Of a stretch of 64,000 bases of DNA, positions 1 through 64,000 are shown piece by piece. The notes beneath the pieces are model-generated. The model worked only from the letters and a program-made list of their open reading frames with translations. It ran no database searches and was not told where the DNA came from. Both the position numbers and the translations under genes were made by a program. The DNA comes from Atribacterota bacterium (GTDB lineage Bacteria; Atribacterota; Phoenicimicrobiia; Phoenicimicrobiales; Stramentimicrobiaceae). Within the stretch, counting starts at the first letter, position 1. Each line of letters opens with the position of its first letter. The stretch covers positions 24,105-88,104 of the forward strand of contig JAQVGY010000001.1 in the NCBI GenBank assembly GCA_028696495.1, read 5' to 3'.

Positions 1-144
1 TTTCAATAAGTTAATTCCTTCAATGAGTACTCTATCTTTTTTTGGAAATATTTCAATAATTTTCCCTTTTTTCCCTTTATCTTCACCACAGATAATCAGG
101 ACATTATCCTTTTTCTTTATTATTTTAGTTTTCCCTTTTGCCAT
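1..144 (-). CDS. rplX: 50S ribosomal protein L24 (N-terminal part; gene runs off window start)
   Basis: Manual minus-strand translation from ATG at 144: [48 protein letters not shown] = L24 N-terminus. Lies directly downstream of rplN as in the spc operon. Below the ORF-track size cutoff. Confidence 0.8.
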
Positions 145-166
145 CATTATTCTCCTTTCTAATCTG

Positions 167-544
167 CTACAAAACTTCAGGAGCCAGGGAAATAATTTTC
201 ATAAATTTTTTTTCTTTTAATTCTTTTGCTACTGGCCCAAATATCCTAGTTCCAATTGGTTCATTCTGGTTATTAATAACAACAGCAGCATTATCATCAA
301 ATCTAATATATGAACCGTCAACACGGCGTATTTCCTTCTTTGTTCTAACTATAACAGCCTTCACTATTTCTCCCTTTTTTGCAGCACCCCCGACATTTGC
401 TTCTTTAACTGAAGCCACAATGATTTCACCAATTCGGGCATATCTTTTTTTTGACCCTCCTAAAACCTTTATACATTGAATTTTTTTTGCACCAGAATTA
501 TCTGCTACCACAAGTCTTGTCTGCATTTGTATCACTTTTGCCAC
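167..544 (-). CDS. rplN: 50S ribosomal protein L14
   Basis: 125 aa; motifs [57 protein letters not shown]. Confidence 0.95.
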
Positions 545-571
545 ACTCCCTTATAAATCATGTTAATATAA

Positions 572-829
572 TTATTTTCTCTTTTGAATAATTTCTGCCA
601 CTTCCCATCTCTTTCTTTTACTTAATGGCCTGGTAGAAACTATTCTAACCTTATCTCCTACTTCACAAATGTTCTTTTCATCATGTGCCATAAATCTGGA
701 ACTTCTTCTAATTCTCTTTTTATAAAGTTTATGAGAAACTAGACTGGTCACCTCAATAACAACAGATTTATCCATTGCATTGCTCACTACAACGCCTATT
801 ATACTTTTACCTTCAGTCGAAATAACCAT
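572..829 (-). CDS. rpsQ: 30S ribosomal protein S17
   Basis: 85 aa; [52 protein letters not shown]. Confidence 0.95.
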
Positions 830-862
830 TAAACATCACCTTATCATAATATTTTCAAATTT

Positions 863-1075
863 TTAGGAAATAATCTTAGTCCTGTCTTTTAAGTAATTCT
901 CTCTTAAAATAGTTTTAACTCTGGCAATATTGTGTTTAACTTCTTTTATTTTCATATAATTACTTAATTGTCCGGTAACTGATTGAAAGCGCAGGCTAAA
1001 TAACTCATCTTTTAAATCAACCAACTTTTTTTCTAATTCTTCCTTTGACAAATCTCTTAATTCAATTGCTTTCAT
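863..1075 (-). CDS. rpmC: 50S ribosomal protein L29
   Basis: 70 aa; [26 protein letters not shown]. Position between rplP and rpsQ fits the S10 operon. Confidence 0.9.
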
Positions 1076-1498
1076 TTATCCCACCACCTGTTCTTCTCGC
1101 TTGGCAAATCTAGTTTTAATTGGTAATTTATGTGAAGCTAATCTCATTGCTTCTCTTGCTAATTCTTCTTCAACTCCACCTAACTCAAACAAAACAGTGC
1201 CAGGCTTTACTACCGCTACCCAAAATTCTGGTGAGCCTTTCCCTTTACCCATTCTCGTTTCAGCAGGTTTTTTAGTAACAGATTTATGAGGAAATATTCT
1301 AATCCAGACTTTTCCTCCTCTTTTAATGGCATGCGTTATGGCGATTCTTGCAGCTTCAATCTGAGCAGAAGTAAGCCAGGTAGTCTGTAATGCTTGCAAT
1401 CCGTATTCCCCAAAGGAAATCAGGTTTCCTTTCTGAGCCTTTCCTTTCATCTTACCGCGATGTATCTTTCTATATTTTGTTCTAGTCGGCTGAAGCAT
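1076..1498 (-). CDS. rplP: 50S ribosomal protein L16
   Basis: 140 aa; [45 protein letters not shown]. Confidence 0.95.
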
Positions 1499-2237
1499 TT
1501 TTGTCCTCCATCAGTTCACCTTTATTTTGAGATTCACCTGCTGAGGCCGGTGCAGGCTTTTCCTCAATACTATATTCAGTTTTTTCAGTAATAATTTCAG
1601 CACCGGTACTTTTTGGTAGAACCTCTCCTTTAAATATCCATACCTTGATACCTATTTTCCCATAGGTTGTATTTGCTTCAGCAAATCCATAATCAATATC
1701 TGCCCTCAAGGTATGAAGTGGTAATCTTCCCTCCATATGCCACTCTGTCCGGGCAATTTCTGCACCACCAATTCTCCCAGAAATCATTATTTTTATACCT
1801 TCTGCCTTCATCTTGATAGCCCTTGCAGCAGTCTGTTTCATAATTCTCCTTGCTGCAGATCTGCGTAATATTTGATTTGCTATATCTTCAGCAACTAATT
1901 GTGCATCAATCTCCGGCACTTTAACCTCTTTTATATTTATTTGCAATTCACCTTCTACCATTTTTGCTAAATTGTCCTTTAGTTTATTAACTTCGATACC
2001 TTTTCTACCAATGATAATTCCTGGACGAGCACAATTTATTGTTATTCTTATTCTATTTGCTATTCTTTCAATATTAACAACAGAAACTCCAGCATGTGCC
2101 AGATTATCTTTTATATATTTTCTAATTTTATAATCTTCATAAACATGTTGACTATATTTTTTTTGGCTAAACCACTTAATGTCCCAATCTTTTACTATAT
2201 CCAGACGTAAGCCTTTTGGGTGAACTTTTTGTCCCAA
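1482..2237 (-). CDS. rpsC: 30S ribosomal protein S3
   Basis: 251 aa; [12 protein letters not shown] with KH domain, [23 protein letters not shown]; 17-nt overlap with rplP. Confidence 0.95.
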
Positions 2238-2582
2238 TTAAACTTCAACCCCTTTCTCTTCAACTTCAATCGTGATATGGCTTGTTCTTTTATTAATTCT
2301 ACCAGCCCGCCCCATTGCCCGTGGCCTGAATCTTTTCATAGTAGGTCCTTCATCAACAAATGCTCTATAAACATAAAGTTCATCGATATTCTTATCATGA
2401 TTATTTTCAGCATTAGCAATGGCCGATTTAAGCACTTTATAAATCATTTTTGATGACCTATTTGGTGAAAATTGTAAAATTAATAATGCCATACCAGCAT
2501 TTTTTCCTTTAATTAATTCAATCGTACGGCGACATTTTCTGGGTGATATTGGGAGATATCTTCCTACCGATTTTACACCCAT
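2238..2582 (-). CDS. rplV: 50S ribosomal protein L22
   Basis: ORF-track frame 2238-2618. L22 homology starts at the internal Met (MGVKSVGRYLPISPRKCRRTIELIKGK), giving 114 aa. The upstream 12 codons are probably ORF over-extension. Confidence 0.88.
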   Translation of the reverse strand: MGVKSVGRYLPISPRKCRRTIELIKGKNAGMALLILQFSPNRSSKMIYKVLKSAIANAENNHDKNIDELYVYRAFVDEGPTMKRFRPRAMGRAGRINKRTSHITIEVEEKGVEV

Positions 2583-2622
2583 AATACTCCTCCTCTTCTC
2601 TATACCTTTATAAAACAAATTT

Positions 2623-2907
2623 CTATCTTATTGCAGTAGATCTTTCTGTATGAGCACCATGTCCCTTAAACCTTCTAGTAGGGGCAAATTCACCTAATTT
2701 ATGCCCTACCATATTTTCAGTTATATAGATAGGTACATGTTTTTTCCCATCATGGACTGCAATAGTATGTCCAACCATTAAAGGGAAAATAGTTGAATCT
2801 CTTGACCATGTTTTAATAGGTTCCTTTTTTCTTTTTCTATTCAGGTCTCTAATTTTTTTTAACAGTTTTTCATCAATATAGGGACCTTTTTTAATAGATC
2901 TCGACAT
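2623..2907 (-). CDS. rpsS: 30S ribosomal protein S19
   Basis: 94 aa; [54 protein letters not shown]. Confidence 0.95.
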
Positions 2908-2928
2908 CTCTCAATTATCCCCCTTAAG

Positions 2929-3759
2929 TTAATTTGTCCTTCTTTTTATAATAAATCTATCAGTATCTTTCTGTTTTTTACGAGTTCGAAAGCCCTTGGC
3001 CAGTAAGCCGCTGGGTGAAGAGGGATGCCTTCCGCCGGCACTTTTTCCTTCACCACCACCCAAAGGATGGTCAACAGGGTTCATGGCAACTCCTCTTACT
3101 TTTGGTCTGCGACCTTTCCATCTATTTTTACCAGCTTTGCCCAGATTAATATTGGCATGGTTTAAATTACCCACTTGACCTATTGTAGCAAAGCAATTTA
3201 TTCCTATTAGTCTAACTTCACCAGAAGGTAATTTTACATGAGCATATTTTCCTTCTTTGGCTAAAATCTGAGCACTGGCACCGGCAGATCTTGCTAAAAC
3301 AGCTCCTTGTCCTTTTTTCATTTCAATATTATGTATAAAAGTACCTTCAGGGATATCCTTCAGTGCTTTTGTATTCCCCACACGAATCTCGGCACCAGCT
3401 CCGGCTACCACTGTATCTCCTACCTTTAAATTGTCAGGGCAGACAATATATCTTTTTTCTCCATCCAAATAGTGGAGCAAAGCGATTCTGGCAGATCTAT
3501 TGGGGTCATATTCTATTTCTGCTACTTTAGCAGGGATTCCGTCTTTTCCTCTATTAAAATCTATTGCTCTATATTTTCTTTTGGCTCCTCCACCCCTTCT
3601 TCTCACCATTATACTGCCAGCATTATTCCTACCAGCTTTTTTGCTCTTACCCTTGGTTAATCCTTTTTCTGGCTTGCTTCGCGTAATATCTTCAAAGGTG
3701 GATATAGTCATAAATCTTCTACCAGCTGAGGTCGGTTTATACTTTTTTATATCAACCAC
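2929..3759 (-). CDS. rplB: 50S ribosomal protein L2
   Basis: 276 aa; [45 protein letters not shown]. Confidence 0.95.
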
Positions 3760-3803
3760 TTTTATCTACACCTTCCTTTTTAATTGAACATCTAATTAGA
3801 TAA

Positions 3804-4094
3804 TTAGATATTATCCAATTCTTTGATTGATTGTCCTTCTTTAACAGTAATTATTGCCTTTTTCCATTGAGATGTTTTTCCAATATGTTTTCCCATTTTT
3901 CTAGTTTTTCCAGGCATATTAACAGTATTTACTTTCTCTACTTTTATTTTAAATTTTTCTTCAATGGCTTTTTTTATTTCTGATTTATTGGTATTTAAAT
4001 ATACTTTAAATGAATATTTATTATGCTCTTTTTCTTTAACACTTTTTTCAGATATTATGGGCTGTATTAAAATCATTTTAGTAGAGCCTCTCAT
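3804..4094 (-). CDS. rplW: 50S ribosomal protein L23
   Basis: 96 aa; PIISEKSVKE, KVEKVNTVNMPGKTRKMGKHIGKTSQWKKAIITVKEGQ. Confidence 0.9.
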   Translation of the reverse strand: MRGSTKMILIQPIISEKSVKEKEHNKYSFKVYLNTNKSEIKKAIEEKFKIKVEKVNTVNMPGKTRKMGKHIGKTSQWKKAIITVKEGQSIKELDNI

Positions 4095-4717
4095 TGAAAT
4101 ACCTCCTCAATAACTTTTAAAGCGTCTTTAGTAACTATAATTTTTTTATAATTGATAAGTTCATAAGCATTTATTTTGTTAGCTGTAATAACCATTGCTC
4201 CTTCCAAATTACTAACAGCTCTCTTTATTAAATCATCTTCTTTATCTATTACAATGAGCACTTTATTGCCATCTAAATTCAAATTATTAAAAATGTTAAT
4301 AATTTCTTTAGTTTTGCCCTCTTTGAGTTCTAAATTATCCAGAACAATAATATTATTATTTTTTGCTTTATCTGATAAAATCGATTTTAAGGCAACCATA
4401 CGCATCTTTTTAGGTATAGGATAGCTGTAATCTCTATTTTCGGGTCCAAAAATAACCCCACCGCCAACCCAAAGTGGTGAGCGTATTGAGCCTGCTCTTG
4501 CTCTGCCAGTGCCTTTTTGTTTCCAGGGTTTCTTCCCACCGCCACTGACCTCACTCCTGTTTTTTGTAGATGCTGTACCCCTTCTTTTTCCTGCAAGATA
4601 CCTTTTAACAATCTGATGTACAACATGTTTATTTATTTTGGCATCAAACAAATCATTATTTAATTCTATTTCACCTATTTTTTTACCATCTATGGCATGC
4701 ACATTCACTTCCACCAT
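4091..4717 (-). CDS. rplD: 50S ribosomal protein L4
   Basis: 208 aa; RGTASTKNRSEVSGGGKKPWKQKGTGRARAGSIRSPLWVGGGVIFGP; 4-nt overlap with rplW. Confidence 0.93.
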   Translation of the reverse strand: MVEVNVHAIDGKKIGEIELNNDLFDAKINKHVVHQIVKRYLAGKRRGTASTKNRSEVSGGGKKPWKQKGTGRARAGSIRSPLWVGGGVIFGPENRDYSYPIPKKMRMVALKSILSDKAKNNNIIVLDNLELKEGKTKEIINIFNNLNLDGNKVLIVIDKEDDLIKRAVSNLEGAMVITANKINAYELINYKKIIVTKDALKVIEEVFQ

Positions 4718-4757
4718 AGCGCTATTCTCCTTCCTGTCTAGAATATGACTTTAGTAA

Positions 4758-5384
4758 CTAGGAAACCTTTTCAATCGCTACAAGGGCATTATTGGGACCC
4801 GGAATAGCACCTTTTAATAAAATTAAATTCCGATCCAGATCAACCTTAACAACCTCGATATTTCTAACTTTTACGGTCTCATTACCCATCCTTCCAGGTA
4901 ATTTTTTTCCTTTAAAAACCCTTGCTGCATCTACAGCACCAATAGAACCAGGAGATCGGTACTTATCCTTTTGACCATGAGTTTTGGGTTCCCGTGAAAA
5001 GTTATGTCTTTTTATGGTGCCAGCAAACCCTTTTCCTTTACTAACTCCTATTACATTAACCTTTTCGCCTTCTTTAAATATATCTACTTTTATTTCATTT
5101 CCTACTTCATACTTCTCTATATCATCAAATTTAAATTCTCTGATATGCTGGCAAGGTAAGACATCTTGTTTTTTAAAATAACCGTCTAAGGGTTTATTTA
5201 TTCTATTTTTTTTATCTATTTTTATGAAACCAAGCTGGAGAGCACTATATTTATCTTTTTCCTTTTCTCTTTTATTTAAAACATGACATGGTCCTGCCAA
5301 TAAAACTGTAACTCCAATCGAATCCCCATTTTCTAAAAAAATACTGGTCATCCCTATTTTTTTACCTAAAATACCAGTTTTCAC
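4758..5384 (-). CDS. rplC: 50S ribosomal protein L3
   Basis: 208 aa; MKTGILGKKIGMTSIF, VSKGKGFAGTIKRHNFSREPKTHGQ. Confidence 0.93.
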   Translation of the reverse strand: MKTGILGKKIGMTSIFLENGDSIGVTVLLAGPCHVLNKREKEKDKYSALQLGFIKIDKKNRINKPLDGYFKKQDVLPCQHIREFKFDDIEKYEVGNEIKVDIFKEGEKVNVIGVSKGKGFAGTIKRHNFSREPKTHGQKDKYRSPGSIGAVDAARVFKGKKLPGRMGNETVKVRNIEVVKVDLDRNLILLKGAIPGPNNALVAIEKVS

Positions 5385-5547
5385 TAACCTACACCTCCAA
5401 GCAATTTTCAGTTATTATGAGCATATTTTTAAAATATCAACCTGCAACATATGATTAGCCCATTTTTATATAATTGGTAAGCAAGTTTGTAATATTACTA
5501 TTAAACTTACCCTTGAAATAATGTTCTAAAACTATTACTATTCTACT

Positions 5548-5856
5548 CTAATCTAAAGTTTTTATTTCGATATCAACACCAGATGGTAAGTCTAAATGCA
5601 TTAAAGCCTCAACGGATTTTGCCGAAGGGTCAATAATATCAATCATTCTTTTATGTGTTCTCATCTCAAATTGTTCTCTAGATTTTTTATCCACATGTGG
5701 TGATCTCAATACACAATATTTGTTTATTTCGGTAGGCAAAGGAATTGGACCTGAATATTTGCCTCCGGTCTTTTTAATTGCATCAATTATTTTTAGAGCC
5801 GAATTATCGAGTATACGATGATCATAAGCCCTCAGTCTGATTCTTATTTTTTGCAT
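5548..5856 (-). CDS. rpsJ: 30S ribosomal protein S10
   Basis: 102 aa; [52 protein letters not shown]. Confidence 0.95.
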
Positions 5857-5892
5857 GTAAATCTTTCTACCTCCTCCAACAATTAGAACATT

Positions 5893-7120
5893 TCTTACCC
5901 AAGAATCTCAGTAACTACTCCTGCAGCTATGGTTCTTCCACCCTCTCGGATAGCAAAACGAACACCCTTTTCCATGGCAATGGGGGTGATTAATTCACTG
6001 GTAACAGTCAGGTTATCACCGGGCATAGCCATCTCTACACCTTCCGGAAGAGTGACTACACCGGTTACGTCGGTAGTCCTGAAATAGAACTGGGGACGGT
6101 AACCACTGAAGATAGAGGTATGTCTTCCACCCTCTTCTTTGGTAAGAATAATGACTTCTGCTTTAAATTTGGTATGTGGAGTTATACTACCCGGGGCAGC
6201 AATAACCTGGCCACGTCTAATCTCTTTCTTATCTACACCACGAAGGAGTATACCAACATTATCGCCGGCCTGAGCCTGGTCCAGTAATTTACGGAACATC
6301 TCTACACCTGTTGCTACTGTCTTTTTCGGTTTATCGCTCAAACCTACTATCTCTACCTGATCACCGACTTTGATTATTCCACGTTCCACTCTGCCGGTAG
6401 CTACTGTTCCTCTACCTGTAATACTGAAGACATCCTCTACAGACAGGAGGAAGGGTTTGTCTATATCACGTACCGGGGTAGGAATATAGCTGTCTACCGC
6501 ATCTAATAACTCCTGAATAGGTTTAAAAGCAGGGTCATCCGGGTTGGCTGGGTCGGCTTCCATAGCCTTAAGAGCAGAGCCTTTGATAACCGGTATGTCG
6601 TCACCAGGAAAATCATATTCACTGAGTAATTCTCTTACTTCCATTTCTACCAGGTCGATCAACTCAGGGTCATCTACCATATCAACTTTATTCAAGAAGA
6701 CTACAATGTAGGGTACCCCTACCTGACGAGATAAGAGAATATGTTCTCTGGTCTGAGGCATAGGGCCATCGGCTGCTGAGACTACCAGAATTGCACCATC
6801 CATCTGGGCTGCACCGGTAATCATGTTTTTGACATAGTCAGCATGACCGGGACAGTCAATATGGGCATAGTGCCTGTTTTCTGTCTCATATTCAGCATGG
6901 TATACCGAGATGGTAATTCCTCTGTCTCTCTCCTCAGGGGCACGGTCAATCTCATCAAAGGACTTGGCTGTGGCTAGTTTTTTACCTGATAGATATCTGG
7001 TAATTGCCGAGGTAAGAGTTGTTTTACCATGGTCAACATGTCCAATAGTCCCTATATTCACATGTGGCTTTGTACGGACAAACTTTTCTTTAGCCATTTT
7101 GTTTTTTTCCTCCTTAAAAG
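5893..7120. repeat. 1228-bp segment apparently identical to 23443-24670 (tuf duplication unit)
   Basis: Direct comparison of both regions in the sequence. Identity starts 2 bp past the stop codon and ends 23 bp upstream of the start, including the RBS ggagg. The flanks diverge immediately. Confidence 0.85.
5895..7097 (-). CDS. tuf: elongation factor Tu, copy 1
   Basis: 400 aa; [40 protein letters not shown]. Classic position after fusA. Protein identical to copy 2. Confidence 0.97.
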
Positions 7121-7143
7121 TTAAACTTTTAGTTTATATATTT

Positions 7144-9219
7144 TTAAATTATACATGATATTTTTTTTATTACATCTTCAGGGGCAATTTCATAATAAGC
7201 AAATTGCATCACATATATAGCCCTGCCCTGGGTGATCGATCTTAAATTAGTAGCATAGCCAAAAACTTCCTGTAATGGAACATGGGCTATTATTATTTTA
7301 CCCTTAATATTACTCTTTTCCTGAATTCCTAATATTTTTGCTCTGCGAGAATTTAAGTCACTAATAATTGAGCCCAGATACTCTTCAGGAGTCCTAATCT
7401 CTATTTCCACAATTGGTTCCAATAGCACTGGATTAGCTTTTTTTAATCCTTCTTTCAAAGCGATGGATGCAGCAATTTTAAAAGCTAATTCAGAAGAGTC
7501 CACTGAATGGAAAGAACCATCTATTACAGAAACTCTTATATTAGTAACTGGATAACTTGCCAATACACCACATAGCATAGCTTCTTGTATCCCTTGCTTT
7601 ACGGCTGGCATATACTCTTTGGGAATACTCCCCCCTACAGTTCGGTCAATAAACTCAAAGGTACCTTCTTTATATGGCTCAACTTCAATAATTACATCAC
7701 CATACTGACCTCTGCCACCACTCTGTCTAATGAATCTACCCCGAGCAGTTGCTTTTTCAGTAACTGTCTCTCTAAAGGCTACCTGTGGTTCACCAATATT
7801 TCCGTCAAGCTTATATTCTCTTAATAATCTATCAACAATAATCTCTAAATGCAGTTCTCCCATACCCGAGATTATGGTCTGACCGGTGTCTTTATTATAA
7901 GCATGTTTAAAAGTTGGGTCTTCTTCCCCAATTTTATTTAAAGCAATAGCCATTTTTTCCCTATCGCCAAGGCTTTTTGGTTCAATGGCAATCGAGATAA
8001 CTGGCTCGGGAAATTTAATCTTTTCTAAAATAATAGGTTTTTTTTCATCACATAGAGTATCTCCGGTTCCAGATTTTTTCAGACCAATAATGGCACCTAA
8101 GTTACCGGCGGATATCTCTTTCACCTGTTCTTTATGGTCAGCATGTATCTTTACTAATCTGTTTATTCTTTCTTTAATATTTTGAGTAGAATTATACACA
8201 TAATGACCTTCACTTATCGTACCAGAATATACTCTTATAAAACATAATCTCCCAAAAAAAGGATCAGTGGTAACTTTAAATACTAAAGCGGACAGTGGTT
8301 CATTGACATCTGTTTTTCTAGTAATCTCTTTGCCTGTTTTTGGGTCTTCCCCTATAATTGGCAATACTTCTAATGGTGAGGGTAAATAATTATTTACTGC
8401 ATCTAAAAGTAATTGTATACCCTTATTTTTCAAAGCTGAACCGCATAACACTGGTACTAATTTATTTCTTATAGTTAATTTTCTTATAGTCTGATATATC
8501 CGTTCTTCACTAATATCTTTATTATACAGGTAGTCTTCCATAAAACTTTCATCTTCTTCAGAAAGAATATCGAACAGCTTTTTTTGTGCTTTTTCCGCTT
8601 CCTTCATATATTTCTCAGGAATCTCCTCAACACAATAATTGGTACCCAAAGAATCAATAGTATATGAATAAGCTTTCATCTGAATGATGTCAATAATGCC
8701 CTGGAAATCTCCTTCTTTTCCCCAGGGTATCTGTGTAACTAATGGTATGGCAGAGAATTTTTCCTTAATCATCTTAATTGTTCCATAAAAATCTGCACCG
8801 GTGCGGTCCATCTTATTGATAAAAGCAATTCTGGGAACCTGATATCGATCAGCTTGATGCCATACGGTCTCAGTCTGTGGCTCTACCCCACCTACAGCAC
8901 AGAAGACTACAATAGCCCCATCTAAAATTCTTAGAGAACGCTCAACTTCAACTGTAAAGTCTACATGGCCTGGCGTATCTATAGTATTAATTTGATAACC
9001 TTTCCAGAAAGATGTAGTAACTGCAGAGCTTATAGTGATACCTCTTTCTCTTTCCTGAGGCATCCAATCCATAGTTGCTGTACCTTCATGAACTTCACCC
9101 ATCTTATGCACTCTGCCAGTATAATACAAAATCCTTTCAGTAACAGTAGTTTTACCGGCATCAATGTGAGCCATAATACCTATATTTCTTACTTTTTGTA
9201 GACCATTTGAGTTTAACAT
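7144..9219 (-). CDS. fusA: elongation factor G
   Basis: ORF-track frame 7144-9294. EF-G homology begins at the internal Met ([35 protein letters not shown]). The upstream 25 K-rich codons are probably over-extension. Domains G, II, III, IV, V all present. Confidence 0.93.
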
Positions 9220-9309
9220 GGAATATTTGTTCTCTATTTCTTCTTTAATATATTTTTTAAAGTTGTTTCGTTTTGTTTTCTCTTTAATAATCATAACAAA
9301 TAAAATATT

Positions 9310-9780
9310 TTACCAACGATAATGTGCAAAAGCTTTGTTGGCTTCTGCCATTTTATGGGTATCTTCTCTTTTCTTAACAGAAGAGCCTGCTCCCTGCGAG
9401 GCATCAATTAATTCTGCTGCCAGTTTTTCTGAAAAAGGTTTTCCAGTTTTGCTTCTACTATAATTTATTATCCATCTCATAGCTAAAGTAACTCTTCTTT
9501 CAGGAGAAACTTCGATAGGGACCTGATAACTTGCCCCTCCAACTCTTCTGGATTTAACTTCTAAGATGGGCATTACATTATCCATTGCCTGATTAAAAAC
9601 TTCTAAAGAATCTTTCTTGGTCCTTTCCTTCACAATATCCATAGCACCATAGAATACCTGCCGGGCAACACTTTTCTTCCCATCCCACATAATATGATTA
9701 ATAAACTTTGTTACCCTCTTATCTTTATAAACAGGGTCTTCTTTTATTGCGCGTTTGATTGCTTTTCTTTTTCTAGACAT
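9310..9780 (-). CDS. rpsG: 30S ribosomal protein S7
   Basis: 156 aa; MSRKRKAIKR, INHIMWDGKKSVARQVFYGAMD, AHYRW C-terminus. Confidence 0.95.
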   Translation of the reverse strand: MSRKRKAIKRAIKEDPVYKDKRVTKFINHIMWDGKKSVARQVFYGAMDIVKERTKKDSLEVFNQAMDNVMPILEVKSRRVGGASYQVPIEVSPERRVTLAMRWIINYSRSKTGKPFSEKLAAELIDASQGAGSSVKKREDTHKMAEANKAFAHYRW

Positions 9781-9851
9781 TACTACCCACCTCTATTAAG
9801 CTTATTTTAAAATTATGAATCATCCATTTAATATAATAGAAAAATCTATAA

Positions 9852-10226
9852 TTAATTCTTGGGTCTATCAGTTCCATATCTGGAACGGCTTTGTTTTCTA
9901 CCCTCTACTCCAGTAGCATCCATAACACCACGTACTATATGGTATCTAACACCGGGTAAATCTTTTACTCTGCCACCCCTAATCAACACAATAGAGTGTT
10001 CCTGCAAGCTATGTCCAATCCCGGGAATATAGGCAGTAACCTCTATATTATTAGTCAATCTCACTCTGGCTACCTTTCTTAAAGCAGAGTTAGGTTTCTT
10101 CGGTGTAATGGTCCACACACGAGTACATACACCCCGTTTTAATGGTGAGCCTTTTAAAGCCGGAGTTCCAGATTTTTTTAATACTTTTTTCCTTCCTTTT
10201 TTTACTAACTGATTAATTGTTGGCAT
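9852..10226 (-). CDS. rpsL: 30S ribosomal protein S12
   Basis: 124 aa; [66 protein letters not shown]. Confidence 0.95.
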
Positions 10227-10323
10227 TTCTGTACCACCTTCTTAAAGTAATGATAGCCTGCTAAAATACTTAAACATTTTAACAACATCATTCAATGATG
10301 TCAATAAATATTTTCATTTATCA

Positions 10324-13300
10324 TTAATTTTTATCAATATTTTCTTCTGGTTTGTCAATAATATTATTGTTTTGTTGCTCAATAATATTCTCTTCCTTAC
10401 TCTCTTCCAGAGTTTCTCTCTCTAATTCTTCTTCATATTGAGAGGTTATTTCAACATCCCTGTATCTTGATAAACCAGTCCCAGCTGGTATCATGTTTCC
10501 AATAATTACGTTTTCTTTCAATCCAAACAGGTAATCAACTTTTCCTTTAATTGAAGCATTTGTTAAAACATGGGTAGTTCTTTGAAAAGAAGCCCCGGAC
10601 AAAAAGCTTTCAGTCGACAAAGAGGCCTGGGTTATTCCCTGTATAATAGGCATTCCTACTGCAGGTAACTTTATCCTCTTCATAAAACCAATATTTTCCA
10701 TTAGCAAAATAGATTCCTGTAGACTGTGCTCAGTTCTGTACATAATTTGCTCAATATTTTGTTGAAAGAATAAATTGGCATTATTCTTGGTGATTTTCTC
10801 ACCAGCTGAAATTAGTATTTTACCAGTATTGTCATCAATAATATCTTGGGCAACTATCTTTCCAACAAGGTTATGGTAGATATAGTCCAGTGTTCTTCCT
10901 TCTAAAGAAAAGAAATGACCATCTTCTAAAGGAATATCACTAATCCCTGCTGAATATGCTTTTCTGATAATATTCTTACTTACCAGTTGCCCCATATCAG
11001 CAATAACATTTCCCGTTTTAGAGTCTTTTAATTCCTCACCCAATTTTTTCCCTATTACATCATCTTTGGTGTAGCTTAATAGATTCTCCTTAATATTAAC
11101 CTCTTTTATATCACTCCAAACAACTATTTCTTTATTCTGGCTACCTAATATGCTTTCTATATCATTTTCATTTAAAATTGTATTGGCAGAAACTATAATA
11201 TTCTGTCCATCACGATCTTTGATATCTTGAGCAACCATCTTCCCAATTAATTTAGTTTTAATACCAGGATTAAAAATGCTAATCCTTGTAACACCATTTT
11301 TTACCAATTCAAGAGCTGTTTCCCTTGTTATCTTACTTCCGATAAGTTTTTGCAAATCGAGTTTATCAGATTCACTTTCTTCATTACTTTTAATGGCTGT
11401 ACTACCATTTGAGATATTATCGATAAGAATATGGTCTTTAATGCGTTCAACAAAATTAATCTCTCCTTGAACAATATTATCTAAATTGCCCTGCTCATCA
11501 AGAATTTCAAAGCTTTGACATTCTAAATTCTCAATTTTTTTAATAATATTCTCATCAATAAGGGTATTTTCAGCAACGATATTTTCATTTTTATTGCCTG
11601 TTAAACAATTAACCAGGGTTTTATTTAAGAGTAACTCCCTATTTCTATTTCGAATTTCTTCATTTTCTTGGGCTACTTTCTTATTAGCCTGTTCAAAATC
11701 TGAAACATATACCAGCTCTCCAGAAAGCAAATCAGAGTCACGTGATGACCTTACATATATTTTATTTAGACGGGCAATCTGCCTTACAATCACCTCAATA
11801 TGCTTATCATTGATGGTAACTCCCTGTGAACGATAAACTTCCTGAACTTGTTCCAGAAGGTATTTTTGAACAGCCTTAATACCCTGTATTCTTAAAATAT
11901 CGTTTGGATCAATGAATCCGGTAGTTAATTTTTGACCAGCACTAATTTCTTGTCCTTCTTCCACCACAATCCTTAAATCCTTAGGAATTGAATAGACTTT
12001 ATTTTTAGTTTCTTTATTCTTTCCAGATGTAACTTCTGCCTCGGGTTTAATAACAATATCTTTTCTAAATGTTTCAGGCTCATCTTTTATTTGGTCAACA
12101 AATCCGTTTATCTCACTTATAATAGCCTGTTTTTTTGGTTTTCTTACTTCAAATAGCTGTTCAACTCTTGGTAAACCTAAAGTAATATCTTCACCTGTGA
12201 TTTTGATTCCACCGGTATGGAAAGTCCGCAATGTTAGCTGTGTTCCTGGTTCGCCAATAGATTGAGCAGCAATTGTTCCAACTGCTTCACCAATAGTCAC
12301 CATTTTACCAGTTGCCAAATCTTTACCATAACATTTTACACAAATACCCTGTTTAGAGGCACAGGTTAGGGGTGAACGAATCATAACTTCTTTTATGCCT
12401 GAATCAGCGATTTTTTTGGCTATTTTTTCATCAATTATTTCACCTTTAAGTATAATTGTTTCACCACTATCATTGTCTAAAATATCCTCCTGGGCTACTC
12501 TTCCAACTATCCTTTCTTCTAACTTTTCAATGATATTACCATCTTCCTGAATATCAGAAACGATTACACCATCATTAGTCCCGCAATCTTCCTCGGTAAT
12601 GATAACATCCTGTGCCACATCGATTAATCTTCTGGTCAGGTAACCTGATTTAGATGTTCTAAGGGCTGTATCTGCCAGGCCCTTTCTAGCTCCATGAGTT
12701 GAGATGAAATATTCTAGACAGGATAGCCCCTCTCTAAAATTAGAACGTATAGGAAACTCGATTATTTTTCCAGAAGGATCAGCCATTAAACCTCTCATAC
12801 CGGCTAATTGACCAATCTGTCTTCTGCTTCCACGAGCACCTGAGTCAGCCATCATATAAAGTGGGTTGAAGCTTCTAAGATGACTTAAAATAGCAGTTAC
12901 AACTTTATCAGCTGCATCGGTCCAGGCATTAATAATTTTTTCTACTCTCTCTTCTTCCATAATTAAACCATAGTTGAATTGTTCCTTAATTTTAGCAACT
13001 TCAATTTCTGCTTCTTCTAATATTTTTTCTTTTTCAGATGGAATCTCTAAATCTATAATTCCAATAGTCACACCAGATTTAGTAGCAAAGTTAAAGCCCA
13101 ATTCTTTTATATCATCCAGGCATTTTACAGTAATCTCCTGGCCGTACTGACGATAAAGGTAGGAGATAATCCTGGCTAATGCTTTCTTGGTGATGGTAAG
13201 GTCAACAAATTTCATATCTTCAGGCAAAACCTGGTTAAATATGACACGGCCAATTGTTGTTTCTTCAATATTATCTTTAATTCTTACTTTGATGGTAGCA

Positions 13301-15444
13301 TGAACATCTACATACCCCTCTTCTTGTGCCCTAATAGCCTCTTCTGGATTGGCAAATATTTTGCCTTCTCCTTTTGTTCCCTTCACTTTCATGGTTAAAT
13401 AATAACATCCCAGGATTATATCTTGAGATGGCAAAGCTATAGGGATGCCATTCGCAGGTGATAGAACATTGTTGGTGGCTAACATTAGCATTTCTGCCTC
13501 GGTCTGCGCCTCTGTAGACAAAGGAACATGTACTGCCATCTGGTCACCATCAAAATCAGCATTAAAAGCAGGGCAAGCTAAGGGGTGGAGCTGAATGGCA
13601 TTGCCTTCTACCAATACCGGTTTAAAAACCTGAATACCGAGCCGGTGTAATGTTGGAGCCCTGTTCAATAAAACAGGGCGGTCTTCAACAATTTCCTGTA
13701 ATATATTCCATATTTCTGGAGATTCCTGTTCAATCAACTTTTTGGCAGTTTTAATATTGTGGGCTAATTTTCTTTTAACTAAATGGTGCATTACAAATGG
13801 TTTAAATAATTCTAAAGCCATTTTTTTAGGAATTCCACATTGATCTAATTTTAATTTAGGTCCAACGACAATTACCGAACGACCAGAATAGTCAACCCTC
13901 TTACCTAATAGATTCTGTCTGAATCTGCCTTTTTTCCCTTCTAATAAATCACTCAATGATTTAAGAGGACGATTGCCAGCTCCCAGTACTGCATGACCCC
14001 TTCTTCCATTGTTAATTAAAGCATCAACTGCCTCTTGTAACATTCTTTTTTCATTTTTAATAATAATATCTGGCGCACTTAACTCTAATAATCTTTTTAA
14101 CCGGTTATTTCGGTTAATAACTCTGCGATAAAGATCATTTAAATCAGAAGTTGCAAATCTACCCCCTTCCAACTGTACCATCGGCCTCAAATCTGGAGGG
14201 ATTACCGGCAAAACATCCAAAATCATCCATTCTGGCTTCCCATGACTTTTTCTAAAGGCTTCGGTAATTTGCAACCTTTTTATCATTTTTTTAGCCTTTT
14301 GACCGGAGGAATGTTTTAGTTCTTCCCTCAACTCCATATTTAAAGAATCTAAATTAATATTTTTTAATAAATTTTTTATAGCTTCTGCACCAATTTCTGC
14401 TCTAAAATCTGAATCATAATGAGAATATAGTCTTTTTTCTAACTCTAAAATTATATCTCCAACTTTATGGCTTGTTTCACCTGGATTAATTATCACATAA
14501 CAAGATTCTTCAATTGTTTGCTTTGCCATAGAAGTCCTCTTTGGCAATCCTGGTTCCTGTTCTGCCAAAAGTGTCAATTTACTCTCAGATATTAATCCAT
14601 CTATTTCTATAATCTTATAAGTATTAGCACTATCCTGTTCCGAGCTTTCGTCTAAATGGATAATCTCAGGTATTTCCTCTTCTTTTTCTTCTTTAATCTC
14701 ATCAGGTTCTAAATCTTCAATTCCTTCTTCTAAATCATTTTCATCATCTAAAATAACACTGGGTTCGTAGGGTAGATTCAATTCAACGGTAAAAAATAGT
14801 TTTCCAAATGTTCCCTGTAACTCCTCCAGCCTCTCAGCAGTGATGATTTCCCCAACTTTATGAGGAAATATCTTTAATTGATTAACCCTATATAGCAACT
14901 CAGCATCAAAATTAGAATTATAAGTTTTATGTATTCTAAATTCGGTTTCTGTAATAATTTTACTTTCGAAATAATCACCGAAAGAATCGTTTTCTGTACT
15001 ATCACCTATCTCTTTAATCTCATATAACTGTTCCCGTCTTCTATCTGGTGCGAAGTAAAGAATTTTTTCTAAATTCCTTGGAGAAATATTTAATAATAAA
15101 GAAAGTGGACTGGGAATACCCTTAAAATACCAGACATGAGAAACCGGGCAGGCTAACTCAATATGTCCCATCCTCTCACGCCGCGTTATTGATTTTGTAA
15201 CTTCAACTCCACAGCGATCACAGATAACACCTTTATATCTGATTCTCTTATATTTACCACAACTACATTCCCAGTCTTTGACCGGCCCAAAAATCCTTTC
15301 ACAAAATAACCCATCTTTTTCAGGCTTAAGGGTTCTGTAATTAATGGTTTCTGGTTTTTTAACTTCTCCATATGACCATTTGCGAATATCTTCTGGTGAA
15401 GCTAATCCTATTGCAATAGCATTAATTTTTTCAGAAATTTCCAA
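10324..15444 (-). CDS. rpoC: DNA-directed RNA polymerase subunit beta-prime (1706 aa, with large lineage-specific insertions)
   Basis: Zn-ribbon CX2C...CX2[13 protein letters not shown] catalytic motif, bridge helix, short trigger loop (TFHTGG...[10 protein letters not shown]), C-terminal [18 protein letters not shown]. Two extra blocks: about 175 aa after the N-terminal Zn ribbon and about 330 aa before [12 protein letters not shown]. Confidence 0.95.
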
Positions 15445-15598
15445 CCGAATTACCTCCCCGTTTTTAATAGCTATTAGAACTTTTTAGTTTAAATTTTAAT
15501 AATATTCTTTTATTATTTTTAGCCAATTTGCCTTATAAGGTTTTATTATTAATCGGCATCATGGCAATAATTTAAATTTATCTATCTCTGGATACGTA

Positions 15599-18500
15599 CT
15601 ATATAAAGTCTAAGTCCGGCCTCTCTTTTGTATCCAGGTCTTCTTTGATTTCAATTTCCTTGCCCTCATGGTCCAATACTTTAATATTCAAACAAAGACT
15701 TCTCAATTCTCGTATCAAAACCTTAAATGATTCTGGAATTCCAGGCACAGGAATGTTTTCCCCTTTAACGATAGATTCATATGTTTTAATTCTTCCGGTG
15801 ACATCATCTGATTTAACGGTAAGTATCTCTTGTAAATTATAGGCAGCTCCATATCCCTCTAAAGCCCACACTTCCATCTCTCCAAACCTTTGACCACCAA
15901 ACTGTGCTTTACCACCCAATGGCTGTTGGGTAACTAAAGAGTAAGGCCCCGTAGAACGAGCATGTATCTTATCATCTACCAGGTGAACCAATTTTAATAT
16001 ATAACTATAACCGATGGTAACCTTCTGATCAAAAGGTAGACCAGTTCTACCATCATATAAAACACTTTTTCCATCATTTGGCAGACCAGCTTCAATTAAA
16101 GTCCTTTCAATATCTTCTTCAGTAACACCGTTAAATACCGGGGTAACAATGTTAAGACCAAGGGTTTTTGCTACCCATCCTAAATGTACTTCTAATATCT
16201 GCCCTACATTCATCCTGGAAGGAACCCCAAGTGGGTTTAAAACAATATCCACCGGTGTACCATCAGGTAAAAAGGGCATATCATTTATTGGTAATATCTT
16301 TGCAATTACACCCTTATTTCCATGTCTGCCTGATATCTTATCACCTTCAGATATCTTTCGCTTTTGGGCAATAAATACCTTAACCATTTTATTCACTCCG
16401 GGAGGTATTTCATCACCATTTTCTCTTGAAAAAAGTTTTACATCAATGACTTTTCCTCGGTCACCATGGGGAACCCTGAGTGAAGTATCCCTTACTTCCC
16501 TAGCTTTTTCACCGAAGATTGCTCTGAGCAATCTCTCCTCAGGACCTAATTCTGTCTCCCCTTTGGGAGTTACTTTACCCACTAAGATATCACCTGATTC
16601 CACCTCTGTTCCAATACGAATAATTCCATCTTCATCTAAATTAGCCAGACTGCTTTCCCCAATATTAGGTATATCAGCAGTTATTTCTTCTGGACCTAAT
16701 TTTGTATCACGGGCATCATATTCGTGTTCACTTATATGGATAGAGGTGAAAGTATCATCCTGAACCAATCTTTCACTTATTACTATAGCGTCTTCAAAGT
16801 TATATCCTTCCCAGGCCATATACGCCACCAAAACATTTCGCCCTAATGATAAGAATCCCTGATCTGTATTGGGACCATCAGCAATGGGAGTATCAACAGT
16901 AACTCTTTGTCCTTCCTCAACTATGGGTCTCTGATTAATACAGGTTCCCTGATTAGAACGATGAAACTTTTTTAGATAATACTCATTTGTAACACCCTGA
17001 TTATTTTTTATTACAATACGATTTGCATCAACTCTTTCCACAATACCATCTGTTTCAGCCAAAACAATTGTACCTGAATCATGAGCAACCTTTTTTTCCA
17101 TCCCGGTCATTACCAGAGGCATTTCCGTTTTTACTACAGGAACTGCCTGTCTTTGCATATTGGTTCCCATTAACGCCCTATTAGCATCATCATGATCTAA
17201 GAAAGGAATTAAACTAGCAGAAATGCTGGTCATCTGATTTGGGGCGACATCTATAAAATCAACTTCAGAAGGAGGAACAGTCATATAAACATCTCTATAT
17301 CTACACGGAACATCTTCCTGAATGATTTTGTTATTCTTATCAGTCTTAATATTGATCTGGGCAATTCTATATTGATCTTCCTCATCTGCGGTAAGATAGA
17401 TAATCTTATCAGTAATATGCCCATTCTCTACTTTCCTATATGGTGTTTCAATAAAACCATAATCATTTATTCTGGCATAAATACTTAATGAACCGATTAA
17501 ACCAATATTAGGACCTTCTGGTGTCTCAATAGGGCAAACCCTTCCATAATGGCTGTAATGAACATCACGTACTTCAAATCCAGCTCTTTCCCTGGTTAAT
17601 CCACCAGGACCAAGTGCAGATAGTCTCCTTTTATGAGTAATCTCAGAAAGAGGATTTGTCTGATCCATAAATTGTGATAATTGACTGCTGCCATAGAATT
17701 GCCTTATAGAAGCAACCACAGGTCTGATATTAATCAAAGCTTGTGGAGTCAGGGTAGTAAGATCTGGCTGAATGGTCATTCTCTCTTTAATTACTCTTTC
17801 CATTCTCACCAACCCAATGTAGAATTGATCTAACAATAATTCTCCAATTGTCTTTACTCTTCTATTTCCTAAATGATCAATATCATCAATATGACCAACC
17901 CCATAATAAAGGTTGACCAAATATCTTATAGAGGCTACTAAATCGTCTTTTGTTAATGCATTTCCCTTTTTGACAACCACCGTTGGCTGAATTTGACCAA
18001 TTTTATTAATTAGCTCTAAATCCAGCACCTGACCGTTCTGAGCGACTAACTCGCCAGTCTGGTTATCAATAATATCTTCAACTAAAGAAAGGCCAATATT
18101 ATTTTCATTGATACTTCCTTCTTCTGTATCAAATAAGCTGACAGTAGTCTGCTCTTTTTCGTTATAAACCGAAATTTCTTCATCGTTATTATTATAAACA
18201 AAGACCCTATCAACACTGGAATTATTAATCAATTCAGCAATTTTCTTAATAATATGTGTATCTTTTTTTACCAGTTGTTTGCCAGTAACCGGGTCATAAA
18301 TAGTATTTGCAGTTGTTCTATCCAAAATCCTATTTTGAATATTAAGCTTTTGATTTACTTTATATCTTCCAACATCTGCAAGGTCATATCTTTTTGGATC
18401 AAATAACAATCTATCGAGTAATTGCCTTGTATTTCTTTCTGTAGGCGGTTCGCTTGGCCTTAGCCTTCTAAATATCTCTATCAGGGCTTCTCTCTTATTA

Positions 18501-19192
18501 GTGGTATTATCTTTTATTAATGTCTCCTGAATAACTTCACTACCATCGAATAAATCGATAATTTCTTCGTTGCTTTCATAGCCAAGAGCTCTTAACAGAG
18601 TAGTGGCAGGAATTTTTCTTTTCTTATCGATTCTGACATAAATCATATCATTAGTATCAAACCCAAATTCTAACCAGGAACCTCTGTTGGGAATAATTCT
18701 AAAATTGTAAAGCGACTTGTTTTCGCTGTATTCTTCAATACCATAATAGATACCTGGAGAACGTATAAGTTGATTAACAACAACTCTTTCCGCCCCATTA
18801 ATTGTAAAGCTTCCGCTTTCGGTCATCAGGGGTAGTTCTCCCATAAAAACATCCTGTTCTTTTATTTCCCCGGTTTTTTTATTCAGTAAACTAATCCTTA
18901 CTTCCAATGGTGCAGAATAAGTACAACCCCTTTCCCAGCACTCAAATGGGGAATATTTTGGTTCTTTGATAGAATAACTAATGTAATCAAGAACGAGATT
19001 TCCTGTAAAATCCTGAATAGGAAAGACATCTTTAAACACTTTATGTAATCCAATATCCTTTCTCTCTTCAGGCGGTATATCCTTTTGTAAAAATTTTTGA
19101 AATGACTGTTTCTGAACATCTAGAAAGTCGGGAGGTTCTATATAGTGTTTTATTTTAGAATAATCAACTATATTTAATTTTCTATTCTGCAC
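15599..19192 (-). CDS. rpoB: DNA-directed RNA polymerase subunit beta
   Basis: ORF-track frame 15599-19273 (1224 aa). Conserved beta regions throughout ([49 protein letters not shown]). The preferred start is the GTG at 19192 ([27 protein letters not shown]), preceded by aaggttggtg. The longer frame would start inside the rplL-rpoB hairpin. Confidence 0.9.
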
Positions 19193-19256
19193 TTTTAACA
19201 CCAACCTTTTTTGAAGATTTATGCAAATTAATATAATATCATTAAAACCGTAAAAA

Positions 19257-19304
19257 GTCAAGAAGATACCCACTTATATTAGAAAATAGGTATCTTCTTT
19301 TTAT
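19257..19304 (-). promoter_or_regulatory. rplL-rpoB intergenic hairpin (candidate attenuator)
   Basis: Perfect 11-bp inverted repeat aagaagatacc / ggtatcttctt with an 18-nt loop. On the transcribed strand it is followed by gac ttttt. It sits between the rplL stop and the preferred rpoB start, analogous to the known L7/L12-beta attenuator. Confidence 0.5.
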
Positions 19305-19409
19305 TATTAATTTAGCTATATTTTATTTACTAGATTAAAAGACAAAAATTTAAATTAATTAACATTATTATACTAATAAATAGGTCTGCATTCTGAAATT
19401 AAATATTAC

Positions 19410-19817
19410 CTATTTAATCTCAACAGTTGCACCAACTGCTTCTAATTTTTCTTTTAATTCCTCGGCTTCTTTCTTTTCGACTTTTTCTTTAACTGCTTTT
19501 GGTGCACCTTCAACCAGGTCTTTTGATTCTTTTAAACCTAAGCCGGTTGCGGCTCTAACTTCTTTGATTACCTTAATCTTATTTGCTCCTATTTCTTTCA
19601 ATATTACATCAAATTCAGTCTTCTCTTCTTCCTGAGCAGCTGATGCTGCGCCCTGGGCAGGAGCGGCAGTTTGAGCCATCATCGGAGCTGCAGCGGTCAC
19701 TCCAAATTTATCTTCTAAAGCTTTAACTAAATCTGCTAATTCTAATACTGTTAATTTTTCAATATTAGCAATAATTTCATTTACTACACTAACATTACTA
19801 TCTGTATCTTTAGACAC
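19410..19817 (-). CDS. rplL: 50S ribosomal protein L7/L12
   Basis: ORF-track frame 19410-19937 (175 aa). The L12 core is [32 protein letters not shown] followed by the Ala-rich hinge and the C-terminal domain [30 protein letters not shown]. The preferred start is the GTG at 19817 with RBS aagagg-taaaa-GTG. The upstream 40 K/E-rich codons may be leader read-through. Confidence 0.85.
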
Positions 19818-19989
19818 TTTTACCTCTTTTTTATCAAGAATCTCTTCTTTTGATTCTATTTTTTTTGGTTTTTCTATATCTTCTTTTTCTTTAACTACAT
19901 CTTTTTTTGTTTTTTCTTTTTCAGCCAACATTTTCACCCCCTTCCCTGAATCTATATTTCAAATATTTTTCAATGTCTCTATTATACAT

Positions 19990-20520
19990 TTATTCCTTTG
20001 ATTTACTTTTATGAATCTGATCCAATACATTAACTAATGCTAACAAGGATGATTTTAGAGTATAAACAGTCAAGCTAATAGGACTTTTTAGATTACCTAA
20101 TATCCTGGCAAGCAATTCTTCTTTATCAGGTAAGGAAGCAATTCTATCCAACTGTTCCTCTAAATAGATCTTCCCTTCCAGCAATGCTATTATCAATCTT
20201 AATTGATCTTTATTATCTATTGAATATTTCCGCAGCATTTTTACTGGCAGTAAAGTTTCTTCCTGAGCAAAGGCTACAGCAGTACTTCCAGAAAGGGAGC
20301 TGGTTAAACCATCTAACCCAACTTCTTTAGCTGCAATTTTAAATAGGGTATTCTTATATATTTTAAACTTAATATCTTTTTCTCTTAAACTATCCCTGAG
20401 CTCAGTCATACTCTGAACATTGATACCATAATAATTTGATAAAACTACACTTGGCGATCTTTTCAATTCTTCTTTTAATTCTTGAACAATTGATTCCTTT
20501 TTTTCTCTGGATAGTGCCAA
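19990..20520 (-). CDS. rplJ: 50S ribosomal protein L10
   Basis: 176 aa; MALSREKKESIVQELKEELKRSPSVVLSNYYGINVQSMTELR. Confidence 0.92.
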   Translation of the reverse strand: MALSREKKESIVQELKEELKRSPSVVLSNYYGINVQSMTELRDSLREKDIKFKIYKNTLFKIAAKEVGLDGLTSSLSGSTAVAFAQEETLLPVKMLRKYSIDNKDQLRLIIALLEGKIYLEEQLDRIASLPDKEELLARILGNLKSPISLTVYTLKSSLLALVNVLDQIHKSKSKE

Positions 20521-20742
20521 TTAATTTCCTCCTTTCAATATAATTATTGCATACTATTTTGTTTGTGCTATAAATAAAAAAATCCTACCTTAGAATTTAC
20601 TAATTAAGGAAGGATATTTTCCCGAATTCCTGAGCAGGCTGTTTTTGGACAATTATACCTCAGAGATTTTATCAAATCAAATCTTCTTGAAAGTACCTGC
20701 CATCTAAGGATTAATAAAAAATATTTTTTTAAGGAATACCTT
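20521..20742 (-). promoter_or_regulatory. 222-nt untranslated leader upstream of rplJ (expected L10(L12)4 autoregulatory leader)
   Basis: Position and length only. Established knowledge that the rplJ leader carries the L10 binding site. The structure was not verified here. Confidence 0.35.
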
Positions 20743-21453
20743 CTATCTTTTTTCAACCTCACTTAATAATTTCATGGTATCCAATTTAATACCTGGACCC
20801 ATGGTAGAAGAGATTGCAACAGTTAATAAATAACGACCCTTTGAAGTGGGGGGCTTTGCCTTTAAAACAGCCTCCAAAAGGGAATAAAAATTATCAATGA
20901 GCTGCTCATCGGTAAACTCTATCTTACCTAAAACTGAATGAACAATACCAAAACGATCTGCTCTATATTCAACTTTCCCCTTTTTTACTGATAATACAGC
21001 ATTTTTAATATCAAAAGTAACCGAACCAAGTTTAGGATTGGGCATTAAACCCCGAGGTCCTAAGATACGACCTAATTTCCCTACCACCTTCATCATATCA
21101 GGAGTAGCTATAACTGCATCAAAATCTGTCCAGCCGCCTTGAATTTTTTCTGCTAATTCATTACCCCCAACATAATCTGCTTCCGCCTCTTCTGCTTCCT
21201 TTGCCTTTTCCGCTTCTGCAAACACCAAAACCCTGCTCTGTTTACCTGTGCCATGTGGTAATTCTACTGCACCTCTTACCTGCTCTTCCGAGCGTCGGGT
21301 GTTAATACCTAAACGTATCGCTACATCTATAGTCTCAGTAAATTTAGCCCAGCTGAGCTCTTTAGCAAGTTTTATTGCCTCTTCAATTGTGTATAATTTT
21401 GTTTTATCAAATTTATTTAAGCTTTCTGAAAATTTTTTTCCTCTGTTTTTCAA
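20743..21453 (-). CDS. rplA: 50S ribosomal protein L1
   Basis: 236 aa; YTIEEAIKLAKE, FTETIDVAIRLGINTRRSEEQVRGAVELPHGTGK, GPRGLMPNPKLGSVTFD. Confidence 0.93.
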   Translation of the reverse strand: MKNRGKKFSESLNKFDKTKLYTIEEAIKLAKELSWAKFTETIDVAIRLGINTRRSEEQVRGAVELPHGTGKQSRVLVFAEAEKAKEAEEAEADYVGGNELAEKIQGGWTDFDAVIATPDMMKVVGKLGRILGPRGLMPNPKLGSVTFDIKNAVLSVKKGKVEYRADRFGIVHSVLGKIEFTDEQLIDNFYSLLEAVLKAKPPTSKGRYLLTVAISSTMGPGIKLDTMKLLSEVEKR

Positions 21454-21548
21454 CCAGTTTTCCTCCTTGTGGTAATTATGGATTATATCCTCCCACTTTT
21501 TTAAATACAGTATTTTCTCTATTTTTTAATATTATTATTTTTATAAGA

Positions 21549-21971
21549 TTATTCTACTTCTATACCCATACTGCGTATGGTGCCTTCCACAATCTTCATG
21601 GCACTTTCTATATCATGTGCATTTAAATCTGACATTTTCACTTCCGCAATTTCTTTTACTTTATTCCGATTTATTTTAGCAACTTTGATTTTATGAGGTT
21701 CTGAAGAACCTTTTTCTACTTTGGCAGCTTCTTTTACTAAAAAAGAGACCGGGGGTTTTTTACAAATAAAATCAAAAGTCCTGTCTTGATAAACCGTTAT
21801 TATTACAGGAATGATAGTACCAATATCCTGTTTAGTCCTCTCATTGAATGCTTTGCAGAATTCCATTATGTTTAGACCATGCTGTCCCAGAGCCGGACCA
21901 ACCGGCGGTGCCGGGTTTGCTGCTCCAGCAGGAATCTGTAGCTTAATATTTGCAATTATTTTTTTTGCCAT
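21549..21971 (-). CDS. rplK: 50S ribosomal protein L11
   Basis: 140 aa; [43 protein letters not shown]. Confidence 0.95.
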
Positions 21972-22096
21972 TTAAAATTACACCTCTTAATGCTCTATTT
22001 TAGAAACACTCCTTCTTTTGTCTTACACTGAATCTCTTATCTGTTAATTCAAATAATTCAGTAAAACAATAACGCTAAATGATAAGGTTCTCTTAT

Positions 22097-22666
22097 CTAA
22101 TACTTTTCTACATCACCAAATTCTAACTCTACTGAAGTTTCTCGACCAAAAATAGTTAAGAAAACTTTTAACTTGCCCCTCTGAGTATCAATTTCGTTTA
22201 CTTTTCCAGTATATCCAGTAAAAGGACCTGTAATTATATTAACACTGCTACCAATATCAAGGTCAATCTTTGGCTTTTTCTCGCCTTTACCCATCTGTTT
22301 TAATATATTTTCTATTTCATACTCTTGCAAGGCAATGGGTTTCCCCCCGGAACCTACAAATCTAGTAACTCCGGGAGTATTTCTAACGGCATACCATGAT
22401 TCATTGTTCAATTTCATTAAAACAACTACATATCCGGGAAATACTTTTTTCTGTACATACCTTTTTTTACCAGATTTTGTCTCTAATATTCTTTCTGTGG
22501 GTATTAATACGTTGAATATCTGGTCTTCCATACCCATAGATTTAACCCGTTGTTCAAGGTTTGCTTTAACTTTATTTTCATATCCGGAATAGGTATGGAC
22601 AACATACCATTTCTTTTCTTCGATAGATTTTATTATCTTAACTCCCCCTCCCGATGGGGCCTTCAA
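22097..22666 (-). CDS. nusG: transcription termination/antitermination factor NusG
   Basis: 189 aa; KKWYVVHTYSGYENKVKANLEQR (NGN domain), C-terminal KOW GSSVNIITGPFTGYTGKVNEID. Confidence 0.92.
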   Translation of the reverse strand: MKAPSGGGVKIIKSIEEKKWYVVHTYSGYENKVKANLEQRVKSMGMEDQIFNVLIPTERILETKSGKKRYVQKKVFPGYVVVLMKLNNESWYAVRNTPGVTRFVGSGGKPIALQEYEIENILKQMGKGEKKPKIDLDIGSSVNIITGPFTGYTGKVNEIDTQRGKLKVFLTIFGRETSVELEFGDVEKY

Positions 22667-22695
22667 TATAGTTTAATTTATAAGACTTATTCATA

Positions 22696-22896
22696 TTATT
22701 GTAAAATCAGAGCAACAACATGTGAAAAGAAAAGGTCAATTAATCCTAAATAGATGGCAACCAATACAACTGTTATCATTACTACAATAGTGCTACTGAT
22801 TAATTGTTTCCTATTGGGCCAGGTAACTTTTTTGAGTTCTGTTCTTGCTTCTTTAATAAAGCTGACTATTTTTTGAAAGAATTGACTAATTTTCAT
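22696..22896 (-). CDS. secE: preprotein translocase subunit SecE
   Basis: The homology is 66 aa from the internal Met: MKISQFFQKIVSFIKEARTELKKVTWPNRKQLISSTIVVMITVVLVAIYLGLID with a single TM. The ORF-track N-terminal extension (to 22965) overlaps tRNA-Trp and is rejected. Confidence 0.8.
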   Translation of the reverse strand: MKISQFFQKIVSFIKEARTELKKVTWPNRKQLISSTIVVMITVVLVAIYLGLIDLFFSHVVALILQ

Positions 22897-22935
22897 TTTC
22901 CACCTTTTCAGCACTATCCTTATTTTTAAGATATA

Positions 22936-23011
22936 TGGCAGGCCCGGCAGGATTTGAACCTGCAACCCCCGGATTTGGAGTCCGGTGCTCTCCCGTTAGA
23001 GCTACGGACCT
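22936..23011 (-). tRNA. tRNA-Trp (anticodon CCA)
   Basis: Manual fold. Acceptor AGGTCCG/CGGGCCT, D-arm GCTC-TAACGGGA-GAGC, anticodon arm CCGGA-CTCCAAA-TCCGG, T-arm GCAGG-TTCAAAT-CCTGC, discriminator G, encoded CCA. Classic location between rpmG and secE. Confidence 0.85.
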
Positions 23012-23062
23012 GCAAATTAATGGCCATGATTCTTTAAATCCCTAAAAAGTTAACAAAAAGTA

Positions 23063-23212
23063 TTATTTTGTCTCTTTGTGCAAAGTATGTTTTTTGCAAA
23101 ATTTGCAATACTTATTTAAAGAAATCTTTGTGGTTGTATTTTTTTTGTTCTTATAACTATTGTAATTTCGATTATTACACTCTGAACAGGCTAATACTAT
23201 CCTATCTCTCAT
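23063..23212 (-). CDS. rpmG: 50S ribosomal protein L33 (Zn-ribbon type, 49 aa), missed by the ORF track
   Basis: Manual translation: [49 protein letters not shown]. This closely matches Bacillus-type RpmGB with CxxC...CxxC. RBS is gtgagg...aagg upstream of the ATG. Position sigH...rpmG-tRNA-Trp-secE-nusG is canonical. Confidence 0.85.
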
Positions 23213-23250
23213 CCTTATGTCCTCACTATCAGAGAAAATTTACGAAACTT

Positions 23251-23279
23251 AATTTAACATATTTTAACAAAGCTGTCAA
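23251..23279 (-). promoter_or_regulatory. candidate sigma-A promoter for rpmG-tRNATrp-secE-nusG
   Basis: On the minus strand: TTGACA - 17 nt - TAAATT, about 40 nt upstream of the rpmG start and downstream of the tuf copy-2 terminator. Confidence 0.45.
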
Positions 23280-23370
23280 GCTATCATATTTTTATTTTTT
23301 TATAATACAGTCTTTTAAAAATACTGATTTCATCTGTTAATAAATTTATAAGTACAAAGATTACAATAAT

Positions 23371-23395
23371 AAGACTGGGGTAAAGCCCCAGTCTT
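23371..23395 (-). terminator. rho-independent terminator downstream of tuf copy 2
   Basis: Perfect 10-bp GC-containing stem aagactgggg / ccccagtctt with loop taaag. On the minus strand it is followed by a U-rich tract (attattgt). It lies 50 nt past the tuf stop. Confidence 0.6.
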
Positions 23396-23442
23396 ATTAT
23401 AAATTAAAATTCATCTGTTTTATCTACTATCTACTATTTTTC

Positions 23443-24670
23443 TCTTACCCAAGAATCTCAGTAACTACTCCTGCAGCTATGGTTCTTCCACCCTCTCGGA
23501 TAGCAAAACGAACACCCTTTTCCATGGCAATGGGGGTGATTAATTCACTGGTAACAGTCAGGTTATCACCGGGCATAGCCATCTCTACACCTTCCGGAAG
23601 AGTGACTACACCGGTTACGTCGGTAGTCCTGAAATAGAACTGGGGACGGTAACCACTGAAGATAGAGGTATGTCTTCCACCCTCTTCTTTGGTAAGAATA
23701 ATGACTTCTGCTTTAAATTTGGTATGTGGAGTTATACTACCCGGGGCAGCAATAACCTGGCCACGTCTAATCTCTTTCTTATCTACACCACGAAGGAGTA
23801 TACCAACATTATCGCCGGCCTGAGCCTGGTCCAGTAATTTACGGAACATCTCTACACCTGTTGCTACTGTCTTTTTCGGTTTATCGCTCAAACCTACTAT
23901 CTCTACCTGATCACCGACTTTGATTATTCCACGTTCCACTCTGCCGGTAGCTACTGTTCCTCTACCTGTAATACTGAAGACATCCTCTACAGACAGGAGG
24001 AAGGGTTTGTCTATATCACGTACCGGGGTAGGAATATAGCTGTCTACCGCATCTAATAACTCCTGAATAGGTTTAAAAGCAGGGTCATCCGGGTTGGCTG
24101 GGTCGGCTTCCATAGCCTTAAGAGCAGAGCCTTTGATAACCGGTATGTCGTCACCAGGAAAATCATATTCACTGAGTAATTCTCTTACTTCCATTTCTAC
24201 CAGGTCGATCAACTCAGGGTCATCTACCATATCAACTTTATTCAAGAAGACTACAATGTAGGGTACCCCTACCTGACGAGATAAGAGAATATGTTCTCTG
24301 GTCTGAGGCATAGGGCCATCGGCTGCTGAGACTACCAGAATTGCACCATCCATCTGGGCTGCACCGGTAATCATGTTTTTGACATAGTCAGCATGACCGG
24401 GACAGTCAATATGGGCATAGTGCCTGTTTTCTGTCTCATATTCAGCATGGTATACCGAGATGGTAATTCCTCTGTCTCTCTCCTCAGGGGCACGGTCAAT
24501 CTCATCAAAGGACTTGGCTGTGGCTAGTTTTTTACCTGATAGATATCTGGTAATTGCCGAGGTAAGAGTTGTTTTACCATGGTCAACATGTCCAATAGTC
24601 CCTATATTCACATGTGGCTTTGTACGGACAAACTTTTCTTTAGCCATTTTGTTTTTTTCCTCCTTAAAAG
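23443..24670. repeat. second copy of the 1228-bp tuf duplication unit (pairs with 5893-7120)
   Basis: See the paired repeat at 5893-7120. Confidence 0.85.
23445..24647 (-). CDS. tuf: elongation factor Tu, copy 2
   Basis: 400-aa product identical to copy 1. The ORF-track extension [12 protein letters not shown] (to 24683) is rejected, because nucleotide identity with copy 1 ends 23 bp upstream of MAKEKF and the same RBS is present. Confidence 0.97.
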
Positions 24671-24762
24671 AATGCTTATTCAAATTATTTTTAATTCTTT
24701 TAATTAAAACGTTTATTATCTATTATTATCTCAATTAAGAGAGTTCAGGTCTAACCTAATTC

Positions 24763-24838
<76 letters not shown>

Positions 24839-24842
24839 AAAA

Positions 24843-24929
24843 TGGTGGGGAGGGAAGGATTCGAACCTTCGAAGGCGTTCAGCCAACGGATCTACAGTCC
24901 GCTCCATTTGGCCACTTTGGTACCTCCCC
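24843..24929 (-). tRNA. tRNA-Tyr (anticodon GTA), type II with long variable arm
   Basis: Manual fold. Acceptor GGGGAGG/CCTCCCC, anticodon loop CTGTAGA, long variable arm, encoded CCA, 87 nt. Confidence 0.85.
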
Positions 24930-24948
24930 GAAACAGTCTTTTCATCTT

Positions 24949-25024
24949 TGGAGCCGATGATCCGATTCGAACGGATGACCTGCTGATTACAAATCAGCTG
25001 CTCTACCAGCTGAGCTACACCGGC
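24949..25024 (-). tRNA. tRNA-Thr (anticodon TGT)
   Basis: Manual fold. Sequence GCCGGTGTAGCTCAGCTGGTAGAGCAGCTGATTTGTAATCAGCAGGTCATCCGTTCGAATCGGATCATCGGCTCCA, anticodon loop TTTGTAA, 76 nt. Confidence 0.85.
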
Positions 25025-25065
25025 AACATAAAACATTATAATTATTTTTACAGCTCAAGTCAATT

Positions 25066-25698
25066 TTATTTGTTAATAAACTCTAATTTCTTTTTGATTC
25101 TTTGTATTGCATTATCAACACATTTGCTATTTTTTTGAATTTCAAAGGCAATATCTCTATATGTTTTCCCATCTAAATATGCCGATAATACTTTTCTCTC
25201 CAAATTGGATAAAACAGTATTCAATTTAGCTGTTAACTCTTGCAATCTCTCTTTACTCAAAAATATACTCATAGGGTCATTGATTTTTAAATCATCAACG
25301 ATATCCAACAAAGTTCGACTATAGCCTTCCTCGTATTCAATTGGCTGATTCAAGGAAACACAACTATCAGGTGGTGTGCGTTTTTTTCTGGACGATTTTT
25401 TTATGGCAGTAATAATCTGTCTCATGATACATATTTCAGCAAAAACACGGAAAGAAGTATATTTTGAATTATCATAATTTCTTACTGCTTTATATAATCC
25501 GATCATTCCCTCTTGAATAATATCTTCTTTATCAGCTCCAATTAAGAAGTATGTTCTAGTCTTCATTCTCACCAGTTTTTTATATCTATTAATAAGGCAA
25601 TACTCGGCAAGTGTATTCCCATTATTAGCCATGCTTACCAATAAAGCATCATCATATTTTTGATGAAAAATAAATGGTTTTTCTTTAAAAACAACCAA
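25066..25698 (-). CDS. sigH: RNA polymerase sigma factor, SigH-like (sigma-70 regions 2 and 4)
   Basis: 210 aa; YFLIGADKEDIIQEGMIGLYKAVRNYD, FRVFAEICIMRQIITAIK, LSNLERKVLSAYLDGKTYRDIAFEI, VDNAIQRIKKKLE. Close match to the Bacillus SigH pattern. Position upstream of rpmG-secE-nusG is as in Bacilli. Confidence 0.8.
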   Translation of the reverse strand: MVVFKEKPFIFHQKYDDALLVSMANNGNTLAEYCLINRYKKLVRMKTRTYFLIGADKEDIIQEGMIGLYKAVRNYDNSKYTSFRVFAEICIMRQIITAIKKSSRKKRTPPDSCVSLNQPIEYEEGYSRTLLDIVDDLKINDPMSIFLSKERLQELTAKLNTVLSNLERKVLSAYLDGKTYRDIAFEIQKNSKCVDNAIQRIKKKLEFINK

Positions 25699-25868
25699 TA
25701 TTAATATACCTGCTCAATCAATTTTTTTGTGGGTTTTTATTATATCTAAAAAGAGGTCGAGCTTTGAATAGAAAAGCAAGATTTTATTTAATAAGTCAAT
25801 AATAAAAGATAATTCTATCATAAAACAAAAGATAGTTTTATAATTATAGACTAATAATTAAAGCATAG

Positions 25869-27296
25869 TCAAGATTTTTTCCAACGAACCCCTTCCTTAG
25901 TATCTTCAATTACTATACCCATATTCAATAATTTCACTCTGAGTTGATCTGCAGTTTCCCAATCTCTATTTTTTCTAGCTGTTTCTCTTGCATCTATCAA
26001 ATCTTCTATTTCTTTTCCCGGTAAACTTTCCTGGTTAGCTAAGATAGAAGAAAATTTCAGCCCTAAAATATGTGCTCCAAAATCCTCATAAAATCGTATA
26101 ATTCTTTCTATGGTATCCTGATTTTTATATCCTGTCTTATTTAGATAAATATTTGTTTCTTTTGCCAGTAAAAATAGGGTGCTCAAAGCAACCGGGGTAT
26201 TGAAATCATCATCCATTGCCTCAATAAATCTATTTTTCATTTTGTCTATCGTTTCATTCAATTTGTTACTATCTATATCTATCTCTTTGCTGGGAAGTTT
26301 CCTTTCAGATAAAAATTTAAGATTATAGATAAGATTATTCAGTGTTTCCATGCTATTTTTTGATTGTTCTATCTGTTCAATAGAATAATTTAAAGGACTT
26401 CTATAATGGGCAGATAGTAGAAAATGTCTGATGACTGAACCATCGTATTTTTGAGATAATTCTCTTATGGTCAAAATATTTCCTAAGGATTTTGACATTT
26501 TTTTATTATCTATTTTCAAATAGCCATTGTGTAGCCAGTATCTGGCAAAAGTCTTTCCGCTTACCGCTTCGCTTTGTGCAATCTCATTCTCATGATGTGG
26601 AAATATCAGATCCTCTCCTCCGGCATGAATATCAAAAGTCTCTCCAAGATATTTGGAGGACATCGCTGAACACTCTATATGCCATCCGGGACGCCCGGGA
26701 CCCCAGGGGCTATCCCATTTCGGTTCACCTTCTTTGGCCCTCTTCCAAAGAACAAAATCATAGGGATTTTTCTTTCGTTCATCTATCTCTATCCTGGCTC
26801 CTGACTGTATTTCATCAATACTCTGTTTGGAGAGTTTCCCATAGTCCTTAAACTTGCTAACATCATAAAAAACATCTCCTTCAACTTCATAGGTAAAACC
26901 CTTCTCCTGTAACTGTTCAATAAATCTAATAATGTCCGGAATATGTTCAGTTGCCCGGGGATAGTGATCAGCCCTGCCAATATTTAAAAAATCAGCATCC
27001 TGGAAGTATTCTCTAATAAATTTGTCAGCTACCTTATCATATGAAATTCCCATCTCTTTAGCTTTATTTATCACCTTATCATCGATATCGGTAAAATTAG
27101 TGACATATACTACTTCGTATTTTTTATATCTCAAATACCTTCTTAATACTTCAAAGATTAGAAAAGGCCGGGCATTGCCAATATGAAAAAAATTATATAC
27201 AGTCGGTCCACAAACATACATACCCACCCGTTTTTCATTAAGGGAAATGAACTCTTCTTTTTTCCTACTTAGAGTGTTGTATAATTTTAAACTCAA
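25869..27296 (-). CDS. cysS: cysteine--tRNA ligase
   Basis: 475 aa; MYVCGPTVYNFFHIGNARP (HIGH), KMSKSLGN (KMSKS), Zn-binding Cys/His, C-terminal anticodon-binding domain. Confidence 0.93.
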   Translation of the reverse strand: MSLKLYNTLSRKKEEFISLNEKRVGMYVCGPTVYNFFHIGNARPFLIFEVLRRYLRYKKYEVVYVTNFTDIDDKVINKAKEMGISYDKVADKFIREYFQDADFLNIGRADHYPRATEHIPDIIRFIEQLQEKGFTYEVEGDVFYDVSKFKDYGKLSKQSIDEIQSGARIEIDERKKNPYDFVLWKRAKEGEPKWDSPWGPGRPGWHIECSAMSSKYLGETFDIHAGGEDLIFPHHENEIAQSEAVSGKTFARYWLHNGYLKIDNKKMSKSLGNILTIRELSQKYDGSVIRHFLLSAHYRSPLNYSIEQIEQSKNSMETLNNLIYNLKFLSERKLPSKEIDIDSNKLNETIDKMKNRFIEAMDDDFNTPVALSTLFLLAKETNIYLNKTGYKNQDTIERIIRFYEDFGAHILGLKFSSILANQESLPGKEIEDLIDARETARKNRDWETADQLRVKLLNMGIVIEDTKEGVRWKKS

Positions 27297-27349
27297 TGTT
27301 GTTTCCTCACTTTTTCGTATATTTAAGTATCTAATTTAAAAACTAAAGA

Positions 27350-28483
27350 CTATTTTTTATAATTAGACTGTGCCTTTTTTTGAAAAGTAATATCCTGGTT
27401 CTTCTTATTAAGTCTTTCTTTTATTCGGCCAAAAATCATTCTCCCTGCAGGTGTCTGTAAAATACTGGTTACCGTTAATTTAACTTTTTCACCTATGTTG
27501 CTCATCCCGTTTTCTACCACAATCATTGTTCCATCATCCAGATAGGCAACACCCTGACCGGATTCTTTACCCTCCTTAATTATCTGGGTTACTAATTCTT
27601 CTCCGGGTAATATTATTGATTTTAAGGCATTTGCCAGATCATTAATATTTAAAACCGTTACATTCTCTAATTGAGCCAATTTATTTAAATTATAATCATT
27701 GGTCAGTATTTTGGCATCTAATTCTTTGGCTAATTTTATTAATTTAGTATCAACAGTCTTTAATTCGGTATAGTCACGACTGATTATTTTTATTTTGTTA
27801 GTATGTACCTTATTTATTTTATTCAAAACATCTAAACCCCGTCTTCCTCTATTTCTTTTTAATGGTTCTGAAGAATCGGCTATAGCTTGTAATTCGTTTA
27901 ATACAAAGCGGGGAATAATTAAAATTCCTTCTAAAAAATCAGTCTGAGAAATATCGGCTATCCTGCCATCAATAATGACACTGGTATCTAATATCTTCAA
28001 TTGAGAATGAGAGCTTTTTTCTCTTTTTTTAAATCTTTCAATATTTTTTTTATAGAAATTAACGCTTTCTGCTCTTTTGCTCAACCCCAGGGTAATTCCC
28101 AATAAACCGAGTGTTACATTAAGAATTATAGGTAAATAATTACCTATAAAGGGGATAAATGATAGTGAGTATGCTAATAAATTGGCAATAATCAATCCGA
28201 CAATTAAGCCTATTACGCCAGAAAGTATGTTCTGAGCAGGTATTTTTTGAAAATAGGTTATGATTCTTTTTCCGAAAAAATTTAATTTCTTATAACTGAG
28301 AATAAACAATATAAATCCAAAAAAACTTCCTATAATAAATGATATAACAGGAATTAACCATTTGTGATCGGAAAATATGCTTAAGTTGTTTAAGACTTTT
28401 GTACCAGGAATGAGTTCATAACCAAATATTCCTCCTGCCAGAATAAAGAGTGAACACATTATTTTTTTGGTTAAACCTGACAA
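27350..28483 (-). CDS. membrane-anchored PIN/TRAM-domain protein (YacL/PinL-like)
   Basis: 377 aa. About 4 N-terminal TM helices, then a PIN domain ([15 protein letters not shown]...) and a C-terminal TRAM-like beta domain ([18 protein letters not shown]). Same position (after radA, before cysS) as B. subtilis yacL. Confidence 0.7.
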
Positions 28484-28667
28484 AATATTAACCTCCTCTA
28501 TTCTTTTTTATTCTATGATGTTATCCAATATTACACTCCCCTCTTCACACACCTCCCATCAAAATAAAAATATTTAATAATATTTAAGAACACAACATTT
28601 ACCAAATTATATCACCAGTCATTATCTGTGTAAAGCAATACAGTAAAGCAAGTTTCTTGATTTGGTC

Positions 28668-30026
28668 TCATTTATTGAGCAATGATACTATATCGTTTAT
28701 ATTGTTGATAGTTTTTACCTCTAAATGATCATATTTTTTTGAAATATGTTGTCCATTATCATATGGAATAATACATTTTTTAAAGCCAATATTTTGGGCT
28801 TCTTTGAGCCTCCTTTCACATAATCCCACTGAACGCACTTCTCCAGTCAAGCCCAGTTCACCAAAAACAACAGTATCTAAAGGTATGGCTAAGTTTTTTA
28901 TACTGCTTATAATCGCCACAGCAATCCCTAAATCTATTGCCGGTTCACTTATCTTGATACCACCTGCGGTATTTATATAGATATCTTTATTCTGTAATTG
29001 TATCTTTATTTTATTTTCTAAAACAGCAATGATTAAAGATACTCTATTATAATCAACACCTGTGGTTAACCGGCGAGGGTAATTTAAATAAGAAGAGCTG
29101 GTTAATGCCTCAATTTCTACCGCCAGAGGACGACTTCCTTCAAAGGTAATAGTGGTAACAGTGCCAGGTATAGGTTGCTCTCTTGAAGTTAAAAGTATTT
29201 TGGAAGGATTTTTGACTTCTTTTAAACCATTATTTTCCATTTGGAAAATACCCAGTTCATTTGTGGCTCCAAATCTATTTTTTATACTTCTAAGAAGCCT
29301 GTAAGATTGAAATCTCTCTCCCTCAAGATATAATACCGTATCAACAATATGTTCAAGCGTTTTTGGTCCGGCTATTCCTCCATCCTTTGTTACATGACCA
29401 ATAATTAAAAGTGCGATATTTTCTTTTTTGGCTATTTCCATTAACCGAGAAGTACAACTTTTTACTTGAGCAACACTTCCAGGTGCAGAGGGAATATTGG
29501 AATCATTAATAATTTGTATGGAATCAATAATGGCTATTTTTGGTTTTATTTCGAGCATCTGTGCAACTATTTTTTCCAGGTTATTTTCTGATAATAGATA
29601 AATGAGTTCAGAGCTGACTGATAACCTGGTTGCTCTGAGATAAATCTGTCTAAGTGATTCTTCAGCTGAAACATAAAGAATTTTACCTACTATGTCTATT
29701 AATTGCTGAGCAATTTGCAAGGCTAATGTTGATTTACCTATACCTGGTTCACCTCCGAGCAATACCAGTGAACCAGGAACAATACCTCCACCTAAAACGC
29801 GGTCGAATTCTGCTATACCTGTCATATAACGTTGTTCATCGCCGGTGTATTTTAGCTTACTGATAGGTTTAGCCAGATCTTTTTTTTCAATCTTTACATT
29901 TCTTTCTGAAACATCTATTGCTAAAAGAGAGTTCCATGCTCCACAATTTGGACACCGCCCCAACCAGCGAGAGGTTTCAAAATTACATTCCTTGCAATGA
30001 TAATATTCAGAACTACCTTTCATCAC
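28668..30026 (-). CDS. radA: DNA repair protein RadA/Sms
   Basis: 452 aa; C4 zinc finger CKECNFETSRWLGRCPNCGAW, Walker A GGEPGIGKST, KNRFG motif, Lon-protease-like C-terminal domain. Confidence 0.92.
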   Translation of the reverse strand: MMKGSSEYYHCKECNFETSRWLGRCPNCGAWNSLLAIDVSERNVKIEKKDLAKPISKLKYTGDEQRYMTGIAEFDRVLGGGIVPGSLVLLGGEPGIGKSTLALQIAQQLIDIVGKILYVSAEESLRQIYLRATRLSVSSELIYLLSENNLEKIVAQMLEIKPKIAIIDSIQIINDSNIPSAPGSVAQVKSCTSRLMEIAKKENIALLIIGHVTKDGGIAGPKTLEHIVDTVLYLEGERFQSYRLLRSIKNRFGATNELGIFQMENNGLKEVKNPSKILLTSREQPIPGTVTTITFEGSRPLAVEIEALTSSSYLNYPRRLTTGVDYNRVSLIIAVLENKIKIQLQNKDIYINTAGGIKISEPAIDLGIAVAIISSIKNLAIPLDTVVFGELGLTGEVRSVGLCERRLKEAQNIGFKKCIIPYDNGQHISKKYDHLEVKTINNINDIVSLLNK

Positions 30027-30067
30027 TTAAAAAAATGTTACTCCTACTTGGACAATTTAAAAGATTA

Positions 30068-32554
30068 TCATTCGCTGTCACTATTATCTTGATATTTTTC
30101 TTTTTCCTTATGACTATCTTTTAGTTCTTTTTTTTCAAAAATAATCTTATCTTTCTTAGCTCCAATAAATAGATGTTCCCCATCCTTCAACTCACCGGAT
30201 AATATTTTTTCTGAAATTGGATTCTCTACCAATCTTTCAATTGTTCTTCTTAAAGGCCTGGCACCAAAGTTAGGATCATATCCTTCTTTTGCTAAAATAT
30301 CTTTGGCACTATTACTAACTGAAAAAGTTATTTTTTGTTCTGCTAATAATTCTTTCACTTCATTCAGTAATAGATCTGCAATCTTTCTAATTTCAATTTT
30401 GGTAAGACTTTTGAAGACAATTATTTCATCAATTCGATTAAGAAATTCCGGTCGAAATGTCTTATTTAATTCACTCATAACCCTGTCTTTTATATCTTTG
30501 TAGGACATTTGTTCAGGTTCGTTTGAACTTCTAAAACCTAAAGAAGTTCCTTTTTTAATTAGGGTAGCCCCCACATTAGAAGTCATAATTATGACAGTGT
30601 TTTTAAAATCTACCACCCTGCCCTGAGCATCTGTCAATCTCCCATCCTCAAATATCTGTAACAGTATATTGAAGACATCAGGATGAGCCTTTTCAATCTC
30701 ATCCAGCAAAACTACTGAATAGGGTCGTCTTCTCACCTTCTCAGTTAGCTGTCCCCCTTCTTCATAGCCCACATAACCAGGAGGGGCTCCAACCAATCTG
30801 GAAACTGCAAATTTTTCCATATATTCAGACATATCTAAACTGATCATAGCATTTTCATCCCCAAACAAAAACTCAGCTAAACTTCTTGCCAGTTCAGTTT
30901 TACCTACTCCTGTGGGACCTAAAAAAACAAATGAACCAATCGGTCTCCTGGGATCTTTCATACCAGCCCTGGCTCTGCGTACAGCTCTGGATATTGCCGT
31001 AATAGCATCATCCTGACCAATAATCCGCTTATGTAGCTCATCTTCCATTCTAATAAGCTTTTTAGCTTCTTCTTCTTTCAGAGAATAAACGGGGACTCCG
31101 CTCCAGCTGGAAACAACTTCTGCTACATCTTCCACAGTGACTTCTATTTTATCTTTGGTTTTTCCAATTTCCCATTCTTTCTTAATTTCATTATATTTTT
31201 CTTCAAATTTTCTTTCCTTATCTCTTAATTTAGCCGCCTTTTCAAATTGTTGTAACCTCACTGCAGCCTCTTTTTCTTTTCTAACCTTTAGTAATTCTTC
31301 TTCAATGTCTTTTACATCAGGCGGAAAAACAGTATTTTTTAGTTTTACCCGGGAAGATGCTTCATCTATTACATCGATAGCCTTATCAGGTAAAAAACGG
31401 CCTGAAACATACCTTGCTGCTAACTTTACTGCTGATATTAAAGACTGATCAGTAATAGTCAATTTATGATGGGCTTCATATTTATCTCTCAATCCTTTAA
31501 GTATTTCAATAGCCTCCTCAACGGTAGGCTCAGGTACATTAATGGGTTGAAAACGCCTCTCTAATGCTTTATCTTTTTCAATATATTTTCTATATTCATC
31601 AGTTGTAGTTGCACCAATAGTCTGAATCTCACCGCGAGCCAGAGCAGGTTTTAATATATTGGATGCGTCGATAGCCCCTTCAGCGGCACCGGCACCAACA
31701 AGAGTATGAAATTCATCTATAAATAGGATTACATCATTGGAATTTTCGACTTCTTTGACTATCTTTTTGAGACGTTTTTCGAACTCTCCTCTATATTTTG
31801 TACCGGCAACTATTAAAGCAAGGTCTAAAGAGATTATTCTCTTATTTTTTAAGATTTCAGGAACATCATTATTGGCTATTTTTTGAGCCAACCCCTCAAC
31901 AATAGCTGTTTTCCCAACACCGGCCTCTCCAATTAAACAGGGATTATTCTTCTTCCTTCTGCTCAATATCTGTATTACTCTTTGAATCTCATTATTTCTG
32001 CCCACCACAGGATCTAATTTTTCTTCTCTGGCTAATTCGGTTAAATCTCTCCCGAATTCATCTAATGTTGGAACTTTGCTCTCTTTTCTAACAACACTTC
32101 CAGGTTCATCGGGATTACCACTTTCCATTAATAACTTTAATATACGGGTATAAATATTCTCTAAATCTAATCCCATCTGTGTTAAGATACGTGTTGCAAC
32201 ACCACTACCTTCTTTGATTAGACCCAAAAGAATATGTTCTGTACCTATATAATTCTGTCCTAATCTACTTGCTTCCTGTGAGGCTAATTCTAATACTTTT
32301 TTAGCTCTTGGTGTAAAAGTAATCTCACTAACTTCCTGATATTTTCCTCTTCCCACTATCTTTTCAATCTCTTCAATAACTCTTTCCGGGTCAACACCTG
32401 AATCACGCAGGACTCTGCTGGCAATTCCATCATTTTCCTTAACCAGGCCAACTAAAATGTGCTCGGTTCCTATATAGTTATGATTAAGATTCACCGCTTC
32501 TTCTTGTGCCATCATAATCACTTTTCTTACTTTTTCGGTATATCTTTTGAACAT
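30068..32554 (-). CDS. clpC: ATP-dependent Clp protease ATP-binding subunit ClpC
   Basis: ORF-track frame to 32569. Preferred start [20 protein letters not shown]. Two N-terminal Clp repeats, UVR-like motif, AAA1 [11 protein letters not shown]2 [11 protein letters not shown]. Confidence 0.92.
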
Positions 32555-32642
32555 ATCTTTCCTTCCCAATATTTTTTAAAATTATTGTAATAAATGTTTT
32601 CTCTATATAAATAGGTCTAAGGTCTATACCAACCCCTATTTT

Positions 32643-33719
32643 CTAATCTAATAATTCTTGAATTATTTTGGCTCTAGCAATATCCCGCTCATTTTCATTC
32701 ATTTTTTTATTTTTCAATAATTGAATGTATGCTGATTGTATTATTAACATGAGCCGATTAATAGTATCATACCCAATCTTAGTAAATATGCCCAATTCTA
32801 TGCCAAATCTGATCTTGGACAATAAATCGATTGCCTCTAATGTGGATATGATTCTTGCATTCGTAAGTATACCATATGCACGTAAAATTTGGTCCTCTAT
32901 TCTCTGCCTGGAGTGCAACATCAATTCCTCTCTTGCCCTTTCTTCTTCATCAATTAATAGCCTGCTAATCATTTCTAATTTCTTAATAATCTCATTCTCT
33001 TTTAACCCCATGGTTACCTGGTTGGAGACCTGAAACAAGTTACCCTGAAAATCTGTACCTTCTCCGTAGAACCCTCTCACTGCATATCCCGTCTTAGATA
33101 TTGATGACAACAAATCATTCAATTTATTTTTATAAAACAGTCCTGGCAAATGCAACATGACAGAAGCTCTTAGCCCTGTACCGGCATTGGTAGGACAGCA
33201 GGTTAAAAACCCTTCGTTTTCATTAAAAGAGTATTCAATTTCTTTCATAATCTGGTCATCATAGCAATCGATTATCTCCCAGACTTTTTCTAATTGAAAA
33301 CCAGGGAGCAGACATTGTATTCTAAAATGGTCCTCTTCATTGACCATTATACTGATAATTTCATCTGGTTTGTATATAAAAGCTCTATAAGGGTAACCCA
33401 ATTGGGCTAAAGATAGACTGATGAGACGCTTTTCAACTAAAAATTGTATATCTAAATCAGTTAAATCATCTATTTTGATCAGTTTAAAATCCTGAAAAAA
33501 GCTATTATTTTTTATCAGGTTTTCACTTTTTTTCAGTACCTGTTCTAACTGATTTGGATTTGCCTTGAAAGGGAAGGGAATATCTTGAATATTTCTGGCT
33601 AATCGCAATCTGGTACTAACTACTATATGATTCAAAGGGCCATCACCTTTAGTCCACCCGGAGGTTGTATCCCTTAATTCGCGTATAAGCAAAGCCTCTT
33701 TATTACTCATTATTTCCAT
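32643..33719 (-). CDS. mcsB: protein-arginine kinase McsB
   Basis: 358 aa; guanidino-kinase fold motifs CPTNAGTGLRASVMLHLPGL, RLARNIQDIPFPF. Overlaps mcsA by 17 nt. Confidence 0.9.
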   Translation of the reverse strand: MEIMSNKEALLIRELRDTTSGWTKGDGPLNHIVVSTRLRLARNIQDIPFPFKANPNQLEQVLKKSENLIKNNSFFQDFKLIKIDDLTDLDIQFLVEKRLISLSLAQLGYPYRAFIYKPDEIISIMVNEEDHFRIQCLLPGFQLEKVWEIIDCYDDQIMKEIEYSFNENEGFLTCCPTNAGTGLRASVMLHLPGLFYKNKLNDLLSSISKTGYAVRGFYGEGTDFQGNLFQVSNQVTMGLKENEIIKKLEMISRLLIDEEERAREELMLHSRQRIEDQILRAYGILTNARIISTLEAIDLLSKIRFGIELGIFTKIGYDTINRLMLIIQSAYIQLLKNKKMNENERDIARAKIIQELLD

Positions 33720-34245
33720 CTTCTAATCTCTTCTCTTCTTCAATAATCATATCTCTTAATTTTGCTGCTTTTTCATATTCTTCTTTTAAGATTAGCTTTT
33801 GCATTTCATCTTTAATCTCATTTATTCTATTCAACCGAATGTTCCGTTCTTTGATTGCAGGGGGGAGCTTCCCAATATGTTCTGCATTCCCATGTAATCT
33901 GCATAGAATTGGATTCAATTGTTTTCTAAAATATTCATAGCACTGGTTGCAACCAAGCTTACCTGATTGTACAAATTCCTGATAAGTCATTCCACAATGG
34001 GGACAGTTATCTTCTTCGTTTAAGCCCTCTGCTCCTTTCCCTCTATCTAATTTTATAAATGAACTCAAAAGGTTTCCCAAAATTTCATTTATATTATATT
34101 GAGAAAATGAAAAGGAAGAAATCGCGCTTCCTAAAAGGCTGTGAGCACAGTCGTTACAAATATACAGTTCAATTTTTTTAACTCCCACTACTTTTGTAAT
34201 TGTTACGGTAGCATCGTTTTTTTTGCAAATCTGGCAAATCATCAC
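33703..34245 (-). CDS. mcsA: protein-arginine kinase activator McsA
   Basis: 180 aa; two CxxC zinc-finger pairs (CQICKK...CNDC, CPHCGM...CNQC) and a UVR motif [13 protein letters not shown]. Close to the B. subtilis McsA layout. Confidence 0.88.
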   Translation of the reverse strand: MMICQICKKNDATVTITKVVGVKKIELYICNDCAHSLLGSAISSFSFSQYNINEILGNLLSSFIKLDRGKGAEGLNEEDNCPHCGMTYQEFVQSGKLGCNQCYEYFRKQLNPILCRLHGNAEHIGKLPPAIKERNIRLNRINEIKDEMQKLILKEEYEKAAKLRDMIIEEEKRLEDGNNE

Positions 34246-34307
34246 TTTATATCCTATTATAATATTTAATTTAATTTGACTAATTTTTATTGGGTATATT
34301 GGTAAAT

Positions 34308-34580
34308 TTATCTAAGAAATTTGATAATTAGTTCAATAATTTCATCTAAATTATTCTGGTATATAAAAACATCATCAGAAGAATTGAGACAGGAATATAC
34401 TTTCTCTTCCAATAATAATTTGTTAATTCTATTTAAAGCAGACTTCACTGCAGAAACCTGGGTCAGAATGTCAGCACAGGTTCGGTTTTCTACAATCATA
34501 GATTGAATTCCTCTAATCTGCCCTTCTATTTTTTTTAAACGGTGCAAAATTTTTATCTTGTTAATCTCTTCGATTTCCAT
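34308..34580 (-). CDS. CsoR/RcnR/FrmR-family (DUF156) repressor, C-K-C type (CstR-like, non-metal thiol sensor?)
   Basis: 90 aa; family fingerprint HRLKKIEGQIRGIQSMIVENRTCADILTQVSAVKSALNRINKLLLEEKVYSC. Ligand positions X=Cys35, Y(+25)=Lys where Cu-CsoR has His, Z(+29)=Cys64. Confidence 0.8.
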   Translation of the reverse strand: MEIEEINKIKILHRLKKIEGQIRGIQSMIVENRTCADILTQVSAVKSALNRINKLLLEEKVYSCLNSSDDVFIYQNNLDEIIELIIKFLR

Positions 34581-34600
34581 TTTTTATCCTGACTTTTTAT

Positions 34601-34617
34601 ATACCCCCCTAGGGTAT
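34601..34617 (-). promoter_or_regulatory. candidate CsoR-family operator: C-tract/G-tract palindrome ATACCC-N5-GGGTAT
   Basis: Sequence atacccccctagggtat. It is GC-rich in an AT-rich spacer, sits between the -10 element and the RBS of the CsoR-like gene, and resembles the GC-rich tract palindromes bound by CsoR/RcnR-family repressors. Confidence 0.5.
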
Positions 34618-34621
34618 TAAT

Positions 34622-34649
34622 ATTATAACTCTTACATATATTTTGTCAA
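34622..34649 (-). promoter_or_regulatory. consensus sigma-A promoter of the CsoR-like/mcsA/mcsB/clpC unit
   Basis: Minus strand: TTGACA - 16 nt - TATAAT. Followed by the palindrome, RBS AGGA and the ATG. Confidence 0.55.
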
Positions 34650-34810
34650 TATCCTGTGATTACAATATTATAATAATTTTTAAATATTTAGTTATAAAGC
34701 AGCAGTGAGACTATTTAATGAAGGGATTTTTGGTAGATTCCAATTATTTCTGCTTAAAGTTAATATAAAACAACAATTTTGTGAATATATGTTTATTCAA
34801 AAAAGATATT

Positions 34811-34840
34811 ATAAAAATAGACAGACTCTCAGTCTGTCTA
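34811..34840 (-). terminator. rho-independent terminator downstream of pgk
   Basis: Perfect 10-bp stem tagacagact / agtctgtcta with a 3-nt loop. On the minus strand it is followed by tttttat. It lies 66 nt past the pgk stop. Confidence 0.65.
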
Positions 34841-34905
34841 AATATTTAATTCATTTTTATAACCACCGGTTATTTGCAATAGAATAAAAAATTCTTCTAA
34901 AGCTT

Positions 34906-36117
34906 TTATTTTTTTAATACCTCAATTCCCGGTAGATTCCTGCCTGCTACATATTCCAATGAAGCCCCTCCACCTGTTGAGATATGAGAAAATTTATTAA
35001 TAAGTCCCAGTTTATTAATAGCAGCAATTGAATCTCCCCCTCCGACTACAGAAAAAACCTTTCCATGTAAACTGGCAATCTGTCTTGCAATTTCATTGGT
35101 TCCCTTAGCAAATTTATCCATTTCAAAAACACCCAGGGGACCATTCCAAAATATTTTTTTAGAATTGCTAATTACCTTTTTAAACGACTCTATCGTCCTG
35201 TTACCTATATCCATACCAATCATATTTTTTTCAATTTTTTCTTTAGATACATTGAAACTATCGGAATCTTGAGTAAATTCAAAGGCTATATTAACATCTT
35301 CCGGAATTAAAAAAACTTTCTCCATGATTTTTGCTTTTTCCATCAGCTCTTTACAAAATTTGATTTGGTCTTCTTCATATATAGATTTACCAATTTCAAA
35401 TCCCTGTGCTGCAATAAAAGTGTATGCCATACCTCCACCTATCAATACTCCATCACTTATTTCTGTTAATCTATCGAGTATTTCAATTTTACTGCTTACT
35501 TTTGCTCCCCCAATTATAGAAATAAAAGGCCTATCAGAATGAAACATTAATCTATTCAAAGATTTTATTTCCTGAGCCATTAAAAAACCGGCATATGCGG
35601 GTAAATATGAAGCTATACCAGCAGTAGAAGCATGTGCCCTGTGGGCTGCGCCAAAGGCATCATCGACATATATATCTGCTAAAGAGGCAAGTTGTTGGGA
35701 AAATACAGGGTCATTATCCTCTTCACCCTGGTGAAAACGTAAATTTTCTAATAAAACAATTTCTCCCGGGTTCAATTTGAAGATTATTTTTTGAACATCC
35801 TCTCCAATGCAATCATCTAATTTAATTACCCTTCTTTGAAGAATATTTTCTAAAGAAAGAGCCACCGGGTCCATTCTTAATTTTTCTTCAACATGACCTT
35901 TAGGTCTGCCCAGGTGGCTCATCAGTATTACTATACAATTATTTGATAATAAATACTTTATAGTATCTAAAGAAGCCCTTATTCTGGTATCATCCTTAAC
36001 ATTCAGCTTCTCATCTAAAGGCACATTGAAATCTACTCGGACCAGTACTCTCTTTTTTTCTATCTCATTTCCCTTTAAATCTTCCAGTAATGATAGAGAT
36101 TGGTATTTTCCTTTCAT
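34906..36117 (-). CDS. pgk: phosphoglycerate kinase
   Basis: ORF-track frame to 36159. Preferred start MKGKYQSL with RBS ggagag. Motifs VLVRVDFNVPLD, MSHLGRPKG, GGGASLE. Confidence 0.93.
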   Translation of the reverse strand: MKGKYQSLSLLEDLKGNEIEKKRVLVRVDFNVPLDEKLNVKDDTRIRASLDTIKYLLSNNCIVILMSHLGRPKGHVEEKLRMDPVALSLENILQRRVIKLDDCIGEDVQKIIFKLNPGEIVLLENLRFHQGEEDNDPVFSQQLASLADIYVDDAFGAAHRAHASTAGIASYLPAYAGFLMAQEIKSLNRLMFHSDRPFISIIGGAKVSSKIEILDRLTEISDGVLIGGGMAYTFIAAQGFEIGKSIYEEDQIKFCKELMEKAKIMEKVFLIPEDVNIAFEFTQDSDSFNVSKEKIEKNMIGMDIGNRTIESFKKVISNSKKIFWNGPLGVFEMDKFAKGTNEIARQIASLHGKVFSVVGGGDSIAAINKLGLINKFSHISTGGGASLEYVAGRNLPGIEVLKK

Positions 36118-36207
36118 TTTACTCTCCATATCTATAAATATTAAATATCTAAAACACAATTGGTTAAATCCGTTAAATGTTTCAGAATGGGTGTTACTGT
36201 ATCTAAA

Positions 36208-36900
36208 TCAGAAGTATTTACTTTTTAAGAAAATTAGTATGGTGATGATTAGCAGAGAGGGTAATAGGTTTGCAATTTTAATTTTTTTAATTTCCAGTAT
36301 ACCAAGGGATAACCCAATTATAAGAATGCCGCCCACCGCAGTCATTTCATTAATTATATCTACTGTTATCCAGTCTTTTATTAAAAATGCTATTTTAGTA
36401 ATGGTCCCCTGGTATATAAATACAGGAATGGTGGAAAATAAGACTCCAATCCCCAAAGAGGCAGAAAGTATTATGGATGATATGCCATCCAGAGCAGATT
36501 TTGCCATTAAGATATTAGGACTTCCGCTTATACCTTCTTCTATTGCACCCATAACAGCCATTGAACCCACACAGTAGAGCAGACTGGTGGTAATAAATCC
36601 TTCAGTAAAATACTCGTTCCCTTTTACCTGTTTAAAAAGCGATTTTATCTTCTCCCCTGCATAGTCTAACCTTTTTTCGATATCAATAGTCTCTCCTAAA
36701 ATACCCCCGATGACCAGAGAAAAGATAATCAATAGTATATCTTTAGCCCGAATAGCCATTTGAATACCTAAGATTAAAGTTACTAACCCAATTCCCTGGA
36801 AGAGTATAGCACTCATTCTTTTTGGAAAATGTTCTTTTAAAATCAATCCGAATATACATCCTACAATAATAGCTATACAATTGATTATGGTACCTGTCAT
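36208..36900 (-). CDS. DUF554-family (YqgA-like) integral membrane protein
   Basis: 230 aa, polytopic. N-terminus MTGTIINCIAIIVGCIFGLILKEHFP resembles YqgA-type proteins. Confidence 0.55.
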   Translation of the reverse strand: MTGTIINCIAIIVGCIFGLILKEHFPKRMSAILFQGIGLVTLILGIQMAIRAKDILLIIFSLVIGGILGETIDIEKRLDYAGEKIKSLFKQVKGNEYFTEGFITTSLLYCVGSMAVMGAIEEGISGSPNILMAKSALDGISSIILSASLGIGVLFSTIPVFIYQGTITKIAFLIKDWITVDIINEMTAVGGILIIGLSLGILEIKKIKIANLLPSLLIITILIFLKSKYF

Positions 36901-36923
36901 ACTGCCTCATAAGTTTCCAATTA

Positions 36924-37346
36924 TTATATTATTTCATCTTCCTGGGTTATAACTTTCTTCCCTCTTTTTATATTCTGACCTTCACTAACTACATATGCTT
37001 CTGGTTTATTTATTAGATGGTCAAAACCAAGGGCTATTATAATTACTGGCCAAAATTTGTATATCGACTCAGACCACTGGTATAATTCTAAATTTTTTAA
37101 TAAAAAAATGATTCCGATGGCCAGTAGTATGATTCCAAAGAAAATAGACCTTCTCTGAAATATTTCTGCCAGACTCCAAAGCAGAAACAAGATTGGCCAG
37201 AAAGGCCATACCCTTTCCCATACTTCAATTCCCATTATATTTTCTATCAAAAAAATGATTCCAATTGCCAGAATTATAAAGCCAATTACCCAGTGGCCAG
37301 AACTTCTTCTTATAAAATTCATAATCAATCTACCTCCATATTCCAT
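36924..37346 (-). CDS. small membrane protein with internally duplicated TM hairpins (LiaF-N/TM-like)
   Basis: 140 aa; repeated ILAIGIIFL(I/L) helices separated by W-rich loops (VWPFWPILFLLW, YKFWPVIII). Confidence 0.45.
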   Translation of the reverse strand: MEYGGRLIMNFIRRSSGHWVIGFIILAIGIIFLIENIMGIEVWERVWPFWPILFLLWSLAEIFQRRSIFFGIILLAIGIIFLLKNLELYQWSESIYKFWPVIIIALGFDHLINKPEAYVVSEGQNIKRGKKVITQEDEII

Positions 37347-37395
37347 AATTATCTATTATAGAAACACTGGAAAACATCTAAAATTTATTATTCTA

Positions 37396-37749
37396 TTATT
37401 TCCAAGAGGTAATTCTTTTTGCTTCTTGCCAGAGTTGTTCCAAATGATAATAATTACGTTTTTCCTCGGAAAACAGATGGACTACTATACCGCCACAGTC
37501 AAGCAAAACCCAGCCAGTGTTTTCATTACCTTCATAATTCAAAGTCTTTTTATGTCCATTTTCTTTTACTTTCTCCAAAATGGTGTTAATCAGTGTTTTA
37601 CAGTGAGCAGAAGATTGGGTAGTAGAAATAATAAAATAATCAGCGATAATAGATATTTCTTTTATATCCAGAATAATAGTATCTTTTGCCTGCTTTTCTT
37701 CCAACACTCTTGCCAATGAAATGGCATTATTTTTACAGCTTTTAACCAA
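37396..37749 (-). CDS. rsfS: ribosome silencing factor RsfS (Iojap)
   Basis: 117 aa; DTIILDIKEISIIADYFIISTTQSSAHCKTL, GWVLLDCGGIVVHLFSEEKRNYYHLEQLW. Confidence 0.85.
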   Translation of the reverse strand: MVKSCKNNAISLARVLEEKQAKDTIILDIKEISIIADYFIISTTQSSAHCKTLINTILEKVKENGHKKTLNYEGNENTGWVLLDCGGIVVHLFSEEKRNYYHLEQLWQEAKRITSWK

Positions 37750-37822
37750 TTACACCTCTTTTATTTATAAATTATTTATTAAAAGTAAACAAATAAACTA
37801 TGAATAACGACTATAAACTAAC

Positions 37823-38989
37823 TCAGTATACCATATTTTTTCCAACTATTATAGTCATATCTACTCCATTGTTGGGCTGTAATTTTCGAATTATCTCTAT
37901 ATCATCTAAAAATTGTTTAATGTATTCTTCTAACCTTTCATCTTTTGAGTAAAGAATAAGAACTGTCTTTTGATAATCAAAATTATCGGCATTATCTATA
38001 TTAACAACATTAAAACCTAAATCTTCCATTCTACTGGCAACTCTATGAGCAATCCCCGGAATTCGGTTACCATTTAACACTTCAATATTCATTCCTCTGT
38101 ACTTATTTTCAATTATATTTTGTACATATTTTTTTATTTCCTGGTCATCAACTATCAGGTAACTCACTCCGTTAATGTATTGGGGCTCACCTTTTATTGT
38201 TTCTACCCATATTTTTGTTCTATCTACATCTTTCATTAATTTTGCCAGAGAGATCAATTCATTTGATTTTATATTTGTTTTAATATAATCGGTTAAGCTA
38301 TCGATAATAATTGGAATTTTGGTTATACTTTCAAAATTTAATAATTTTTCAATCACTGCATTAATTAATTTCTGCTGTCTCTGAATTCTACCTAAATCAC
38401 CCATTGCATCGGCTCGGAATCTAACATATTCAAGCGCCTTTTCACCATCTAATTTCTGCTGTCCAGAACACAAATTAATCTTTAAAGAGCCAGCCCGGTC
38501 GATATAATACATGTTTTTCTCAACATAGATATCTACCCCATCCAGAGCATCAATAATATACCTGAACCCTTCAAAATCAACTACTCCATAATAATTAATT
38601 GATATTCCTACAAAATCTTCAACACTCTTTTCTAACAGATCAATCCCACCATATGCAAAAGCATGATTAATCTTATCCATTCCCCTGCCTGGTATCATGA
38701 CTCTAATATCTCTAGGAATTGAAAACAATACTGTATCTTTAGTCTTAGGATCTACACTCAGAATTAAAATTGTATCAGCCCTTCCCTGAGTTTCAGTACT
38801 GTCTGTTCCAACAGCTAATATATTCAATCTTTCGTGTGCTAAGATATCAGAATGAAATGGAAATATGTTAAAAAAATACAGGAACACAAAACATATAATT
38901 AATAAAAAAATTAAAAATAAAGCCTGAATTGTTCTCTTTTTTCCCTTTTTCCTTGCTGCAATATGTCTATCTGATCTTGCCAATTTCAA
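37823..38989 (-). CDS. LytR-CpsA-Psr (LCP) family cell-wall glycopolymer transferase with C-terminal LytR_C domain
   Basis: 388 aa; N-terminal TM, LCP core NILAVGTDSTETQGRADTILILSVDPKTKDTVLFSIPRDIRVMIPG, C-terminal LytR_C-like domain. Confidence 0.8.
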   Translation of the reverse strand: MKLARSDRHIAARKKGKKRTIQALFLIFLLIICFVFLYFFNIFPFHSDILAHERLNILAVGTDSTETQGRADTILILSVDPKTKDTVLFSIPRDIRVMIPGRGMDKINHAFAYGGIDLLEKSVEDFVGISINYYGVVDFEGFRYIIDALDGVDIYVEKNMYYIDRAGSLKINLCSGQQKLDGEKALEYVRFRADAMGDLGRIQRQQKLINAVIEKLLNFESITKIPIIIDSLTDYIKTNIKSNELISLAKLMKDVDRTKIWVETIKGEPQYINGVSYLIVDDQEIKKYVQNIIENKYRGMNIEVLNGNRIPGIAHRVASRMEDLGFNVVNIDNADNFDYQKTVLILYSKDERLEEYIKQFLDDIEIIRKLQPNNGVDMTIIVGKNMVY

Positions 38990-39560
38990 AAACCCTTCTA
39001 TCCATTAATATTTTATTTCTTGCTTTTAAAGTGTCGGGATGAATAATTAACTTGTTGCAAATTAAGTATTGAAGCTCCATGTTTAGCAATTCCAGCATAG
39101 CCAGATCAATATCCTCCCAAACCTTCTCATGCAATTTTCTAATTTTAGCCAATTTCCTATTTGGTTCAATCTTATCAGCTATATAGACAATCTTTCCTAT
39201 CAAACCCAATTTGCTTGATGCAGTACTATGATATCTGATGGCATCCAGTATTTCCCAATCATCAACCATAAAAATGTCTTTTACCATCTCTGCACCTACA
39301 TAAGCATGCCATATTTTGGGAATACTTTTTTCAACTTTATTTAGCTTAATGTTATACTTATCAACTAAGTTTTTTAATTCTTCAAGAGAATAATCTTTGG
39401 CACAGTCGTGGGTTAATGCTGAAATCATGGTTTTTTGTATTGGAAGGTTATAGTATTCAGCAATTTTTTGTGCTAACAGACTGACCCTGCAGGCATGTTG
39501 ATACCTTGTTTTTGTCATCATTTCTTTTAATTTATTATCAATCTGTTCTAAATTCATCAT
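38967..39560 (-). CDS. yqeK: HD-domain bis(5'-nucleosyl)-tetraphosphatase YqeK
   Basis: 197 aa; RYQHACRVSLLAQKIAEYYN, LTHDCAKDY (HD motif). Immediately downstream of nadD as in Firmicutes. Confidence 0.85.
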   Translation of the reverse strand: MMNLEQIDNKLKEMMTKTRYQHACRVSLLAQKIAEYYNLPIQKTMISALTHDCAKDYSLEELKNLVDKYNIKLNKVEKSIPKIWHAYVGAEMVKDIFMVDDWEILDAIRYHSTASSKLGLIGKIVYIADKIEPNRKLAKIRKLHEKVWEDIDLAMLELLNMELQYLICNKLIIHPDTLKARNKILMDRRVFEIGKIR

Positions 39561-39609
39561 AGTATTGCAATATTCATCTTCTACTTACTGACTGTATACT
39601 TCACCGATA

Positions 39610-40242
39610 TTAAAAATATAATTTATTCACATAGATATATTTTCTTACCACATCTAAAACAATATACTTTATACTGAGGCTGTTCTTTACCCGATATCTT
39701 ACATCTGTTGAAGAAATAGCCAATGCCGGTATTTCCATAATTTGCAAAACATCTTTGAAATTATTGTTTAATTTATTTAAATCATAACCGGGCCTGGTAG
39801 CTGCAACAAACTTACATAGCTTTAATAACTCATCTTTTTTGTACCATGAATCAATTTCTAAAAAAGCATCTGCTCCTGTGATAAAAAATATGTCTGTTTC
39901 CCATCCATAAATTTCACGAAATTCTTTTATTGTATCTATAGTATAAGAGGGACCAGAACGGTTTACTTCAATTTCAGATACCTCAAAAAAGGGGTTATCT
40001 TCGATGGCCATATAGGTCATCTTCAGTCGATGCTTAATATCGGTAACCAAATCACTTCTTTTATGTGATGGCTGAAGACAGGGAACAAAAATCACTTTAT
40101 CCAGATTTAATCTCATTCTTGCTTCTTCAGCAGTGAACAGGTGCCCTATATGGATTGGATCAAAAACACCGCCCATGATTCCTATTTTATTACTTTCTTT
40201 GCGGGATGAGGTTTTTTGTAATTCTTTTTGGTTATTGCTCAT
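39610..40242 (-). CDS. nadD: nicotinate-nucleotide adenylyltransferase
   Basis: 210 aa; IGIMGGVFDPIHIGHLFTAEEA ((H/T)xGH motif), SSTDVR C-terminal motif. Confidence 0.9.
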   Translation of the reverse strand: MSNNQKELQKTSSRKESNKIGIMGGVFDPIHIGHLFTAEEARMRLNLDKVIFVPCLQPSHKRSDLVTDIKHRLKMTYMAIEDNPFFEVSEIEVNRSGPSYTIDTIKEFREIYGWETDIFFITGADAFLEIDSWYKKDELLKLCKFVAATRPGYDLNKLNNNFKDVLQIMEIPALAISSTDVRYRVKNSLSIKYIVLDVVRKYIYVNKLYF

Positions 40243-40305
40243 CTATGTCTTCCTTACTTTTAATAATTTTTGAAGTAAATCATATTCATATTTTTTACTT
40301 TAACA

Positions 40306-41265
40306 CTATAAATAGGGCTTTTCTTCACCCACAACCTCTTTATTAATAACTCTAAAGACCTTATCCTCTTTTTCATATCTCCATAGCTCAATCAATTCTT
40401 CAGAATCTGTTTTAATTATTTCAATAGAATCTGGATAACCTAAATCATCATATCCAGCTTTTTGTAAGGCCTGTATATATGGTTTCGCCTTTACTTCTTG
40501 TAATTGATTTAATAAATTTTCTTTTCTTTCGTTCAGACCAAGAGATTGAAATATTTGCAACAATTCTTGATAGGAATACCAATATTCTTGAGGTCTTAGG
40601 AATAAGGAAGGATTGCTTTTTTCTTCAAGAGCAATGGCTTTTTCAAAACTGCTGATTGCCAATGATGTATATTGCCAGCTAATTTTCTTCGATAATGCCT
40701 GATATATTTCCCCCATCCAATAATTAGCACCAATTGCATCTTTATCCGACTCACTTACTCTTCTAAAATACGGAATTGCAGATAACAGTGTATAGCTGCC
40801 AACATTGCTCTCATTTAAAAATGTATCCTGTTGAACTCCTAATATCCTTAACCCTTCTAAATAGTAATCCCCAGAAGCCCCACCCGTTACTCTCGAGGTA
40901 TCACGGAAACTTTCATTTAAATATCGAAAAGCATACGAATTTCTTGGGTTTATCCTTAATACTTCTATCCATTGTGTAATAGCTTTATCATGTTGTCCGG
41001 TTTGACGATATACTTTACCTAACCAGTAATGAGCGTTTTCAAAATTCGAATCTAACTCAATGGCTTTTTTATAATTCTCTTCAGCTTGCTGATATTTTTC
41101 TTGTGAAAAATATTGATATCCGTTCTGATAGTAGGACTGTGCATCTTGAGAAAAACATATACCAGAATAACTCAAAAATATAATAATAACTCCTATCCCT
41201 ATTATTCTCTTTGTATTCTTATTTTTTCTTATAGTAGCTATATTTTCATCAACCACTCTTTTCAC
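40306..41265 (-). CDS. TPR-repeat protein with N-terminal signal/anchor
   Basis: 319 aa; hydrophobic N-terminus IIGIGVIIIFLSYSGICFS, then TPR units (QSYYQNGYQYFSQEKYQQAEENYKKAIELD, AHYWLGKVYRQTGQHDKAI). Confidence 0.7.
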   Translation of the reverse strand: MKRVVDENIATIRKNKNTKRIIGIGVIIIFLSYSGICFSQDAQSYYQNGYQYFSQEKYQQAEENYKKAIELDSNFENAHYWLGKVYRQTGQHDKAITQWIEVLRINPRNSYAFRYLNESFRDTSRVTGGASGDYYLEGLRILGVQQDTFLNESNVGSYTLLSAIPYFRRVSESDKDAIGANYWMGEIYQALSKKISWQYTSLAISSFEKAIALEEKSNPSLFLRPQEYWYSYQELLQIFQSLGLNERKENLLNQLQEVKAKPYIQALQKAGYDDLGYPDSIEIIKTDSEELIELWRYEKEDKVFRVINKEVVGEEKPYL

Positions 41266-41307
41266 CTCCCCAAAGATATATCTATTATAAAAATACGTTT
41301 TATGCCT

Positions 41308-41685
41308 TTATTTTGCTTCTTCATTTTCCTCAGGTGTAACAACTTTTTTACTTTCCTGGTATTTTTCAACATAATTCATTTGTAAATTGGCTAACATGTC
41401 AGCTATCTGTCTTTTATCTTCTGTATCAAGTTCATCTTTAATCTGATTTAATAAAAATTCAATGCTGTCAATAGAAATTTTGGCTTTTTTCAAATCCTGG
41501 CTAATCTCTTTTGTTTCAGGGTTCATCATTAAGCCCAAATATTCCCAGGTTTTACTGTTTAATATCCCCATAAACCAGGCAAATAGGGTGGTCAGGGGAA
41601 GCATATCTGGATAAAATTTCAAATTATCATCCTTTTCCTGTTCGGGCTTATGCTCAGAATTATTAATTTTCTTATTATTCACCAT
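41308..41685 (-). CDS. DUF1844-like small protein
   Basis: 125 aa; LTTLFAWFMGILNSKTWEYLGLMMNPETKEISQDL...LANLQMNYVEK resembles the DUF1844 pattern. Recalled from memory, not searched. Confidence 0.45.
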   Translation of the reverse strand: MVNNKKINNSEHKPEQEKDDNLKFYPDMLPLTTLFAWFMGILNSKTWEYLGLMMNPETKEISQDLKKAKISIDSIEFLLNQIKDELDTEDKRQIADMLANLQMNYVEKYQESKKVVTPEENEEAK

Positions 41686-41801
41686 AATTACTCCTTATTT
41701 ATGTAAATTTTGTTATTAGATGATGGAAAGAAAATCATTATTTTTATTATATGAATTTATTATTATTGAATATATTTAAAGGGTTTCTTCCATTACTTAC
41801 A

Positions 41802-42278
41802 TTAAATATATTCTTCTAATAATGCAACACAAAAGGCAGCTATGCCTTCTCCTTTACCAATAACACCAATACCTTCATTAGTAGTAGCTTTAATATTAAT
41901 CTGGTCTATATCTATTTTTAAGATTCTGGCAATATTCTTCTTCATATCTGGGTAATAATACAATATTTTCGGTTTTTCCAGTACAATGGTAATATCAATA
42001 TTGCTAATTTTATACCTTTTTTTATCTATTATTTTATAGATATGACTTAGCAAAATCAAACTTGATATATCTTTCCATTCTATTTCATTATCAGGAAAAT
42101 GTACACCGATATCTCCCTGCCCCGAAGCTCCTAATAGGGCATCGATAACAGCATGAACAACTACATCGGCATCGGAATGCCCTTCTAAGCCTCTTTCAGA
42201 ATCTATTCTTACCCCGCCAAGGATTAAGTCTCTTCCTATTTTTAAGGGGTGTATGTCGTAACCGAAACCTATTCTCAT
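41802..42278 (-). CDS. ispF: 2-C-methyl-D-erythritol 2,4-cyclodiphosphate synthase
   Basis: Preferred start MRIGFGYDIHPL. Motifs GHSDADVVVHAVIDALLGA, GDIGVHFPDN. ORF-track frame to 42323. Confidence 0.92.
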   Translation of the reverse strand: MRIGFGYDIHPLKIGRDLILGGVRIDSERGLEGHSDADVVVHAVIDALLGASGQGDIGVHFPDNEIEWKDISSLILLSHIYKIIDKKRYKISNIDITIVLEKPKILYYYPDMKKNIARILKIDIDQINIKATTNEGIGVIGKGEGIAAFCVALLEEYI

Positions 42279-42336
42279 GATATTTTTCACATTTGAAATA
42301 TAATAATGCCATAGAGATGACACATAAAACTGTTAT

Positions 42337-43224
42337 TTATAAAGAAGTATCCTGTGCCCCTATAGTGTAAGCCTGGTACACCAAGGGATATTCATCTTTA
42401 ATTTCATTATACACTCTAACCATATCATTCTTTCTCTCAAAAATTCCATAGATGGTAGGACCGCTTCCAGATATAGTAGCAGTTATTGAACCTAACTTTT
42501 TTAATCTATTTTTAATCTTTTCGATTACTGGAAATTTTTGAGAAAGGATTAAATCAAAGCTGTTGTAAATTAAACTATAGATTTCAACGGGCTTAATAAT
42601 CTCGCTCCTGTTTAAAAGATAGGAAAAATCAGCAATATTTTTAACGTTTTTATCTATAGATTTATCATAAAGCTGATATGCCCATTTAGTGGAAACCTTA
42701 ATTTCAGGATTAATTAGTATCAAAGGGATAGGAGGATAAATCGACGGAAGTGGTGACACCAACTCACCTCTTCCCCTGGCAAAAGCTGTGCCTCCCAGGA
42801 TAAAAAAGGGGGTATCCATACCAAAATTGGTAGCAATGTTTAGAAGCTGTGCTGGGCTTAATGGTAAATTGAAAATCCTGCATATTCCCTTCAATACAGT
42901 TGCAACATTGGATGAGCCGCCACCCAAACCGGAGGCAACCGGTATATGCTTCTTAATGGAAATATTTATACCTTTATTTATATTATTCATGAGTATTTCT
43001 GCTGCTTTATAGATAATACTATTTTTATCAGTTGGCACTTCTGGATTATCACACTCAATAAAAATGCCCGGCCTATCGGTCTGTTTAAGGTTAATTTCAT
43101 CAAACAAGTCTATTGTTTGCATAATGCTTTCTATATTGTGGTAGCCATCACCTGTTCTATGACCTATCTTTAAATATAGATTAACTTTGGCATAGCTCTT
43201 TAATTTTAAAACATTTTCTGCCAT
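42337..43224 (-). CDS. ispE: 4-diphosphocytidyl-2-C-methyl-D-erythritol kinase
   Basis: 295 aa; KVNLYLKIGHRTGDGYHNIES, GHMP-kinase loop PVASGLGGGSSNVA. Confidence 0.9.
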   Translation of the reverse strand: MAENVLKLKSYAKVNLYLKIGHRTGDGYHNIESIMQTIDLFDEINLKQTDRPGIFIECDNPEVPTDKNSIIYKAAEILMNNINKGINISIKKHIPVASGLGGGSSNVATVLKGICRIFNLPLSPAQLLNIATNFGMDTPFFILGGTAFARGRGELVSPLPSIYPPIPLILINPEIKVSTKWAYQLYDKSIDKNVKNIADFSYLLNRSEIIKPVEIYSLIYNSFDLILSQKFPVIEKIKNRLKKLGSITATISGSGPTIYGIFERKNDMVRVYNEIKDEYPLVYQAYTIGAQDTSL

Positions 43225-43225
43225 A

Positions 43226-43927
43226 TCACTTATTAAAAAGATGATTACTCATTATGACTTCAGCTAATAGCAAATCTACTTTCGTAGTAATTTTGATATT
43301 CTCTTCTGAACCGTGGACTATGGCTACTTTCCCACCATAGTATTCTAAGAGGGCTGAATCATCTGTAACTTGAATATTTTCTTTCATCGCCTTTTGATAA
43401 TATTTTTTAATCTTCCCCAGTCTAAAGGTCTGTGGTGTTTGAGCAATCCAAAACATATCTCTGTTTACGGTTTTTTCTACAAGCATCTCAGAAATATTTA
43501 CCTTTTTGACTGTTTCAACTATTGGAACAGCTAATACTATTCCATCAAAGAGAGGCACCATCTTAATTGTTTCATCAATCATCCTTTTCTTTAGAAGGGG
43601 GCGGGCACCATCATGTATACAGACAATACCATCTTCTTCTTTAATAGCCATCAGGCCATTGTATACTGACTCCTGTCTTGTAGAACCGCCTGTAGTGATG
43701 GTTTTTACTTTAACATAATTGTTCCTCTCAATAATCTCCTTTTCTATCAGTTTACGGTCCTGGACTCTTATTACCAGTATAATCTCATCTATTTTCTCTG
43801 ATTCTTCAAATTTATCCAACGTATAGGAAAGGAGCGGCTTACCTAAAAGTGGTACTAACATTTTACTTTTAGAATCACAGAACCTTTCTCCATTTCCCGC
43901 TGCAGCAATGATAGCAAAATTTTTCAT
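43226..43927 (-). CDS. ispD: 2-C-methyl-D-erythritol 4-phosphate cytidylyltransferase
   Basis: 233 aa; AIIAAAGNGERF, VCIHDGARPLL, FWIAQTPQTF. Confidence 0.9.
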   Translation of the reverse strand: MKNFAIIAAAGNGERFCDSKSKMLVPLLGKPLLSYTLDKFEESEKIDEIILVIRVQDRKLIEKEIIERNNYVKVKTITTGGSTRQESVYNGLMAIKEEDGIVCIHDGARPLLKKRMIDETIKMVPLFDGIVLAVPIVETVKKVNISEMLVEKTVNRDMFWIAQTPQTFRLGKIKKYYQKAMKENIQVTDDSALLEYYGGKVAIVHGSEENIKITTKVDLLLAEVIMSNHLFNK

Positions 43928-43935
43928 AAATATCC

Positions 43936-45711
43936 CTACTCCGCTTCCCCAATATTTCTGTTCTTAATATCTAAAAATATCTCATGATATCCATCTATAA
44001 CAAAATCAGTTTCCAGTATGACTTTTAAGTTGTTTTCGGAATTATCCTTACCACTTCTAATTTTTGAGTCCGAACTGTTATCATCATTAAACAAAATGAT
44101 TTCAACAATTATTTGATTATTTTTTTCTTTTTCTTTTAGATGTTTTTCAATCTCATCCCAGCCATTTAAGAGGTAGCGCTCTTCCTCTTGACTTATAGAC
44201 TGCTCTCCGATAATCTCTTTGGATAACCCCCCTCTGACCGTTAAAACTGCATTACCGGGAGCAATATTTTCAGGTAACTTTATTTGAACTGTTCTTTTCT
44301 CATCTGGCTGTCTGAAAGGAGTGACTATGATTTCTGCCTCAACTTCATCTCCGGGAAAATGGTTTTCAGTGTTCAATATTACTTTTTTAATATGAGCTTT
44401 GTTAATATTCTTTTTTATAGAAACATTTATTACTATCTCATTCAAATCTATCTTTTCATAAAAATTATAATATAATAAATCAAATATATTGTTCAAATCT
44501 CTGCTTATTTCGACTGCTATATCATTTTCACTATAAAATATATTGTTATAATTTAAAACATCTCCGGTATCCGCATTTCTAAAACCCAGCTTGATATCCC
44601 CTGTCCCCTGCCCAATTCTATTGATGGTATTGTCAACAGTCTGGATTAAAAGAGCAGGTACTACACTTTCCACAATCTCCTTTTCTGGCACCACTTTTAC
44701 CCCGGCATTATTCTCCAAATTACGGTCTAAATCAGATACACTTATCTTACAAGAGACTATGCTGGGAAATTTGTTTAACTTTGCCAGTATTCCTGCATTC
44801 CTATCCTGAATAACTTCCCCGAGTAGAAGAAAGGGTGAGCCAATTTTAAAAGGCATAACGATACTGGGGAAGCTATGGTATATATAGACAGAAGTAAGTA
44901 GATATGATACATCACCACGATGCATGAAGGGATGGCCTAATGCCAATACATATTTGTCCTGACAATAGGTGGCAGTTCCTATTCCCATTATATTTATATC
45001 ACCGGTAGATAACTGCACGCCAATAGCAGAGCCAGGTTGTACCTTTTTAATCTCCGTACCAATCTCTAATTCAGGCTTAATATCATGGTATCCTGATATA
45101 TTTTGTATCACTGTGATACCATATTTTTTAAGTTTTTCTTTAATTAAACTATCAGCTCGACCATAAAATCCATTGATTATCAAGGGTGATTGAATATAGT
45201 GAAAATTAATATTTTTCTTCTCATTATTAACTATAGGGTTAAAGCTTACATTCTGATTACCCTCCCCTATATAATCTAAAAGAGTAAGCATTATATCAAT
45301 AGGTGTTATCAGACATAGATTATGTTCACTCAATTCCCAGGCATGTGATATTGCCCCTGCTAATTTTCCATTAAAATATACCGGGCTTCCGCTCATTCCA
45401 GCCGAAATTCCGCCATTGTTCTCAATTCTATCCCCACTCAACTTCACTAGTATATATGGGTAAGTAATGCCTGAACCATGAATAATATCGATTACCTCTA
45501 CCCCAAATTCTTCTATTTTTGTTCCCTCAAAAACAGTTTTCCCTACCCCTTTCATCCCGGAATGAATATCATTAATTAAAATAAATTCTTCCTGGTTTGG
45601 TAAACTTGCATTTACAGGAATACAACTAAGATAGAATATTACAATAATTGAAATACTGAATAGTAATCTAAATAAATATTCATGTAATTTATGTTCTTCA
45701 AAAGGCATCAT
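43936..45711 (-). CDS. secreted/anchored serine peptidase, SpoIVB (S55)-like N-terminal domain with about 400-aa extension
   Basis: 591 aa; N-terminal hydrophobic anchor; His (VIDIIHGSG), Asp (LSGDRI) and Ser motif GISAGMSGSPVY like the SpoIVB GMSGSPI active site. The downstream region is unassigned. Confidence 0.55.
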   Translation of the reverse strand: MMPFEEHKLHEYLFRLLFSISIIVIFYLSCIPVNASLPNQEEFILINDIHSGMKGVGKTVFEGTKIEEFGVEVIDIIHGSGITYPYILVKLSGDRIENNGGISAGMSGSPVYFNGKLAGAISHAWELSEHNLCLITPIDIMLTLLDYIGEGNQNVSFNPIVNNEKKNINFHYIQSPLIINGFYGRADSLIKEKLKKYGITVIQNISGYHDIKPELEIGTEIKKVQPGSAIGVQLSTGDINIMGIGTATYCQDKYVLALGHPFMHRGDVSYLLTSVYIYHSFPSIVMPFKIGSPFLLLGEVIQDRNAGILAKLNKFPSIVSCKISVSDLDRNLENNAGVKVVPEKEIVESVVPALLIQTVDNTINRIGQGTGDIKLGFRNADTGDVLNYNNIFYSENDIAVEISRDLNNIFDLLYYNFYEKIDLNEIVINVSIKKNINKAHIKKVILNTENHFPGDEVEAEIIVTPFRQPDEKRTVQIKLPENIAPGNAVLTVRGGLSKEIIGEQSISQEEERYLLNGWDEIEKHLKEKEKNNQIIVEIILFNDDNSSDSKIRSGKDNSENNLKVILETDFVIDGYHEIFLDIKNRNIGEAE

Positions 45712-45747
45712 AATATCATTCTTTTTTAAATTTTATTGGCGGCTATT

Positions 45748-46773
45748 CTAACGGTGACTGCTGCTGATTAATCCCTGTTTTAGTAAATGAATCTGGTCCA
45801 ATACCTTCCCAGCACCTAAAGCAACACAAGAAATTGGATTTTCAGCAACATAAGCAGGTATTTTATTCACTTTAGTTAGCAGGACATCAAAATTTCTCAA
45901 TAGAGAACCGCCTCCAGTAAGCACCATTCCCTTATCTGCTATATCGGCAGACAATTCCGGCGGGGTTCTTTCTAAAACCATTCTGATGGAATCTAAAATT
46001 GCTTCTAAACTTTTTGTTATTGCCTCCAGTACCTCTAATGACCCAACTTCTATTGATTTTGGCAAACCCGAAATGAGATCCCTACCCCTTACTTCTGCAA
46101 ACATCTCATTTTCCGGTTCTATTGCTGTACCAATTTCAATCTTCAAACTCTCAGCAGATTTTTCTCCAATCATCAAATTATACTTGTTCTTCACATATTT
46201 TATTATATCTTCATCAAAATTATTGCCAGCTATTCTCAATGATTCACTCTCCACAATTCCACCTAATGAGATAACGGCAATATCGGTTGTCCCTCCACCT
46301 ATATCTACCACCATGTTACCATAAGCTTCACTTATATCTAACCCCGCTCCAATAGCTGCAGCAATAGATTCTTCTACTAAAAATGCTTTCTTGGCTCCTG
46401 CTTGAATTGCTGCCTCTAAAGCAGCTCTCTTTTCAACTTCTGTACCCCCTGCCGGAACACATATGACCACCTGTGGTCGAAATAATCGGGAATTAGAAGA
46501 TACTTTTTTAATAAAATAGGTCAACATTTTTTCGGTTACATCATAGTCAGCTATTACCCCTGCTTTCAGGGGTTCTAAAGCTATAATATTACCCGGGGTC
46601 TTTCCAAGCATTTCTTTGGCTTCTTTGCCCACAGCAAATACCTTACCAGTATCTCTATATATTGATACAACAGAAGGTTCTTGTAATACTATTCCTTTGC
46701 CCTTTTGGTAAATCAATATACTGACTGTACCTAAATCAATTCCTAAACTCTTTTCCATTCCCAGCATAGGCAA
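45748..46773 (-). CDS. mreB: rod shape-determining protein MreB/Mbl (actin homologue)
   Basis: 341 aa; LGIDLGT phosphate-1, VVDIGGGTTDIAVIS phosphate-2, adenosine motif. Confidence 0.92.
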   Translation of the reverse strand: MPMLGMEKSLGIDLGTVSILIYQKGKGIVLQEPSVVSIYRDTGKVFAVGKEAKEMLGKTPGNIIALEPLKAGVIADYDVTEKMLTYFIKKVSSNSRLFRPQVVICVPAGGTEVEKRAALEAAIQAGAKKAFLVEESIAAAIGAGLDISEAYGNMVVDIGGGTTDIAVISLGGIVESESLRIAGNNFDEDIIKYVKNKYNLMIGEKSAESLKIEIGTAIEPENEMFAEVRGRDLISGLPKSIEVGSLEVLEAITKSLEAILDSIRMVLERTPPELSADIADKGMVLTGGGSLLRNFDVLLTKVNKIPAYVAENPISCVALGAGKVLDQIHLLKQGLISSSHR

Positions 46774-46885
46774 TACTACCTCCTCATAATCTCAATTACT
46801 ACTATAGTTGATATTACATAAAATCTAATCAACTATTAAGTATTTTACCATAAAAGATTTATTATTTGTCCTACTTAAATTATCT

Positions 46886-48160
46886 CTACTCTCTTTTTAT
46901 CTTAGCCCCTAAATTGCTTAATTTATCTTCTATCCTAACATAACCCCTGTCTATATGGTATATTCTACTTATTTCAGTTGTCCCTTCCGCTGCCAGACTG
47001 GCTAAAATTAATGCTGCACCACCTCTTAAATCAGATGCCATAACAGGAGCAGCACTAAGCTTTTTTACACCTTTGATAATACAGTTTCTTCCTTCAACTT
47101 TGATATCAGCTCCCATTCTTCTCAAATCTCCAGCATGAGCAAAGCGGCTTTCAAAAACGTTTTCGGTAATAATACTGGTACCATTTGCGATGGTCATTAA
47201 TGCCATAAATTGTGCTTGTAAGTCAGTAGGGAATCCAGGAAAGGGCATGGTCTTTATGTCAACAGATTTTATGGCATCGGTGTTAGATATAATTATATTA
47301 TCATCTTCTTTAATCTCAACTTTGATACCGGCTTCTTCTAATTTGACTATACAGGATTTTAGATATGAGGGATTAACATTATCAATTTCTACTGTTCCTC
47401 CAGTAATTGCAGCTGCAACCATATAAGTTCCTGCTTCAATCCTATCTGGTATTATGCGGTATTTTACACCTTTCAGTCTTTTCACTCCTTCAATAGTGAT
47501 AATATCACTACCCAGGCCATTAACTTTAGCCCCCATTTTATTCAAAAAATTGCCCAGTTCAATTACTTCCGGGTCTTTCGCTGCATTTTCAATCATAGTA
47601 ATACCCTCAGCCAGTGAAGCAGCCATCATAATGTTCTCAGTGGCTCCAAGGCTGGGAAAATCAAAATAGATATCATTGCCTTTTAACCTCTTTACTTCTG
47701 CCTGAATATACCCTTTTTCAGTAATAATATCCGCTCCCAGTGCCCTAAACCCCTTTAAATGAAAGTCAACAGGTCTGGCTCCGATGGCACATCCCCCTGG
47801 AAGAGATATTTTAGCCTTATTTAGTCTGGCTAACAATGGCCCCATAACTAAAAAAGAGGCTCTCATTGTTTTTACCAATTCATATGGTGCTTCAAAATTA
47901 TTGAAATCATCAGAATCTATATAAAGAGTATTATTCTCTTTCCATTCCACTTTAACTCCAAGTGTCTTTATAACCTCAATCATGCTGTATACATCTTTTA
48001 ATTGTGGTACATTTTCTAAAATACATTTTTCACTGGTTAGAAGACAGGCAGCCATTATGGAAAGAGCAGAATTTTTTGCACCATCTATTACTACTGTGCC
48101 ATGTAATGGTATACCACCAGTAATTAGAAATCTTTCTGGGTTTTGCAATTCTTTCACCAA
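46886..48160 (-). CDS. murA: UDP-N-acetylglucosamine 1-carboxyvinyltransferase
   Basis: 424 aa; GAKNSALSIMAACLL, active-site loop LPGGCAIGARPVDFH, EPSP-synthase fold. Confidence 0.93.
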   Translation of the reverse strand: MVKELQNPERFLITGGIPLHGTVVIDGAKNSALSIMAACLLTSEKCILENVPQLKDVYSMIEVIKTLGVKVEWKENNTLYIDSDDFNNFEAPYELVKTMRASFLVMGPLLARLNKAKISLPGGCAIGARPVDFHLKGFRALGADIITEKGYIQAEVKRLKGNDIYFDFPSLGATENIMMAASLAEGITMIENAAKDPEVIELGNFLNKMGAKVNGLGSDIITIEGVKRLKGVKYRIIPDRIEAGTYMVAAAITGGTVEIDNVNPSYLKSCIVKLEEAGIKVEIKEDDNIIISNTDAIKSVDIKTMPFPGFPTDLQAQFMALMTIANGTSIITENVFESRFAHAGDLRRMGADIKVEGRNCIIKGVKKLSAAPVMASDLRGGAALILASLAAEGTTEISRIYHIDRGYVRIEDKLSNLGAKIKRE

Positions 48161-48164
48161 TCCT

Positions 48165-49211
48165 TTATCTTTTATTTTTCGTTAATAAAGTATTCAATGT
48201 TTTTATATAAGGAGGCTCCGCTATACCATATTCGGTAATAATAGCTGTAATATTTTCATTGGGAGTAATATCAAATGCCGGATTATAGACATTGATATGG
48301 TCTGGAGCAATTTTTTTACCCATGATTGAAGTAACTTCCAGAGGTTCTCTCTCCTCAATAGGAATACCTTTACCATCTTCAATATTAAAATCAATAGTTG
48401 AGGTCGGAGCAGCTACATAAAAGGGAATATTGTGGGTTTTGGCTAAGACAGAAATACTATAAGTACCAATTTTATTTGCTATGTCACCATTGGCAGCTAT
48501 TCTATCGGCACCAAGAATAACTTTATCTATTTTTTTTTGATACATTAAGAATCCTGCCACAGAATCACATATCAGGGTAACAGGGATTTCTTCAATTTGA
48601 AGTTCCCAGGCAGTTAATCTGGCACCCTGTAAAACAGGACGGGTTTCATCTATATAAATTTTAATATTCTTCTTTTCTTTAAAGGCTGAGCGAATGACTC
48701 CCAGGGCAGTACCATAGAAAACAGTAGCCAGTGAACCTGCATTGCAATGAGTTAAAATTCTATCCCCATCCTGGAAAAGAGTTGAACCATACTCCCCGAT
48801 AAGGTAATTAGTCTTTATATCATCCTGGGCTAAGCTTTCTGCTTTAAGTAATATTTTTTTCTTCAACTCATCTACAGGTTCGTCTGAAGACACAACCCCC
48901 TTCCATATCTCTTCTAAAGCCCAAAATAAGTTTATGGCAGTAGGCCTGGAGGAAGACAGGGCAATTTTTGCTTTCTTTAATCTATTGAGAAAATCAGATT
49001 TGTTCTTTGTGTTAATACTATGCGCAGCAAGAGCCATTCCATATGCTGCAGCAACACCAATTGCCGGAGCGCCCCTAATCGCCATATTTTTAATAGCATC
49101 TATTACCTCATAATATGTTGAGCAGGTTAACATTTCATATTTAGCGGGCAATTCTCTTTGGTCAATCATCAACACTTTATTATCTTTCCATTCAATAGTT
49201 CTGGCAATCAT
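48165..49211 (-). CDS. mtnA: S-methyl-5-thioribose-1-phosphate isomerase (eIF-2B-like)
   Basis: 348 aa; IRGAPAIGVAAAYGMALAA, ILTHCNAGSLATV, VGADRIAANGDIANKIGTY. Confidence 0.88.
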   Translation of the reverse strand: MIARTIEWKDNKVLMIDQRELPAKYEMLTCSTYYEVIDAIKNMAIRGAPAIGVAAAYGMALAAHSINTKNKSDFLNRLKKAKIALSSSRPTAINLFWALEEIWKGVVSSDEPVDELKKKILLKAESLAQDDIKTNYLIGEYGSTLFQDGDRILTHCNAGSLATVFYGTALGVIRSAFKEKKNIKIYIDETRPVLQGARLTAWELQIEEIPVTLICDSVAGFLMYQKKIDKVILGADRIAANGDIANKIGTYSISVLAKTHNIPFYVAAPTSTIDFNIEDGKGIPIEEREPLEVTSIMGKKIAPDHINVYNPAFDITPNENITAIITEYGIAEPPYIKTLNTLLTKNKR

Positions 49212-49262
49212 AATACCAATATTCCTGTATTTTATATTTTATTGTCTTGATACCCTTTTACT

Positions 49263-49721
49263 TTATACAAAAATACTTAGCAGGCCAAGATTTGTTAGTG
49301 TAACAATTATCCCCGCACAGGCAACACCTGCTGCCATTGTTGAAAAAGCATACCAGAAGCGTATCCCAAACAAGAATGCGGCGACAGAACCTGTCCATAT
49401 CCCTGTTCCGGGAAGGGGAATGGCAATAAAGAAAAATAAAAAGATAGCCCCGTATTTTTCATATTTTTTTTCATATTTTCCGGTCCTTCTGAACAACCAG
49501 GAAAAAAACATTTCAAATATAAGCCATCTTCTAAGAAATTCAGAAAATGGTTTTAAATATTTCAATAAAAACAAAGCGGGGATAATATTTCCCAATACTG
49601 CAACGATATAAGTTGGCAAAACCGGTAAATTATAAAAACTTAAACCAACAGGTATCGCTCCTCTTAATTCTGTTACAGGCAGAGCTGCTAAAAAAGCGAT
49701 TTTAATTAAATTATTTAACAA
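49263..49721 (-). CDS. putative small multidrug-export family membrane protein (COG2426-like)
   Basis: 152 aa, 4 TM; N-terminal ELRGAIPVG motif. Confidence 0.5.
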   Translation of the reverse strand: MLNNLIKIAFLAALPVTELRGAIPVGLSFYNLPVLPTYIVAVLGNIIPALFLLKYLKPFSEFLRRWLIFEMFFSWLFRRTGKYEKKYEKYGAIFLFFFIAIPLPGTGIWTGSVAAFLFGIRFWYAFSTMAAGVACAGIIVTLTNLGLLSIFV

Positions 49722-50541
49722 TATTTTTTATTACCTTTTTTACTAAACCAGTCATTATCGGTTCTGACTGTAAAGCTGCATTCAATATCTCCTGGAAGTG
49801 TACCTTCTCTACCACACCGTCAATTGCTAAATCTGTTATACAGGAGATACCCAGCACCCTCATTCCCATATGATTTGCAACAATTACTTCAGGAACTGTG
49901 GACATTCCTACTGCATCTGCACCGATTGTAATAAGCATCCTATATTCAGCAGGTGTTTCCAGCATTGGCCCTGTTAACCCAACATAAACTCCTCTGTGTA
50001 ATTTTATCCCTTCCTCAAGAGCAGTTTTCTCTGTAATAGAGATGAGTTCTTTATCATATGCCTGTGACATATCCGGAAAACGTGGTCCCATCTTTTCATC
50101 ATTTGGACCAATTAGAGGATTATCTCCCATTAAATTAATATGGTCATAGATTAACATCAAATCTCCCCTTTGAAAATTACGGTTCATGCCCCCAGCGGCA
50201 TTTGAAATAATAATTATACTGGCCCCCAGTTCTTTCATCACCCTTATAGGGAAGGTTATCTCTTTCATTGTATAGCCTTCATAACGGTGGAACCTTCCTT
50301 GCATGGCAACTACAAACTTATCCTGTAATTTGCCCAGAACCAGATTTCCGCTATGCCCGTGAACAGTAGAAATCGGGAAATTTTTTATTTTGTCATAAGG
50401 TATTACCACACTATTTTCGATATCTTCAGCTAACCTGCCCAATCCAGTACCCAGTATAATGGCCAGGTCAGGCTTGATATCTGTGTATTCTCTGATTGAT
50501 TGAATACTCTCTTTAATATTTTCCTTCAATGTATCATCCAT
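49711..50541 (-). CDS. purine nucleoside / 5'-methylthioadenosine phosphorylase (PNP family 2)
   Basis: 276 aa; ILGTGLGRLAE, TVHGHSGNLVLG, GRFHRYEGY, SNAAGG, STVPEV. Next to mtnA, so probably MtnP. Confidence 0.85.
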   Translation of the reverse strand: MDDTLKENIKESIQSIREYTDIKPDLAIILGTGLGRLAEDIENSVVIPYDKIKNFPISTVHGHSGNLVLGKLQDKFVVAMQGRFHRYEGYTMKEITFPIRVMKELGASIIIISNAAGGMNRNFQRGDLMLIYDHINLMGDNPLIGPNDEKMGPRFPDMSQAYDKELISITEKTALEEGIKLHRGVYVGLTGPMLETPAEYRMLITIGADAVGMSTVPEVIVANHMGMRVLGISCITDLAIDGVVEKVHFQEILNAALQSEPIMTGLVKKVIKNIVK

Positions 50542-50597
50542 TAGTCCCTCCCATATTCTGTTTTAATTCTCATACTTTTTTATATTAAACTACTCCA

Positions 50598-51524
50598 CTA
50601 AACTCTGGGAAAAGCTTTATAATATTCTTTTTTAATCCATTTTCTACTAACATGGGTATACATCTGTGTAGTAGAAATATCTGAATGGCCTAACATTTCC
50701 TGCACCGTTCTTAAGTCTGCTCCATTTTCAATTAAATGGGTTGCCAGAGTATGCCTTAAGGTATGTGGTGTTACATTCTTCTTAAGTCCGGATTTACTGG
50801 CATAATTTTTAATTATATAAAAAATAGCCTGCCGGGTTATGGGTTGACCATGGTTATTTAAAAATAGCTTATTAGAATCCTCTTTTTTTATTAATTTTGG
50901 TCTGATATATTGTAGATAGTCCACTAAAACTCTGTGAGACCTATCATTAAAAGGTATCCACCTTTCTTTGTTACCCTTGCCAGTACATTTTAATAATTGA
51001 TGGTCTAAATTAATATCATTTCTTTTTAGACTTATTAATTCAGTAACTCTCATTCCAGTTGCATAAAAAAGCTCAATTATAGCCTGGTCTCTCTTTCCCA
51101 ATATACCGATAAAATTTTTTTCAGCTAATAGTCTGTTTAATTCTTTCATATTTAATGTTTCGGGTAATTTCTTTTTCAATCTGGGAAATTCGATAAACCT
51201 GGTTAAATCATTCTTGATATACCCTTCAGTAAATAAAAAACGGTAAAACATTTTTAAAGCTACTAAGTTACGGAAAATGGAGTTAACGGCTAATTTAATC
51301 TGGTTTAAATAATGATAATATTGGGATATTGCCTCTCGGTCTACGTCTTTTAATGGCAGCCGATTCTTAATTACTATGAATTCGTAGTATTTTAATAAAT
51401 CATAGCGATAAGAAATAATAGTATTTGCTGATAACCCTCTTTCCAGTGATAGATATTCCAGGAAATTTTCTATTAAATCCTTTTCTCTCTCATTTTTTCC
51501 ATTGGTATCATCTTGAATATTCAT
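50598..51524 (-). CDS. xerD: tyrosine recombinase XerC/XerD
   Basis: 308 aa; N-terminal SAM-like core-binding domain; catalytic R...HTLRHTLATHLIENGADLRTVQEMLGHSDISTTQMYTHV (R-H-R-Y). Confidence 0.9.
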   Translation of the reverse strand: MNIQDDTNGKNEREKDLIENFLEYLSLERGLSANTIISYRYDLLKYYEFIVIKNRLPLKDVDREAISQYYHYLNQIKLAVNSIFRNLVALKMFYRFLFTEGYIKNDLTRFIEFPRLKKKLPETLNMKELNRLLAEKNFIGILGKRDQAIIELFYATGMRVTELISLKRNDINLDHQLLKCTGKGNKERWIPFNDRSHRVLVDYLQYIRPKLIKKEDSNKLFLNNHGQPITRQAIFYIIKNYASKSGLKKNVTPHTLRHTLATHLIENGADLRTVQEMLGHSDISTTQMYTHVSRKWIKKEYYKAFPRV

Positions 51525-51547
51525 AGGGCATTGTTAAATTTTTAAAA

Positions 51548-53032
51548 TTAATAATTAATTTCCGTATCTGGATGTACCACCTGTATCCAAACATTTCCAG
51601 GCTGTATTGCCAGTCTATTCCCATCCTTATTAAAAAAATAGGTTTTAGATTCTAAAGCTTCTTTAGACCAGGTAATCTCTTCTGATTTACCATTATAGAT
51701 GATTAGTCCGGCTCCTTTGCCAATAAAATCGATTGCCAGTCTACCTTCAGTATCCAATATCTTTTTATCACTGGCTTGAATAATAATATTTTTTACCTGT
51801 AGTTGCCTTCCTGTTTCAGCATCAATATGGGGATTTCCATTCAAAAAACGAACATATCTTTGAATTTCAGGCATATATTGATAGCTAACCTCATAGTTGA
51901 CATTATATTTTATATTTATCTTATTAATTTCCTTTCCAGTAAGAACCTCATTGGAATCAATTTCAAATTGATAATCATCTTTATTAACCATTTCAATATA
52001 GCCCAACCTCCTCGCCTCATCTCTTAATCTTTCAGTTGAGGTATAAAGGTTATGCGGTGGCTTGCGATCTGATGTTCTCCAGAAAGGTTGAAAGTGAACT
52101 AATTCGTTTATATCATCTATTCTTTCTTCTTTAATAAAGATTGCTGCATCCGGGCTTTCTCCGGCATGCACATAGATGGCATTGTGTTCTAATGTTTTGG
52201 TAATAAAATATGGTCTGGCACTGCGAACGGGGCCAACCTTGTCTGCCTCTTGTGTGGCAAAAATAGCCAAAAAGCGGGTGATTCCACCTTCTGCCAGTAC
52301 CTCGTATACAACATTTGCTTTTTCCAATCCACTTTGTGGTCGAGAATCTCGGGCATTGTCTATCATTATAGCCAGAGGCCTTTTGCCAAATGGTGACTCT
52401 TTTTCCGCCTGCCTTGGTAGTGTACTCAGCTCACCAGGGGTTACAACTGTACCATAAGTGGATTCGGTGCGCTCTCTTCCTTCCATCCCTAACCTTGCTT
52501 GAATTTCATATTCCCCTTTTTCTAATACTTCCCCCTCAATTTCCCTTCTACTGGCAATACTGGGACTTAATTCTCTGGTTGCAACCTGTACATCGCTTCG
52601 TATTGACACCTCTTCTTTAACCGGTGCCATATCTACTGTAGCTGGAATATCAATTTCCGGCATTTTTACCTCAACCCTGGGGCCGCTTTCCAGCTGTACC
52701 TCTTCTTTTTCTACCTTTGGCTGAGTCTCAATTTCCTGTGTTTTTGCTGGCTCAGGCAAGGCAGGTTCCACCCTTGGTCTTACACTTACCTCTGCTATCG
52801 GTTCTTCTCTGACAATTTCAGGTCTAACAGTAGTTGGTTTTTGAACAGAAGGCAGCTCAACGAGAGTAACCATAATTAGTTCTTCAATTTCAGGGATATT
52901 TATAAAATCAAAAGAGATTAAATTATTAAAAAATAGAATAAATATTATATTTAAAATTAGGGAAATTAAAAATGAACGACCTAAAAAACTTTTTGAACGA
53001 ATTTTTCTTCTTTTTGCTCTATATCCTGCCAT
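51548..53032 (-). CDS. TolA/TonB-like stalk protein: TM anchor + Pro/Glu/Val-rich spacer + C-terminal DUF3048 (YerB-like) domain
   Basis: 494 aa; basic N-terminus, one TM (FLISLILNIIFILFF), about 110-aa P/E/V/K-rich spacer, then PLAIMIDNARDSRPQSGLEKANVVYEVLAEGGITRFLAIF. It is 40 bp downstream of exbD. Confidence 0.6.
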   Translation of the reverse strand: MAGYRAKRRKIRSKSFLGRSFLISLILNIIFILFFNNLISFDFINIPEIEELIMVTLVELPSVQKPTTVRPEIVREEPIAEVSVRPRVEPALPEPAKTQEIETQPKVEKEEVQLESGPRVEVKMPEIDIPATVDMAPVKEEVSIRSDVQVATRELSPSIASRREIEGEVLEKGEYEIQARLGMEGRERTESTYGTVVTPGELSTLPRQAEKESPFGKRPLAIMIDNARDSRPQSGLEKANVVYEVLAEGGITRFLAIFATQEADKVGPVRSARPYFITKTLEHNAIYVHAGESPDAAIFIKEERIDDINELVHFQPFWRTSDRKPPHNLYTSTERLRDEARRLGYIEMVNKDDYQFEIDSNEVLTGKEINKINIKYNVNYEVSYQYMPEIQRYVRFLNGNPHIDAETGRQLQVKNIIIQASDKKILDTEGRLAIDFIGKGAGLIIYNGKSEEITWSKEALESKTYFFNKDGNRLAIQPGNVWIQVVHPDTEINY

Positions 53033-53072
53033 TATTTTTCTTACTCACTTTTATTTAGTAATCTTTACTTCT

Positions 53073-53486
53073 TTAAGGGCTCTCATCTCTCGGCTTAGTG
53101 GCTATGGCAATCCTCTCTATCCCGCTTTTTTTGATAAGATCCATAACTCTAACTACTTTACCATGGGTAACATTTTGATCGGCTTCTAAAACAACTAAAG
53201 GATTAGGATTATCCTTAGTCTCATCTCTCAGCTTTTCAGTTAAATAATTTGGATCAACCAGGTGATTATTGAGATAGAGCACATTATTTTCAGTTATAGT
53301 TACTACCACATTCCTCTTTTCACTTACAGCAGCAAAATCTCCACTGGGTAAATCAACTTTTACACCACTTTCCACATTTATAAAGGTAGTAGTCAGCATA
53401 AAAAAAATAAGCAACTGAAATACTACATCGATTAATGGAGTTAAGTCGAATTTAAGAGTTTTACTATTGGGCTGATAAAATTTCAT
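53073..53486 (-). CDS. exbD: biopolymer transport protein ExbD/TolR
   Basis: 137 aa; TPLIDVVFQLLIFFMLTT single TM, periplasmic domain. Confidence 0.85.
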   Translation of the reverse strand: MKFYQPNSKTLKFDLTPLIDVVFQLLIFFMLTTTFINVESGVKVDLPSGDFAAVSEKRNVVVTITENNVLYLNNHLVDPNYLTEKLRDETKDNPNPLVVLEADQNVTHGKVVRVMDLIKKSGIERIAIATKPRDESP

Positions 53487-54117
53487 CTACTTTTATATCC
53501 TCCTCACTTATTCCTCTTGTAACCGATAAGAGTTCTAAAATCTCAGTACTGGTAGCTTCCATTTCTTTTATCTGTCTTTCTACTCTATTTACCAGATAAT
53601 TATAGGCAACAATGGTAGGAATCGCCACAGAAAGACCAAAGGCAGTAGTCAACAAAGCCTCTGATATTGCTCCCGCCAGGGCTTCTGGGTTTCCCACACC
53701 AATTGCCGATATGACCTGGAATCCTTTTATCATACCGAAAACTGTTCCTAACAAACCCAGTAATGGAGCAATATTTCCAACAGTAGCCAGTATCGGCAAA
53801 TTTTTCTCTAAAACTGCTACTTCCTGGTGAGCAGTATCTTCAATTGCTTCTCTAATTTCTTCCCGAGAGCTTCCATATTTTAATAATGCAGCTAAAATTA
53901 TCTGCGAGATGGGAGAATAGTTTTTGCGACAGGCAGTAATTGCAAAATTAATATTTCCTTTTCTAATCAAATCGCTGATACGATTGCCAAATTTTCTGGT
54001 AGAAGTTTTAATACTCTTTAAAAAGAACATTCTTTCAAAAAAAATAGCAATGGCCAGCAAGGAACAGAAGAAAATGGGATACATTAAAAAACCGCCTTTG
54101 TAAAATAAATCAAACAT
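53464..54117 (-). CDS. exbB: MotA/TolQ/ExbB proton-channel protein
   Basis: 217 aa; 3 TM; LATVGNIAPLLGLLGTVFGMIKGF. Overlaps exbD by 23 nt. Confidence 0.85.
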   Translation of the reverse strand: MFDLFYKGGFLMYPIFFCSLLAIAIFFERMFFLKSIKTSTRKFGNRISDLIRKGNINFAITACRKNYSPISQIILAALLKYGSSREEIREAIEDTAHQEVAVLEKNLPILATVGNIAPLLGLLGTVFGMIKGFQVISAIGVGNPEALAGAISEALLTTAFGLSVAIPTIVAYNYLVNRVERQIKEMEATSTEILELLSVTRGISEEDIKVDEILSAQ

Positions 54118-54239
54118 TAATTAGTTGCCTCCTCAAATGTTATAGGATATTTTAATCTTTTGAATACATCATTGATTTACAATTTTTGAATAGTATAATG
54201 AATCTTTATTCTAAAGTTTAAATAGCTTTTATTTTAAAT

Positions 54240-57200
54240 CTATCGTTCTAATAGTCTTCTAACACTATCAGCATAAGTGGTCTCCGGGCATTTTTGTAAA
54301 ATCATCTCATATTTTTCTGTTGCCTGTTCCTGATAACCTAATTCTTCTTCACAAATTGCCGTAATGTACAAAATATCACATACCAATGTGCCAGAGGGAT
54401 ACCCACTTAAATATCTATCTCCAACCTGTAAAGCTTTCTCATATTCTCCTTTTTTAAAATAGCTCAGACTTAATCCATATAAAGCTCCGGGTAAATATTG
54501 GCTGTTGGGAGCATGAGCAATCAATTTTTCAAAATTTAAAATACTATCAATCCATTTTTCTTCTTCCAAATTAACTTGGGCTAAGATATAAAGCGCCTCT
54601 TCAACAAAACTGCTTTTAGCAAAAGATTGAATGAAATGCTGCAATTTTACTCTCGCCTCATCATTGTCTTTGGCTAAAAAATATATCTTTCCAATTAAAA
54701 AATTACTTTCTTCCACAAATTGGCTTTCCGGATAATCCTTAAGAAGCTTATCAAACATATCTATAGCCATATTATAATCACCAAGGTTTAGATAACTCCA
54801 ACATACACTATATTGTACGTGATCTGCTAAAGAATGGTAATGAAAATTCTTTAAAAACTCTTGATAATGTTTAATTGCCTCAGAGTATTTTTCCTGTTTG
54901 TAGCAGGTTTCCCCCAACATATACAATGCTCTTATAGCAATTTCATCTCCGTCAACATGGTTAATGCTATAAAAATAGTCTTCTGCTTGAGCATAATCAC
55001 CTAAACGATAGAAGCTCAATCCTTGCCAGTAATTAATTTCCTGTCTCATTTTATCCGTGATGGTCATGTCTTCTATTTCTTGAAAAATATTAATTGCTTC
55101 CTGAAATTCGCCCTTCTCATATTTTGATTTTGCCAGAACAAAATACCCCTCTATAGCCAGTGGGTCTTCCGGATATCTATTAGAAATTTCTTCATAAAGC
55201 GTAATGAGTTCTTCTTCATTATTTATTTTGTTTGCTGCATCTATCTTAAGCTCCAAAGCTTCTTTGCTATCAAAATCTTTTAATACTATTACCACATCCT
55301 GATAGCGATCTAACCTGTAATAACTTCTTGCTAATTCCAGGGATGTTATTTTAGATAATTCTCTATCAAGAGACTGATTTAGCACTTTTTCATAATAAGA
55401 TATGGCTTCCTTATCTTCTCCTTTTTTAGAATATGCTAAACCCAAATCGAACAATATTCTGGCCAGCATATTGTTATCATCAACTTTTTCAACCAAAGCA
55501 CTATTAATATCAATTACCTTATCATATTCTTTTTGCTCTAAGAAAACTCTTGCCAGCAGGTAGAGTGATTCATATTTAACCAGACTATCTTTTTGTACTA
55601 ATTCTTCTAAATTTGTCCTTGCTTCCGGATAATTACCTTCTTTAAATAGTACGAAACTATAGTAATATACGGTTTCATTTAATAATTCAAAATCAGGTTT
55701 ATTATTTTTGATATCGGTAAAGTAGATCTTGGCTTTGTCATAGATTTCTTCCCAGAAATAGGATTGTCCTAAAATAAATTTAATCTCATATTTATCAAAT
55801 TGTAAAGGATCTGCTGTAATTAAATTTTCATAAAGTTTAATAGTCTGGGCATATTTCTTCTGTTTAAAATATACCATCCCTAATTTATACATCCCCTCTT
55901 GATGAAGAGTGCTTCTGGGATAATTCTTTACTAACAATTCCAGTACAATTTCAGCGTTGGAATAATCCCCCAATAAGTAGGCACACCAGCCATTTCCTAA
56001 TAAAGCATTTTCATAATATTCACTATCTATATAATTATTTACAATATATTGATAGTGCTGATTTGCTTCAGCATAATTCCTTAACTGGTATAGTGTTTCA
56101 GCTATAAGAAATCTGGCTTCTAAAAAGTCTGGACTATCTTCCAGAACATCCCTTAATTTCTCTAATGCAGCTTCATAGTCACCTAAAGAATAGAAATTAT
56201 AAGCCAGCTGATAATATTCCTTTTCCCAATCAATATCAAAGTAGCTGTCCCCACCAATTTTTTCTCTCTCTACCAGGTATTCATCCATCTGATTTAGATG
56301 GTAGTAGGTACGCATTAGATAAATCCGTGTCTTTTCATAATTTGGATTTTTCTGAGCAGACTCCTTAAATTTAAGCAATGCTGCCTCATAATCACCTGAA
56401 ACATAGTTTTGATATCCTTGATTGAATATCCAGACTACTTCTCTGCCAAACTCCTTTTCTTCGTTTGCTTTATTTAGATAGATTCTGGCATTGGTATTAA
56501 AAGGGTCTAACCGAACGGCTTCTTCCAAATATTTAATTGAACTATCAAGATCACCCACCTGATAATAGCTTAACCCTAAAAAATAATAAGCTTCTTTGAA
56601 ATCTTTGCTCAGACCTATCGCTTGTGTCAATAATTTAATAGAATCAAAATATTTTTTAGAGCTGTAGGCGTTGTAACCGGTAACATACAATTCATAAGCT
56701 TCTTTGCCATAAATTTCAGCCTGTTGATACTGTCGAAAAACCCATTCAACTTCTTTATTATCGGGTTTGAGCTTTTCAATTTGCTCAGCTTGTTCCAGGG
56801 CTTTAGAAACCTGACCGGTATCATAATATGCTTGCATTAAGAGTATTCTGGCTTTAACATTATCTGGCTGATATAAAATTGAATCCTCTAAATTGTCTAT
56901 TGTAGATGCAATATCATCCTGAGAATACTTTGAATAGGCAAGGCGATAGAGAGCATCTGCTAATCTGTGATAACTTACTTTGAAATCACTATTGCTTCTG
57001 GCAGTTTCTAAATATTTTTCAAGACTGGCGATTTCCCGAAAGGTCCATTTAGTTCTTTCATATATTTGGGATAATAGATAATAAGCTTCGGCAAAAGATG
57101 GGTCTTCTTCTACAGCTTTTTCAGCAAAGTCTATTGCTTTGGTCCAGAGGGGTTTGCTCGGATAGTCAGCTCCCTGGTATTCTGTGATAGCCTGATCTTT

Positions 57201-57860
57201 AAATTCAATACTTTGATAATAATTTTTTAAAGCTGTCAAAGATGTAGAAATATTTTTCTTCAGGTTGTAAGCTAATTCTTCATCGATATATACACCAGCT
57301 TCTTCTAAAATAGTCTTAGCGATATCTTCTTTAAAATAAAGTAAATCTTCCGCCATTACCGTCATCTCACGAAATTCAAAAAACTGTTCCAGTTGAGCTT
57401 GATACATAATTAGATTGAATCTCAGGAGTTCTTTCTGTTCCAAAGAAAAATATCCGGTAAATATTAGGTCGACTTTCAGCAGCTCATTCAAGGAGCGGAA
57501 AAGACTGACATCTTTTCCCTCTGCTAAAGCCCCATAAACTTCAATGTTTGTTAATTTTTCAATCTCTTCTGCTGACATATAGTTAATCTTATCTGAATGG
57601 GAGAAAGCATGATTCAACATATCCGGAAATCCCTTTTCCAACCACTGCCACTTATCTTCTCCGGTTAGATTACGGAAATAATAAACTGCAAATTTTTGAT
57701 TATCTGTTGCAGCTGAAATAGAATTAAAAACAGCAGAAAACAGAATTAACATTAAGGCGAGATGTAGCAGGCAGGATTTTGACAGCCTTCTAAAAAGATC
57801 TTTGCGATAATATAAAGAGTTTCTATTTATTTTTATAAAAACCATATTTGGCTTCACCAA
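54240..57860 (-). CDS. 1206-aa exported protein: TolB-N-terminal-like domain followed by more than 20 TPR repeats
   Basis: Signal/anchor LLHLALMLILFSAVFNSISA; segment KFAVYYFRNLTGEDKWQWLEKGFPDMLNHAF fits the hAVLPFxNLSGD TolB_N-like pattern. The rest is TPR units (e.g. AEAYYLLSQIYERT, AYYFLGLSYYQVGD). Confidence 0.7.
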   Translation of the reverse strand: MVKPNMVFIKINRNSLYYRKDLFRRLSKSCLLHLALMLILFSAVFNSISAATDNQKFAVYYFRNLTGEDKWQWLEKGFPDMLNHAFSHSDKINYMSAEEIEKLTNIEVYGALAEGKDVSLFRSLNELLKVDLIFTGYFSLEQKELLRFNLIMYQAQLEQFFEFREMTVMAEDLLYFKEDIAKTILEEAGVYIDEELAYNLKKNISTSLTALKNYYQSIEFKDQAITEYQGADYPSKPLWTKAIDFAEKAVEEDPSFAEAYYLLSQIYERTKWTFREIASLEKYLETARSNSDFKVSYHRLADALYRLAYSKYSQDDIASTIDNLEDSILYQPDNVKARILLMQAYYDTGQVSKALEQAEQIEKLKPDNKEVEWVFRQYQQAEIYGKEAYELYVTGYNAYSSKKYFDSIKLLTQAIGLSKDFKEAYYFLGLSYYQVGDLDSSIKYLEEAVRLDPFNTNARIYLNKANEEKEFGREVVWIFNQGYQNYVSGDYEAALLKFKESAQKNPNYEKTRIYLMRTYYHLNQMDEYLVEREKIGGDSYFDIDWEKEYYQLAYNFYSLGDYEAALEKLRDVLEDSPDFLEARFLIAETLYQLRNYAEANQHYQYIVNNYIDSEYYENALLGNGWCAYLLGDYSNAEIVLELLVKNYPRSTLHQEGMYKLGMVYFKQKKYAQTIKLYENLITADPLQFDKYEIKFILGQSYFWEEIYDKAKIYFTDIKNNKPDFELLNETVYYYSFVLFKEGNYPEARTNLEELVQKDSLVKYESLYLLARVFLEQKEYDKVIDINSALVEKVDDNNMLARILFDLGLAYSKKGEDKEAISYYEKVLNQSLDRELSKITSLELARSYYRLDRYQDVVIVLKDFDSKEALELKIDAANKINNEEELITLYEEISNRYPEDPLAIEGYFVLAKSKYEKGEFQEAINIFQEIEDMTITDKMRQEINYWQGLSFYRLGDYAQAEDYFYSINHVDGDEIAIRALYMLGETCYKQEKYSEAIKHYQEFLKNFHYHSLADHVQYSVCWSYLNLGDYNMAIDMFDKLLKDYPESQFVEESNFLIGKIYFLAKDNDEARVKLQHFIQSFAKSSFVEEALYILAQVNLEEEKWIDSILNFEKLIAHAPNSQYLPGALYGLSLSYFKKGEYEKALQVGDRYLSGYPSGTLVCDILYITAICEEELGYQEQATEKYEMILQKCPETTYADSVRRLLER

Positions 57861-57997
57861 TCTAATCTTAATATTGAAATTTCTTTTCTTTATCTTTTAT
57901 TATAATTATACAATTGTCTTAAATATAATATGTTAATCTAAAAACCTTTAATAAAAGATTCTTGCTATAATCTTATTTTACATAATATCATATTTGG

Positions 57998-59281
57998 CTA
58001 AGAATAAAAATAAAATTCTTTTTTACCAATTCTTACTATATCTCCCTCTTGAATCCCTTGTTTTACAAGTGCTTTTTCAACTCCTAAAGCTTTTATTTTT
58101 TCTTGAAAATATTTTAAAGCCTGTGGATTTTCTAAGTCATACTGGCATACTAATTTTTCTATTTTTTCTCCCTCTATCCTGAACTCTTCTCCTTCTTTTT
58201 TAATTACAAATGGTGGTTTGTATTCATAGTGAACTATCTTATGCTCAGAAGGTAAAGGAACAGGCACTTCTTTTTTTTCCACAAGTTTTATGGTTTTGAA
58301 AATCTGAAAAATCAGCTCTGGCAATCCTTTTCGGGTAATAGCGGAAACAAAATAAATATCTTTACTCTCTTTTAAAAAAGCCTTTTTTATCTTTTCCATC
58401 TTTTTTTGAACTTCTGGCAAATCACATTTATTAACAACAATTATTTCCTCTTTTTTCTCGAGTGATGATGAAAATTGATTTAATTCATTTCTAAGTATTT
58501 GATAGTTTCCCATTATATTATCATTATCAATAGATATCTCTAATCCATCAATAATATGGACAATAACTTTTGTTCTTTCAATATGTTTTAGAAAACGAAT
58601 TCCCAATCCTGCACCACTGCTGGCACCTTCTATGAGTCCCGGAATATCAGAAAGAATGAATTGATTTTCATCATCAACATATACGACGCCTAAATGGGGT
58701 TCAAGAGTGGTAAAGGGATAATCTGCTATTTTGGGTTTAGCAGCAGTCATTTTGGATAATAATGTTGATTTACCGGCATTAGGGAATCCTATTAAAGCAG
58801 CATCTGCGATTAGTTTCAAATTTAATTTAATAACCCTTTCTTCTCCCGGCTCTCCTCTTTGGGCGAACCTTGGTGAACGGCGAATTGAACTTTTAAAACG
58901 ATAGTTGCCTTTTCCACCCAATCCCCCGCAGGCAACACATATTTTTTTCTCTGGTTGAAATAAATCAGCAAAAATATTACCATCCTTCATTTCTTCCACG
59001 ATAGTTCCTACTGGAACCTTTAACCACAAATCACTGCCATTCTTACCATTTTTTTTACTTCCGCTTCCATTTCCTCCATTTTCTGCTTTGCGATGTGGAT
59101 TTCTATAATATTCAATTAAAGTCTTTATTTGTGAGTCGGCCTGTATGTAAACATTTCCACCTCTTCCTCCATCCCCACCATCGGGACCACCTTTGGGAAC
59201 AAATCGTTCTCTTCGAAAACTAACACAGCCATCCCCACCTTTTCCTGCTTTAACAAATATAACTACTTCATCAATAAACAT
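57998..59281 (-). CDS. obg: GTPase Obg/CgtA
   Basis: 427 aa; MFIDEVVIFVKAGKGGDGCVSFRRE Obg fold with Gly-rich loops, G domain GFPNAGKST, C-terminal OCT/TGS-like domain. Confidence 0.95.
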   Translation of the reverse strand: MFIDEVVIFVKAGKGGDGCVSFRRERFVPKGGPDGGDGGRGGNVYIQADSQIKTLIEYYRNPHRKAENGGNGSGSKKNGKNGSDLWLKVPVGTIVEEMKDGNIFADLFQPEKKICVACGGLGGKGNYRFKSSIRRSPRFAQRGEPGEERVIKLNLKLIADAALIGFPNAGKSTLLSKMTAAKPKIADYPFTTLEPHLGVVYVDDENQFILSDIPGLIEGASSGAGLGIRFLKHIERTKVIVHIIDGLEISIDNDNIMGNYQILRNELNQFSSSLEKKEEIIVVNKCDLPEVQKKMEKIKKAFLKESKDIYFVSAITRKGLPELIFQIFKTIKLVEKKEVPVPLPSEHKIVHYEYKPPFVIKKEGEEFRIEGEKIEKLVCQYDLENPQALKYFQEKIKALGVEKALVKQGIQEGDIVRIGKKEFYFYS

Positions 59282-59410
59282 TTTTTGCCTTTTTAAGTTT
59301 TTTCCTTATTTAATCTCTTTAAAAGCTATCAGCTGACTCTTTATATATTTCTTTGTAACCCCTTGCGATTAACATGACAACTGCTCTCTTTTTTCCTCTT
59401 CGTTGCTAAT

Positions 59411-59446
59411 AAAAAAACCCCTGAGTTTAAATATGACTCAGGGGTT
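59411..59446 (-). terminator. rho-independent terminator between rpmA and obg
   Basis: Perfect 11-bp stem aacccctgagt / actcaggggtt with an 8-nt loop. On the minus strand it is followed by a run of 7 U. It starts 12 nt after the rpmA stop. Confidence 0.75.
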
Positions 59447-59457
59447 TAAAATCCTTG

Positions 59458-59724
59458 TTATACTTCTGCATCATATGCAGCAATAGATACCTGTTTTCTT
59501 TTTTTGCCCGTTGTCCTGAAGGTCACATAACCATCTATAAGTGCGAAGAGAGTGTCATCCCCTCCGCGGCCAACATTCTTTCCCGGTAATATTCTAGTGC
59601 CCCTTTGTCGAACAAGTATATTGCCGCTGCGTACAAACTGTCCATCAAATCTTTTCACACCAAGACGTTTGGAATTGCTATCACGGCCATTTTTTGCTGA
59701 GCCCTGTCCTTTTTTATGAGCCAT
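59458..59724 (-). CDS. rpmA: 50S ribosomal protein L27 (no N-terminal propeptide)
   Basis: 88 aa; [31 protein letters not shown] begins directly with the mature AHKKG motif. Confidence 0.95.
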
Positions 59725-59780
59725 ATAATTTCACCTCACTTACTTGCTTTTCAAGATTCAACCGTTTCAATTTAATTTTT

Positions 59781-60092
59781 TTAAATATTTATCTTTTCTA
59801 TTTTTACTTCTGTAAATAATTGCCGATGCCCAATCTTTTTCTCATATCTCTTTTTGGGCTTATATTTTAAGACTACTATTTTTTTTGCTTTTCCATGTCT
59901 CAGTATTTTACCTTCTGCATAACTATTCTCAACCAGGGGTTGACCAAAACTATATTTACCATCTTTTTCCAACATCAATACCTCATCAAACTTTACCCTG
60001 TCCCCTTCATTTAGTTCCAGTTTTTCAACCTTTATTATATCTCCTTCTTTGATCAGATACTGTTTCCCTCCCGTTGCAATAATGGCATGCAT
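59781..60092 (-). CDS. rplU: 50S ribosomal protein L21
   Basis: 103 aa; MHAIIATGGKQYLIKEGDII, GKILRHGKAKKIVVLKYKPKKRYEKKIGHRQ. Confidence 0.95.
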   Translation of the reverse strand: MHAIIATGGKQYLIKEGDIIKVEKLELNEGDRVKFDEVLMLEKDGKYSFGQPLVENSYAEGKILRHGKAKKIVVLKYKPKKRYEKKIGHRQLFTEVKIEKINI

Positions 60093-60254
60093 CTTTGTTA
60101 ACTCCTCCTGCTTAAATAAATCGCCTGAAAAGGTAGCTGTTGCTTTTAGACCTTGCCAGTGCGTATATAGCGTATAAAATTTATCATATATGTGTTAACC
60201 TGTCAAATTATTTTGAAATTAATTAGCCACAACCTTGATATATCGATAAAAATA

Positions 60255-61763
60255 TCAATCTTGCAATACCTTTAAAATCTTCTTTACATCTCTTCTCTTT
60301 CCTACCGCAATCACTTTAATCTTTTCTATATGAAGATAGGGTAATGCTTTGATATAGATACTTTTTTTATAATCTCTCTCTAACTGTTTTATTAATAACA
60401 TTTTCCCACCAGATAGCTCTTTCTCTACCTCAGGATTTACACCCAATAAAATTGCCTCAGCTTTAGAATGCTTTCCTAAATCTTCCAGCTTATGCAATAC
60501 CTGATTACTGATTGTTTCCGGTGACATAATCCGACCACTACCTGTGCAATAGGGGCATGCTGTACGTAATAATGAATCTAAATCCCGTTTAGAACGTTTT
60601 CTGGTCATCTCTACTAAGCCCAATTCTGTAGTCTGTACAATATTTGATTTGATTCTATCCTTTTTCAACTCATTTTCCAATTTATTTATTACTTTTTCCT
60701 GGTCTTCTTTGTTATCCATATCAATAAAGTCAATAATAATTATTCCGCCAATATACCTTAGCCGTAATTGTCTTGCAATCTCCTCGGCTGCCTGTAAATT
60801 AGTCTTTAAAATAGTATCTCTCATTTTTTTACCGCCAACATATTTCCCGGTATTTACATCTACTACAGTTAAGGCTTCTACTTCGTCGAAAACAAGATAC
60901 CCCCCACATTTTAACCATACTTTTTTCTCTAATGCCTTGCTTATCTCTTTTTCTATATTAAAAGCTTCAAATATGGGCTTATCACCGTCATAATAAGAAA
61001 CCCTTGGTTTTAATTCTAACAAAAACAGATTATCGAGATAATTGATTATTTCCTCATATTCTTCTTTGGAATTTACTAAAAATTCATCTATCTCTTCAGT
61101 AAATAAATCTCGAATTACTCTGTAGGTGAGACTCAGGTCCTCGTGCAGCAACAAAGGAGCTTTTGCTCTTCTGCTCCTCTTTTGGATTTTATTCCATAAA
61201 CGGACAAGGAAATCCATATCTGGCAATAAATCTTCTTCCTCTTTACCGGTGGCTGCTGTTCTAATGATAAAACCAAATTCATTTTTTTTGATTTTTTGAA
61301 CAATTTTTTTTAGTCTTTCTCTTTCTTCTTCCTGCTCAATTCTTCTGGAAACAGCAACGGTATTATTATTGGGCATCAAGACAAGATAACGGCCCGGTAG
61401 ACTGATATTGGTAGTTACCTTGGCGCCTTTCGGTATAATAGCTTCTTTTACCACCTGAACATCAATTTCCTGACCAACCTTAATCAATTTATTTATATCA
61501 ACATCTTTATCACTTTTCTTGCCAAAAGATTGTATAACATCATTCAAATGTAAAAAGGCATTTCTATCAATTCCTATGTCAATAAAAGCTGCCTCTATTC
61601 CGGGTAAGACATTCATTACTTTACCTTTATAGATATTGCCGATAATCTTTTTTTCTTCTAATCTCTCAATATAAATCTCTACTAACTTATTATTTTCTAA
61701 GATAGCAATACGTTTCTCACTCAGACTGCTATCAATTATTACTTGCTTAGCTCTATACTCCAT
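60255..61763 (-). CDS. rng: ribonuclease G/E family endoribonuclease
   Basis: 502 aa; N-terminal S1 domain (GNIYKGKVMNVLPGIEAAFIDIG), DNase-I-like catalytic core, Zn-link CPYCTGSG. Confidence 0.88.
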   Translation of the reverse strand: MEYRAKQVIIDSSLSEKRIAILENNKLVEIYIERLEEKKIIGNIYKGKVMNVLPGIEAAFIDIGIDRNAFLHLNDVIQSFGKKSDKDVDINKLIKVGQEIDVQVVKEAIIPKGAKVTTNISLPGRYLVLMPNNNTVAVSRRIEQEEERERLKKIVQKIKKNEFGFIIRTAATGKEEEDLLPDMDFLVRLWNKIQKRSRRAKAPLLLHEDLSLTYRVIRDLFTEEIDEFLVNSKEEYEEIINYLDNLFLLELKPRVSYYDGDKPIFEAFNIEKEISKALEKKVWLKCGGYLVFDEVEALTVVDVNTGKYVGGKKMRDTILKTNLQAAEEIARQLRLRYIGGIIIIDFIDMDNKEDQEKVINKLENELKKDRIKSNIVQTTELGLVEMTRKRSKRDLDSLLRTACPYCTGSGRIMSPETISNQVLHKLEDLGKHSKAEAILLGVNPEVEKELSGGKMLLIKQLERDYKKSIYIKALPYLHIEKIKVIAVGKRRDVKKILKVLQD

Positions 61764-61907
61764 AACTTCAGGAGATACCTTTCTCTTAAAATTTTTTAAA
61801 TTGACTTAATAAGATTAAGTCACCTTAGATTTTTTAGTCAAAACCAGATATTAATGAAATATCCTTGCAATGATAACATAAATATTTGTTATTATACAGA
61901 TAAAATA

Positions 61908-62609
61908 TTAAATCAATGATTCAGAAATGAACTTTTCCCTGATAATTTTTCCAATTAAAAAATAATCCTTAACTACATCAGCTAACATCTGTATAATTGG
62001 GTTGGGGTTGATACATACTCCTGCTTCAATATTCAAAATTAAACAGATGATTATTCTATCATTATTTTTTGAAAAAATATTAATTTTACTGATATAGGGA
62101 CGTAAATCTACTTCCTTTAATCCTTTTTTACTTTCCTTTTTAATTTTAATATCTTTCCGGTCCAACAAACATTTTACATACTGTTCAATCTTATTGTGAT
62201 AGTATACCATTTTATTTGCATCTATGGCATCAACAGGTATTAGATAGAACAGATAAGAAGCTTGCCTCAATAGTTTACTTAAAGGTATTCTCTTATTTGA
62301 AACCTCTTCTACTTCCAGTATTTTAAAGCCAGATGGAGCTACTTTATTGATTTTACCTTTTAACTCTTCTTCAGCAAGTGGTTCTTTTAATACAATTTCC
62401 GTTATCTCCTGCCATCCTTCTATACCAAGAGGCAGTGCCGGACCAAAAGATACTTTTATTCTGGGATTATAACCTTCGGTTAATTCAACAGGTATATCAG
62501 CCCTTAACAATACTCTTCTAAATAATTGGTTTAAATCGAGATGAGAGATAAATCTTAAAGGCCCATTCTTTTGGTATTTCATACGATAAAGGTATGACAT
62601 AAATCTCAC
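61908..62609 (-). CDS. TIGR03936/DUF2344 radical-SAM-linked protein
   Basis: 233 aa; RFISHLDLNQLFRRVLLRADIPVELTEGYNPRIKVSFGPALPLGIEG. Confidence 0.75.
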   Translation of the reverse strand: MRFMSYLYRMKYQKNGPLRFISHLDLNQLFRRVLLRADIPVELTEGYNPRIKVSFGPALPLGIEGWQEITEIVLKEPLAEEELKGKINKVAPSGFKILEVEEVSNKRIPLSKLLRQASYLFYLIPVDAIDANKMVYYHNKIEQYVKCLLDRKDIKIKKESKKGLKEVDLRPYISKINIFSKNNDRIIICLILNIEAGVCINPNPIIQMLADVVKDYFLIGKIIREKFISESLI

Positions 62610-62646
62610 ATTTCTTTCCAGTTCAGATTATCAATAACTTCTACCA

Positions 62647-64000
62647 TTAGCTGTTATTCCTATTTATACCTATTTCCTGACAGATATCCTCTAATCCACA
62701 ACTATTGCATATAGATTGGCGGCAATCATCGGTGTTGGCTTCCTGAATAGCCTTTTCCCATTCACTCCACAAATATTGTTTGCTAACACCACAATCTATC
62801 AAATCCCAGGGCATTATATCATCTTTTCCCCTCTCTCGATGGGCATAAAAAGCCATGTCCAGGTCGAATTTCTGGAAAGACTCCTGCCAGCTCTTGAAAT
62901 TAAAATGTTCCCTCCAGGAATCAAATTTACACCCTCTACGGAAAGCTTCCTCTAAAACATCTCCCAATCTACGATCACCGCGAGAGAAGACAGCTTCCAG
63001 TAATGCTAACTTTGTATCTGAGAAACTTAACGAGATACTATTACTTCTAATCTTTTGTATAATATATCGGAACTTTTTATTTAGTTCCTCTTCTGTCTCT
63101 TGTGCTACCCACTGGAATGGGGTATGGGGTTTTGGAATAAGTGCATTGATACTGATATTTAATGAAAATTTTTTCCCTACTTTTTCCCTGCCCATCATTT
63201 CAACTTTTTTAATCAGCCTGATAATCCCTTCAATGTCTTCCTGAGTTTCAGCCGGCAAACCTACCATAAAATATAGTTTTATCCTTCTCCAGCCCATTTT
63301 AAAAGCATACTGAACAGTACGAAATAGATCCTCTTCACTAACATTCTTGTTAATTATTTTGTTCATTCGTTCAGTGCCAACTTCAGGAGCAAAAGTTAAA
63401 CCGGTTTTTCTTACCCTTTGAGTCTGATTTGCAAGATGTACTGAAAAATTATCTATCCTCAATGATGGCAAAGAGATTCCAACACCTCTATTTTGATAAC
63501 AGTCAACTAACTTTTTTGTCAAACTATCAATCTGGCTGTAATCACTGGAACTCAGGGAAGATAGGGATATTTCCTCATAGCCGGTATTGATAAAGCTATT
63601 TTCTGCTAATTCTAATAAACAACCTACCGAGCGTTCTCTAACCGGTCTATAAATAATGCCGGCCTGGCAAAATCGGCAACCGCGGGTGCAGCCCCTAAAT
63701 ACTTCTAAAGTAATTCTATTGTGAACAACATCAATATTGGGCACAATCGGTGCAATGGGAAAAGGTGTTTTGTCTAAATTTTTTACTATTCTCTTTCTTA
63801 TTTTAAAGGGGGCATGTTTTTCATTTTTCTGAAAAAAACTTATCCTGCCATCAGTATGGTAATTGACTTGATAAAAACTGGGTATGTAGATACCAGGGAG
63901 TCTTACCAGATTGTTCAGAAGTTCTTTTTTACTACTATTTTCACTTTTCCCGTACCAATCTTTATATATGTCTATAATTTCATTGATAACCTCTTCTCCA
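62647..64000 (-). CDS. TIGR03960-type radical SAM protein (3' part; 5' end beyond window)
   Basis: Radical-SAM cluster motif CTRGCRFCQAG. The ORF-track start at 63744 is an internal GTG. The frame is open and conserved-looking (LPGIYIPSFYQVNYHTDGRISFF) up to the window edge. Confidence 0.8.
   Translation of the reverse strand, partial: GEEVINEIIDIYKDWYGKSENSSKKELLNNLVRLPGIYIPSFYQVNYHTDGRISFFQKNEKHAPFKIRKRIVKNLDKTPFPIAPIVPNIDVVHNRITLEVFRGCTRGCRFCQAGIIYRPVRERSVGCLLELAENSFINTGYEEISLSSLSSSDYSQIDSLTKKLVDCYQNRGVGISLPSLRIDNFSVHLANQTQRVRKTGLTFAPEVGTERMNKIINKNVSEEDLFRTVQYAFKMGWRRIKLYFMVGLPAETQEDIEGIIRLIKKVEMMGREKVGKKFSLNISINALIPKPHTPFQWVAQETEEELNKKFRYIIQKIRSNSISLSFSDTKLALLEAVFSRGDRRLGDVLEEAFRRGCKFDSWREHFNFKSWQESFQKFDLDMAFYAHRERGKDDIMPWDLIDCGVSKQYLWSEWEKAIQEANTDDCRQSICNSCGLEDICQEIGINRNNS

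Follow-up and report, generated by a model that had tools for sequence, protein, structure and literature searches.

Which regulator governs the arginine kinase and ClpC genes of Atribacterota, and to what does it respond? Nearly all work on McsB, McsA and ClpC, and on phosphorylated arginine as a mark for degradation, concerns Firmicutes, in which CtsR represses the operon and is itself a substrate of McsB. The window analysed here, which is the whole stretch of 64,000 nucleotides from the metagenome-assembled genome of an Atribacterota bacterium, harbours mcsA, mcsB and clpC behind a gene encoding a CsoR-like protein. An earlier note on this DNA had proposed that the operon is placed under a redox or reactive-sulfur-responsive switch of CsoR type instead of, or in addition to, CtsR. 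We consider it somewhat better than an even chance (probability about 0.55) that this CsoR/RcnR-family protein is a non-orthologous stand-in for CtsR, which represses its own gene and gates mcsA-mcsB-clpC(-radA-yacL). Literature searches returned no paper linking CsoR-family proteins to mcsAB-clpC, no paper on CtsR in Atribacterota, and nothing relevant on the phylum distribution of CtsR and McsB.

Gene organisation of the locus

The csoR-like gene (34308-34580, minus strand) opens a series of tightly spaced genes on one strand. It is followed by mcsA, encoding the arginine kinase activator (33703-34242, minus strand; four CxxC, UVR motif, Pfam UVR), for which NCBIfam McsA was the best match (E 9.9e-45, under the curated cut-off), and by mcsB, encoding the protein arginine kinase (32643-33719, minus strand; Pfam ATP-gua_Ptrans, E 1.2e-62), whose product passes the equivalog profile NCBIfam NF002194 with 410 bits at a cut-off of 385. 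mcsB and the mcsA stop overlap by 17 nt. The class III AAA+ unfoldase gene clpC (30068-32554, minus strand) encodes an N-terminal domain that matches ClpC/ClpC1 N-domains (E 1e-47) and possesses both IGTEHIL repeats, in which the phospho-arginine sites of ClpC lie in B. subtilis. radA (28668-30023, minus strand; Pfam Zn-ribbon, KaiC-type ATPase and Lon_C/ChlI domains) follows clpC after 45 bp and is probably transcribed together with it, and a yacL-like PIN/TRAM gene (27350-28483, minus strand; Pfam PIN and TRAM) comes next. These domain and profile matches bear out the syntenic order of mcsA, mcsB and clpC, then radA and yacL, that had been described for this DNA. The downstream macro-synteny of the window matches the order clpC-radA-yacL-cysS-sigH-like ... 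nusG-rplKAJL-rpoBC, which is that of the Bacillus region.

The upstream neighbour pgk (phosphoglycerate kinase; 34906-36129, minus strand; Pfam PGK, E 8e-150) lies outside the unit. At its end an intrinsic-terminator-like hairpin was found (34818-34840, minus strand; 10-bp stem, 3-nt loop, then a T-run), which is predicted to insulate the promoter of the csoR-like gene from pgk transcription.

Family, fold and sensor residues of the CsoR-like protein

The translation of the csoR-like open reading frame, MEIEEINKIKILHRLKKIEGQIRGIQSMIVENRTCADILTQVSAVKSALNRINKLLLEEKVYSCLNSSDDVFIYQNNLDEIIELIIKFLR, comprises 90 amino acids and matches PF02583 with E 4.5e-25 and 88.3 bits (cut-off 22.8), which confirms the earlier reading of the first gene as a DUF156 protein and places it in the CsoR/RcnR family. 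The AF2 model of the monomer is an all-alpha protomer of three helices (5-30, 35-66 and 75-89; pLDDT 86). Foldseek searches with this model gave InrS, CstR and CsoR as the best matches, then FrmR, a mixed answer as to subfamily. Sequence similarity was alike for Cu-CsoR (4m1p, E 1.6e-14), Ni-InrS (E 2.5e-14) and SpCstR (7mq1, E 4.1e-14) and much weaker for FrmR (E 3.5e-6), and the NCBIfam profiles RicR, FrmR and RcnR all scored far below their cut-offs. The protein is thus equidistant from the CsoR, InrS and CstR subfamilies. An assignment by sequence or fold was rejected, and the subfamily comparison that the earlier note had suggested brings the protein no closer to CstR than to the other two.

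Alignment to solved CsoR, InrS and CstR structures places Cys35 at the family cysteine and Cys64 at the second cysteine, while Lys60 aligns with the histidine of CsoR and with Asn55 of SpCstR, as expected from the triad with replaced histidine read before. The second-shell tyrosine, which precedes Cys35 at position 34, is threonine in the window protein. The x-C-H-C triad of Cu(I)-CsoR is therefore absent, and the ancestral Cu(I) site is degraded.

In the Atribacterota clade, 69 distinct orthologue cores were surveyed. Cys35 and Cys64 are both kept in 33/69 (48%), as they are in the window protein; Cys35 is retained in 60 and lost in 9, and none of the 69 lacks both. Position 35 drifts among C/Y/F/S, position 60 among K/H/R/E (K/R/E in 52/69) and position 64 among C/W/F/S/Y/R, and the tyrosine at position 34 is replaced by T/S/P. 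The C-H-C triad was found in only two cores and in one species representative (L017), and the JS1-type group retains C-H. Among the species representatives from the genome scan L007 is the nearest (86% identical), and it has tyrosine at position 35. Such drift would not usually be seen in a finely tuned chemical sensor. R14, R23, R33, Q21, Q26 and Q41 are invariant in the clade; the arginines are conserved throughout the CsoR family and hence are not specific to it.

FrmR is a formaldehyde sensor with a single Cys35 and a cross-link site at Pro2. Single-cysteine variants of the clade (C-H-W, C-K-F) recall its one-cysteine pocket, whereas the csoR-like locus has no frmA-type gene. A Pro2-Cys mechanism like that of FrmR was rejected for the window protein, which begins with MEIEE and has no Pro2 at matching distance; L016 and L020 alone have a Pro2, and there its distance to the cysteine differs from that in FrmR.

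Promoter, operator and intergenic region

Promoter P1 of the csoR-like gene (TTGACA-N16-TATAAT; 34622-34649, minus strand) matches the consensus at 12/12 positions, with TTGACA at 34649-34644, a 16-nt spacer and TATAAT at 34627-34622. Four nucleotides past the -10 begins a predicted CsoR-type operator of 17 bp (34601-34617, no strand assigned; ATACCCTAGGGGGGTAT on the coding strand, ATACCCCCCTAGGGTAT on the forward strand), which spans the predicted +1. The Shine-Dalgarno sequence AGGA (34587-34590, minus strand), as read from the sequence, and the ATG at 34580 follow. This promoter anatomy, from TTGACA over the palindrome to the ATG, was found in place just as the earlier note had described it. 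Its suggested search for further copies of ATACCC-N5-GGGTAT was carried out on the 64-kb window, where the exact motif is present in a single copy, the operator itself. An Rfam scan of the window detected four tRNAs only, and no leader or riboswitch near the csoR-like gene.

The box has the G/C tract with AT-rich inverted repeats, located at a promoter, that is typical of CsoR/RcnR-family operators, and it closely resembles the cst operator of S. mitis, ATATACCCTTATGGGGTATAT (PMC8643695). A metagenome scan for the box ATACCCYWNGGGGGTAT yielded, among the matches listed, mostly high-GC contigs of other phyla. A CsoR-family gene was encoded at 38/80 of the box-carrying loci among these matches, and Atribacterota sites were not among them, so that further members of the regulon were not obtained. 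We regard the operator as the generic CsoR/CstR-type box, and as a genuine CsoR-family operator type.

The gap between the csoR-like gene and mcsA (62-65 bp; 34243-34307, minus strand) was searched for a terminator and for a second promoter (P2), and neither was found; a terminator at this place had been named beforehand as one of the observations that would speak against joint control. The gap contains no usable sigma-70 promoter, its best match reaching 8/12 with a -10 that abuts the Shine-Dalgarno sequence. Read-through from P1 across this gap is therefore plausible.

Conservation across Atribacterota

The genome scan recovered 22 other species representatives of Atribacterota, whose repressor is 48-86% identical to that of the window. 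The order pgk/csoR-like/mcsA/mcsB/clpC/radA is kept in 22/22, with the position of radA conserved at every locus long enough to show it, and mcsAB-clpC was found near csoR-like homologues of other phyla at 0/58 loci. In a footprint of 23 upstream regions from Atribacterota species only the -35, the -10, ATACCC and GGGTAT are invariant, TTGACA and TAT.AT being the invariant promoter columns. The operator box occurs exactly once per locus, at constant position, in 28 Atribacterota loci. Because P1, the box and the gene order recur in 22/22 other species, their combination is not due to chance. Adjacency alone is weak evidence of functional coupling, since synteny throughout the phylum extends over the whole block from pgk to yacL.

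Terminator-like hairpins are missing from the csoR-like/mcsA gap in 21/22 loci and in the window. Directly before mcsA, 13/22 related species possess a P2 that matches the consensus at 12/12 positions and lacks a CsoR box, and 2 more of the 22 have an 11/12 match there. The window and L007, L008, L009 and L012 lack P2, and their gap measures 19-72 bp without a terminator. Judging from these promoter matches, P2 would weaken exclusive control by the repressor in the 13 species, though not in the window, and where P2 is present mcsAB-clpC expression may depend little on the repressor. No correlation between the presence of P2 and the type of sensor triad was apparent.

All 120 matches listed in a McsB search for outgroup lineages belong to the Atribacterota clade, with at least 50% identity. 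One match within this clade is named 'Bacteroidales' and is probably mis-binned.

Comparison with CtsR

Searches with CtsR (3h0d) by tblastn gave no match at E<=10 in the window and none in 86 loci, in agreement with the earlier statement that the 64-kb window has no CtsR gene. The CtsR domains PF05848 and PF17727 were not found in the csoR-like protein, which contains PF02583 only. No CtsR box with <=2 mismatches was detected at the 22 loci or in the window, and the best match to the tandem heptad operator A/GGTCAAANANA/GGTCAAA has 3 mismatches, which is at chance level. The weak half CtsR box once reported in the gap before mcsA was rejected on the same ground (3 mismatches; the window has 20 matches of this quality where 12.8 are expected). 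A CtsR search of a collection of 5.8 billion proteins listed 120 matches, all of Bacillaceae type, and is uninformative on Atribacterota.

Like CtsR of Firmicutes (PDB 3h0d), the csoR-like protein is small, is encoded by the first gene of the mcsA-mcsB-clpC operon, and is probably an autorepressor with an operator overlapping its promoter. The likeness of heading mcsA-mcsB-clpC, seen in the window and in 22/22 Atribacterota species, is positional only. The two proteins have no sequence or fold relationship: the csoR-like protein is a three-helix bundle, whereas CtsR has a winged HTH and a dimerisation domain, and the operators are an inverted repeat with a G/C tract and a tandem heptad direct repeat, respectively. 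Describing the csoR-like gene as standing instead of ctsR draws on Firmicutes for comparison, whereas the organism belongs to Atribacterota.

Proposed control of the operon

By analogy with the family, the csoR-like protein would bind as a tetramer to the single box ATACCCTAGGGGGGTAT over the start site. We infer that occupancy of the box would silence the transcription of its own gene and also that of the arginine kinase and ClpC genes read through from P1; the latter would be shut off too because in the window no terminator and no second promoter interrupt the 62-65 bp gap. Given the slot, the promoter, the box, the uninterrupted gap and the phylum-wide conservation, it is reasonable to read the sequence as placing the operon under this repressor.

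As to the signal, copper is unlikely because His60 is replaced by lysine and the second-shell tyrosine by threonine. A thiol-based signal is plausible, since no orthologue has lost both Cys35 and Cys64. We tentatively favour thiol-reactive stress (oxidants, electrophiles, reactive sulfur) as inducer, which would covalently modify the remaining pocket cysteine or cysteines in one- or two-cysteine fashion; this is the least certain step of the proposal and one for which we would not claim even odds. Through such a modification, thiol or proteotoxic stress would act directly on the expression of ClpC and McsB. Work by Elsholz and colleagues from 2011 is said to have found that thiol stress de-represses the CtsR regulon in Firmicutes too. 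Feedback of McsB/ClpC on the repressor is possible. Of the redox or reactive-sulfur switch on ClpC/McsAB that was originally suggested, control of CsoR type is retained on the strength of anatomy and conservation; the CstR/persulfide assignment from the C-K-C triad is not supported as it was put.

Alternative explanations

Inactivation of the repressor by proteins encoded in its own operon, with the Cys/His pocket as a decaying relic, is a rather unlikely alternative. Under proteotoxic or heat stress McsA would activate McsB, which would phosphorylate the DNA-contacting R14, R23 and R33, and ClpC-ClpP would then degrade the repressor. The linkage of repressor, mcsA and mcsB in 22/22 species recalls the operon logic of ctsR-mcsA-mcsB-clpC, the sensing triad varies while the three arginines and three glutamines stay invariant, McsB scores above its equivalog cut-off, and both IGTEHIL repeats are present in the N-domain of ClpC. 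Yet arginines common to the whole CsoR family provide no signature specific to the clade, a pocket that always keeps at least one cysteine does not seem free to decay, and the action of McsB on a CsoR fold is a prediction by analogy. In its full form, in which the CtsR circuit arose by convergence around an unrelated fold, with the CsoR-fold repressor as a McsA/McsB substrate degraded by ClpCP and the pocket vestigial or a secondary input, we consider this rather improbable. The CstR-like assignment drawn from C-K-C in the earlier note is less probable again. In a bona fide persulfide sensor of this type, di- to tetrasulfide cross-links between Cys35 and Cys64' would release the DNA. The window protein has the x-C-x-C pattern with replaced histidine, and its operator is similar to those of CstR (S. 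aureus, S. pneumoniae 7mq1, E. faecalis). Atribacterota inhabit sulfidic anoxic habitats, which also suits this reading. Against it, the protein resembles CsoR and InrS as closely as it does CstR; sqr, rhodanese, persulfide dioxygenase and CoA-persulfide reductase genes are all lacking within +/-10 kb by Pfam content, unlike cst-type loci with their adjacent sulfur genes, and the dithiol is kept in fewer than half of the orthologues, with Tyr35 in L007. The resolving cysteine is poorly conserved in cluster-10 CstRs also (PMC8643695), a point in favour of CstR.

That the CsoR-like protein is an incidental neighbour, which only autoregulates or controls distant genes while mcsA-mcsB-clpC is transcribed separately in a frozen gene order, we judge to be improbable. 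The box-free P2 before mcsA in 13/22 species, the single box per locus and the synteny of the whole pgk-to-yacL block agree with it. The window and the four loci without P2, with their short terminator-free gaps, do not, nor does the tight spacing of the genes on one strand, and the adjacency is present for every homologue inside the phylum and for none outside. Very improbable is a sensor that still responds to Cu(I) or another thiophilic metal and couples metal stress to ClpC. The window protein possesses two cysteines, C-H-C persists in L017 and two of the cores, and C-H in the JS1-type group; family and fold are those of the Cu(I) CsoR proteins of B. subtilis, G. thermodenitrificans (4m1p) and M. 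tuberculosis (2hh7), which also have an operator of type ATACCC...GGGGGTAT at their own promoter. However, lysine replaces His60, Tyr34 is absent, the triad is variable, and the target operon serves protein quality control. No copA/copZ, metal-efflux, metal-chaperone, P1B-ATPase or HMA genes were found within +/-10 kb, whereas a P1B-ATPase/HMA gene adjoins 26/58 of the homologue loci of other phyla.

Significance

The automatic annotation of the csoR-like gene, 'metal-sensitive transcriptional regulator', is to be corrected, as it probably mis-states the signal and does not mention the likely target, protein quality control. The deep-branching phylum Atribacterota possesses the same operon in the same chromosomal neighbourhood but has at its head the gene of a CsoR-family repressor unrelated to CtsR, an arrangement that suggests an alternative switch for protein quality control. 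Control of the repressor by McsB, if real, would make it the first transcription factor besides CtsR and HrcA to be controlled in this way; it would also be the first member of the CsoR family governed by protein modification instead of a ligand. The locus offers a natural experiment on the essential features of the circuit, on whether another DNA-binding fold can come under McsB control, and on what the CsoR scaffold senses after the decay of its copper site.

Locus anatomy and genomic neighbourhood

All relevant genes of the unit are located on the minus strand of the window. The csoR-like gene, a 90-codon ORF (ATG at 34580, end at 34308), lies downstream of pgk (36129-34906), which ends in a strong hairpin terminator (34840-34818). 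About 170 bp past this hairpin is P1, the promoter of the csoR-like gene, a perfect sigma-70 match with TTGACA at 34649-34644, a 16-nt spacer and TATAAT at 34627-34622. The candidate CsoR operator (34617-34601, hereafter the box) starts four bases after the -10 and reads ATACCCTAGGGGGGTAT on the coding strand; the version in the earlier note, ATACCCCCCTAGGGTAT, is the plus-strand reading. The exact ATACCC-N5-GGGTAT pattern has a single copy in the whole 64 kb window. The AGGA of the csoR-like gene is at 34590-34587, and a gap of 62-65 bp separates the gene from mcsA, which mcsB overlaps by 17 nt. Next come clpC, radA and a yacL-like gene with PIN and TRAM domains. Sequence reading confirmed the gene, promoter, palindrome and synteny of the earlier note in every detail.

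The csoR-like/mcsA gap of the window contains no terminator-like hairpin. A usable promoter was not found in this gap either, the best match being 8/12 with its -10 abutting the Shine-Dalgarno sequence. P1 is the sole recognisable promoter of the unit in the window, and is predicted to be under the control of the csoR-like repressor.

The wider gene order is ispD-ispE-ispF, followed further on by pgk, csoR-like, mcsA, mcsB, clpC, radA and yacL, and continues with cysS, a sigH-like sigma factor gene, tRNAs, tuf, nusG, rplK-rplA-rplJ-rplL, rpoB and rpoC. This long-range order (10324-45711, minus strand) strikingly resembles the arrangement of the ctsR to rpoC region of B. subtilis despite the phylum distance, which makes a first gene other than ctsR more noticeable. 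The identical protein and locus were found in the Atribacterota MAGs GCA_040770395.1 and GCA_040768705.1, plus several metagenome assemblies; therefore the organism is not a Firmicute. A 591-aa Peptidase_S55 (SpoIVB-like) protein, from a family associated with sporulation signalling in Firmicutes, is encoded at 43936-45711 (minus strand), adjoining mreB and ispD.

Tblastn with PDB 3h0d detected no CtsR homologue in the window or in 86 loci, and the matches listed in a CtsR protein search were dominated by Bacillaceae. A literature search found no paper on ctsR elsewhere in Atribacterota genomes. CtsR boxes with up to two mismatches were absent upstream of the csoR-like gene and in the gap of every species scanned. 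The weak half CtsR box reported before mcsA has three mismatches and was rejected, since its frequency is at chance level (20 such matches in the AT-rich window vs 12.8 expected).

Conservation in Atribacterota and other phyla

One scan of GTDB species-representative genomes with the orthologue-group alignment gave 80 loci, whose gene content was judged by tblastn with the neighbouring proteins of the window. All 22 Atribacterota loci retain pgk, csoR-like, mcsA, mcsB, clpC and radA, and also yacL wherever the contig extends far enough. Repressor identity over these loci is 48-86%, and they span OP9-type (Ca. Stramentimicrobium, Ca. Oleincola) and JS1-type (Ca. Sediminicultor, Ca. Phoenicimicrobium) lineages. 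None of the 58 loci of other phyla has mcsA, mcsB or clpC within 8 kb by tblastn. Their homologues are mostly C-H-C at residues 35-60-64, the sensor triad, and a P1B-ATPase or HMA gene adjoins 26 of the 58; therefore they are ordinary copper sensors.

Among the loci recovered, the closest relatives outside Atribacterota belong to Thermotogota (L030, L038, L039, L043, L044, L046 and L057), with 59-65% identity over residues 11-65, a C-Y-C triad, longer C-termini and a different operon. In this group the csoR-family gene overlaps an ORF of 540-600 aa at the stop of the latter, and downstream lie genes for a protein of ~418 aa with a signal-peptide-like N-terminus and a membrane protein of ~827 aa. 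No CsoR box was found upstream at those seven loci.

Promoters and candidate operator

Across 23 aligned Atribacterota upstream regions, complete invariance is confined to TTGACA, TAT.AT, ATACCC and GGGTAT. Every Atribacterota locus of 16-20 kb carries a single box, without exception just past the -10 of the promoter of the csoR-like gene. Box asymmetry is reversed between the two subclades (C3...G6 to C5...G3), as would be expected if the binder is symmetric. When metagenomes were scanned for ATACCCYWNGGGGGTAT, the matches listed were mostly high-GC contigs of other phyla; of the 80 listed box loci, 38 have a CsoR-family gene, in most cases directly next to the box. The Atribacterota box is also nearly identical to the S. 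mitis cst operator ATATACCCTTATGGGGTATAT used by Fakhoury et al. (PMC8643695). The box is of the generic CsoR-family type, which supports the predicted binding of a CsoR-family repressor and does not indicate its effector.

At six loci (L011, L013, L014, L015, L016, L020) the csoR-like start codon is only 5-8 nt past the operator, so that the G-run of the operator is the only Shine-Dalgarno-like element there and may double as ribosome-binding site. Another six (L021-L024, L026, L027) carry 2-4 tandem repeats of ~7 nt with ATACG, such as GATATAC x4 or CGATACG/CAATACG x4, ~10-45 nt before the -35 of P1, and in L022 and L027 also before P2. These repeats, absent from the window, could be a microsatellite or could bind another regulator.

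P2, a second promoter in the gap directly before mcsA, is a 12/12 match to TTGACA-N18-TATAAT in 13 of 22 species and an 11/12 match in 2 more (loci L011, L013, L015, L016, L018-L027). The gap bearing it spans 57-88 bp in several species of the OP9 type and 199-314 bp in those of the JS1 type, and P2 has no CsoR box beside it. In those species the repressor would be only one input. P2 is absent from the window (34243-34307) and from L007, L008, L009, L012, L017 and L028. No terminator lies in the gap of 21 of the 22 loci, and transcription from the repressed P1 is thus likely to read through into mcsA in all species. JS1-type P2 overlaps an AT-only 7-1-7 palindrome, ATTATAAATTATAAT, and the gap of the JS1-type locus L018 holds four tandem repeats of the heptamer AGAAGTC (~8310-8345).

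Repressor family and sensor site

The csoR-like protein matches PF02583 with 88 bits (cut-off 22.8), and its AlphaFold2 model, built from 42 orthologues (pLDDT 86), has the three family helices (5-30, 35-66, 75-89). Membership in the CsoR/RcnR family is secure; the subfamily is not. Among solved structures, three sensors are equally similar: the G. thermodenitrificans CsoR for Cu(I) (1.6e-14), InrS for Ni (2.5e-14) and SpCstR for persulfide (4.1e-14). FrmR scores much lower, and Foldseek returned the same mixed set of InrS, CstR, CsoR and FrmR. Scores for the NCBIfam RicR, FrmR and RcnR models are far under each cut-off, and the database label is only 'metal-sensitive transcriptional regulator'. 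Aligned to the solved structures, Cys35 is the universal family cysteine, Cys64 the second cysteine, Lys60 occupies the CsoR His position (Asn55 in SpCstR), and Thr34 the second-shell Tyr position of copper sensors.

Among 69 distinct orthologue cores the triad is C-K-C in 26, C-H-W in 13, C-K-F in 8, Y-K-C in 4, F-R-C and C-E-C in 3 each, and C-R-C, C-K-S, S-K-C, C-K-Y, C-H-C and C-H-R in 2 each. Residues R14, E19, Q21-Q26, M28, R33, Q41, A44 and A48 never vary. Given the variation in the triad, copper sensing appears to be lost in most of the Atribacterota clade. Cys35 is kept in 60 cores, Cys64 in 42 and both in 33, and L007, at 86% identity the nearest of the species representatives from the scan, has Tyr35. 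These sequences are incompatible with a strict two-Cys CstR mechanism as the common mode of the clade. No core lacks both cysteines, vs ~3.5 expected under independent loss with phylogeny not accounted for.

Predicted regulation of the operon

With a probability of about 0.7-0.8, the csoR-like protein is an autorepressor gating the operon in the species of the window. Its tetramer would bind the box and shut its own gene, and mcsA-mcsB-clpC, probably with radA and yacL, would be co-transcribed with it. With P1 the only recognisable promoter and no terminator-like hairpin in the gap, the earlier proposal of an operon under a CsoR-type switch is reasonable. That the csoR-like gene is an incidental neighbour of mcsA-mcsB-clpC is improbable.

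The favoured signal, tentatively, is thiol-reactive stress acting on one or both pocket cysteines. The OhrR family provides examples of one- or two-Cys thiol switches. Since at least one cysteine is always kept, and the resolving cysteine is weakly conserved in cluster-10 CstRs (Fakhoury et al., PMC8643695), such a switch would remain the most plausible single effector mode, far from proven. Strict persulfide-specific CstR chemistry, a subset of the thiol-reactive reading, is unlikely: the box is nearly that of the cst operator, yet does not indicate the effector, whereas both cysteines occur in fewer than half of the cores and no sulfur-detoxification genes adjoin the locus. For the same reasons, and because the protein is no closer to CstR than to CsoR or InrS, the CstR-like effector formerly deduced from C-K-C is not established. 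Since most of the clade has lost the copper triad, a metal signal is highly improbable. Inactivation of the repressor by McsB/ClpC, which would make it a true CtsR analogue, is possible but rather doubtful. McsB exceeds its equivalog threshold, McsA has four CxxC motifs and the ClpC N-domain both IGTEHIL repeats; the arginine-phosphorylation machinery therefore looks intact, and this model stays testable. A 531-aa metagenome protein (P0274) with a UVR motif and arginine-kinase domains, 58% identical to the McsB of the window, is apparently either a fusion of McsA and McsB or a merged gene call.

The literature searched does not describe a CsoR-family repressor at the head of an arginine-kinase/ClpC operon. 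The component parts are all of known kinds; what is new with respect to the searchable literature is their combination, in which a CsoR-family repressor whose metal site has decayed is fixed phylum-wide at the head of this operon.

Follow-up and report, generated by a model that had tools for sequence, protein, structure and literature searches.

A candidate Ton/Tol-type envelope machine of Atribacterota with a TonB-like stalk that ends in a YerB (DUF3048) domain

The exbBD cluster and its giant TPR protein

Four open reading frames on the minus strand of the window (the whole 64,000-nucleotide stretch of Atribacterota DNA that was analysed) encode, in their direction of reading, a 1206-aa TPR protein, ExbB, ExbD and a 494-aa protein referred to here as the stalk. 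An earlier note, made from the sequence alone, had described four tightly linked, co-directional genes, and all four were found as given. The exbB and exbD genes overlap by 23 nt, a gap of 40 nt separates exbD from the DUF3048 (stalk) gene, and 122 nt lie between the TPR gene and exbB. The features are as follows.

54240..57860, minus strand: giant TPR protein, 1206 aa from a TTG start, matched by about 40 TPR-type families
57141..57740, minus strand: N-domain of the TPR protein, which lies outside the repeats (residues 41-240) and has no Pfam match in the window copy
53464..54117, minus strand: ExbB/TolQ-family proton-channel subunit, 217 aa (PF01618, E 4e-36, 124 bits)
53073..53486, minus strand: ExbD/TolR-family subunit, 137 aa (PF02472, E 3e-32, 112 bits)
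51548..53032, minus strand: stalk of 494 aa, TonB-like and joined to a YerB/DUF3048 domain (PF11258 and PF17479)
52910..53032, minus strand: start of the stalk, a basic cytoplasmic stretch (residues 1-19) and a transmembrane helix (20-41) with Ser24-x3-Asn28-x6-Phe35
52850..52882, minus strand: conserved strand-like segment with alternating hydrophobic residues, a candidate 'motor box' for ExbD contact, residues 51-61 (ELIMVTLVELP), in which V55, E59 and P61 are invariant
52553..52849, minus strand: acidic, variable Pro/Glu/Val-rich spacer, residues 62-160, of low conservation and part of the GC-rich island
52388..52552, minus strand: conserved pre-domain segment of about 55 aa, residues 161-215 (SRxEIxGE...ESTYG...GEIxxLP..EKESPF)
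51551..52402, minus strand: YerB-fold domain, consisting of DUF3048 N (residues 211-345) and DUF3048_C (372-483)

The two motor genes had been called canonical, and they do encode ordinary family members with the key residues in place. ExbB, whose ATG is preceded by a GAGGAGG ribosome-binding site, is assigned to the MotA_ExbB family by its PF01618 match together with the pore Thr and Pro, found in GTVFG and LLTTAFG..AIP; these two residues and the Ser of TM1 are conserved. ExbD is assigned to the ExbD/TolR family by PF02472 and the transmembrane Asp in TPLIDVVF, which is kept in all loci. For both subunits the Tol models outscore the Ton models: ExbB scores 118 bits against TIGR02796 tolQ (cut-off 221) and 76 bits against TIGR02797 exbB (cut-off 206), and ExbD scores 79 bits against tolR versus 62 bits against the ExbD model, both under cut-off. 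Because the TolQ and ExbB equivalog cut-offs are missed, the motor ExbB is given no subfamily.

The giant TPR protein is organized as a signal peptide, a conserved N-domain of about 190 aa and TPR repeats that run to the C-terminus, with matches to TPR_2, TPR_16, TPR_6 and YfiO. The open reading frame of 1206 codons exists as described in the earlier note, although an ATG at 57845, the start called by JGI, which gives 1201 aa, is the more likely beginning. The signal peptide is of the Sec type, covers approximately residues 29-52 and ends in ..SISA|AT. The N-domain, which closes with an invariant AIxEYxGxDxPSKxLW, had been read as a TolB-N-like module; TolB_N (PF04052) is unmatched at E<=10 in the window protein and 13 orthologues, and hhalign against the N-domain of E. 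coli TolB returns a probability of 0.1%, so that this part of the earlier interpretation falls. The one signal obtained is a weak match to CsgG (PF03783) in 3 orthologues out of 14, reaching E 7e-5 and 22.7 bits at best, and on such profile matches the N-domain may be called CsgG-like at most weakly. The likeness of the repeats to CpoB/YbgF, by comparison, is borne out by a TIGR02795 match of 203 bits, a sum over eight repeat stretches. The protein is not CpoB proper, with a full-length NF008068 score of 73 bits against a cut-off of 383 and an N-domain different from that of CpoB.

All genes in the annotated rest of the window are housekeeping genes. TonB_C, a TolB propeller, Pal and a TonB-dependent receptor are absent from the annotated parts of the window, in agreement with the earlier note on the last three, and a check for a nearby canonical TonB or TolA found none in the parts searched (in both cases, open reading frames below approximately 23 kb were listed only). 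TolA, TolB and Pal/OmpA-like domains are likewise missing from the cluster, the annotated window genes and the annotated flanks of four related lineages. Membership in Tol-Pal was rejected on the lack of TolA domain III, tolB and pal at the locus. An anti-phage MotAB-like system such as Zorya was also considered and rejected, as none of the four proteins matches a PADLOC defence model at E<=0.01.

A stalk with a YerB-fold C-terminus and a TonB-like N-terminus

The earlier note had assigned the C-terminus of the stalk to DUF3048 rather than to TonB-C or TolA-III, and Pfam and fold agree. PF11258 matches residues 211-345 (E 6.5e-48) and PF17479 residues 372-483 (E 1.3e-29), both above gathering score, and the polar residues invariant in the family (E244, E248, R253, R270, S271, R273, R395 and W455) are all present; the stalk thus ends in an intact YerB fold and belongs to the DUF3048/YerB family. 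The fold returned no informative structural neighbours. A Pfam scan of the stalk at E<=1 reports only DUF3048, DUF3048_C and a chance match to YtkA, with no match to TonB_C (PF03544) or TolA. The protein is independently annotated as 'outer membrane biosynthesis protein TonB' in JGI/IMG; its name at NCBI is 'DUF3048 domain-containing protein'.

Between the membrane and the YerB domain lies the spacer, which the earlier note had put at about 110 aa. The spacer is real, but its variable part is about 100 aa long and is followed by the conserved segment of about 55 aa, in which S161, R162, G167, E190, T192, G194, L205, P206 and K211-P214 are invariant. Residues 62-160 contain 17% Glu, 15% Val and 13% Pro, carry a net charge of -7 and correspond to the 'proline-rich periplasm-spanning domain II' that is a trait of the TonB family; a full-length AF2 model, itself of low confidence, gives them no secondary structure. 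The GC-rich island noted at the spacer is also real (0.43-0.48 across approximately 52050-52800, against about 0.30-0.35 in the surroundings), but it extends over the first part of the DUF3048 domain as well.

The N-terminus, together with the conservation of the cluster across the phylum, makes the case for an energy-transducing stalk, the architecture proposed in the earlier note, stronger than could be seen from the sequence alone. The first 19 residues include 8 K/R and are followed by a single hydrophobic helix (20-41), in which 20 orthologues keep S24, N28 and F35 without exception. Across 45 species loci, and down to 37% identity, Ser24 is invariant and Asn28 is exchanged only for His, a change seen in two lineages; the window protein shares its Asn with most lineages, and L005, L049 and P0131 have His. 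Relative to the SHLS motif of TonB (Ser-x3-His-x6-Leu-x3-Ser), Phe occupies position +11 and the final Ser falls out of register. The H20N variant of E. coli TonB is reportedly functional. The His, called essential in TonB and TolA, is replaced by Asn in the window protein; within SHLS it is Ser-His that is conserved, Leu-Ser being less so in Ton, and in cryo-EM structures the TM1 Ser of ExbB contacts Ser-His of TonB/TolA (PMC12215075). The window ExbB lacks the Trp that in E. coli packs against that His. Past the helix, IMVTLV of the candidate motor box lies as far from the Ser as ISVTMV does in E. coli TonB, a stretch spanned by chain C of PDB 8P9R, a 23-residue TonB peptide.

Profile comparisons point in the same direction at scores that all lie far under the family thresholds, including the curated TonB score. 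The NCBIfam TonB model NF008084 matches the whole stalk with E 0.0015 and 18.5 bits (cut-off 315); among 76-aa N-terminal segments, a TonB model matches 3 of 17 (best E 5.4e-4) and tolA_full also 3 of 17; and hhalign against residues 1-86 of E. coli TonB pairs Ser with Ser and Asn with His (E 0.0033). This signal may be partly compositional, and no chain of TonB or TolA came up when the N-terminal module was searched as a profile against the PDB.

Conservation of the cluster and its interpretation

Atribacterota is a diderm phylum for which OmpM tethers have been reported, and the arrangement of the cluster is conserved throughout the loci examined. exbD lies directly upstream of the stalk gene in all 40 informative loci, that is, those among the 45 species loci with enough upstream DNA; exbB and exbD are both present in 35, and the other 5 are cut off at a contig end. 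The spacing between exbD and the stalk gene is -4 to +6 nt in the OP9 lineage and reaches 514 nt in the JS1 lineage. The TPR gene, at 21-74% identity, is directly upstream of exbB in every lineage and always forms the left edge of the conserved block, beyond which the genes vary (obg, proA, an ABC ATPase). Downstream, xerD and a purine nucleoside phosphorylase (PNP) gene are also syntenic, and part of the conservation of the cluster may therefore reflect a general stability of gene order in the phylum; in the OP9 lineage the setting is one of housekeeping and cell-cycle genes, with xerD, mreB, murA and lgt. Among 35 Firmicutes DUF3048 loci, none has exbB or exbD within 8 kb.

The helix motif follows the same distribution. 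Of 133 other DUF3048 representatives that possess an N-terminal hydrophobic segment, 129 lack Ser-x3-Asn/His inside the helix, and the remaining 4 are Atribacterota-type proteins. A related fusion protein (P0131/P0296) has a Ser-x3-His helix and does not adjoin exbBD. The motif is thus tied to the exbBD-linked clade and one close fusion relative only. DUF3048 proteins with a transmembrane segment and a Pro-rich linker, which the earlier note had said would count against its reading if common away from exbBD, do exist, but none of them has the Ser-x3-His/Asn helix.

These observations bear on whether the stalk is simply a membrane-anchored YerB protein, extracytoplasmic and wall-associated as in Firmicutes, with an ordinary signal-anchor and a flexible linker, that lies beside exbBD through stable housekeeping gene order and not as a functional partner. 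With about 350 aa, most members of the DUF3048 family are simple lipoproteins or anchored proteins, long-linker or Pro-rich members without TonB-like features exist, synteny reaches downstream to xerD and PNP, P0296 stands apart from exbBD, and the TonB/TolA HMM matches are sub-threshold. A signal anchor, however, needs neither an invariant Ser-x3-Asn/His face nor an invariant strand-like segment, both of which are kept to 37% identity, and we regard the explanation as unlikely given that the TonB-like features are confined to the exbBD-linked clade and its one close fusion relative, that the exbD and stalk genes overlap or abut in the OP9 lineage, and that synteny on the upstream side always ends immediately ahead of the TPR gene.

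A true Ton import system, in which the stalk is the cell's TonB and DUF3048 replaces TonB_C in contacting TonB-dependent receptors or OmpM-type porins for uptake, seems more doubtful still. The stalk has no TonB_C domain, no TonB-dependent receptor occurs in the annotated window parts or the examined flanks, and the motor subunits score higher on TolQ/TolR than on ExbB/ExbD models; moreover, Firmicutes, most of which have a single membrane, carry this domain and its invariant residues in abundance, and the conserved job of the domain therefore cannot be the gating of outer-membrane receptors. Uptake would fit the TonB-like N-terminal module, a spacer that is Pro-rich rather than helical, the IMG annotation as TonB, and the reported wide occurrence of Ton systems among diderm Terrabacteria, with TonB earlier reported for Atribacteria (PMC12204202). 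It is also conceivable, if highly improbable, that ExbBD serves the TPR giant or an unlinked canonical TonB/TolA and that the DUF3048 protein is an operon passenger: the TPR gene is conserved as tightly as the stalk gene, TPR proteins go with several Ton/Tol systems (CpoB, for example) according to PMC12204202, and the vWA clusters of the same paper also include a TPR gene. Against this, the signal peptide of the TPR protein looks cleavable, which leaves the protein without a transmembrane helix to dock on ExbB, and the cluster contains no further TonB- or TolA-like open reading frame.

The reading we favour, and hold to be rather probable, is that the cluster encodes a phylum-wide Atribacterota envelope machine of TonB/TolA-type design, in which the stalk is the force transducer of ExbBD and YerB its effector. 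ExbB and ExbD would form a proton-driven motor in the inner membrane, and the helix of the stalk would dock outside ExbB through its Ser-x3-Asn/His face, and the strand-like segment that follows would contact ExbD at its periplasmic domain. The acidic Pro/Glu-rich spacer would then span the periplasm, coupling the energy of the motor to the YerB domain as the working end; that the domain keeps every family-invariant polar residue suggests that it is moved, pulled or positioned at the peptidoglycan/outer-membrane side. The secreted TPR protein of about 1200 aa may serve as a periplasmic scaffold or partner. The role of such a machine is probably Tol-like, in envelope maintenance or wall-to-outer-membrane coordination, rather than in TonB-box-dependent import.

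By means of Ton/Tol machines, two-membrane bacteria bring energy to an outer membrane that lacks a supply of its own, and to our knowledge no more than two kinds of working end were recognised before a vWA-headed class was put forward in 2025. The Atribacterota cluster looks like an undescribed variant, a TonB/TolA-type transducer with a YerB effector, and if this is true it would add a third class of C-terminal 'heads' for 5:2 motors, after TonB_C/TolA-III and vWA. Conservation of a third head across a phylum suggests a general role for the TonB-type stalk, as an adaptor to which different periplasmic effectors can be fitted. DUF3048/YerB is a large family with a solved structure, found among housekeeping genes, for which we know of no function, and the cluster would offer a first functional handle on it, as well as a concrete envelope-maintenance candidate for Atribacteria, whose cell architecture is unusual. 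A broader and rather improbable extension is that Terrabacteria had an ancient envelope machine, driven by protons, with YerB as its effector, the motor-coupled form in Atribacterota being a counterpart of Tol-Pal, and that the single-membrane Firmicutes and relatives kept the effector alone, as a lipoprotein, after loss of the outer membrane; if true, a family that counts more than 7,600 sequence clusters would thereby gain its first mechanism. Cultured Atribacterota strains and complete genomes now exist, which makes the proposed machine testable.

Comparison with known systems

Tol-Pal with CpoB resembles the cluster in its motor, whose subunits are matched best by TolQ/TolR models, in a clustered TPR protein with YbgF/CpoB-type repeats, and in a housekeeping/cell-cycle setting. 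The stalk cluster differs in having no TolA domain III, TolB or Pal, and the stalk spacer is Pro/Glu-rich where that of TolA is helical. CpoB, at about 260 aa, combines a coiled coil at its N-terminus with a single TPR domain at its C-terminus, and its gene follows pal; the window TPR protein is about 4.5 times larger, has another N-terminal domain and comes first in its cluster instead of last. Homologues of OmpM have been reported in Atribacteria (bioRxiv 10.1101/2021.05.31.446380), and parts of the literature report Pal to be absent from most diderm Terrabacteria, which together make a non-canonical Tol-type system plausible.

The cluster resembles the E. coli ExbB-ExbD-TonB complex (PDB 9DDO, 8P9R) in the basic N-terminus of the stalk, its single Ser-x3-(His/Asn) helix, the candidate strand-like segment about 31 residues past the Ser, about 100 aa of Pro-rich spacer and the adjacency of exbB and exbD. 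TonB ends, however, in a TonB_C domain of about 90 aa where the stalk has a 280-aa YerB fold, and has His where the stalk has Asn, the partner Trp being absent from the window ExbB; no TonB-dependent receptors are seen near the stalk cluster, and every TonB HMM score falls far short of its threshold.

YerB of Bacillus subtilis (PDB 2PSB), of the DUF3048 family, has its family-invariant residues without exception in the stalk, and the domain with these residues is abundant in Firmicutes loci (Paenibacillus, Clostridia); in Clostridia the gene lies within a ybeY-dgkA-cdd-era-recO cluster. YerB and most of its relatives are nevertheless lipoproteins or simply anchored proteins of one-membrane bacteria, with neither a TonB-like helix nor an exbBD neighbour.

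The closest precedent in cluster design is the vWA transducers described in 2025, in which a TPR-tolQ-tolR set is followed by a gene for a transmembrane helix, a Pro-rich linker and a vWA C-terminal domain (PMC12204202). The stalk is not a member of this class, its C-terminal domain being a YerB fold and not vWA, and DUF3048 is mentioned neither in that paper nor in the text of its supplements. The vWA systems also have a heterologous ExbD-like pair rather than one ExbD-like gene, and their hosts are Proteobacteria, the PVC group and Bacteroidetes rather than Atribacterota. The logic of the cluster is nonetheless common to both, as is the Ser-His-type motif of the helix.

The gene cluster and its motor subunits

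Four co-directional genes, proposed in the earlier note as a Tol/Ton-type motor with its partners, lie on the minus strand, and a six-frame ORF listing reproduces the proposed coordinates exactly:

54240-57860, minus strand: TPR protein, 1206 aa, matched by ~40 TPR-type Pfam families and by TIGR02795 (NCBIfam, YbgF-type TPR; 203 bits over eight repeat stretches)
53464-54117, minus strand: ExbB, 217 aa (PF01618, E 4e-36)
53073-53486, minus strand: ExbD, 137 aa (PF02472, E 3e-32)
51548-53032, minus strand: stalk protein, 494 aa (PF11258 at residues 211-345, E 6.5e-48; PF17479 at residues 372-483, E 1.3e-29)

The exbB and exbD genes overlap by 23 nt, 40 nt separate exbD from the stalk gene and 122 nt separate the TPR gene from exbB, which is preceded by a GAGGAGG ribosome-binding site. 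No terminator was found in any cluster spacer, promoter and terminator scans did not rise above shuffle expectation, and no Rfam match pointed to a regulatory RNA in or around the cluster. The GC-enriched island read from the sequence was borne out by a GC profile, at 0.43-0.48 over ~52050-52800 as against ~0.30-0.35 in the flanking DNA, and takes in the spacer of the stalk gene together with the beginning of its DUF3048 domain. A 93-aa plus-strand ORF (52176-52457), antisense inside this GC-rich part, was set aside as spurious; base composition most likely accounts for it.

The motor part of the earlier interpretation is right, in that the two subunits are ExbB/TolQ and ExbD/TolR family members with their key residues present. 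The transmembrane Asp of ExbD (TPLIDVVF) is found in every lineage compared, and ExbB retains the pore Thr and Pro (GTVFG; LLTTAFG..AIP) together with, in alignment with the E. coli position, the TM1 Ser that touches the Ser-His pair of TonB/TolA in E. coli cryo-EM structures (PMC12215075). The Trp that accompanies this Ser in E. coli is replaced by Ile, Val, Leu or Phe in Atribacterota ExbB. TolQ/TolR models outscore ExbB/ExbD models for both subunits, and because all of these equivalog scores fall under the curated cut-offs, the subunits are placed only in the ExbB/TolQ and ExbD/TolR families. A defence-system (Zorya-like) reading was excluded at the PADLOC level, where there were no matches.

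When one genome per species was scanned, the stalk protein was matched over its full length at 45 Atribacterota loci and over the domain only at 35 other loci, the latter nearly all from Firmicutes, with two unclassified MAGs. The exbD gene lies directly upstream in 40 of 40 Atribacterota loci with enough upstream DNA, and both exbB and exbD are present in 35 of these 40; the remaining five loci are cut at a contig end and are uninformative for exbBD linkage. Among the 35 non-Atribacterota loci, none has exbB or exbD within 8 kb. In the lineages compared, exbB without exception directly follows the TPR gene. The next gene upstream varies, being obg in JS1 and the window clade, proA in the L005 lineage and an ABC ATPase gene in Thermatribacter velox, so that the conserved block begins at the TPR gene. 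Conservation extends downstream as well, to xerD and a gene for a nucleoside phosphorylase.

Spacing within the block differs among lineages. In OP9, exbD reaches or overlaps the start of the stalk gene (-4 to +6 nt), and lgt, encoding prolipoprotein diacylglyceryl transferase and thus another envelope gene of the block, sits between the stalk gene and xerD and overlaps the stalk stop (L087:11452-12219 in Thermatribacter velox CP121689, with the same gap in loci L038-L047). The exbD-to-stalk spacer, 40 nt in the window clade, is 80-514 nt and repeat-rich in JS1, where exbD-stalk and TPR-exbB spacers of 230-514 nt (L026:7558-7986, L004:9743-10000, L019, L024, L032, L048) are taken up by short tandem repeats with units of 7-8 nt, such as ATAGTAT x4.7 and AATTGGTC x5.5.

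The annotated genes of the window are all housekeeping genes, including those for L21, L27 and EF-Tu, clpC-mcsB, cysS, pgk, isoprenoid genes, mreB, murA, obg and xerD. The reported absence of a TolB propeller, Pal and a TonB-dependent receptor stands for these annotated genes, which have no TonB_C domain either and lie above ~23 kb; below that point the ORF listing includes two long reading frames, of 1224 aa and 1706 aa. At 30068-33719 (minus strand) clpC is found together with a gene for an mcsB-like arginine kinase (ATP:guanido phosphotransferase), a Firmicutes-style protein quality-control pair, and a second, small TPR protein of 319 aa is encoded at 40306-41265 (minus strand), ~13 kb from the cluster. 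An LCP-family (LytR_cpsA_psr) protein with a LytR_C domain is encoded at 37823-38989 (minus strand). Mostly in Gram-positive bacteria, LCP-family enzymes join wall polymers to the peptidoglycan, and the window protein may be relevant to OmpM/SLH-type tethering in a two-membrane phylum.

A TonB-like N-terminus on the stalk protein

A protein of Atribacterota metagenome-assembled genomes matches the stalk protein at 100% identity. The stalk protein is named 'outer membrane biosynthesis protein TonB' by the independent JGI/IMG pipeline but a DUF3048 protein by NCBI. A Pfam scan found no TonB_C or TolA domain in it, and its parts are as follows:

Residues 1-19: basic
Residues 20-41: single helix
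Residues 42-61: contain a conserved segment
Residues 62-160: acidic spacer of variable sequence, with 17% Glu, 15% Val and 13% Pro and a net charge of -7
Residues 161-215: conserved pre-domain segment, followed by the DUF3048 domain

Residues S24, N28, F35, V55, E59 and P61 are invariant in 20 stalk orthologues of 53-88% identity. The helix carries Ser-x3-Asn throughout the 45 species-representative Atribacterota loci, down to 37% identity, with the exceptions of loci L005 and L049, where, as in the related DUF3048 protein P0131, Ser-x3-His takes its place. Judged from sequence, Ser-x3-Asn/His appears to be the Ser-His core of the TonB/TolA SHLS motif, which is the conserved, motor-contacting part of that motif according to cryo-EM (PMC12215075). 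When Ser24 is set on Ser16 of TonB, the stalk segment I53-M-V-T-L-V58 coincides exactly with TonB I45-S-V-T-M-V50 (E. coli sequence checked against PDB 9DDO), a stretch that lies within the peptide of PDB 8P9R chain C. That TonB stretch is taken here to be the 'motor box', which Williams-Jones et al. (PMC12204202) credit to Loll 2024 and Zinke 2024. In a control set of 133 DUF3048 cluster representatives having an N-terminal hydrophobic segment, Ser-x3-His/Asn falls inside the helix in four, all of the Atribacterota type. At the ExbB position of E. coli Trp38, L005, with its stalk His, has Phe, and the Asn lineages have Ile, Val or Leu; the two positions could be co-varying, in a comparison underlain by a single evolutionary event.

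Profile comparisons gave weak statistics, with the TonB model NF008084 matching the whole stalk protein at E 0.0015, and a TonB model and tolA_full each matching three of 17 N-terminal segments of 76 aa (best E for TonB 5.4e-4). Alignment of the stalk N-terminus with TonB 1-86 by hhalign (E 0.0033, probability 10%) pairs Ser with Ser and Asn with His. A PDB profile search with the N-terminal module returned chance matches only, and a full-length AF2 model built from 20 close orthologues has a pLDDT of 44, with low confidence over helix, candidate motor box and linker. The proposal of a stalk consisting of a helix, a spacer and a DUF3048 end is upheld, and the conserved Ser-x3-Asn/His, the TonB-spaced segment and the conservation of the cluster make the case stronger than it was from the single sequence.

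A related 700-aa fusion, P0131/P0296 (L088:10001-12103, GCA_964609495.1, an unclassified MAG; also L086), joins a Ser-x3-His helix, a ~400-aa spacer and DUF3048. No exbBD genes lie within 10 kb of it, and thus the fusion exists outside the conserved cluster; canonical tonB is likewise often unlinked to exbBD (PMC12204202). A homologue search with P0131 recovered only itself and one relative, probably because of its low-complexity linker.

The YerB domain and the TPR protein

The sole match of the stalk C-terminal domain in a PDB profile search is B. subtilis YerB (2PSB, E 7e-58), and a domain-only AF2 model from 125 diverse relatives reaches a pLDDT of 94.3. Nine residues (E244, E248, R253, R270, S271, R273, R395, W455 and G479) are invariant across these 125 sequences, the window protein included, and some twenty further polar positions are nearly so; the Atribacterota domain thus retains any binding or catalytic site of the DUF3048 family. 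No function of DUF3048 is published in the literature searched, where YerB appears among lipoproteins of unknown function. An exhaustive search found 7,632 DUF3048 proteins among 50%-identity representatives; most of the best 150 are ~350 aa long with a short anchor or lipobox. Other architectures are seen among the DUF3048 representatives P0121, P0158, P0189 and P0211: in a protein of 1022 aa a dockerin-like region precedes two DUF3048 units in tandem, and members of a ~650-aa family have a signal peptide, a helical N-domain that is conserved and a long linker of low complexity. In Clostridia (L074:3281-9790; L054, L058, L061, L084), an ordinary DUF3048 gene lies inside a conserved yqfF(7TM-HD)-ybeY-dgkA/PAP2-DUF3048-cdd-era-recO arrangement, directly downstream of a gene whose product is a fusion of a PAP2 phosphatase domain with a diacylglycerol kinase family protein (PF01219), a neighbourhood that gives only a faint hint of lipid-carrier or wall metabolism.

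For the TPR gene, the ATG at 57845 is the probable start codon, in agreement with the JGI call. The gene product has a signal peptide with a small-x-small cleavage motif common to the lineages compared, followed by a ~190-aa N-domain that ends in an invariant AIxEYxGxDxPSKxLW. The earlier note had seen in this region a TolB-N-like module of the kind that contacts TolA, and here it was mistaken: TolB_N matched none of 14 orthologues, hhalign against the E. coli TolB N-domain gave a probability of 0.1%, and no evidence supports a TolB module that would contact TolA. The window N-domain has no Pfam match at E<=10, and a PDB profile search with it returned chance matches only. Its sole signal is CsgG (PF03783), in three of the 14 orthologues, one of them just over the gathering score (22.7 vs 20.8 bits) in a match covering the first beta-alpha unit; hhalign against an E. 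coli CsgG sequence was negative or meaningless. CsgG and TolB-N are both described with an anticodon-binding-domain-like fold, and on that account a distant structural kinship of the TPR N-domain is possible.

Interpretation and comparison with known systems

The best-supported reading of the sequence evidence is that the stalk protein would be a TonB/TolA-type force transducer with a YerB domain as its head. Beyond the sequence anatomy, we infer the mechanistic steps, in which the adjacent ExbBD motor would drive the YerB-headed transducer and the secreted TPR protein would accompany it as a scaffold. That the protein is a simple anchored YerB protein, as most of its best-matching relatives appear to be, with its synteny coincidental, is unlikely beside the Ser-x3-Asn/His helix, the TonB-spaced segment and the exbD gene adjoining every informative Atribacterota locus. 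It is less probable still, indeed improbable, that the motor's partner is something other than the stalk protein; the annotated genes of the window offer no TonB_C protein.

A genuine Ton import system with an odd TonB, the reading that the JGI/IMG name would favour, is also quite improbable. Firmicutes that lack an outer membrane, for example Paenibacillus and Clostridia, have this DUF3048 domain too, its invariant residues unchanged, and an activity at the wall or a membrane-proximal envelope component is therefore more likely than one at TonB-box receptors. The literature searched on TonB and TonB-dependent receptors in Atribacteria gave nothing beyond one citation. OmpM homologues occur in Atribacteria according to a preprint (bioRxiv 10.1101/2021.05.31.446380), related abstracts describe Pal as absent from most diderm Terrabacteria, and in the envelope of Atribacter laminatus, which is unusual and multilayered, a space of ~7 nm separates the outer and middle layers (PMC7736352). 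For the YerB-headed transducer, the Firmicutes occurrence, the TolQ/TolR-leaning motor and the YbgF-type TPR repeats together tip the balance toward a Tol-like maintenance role.

A YerB-headed Ton/Tol-type system is not described in the literature searched, and DUF3048 is absent from PMC12204202 and its text supplements; the only trace of the system is the conflict between automatic annotations, one naming TonB and the other DUF3048. Such a transducer would come as a surprise to Ton/Tol specialists, and the stalk system offers a way into DUF3048, a large orphan family. Among published systems, the vWA-headed class described by Williams-Jones et al. 2025 (PMC12204202) comes nearest, and the cluster has in common with it the gene logic of TPR-tolQ-tolR-transducer.
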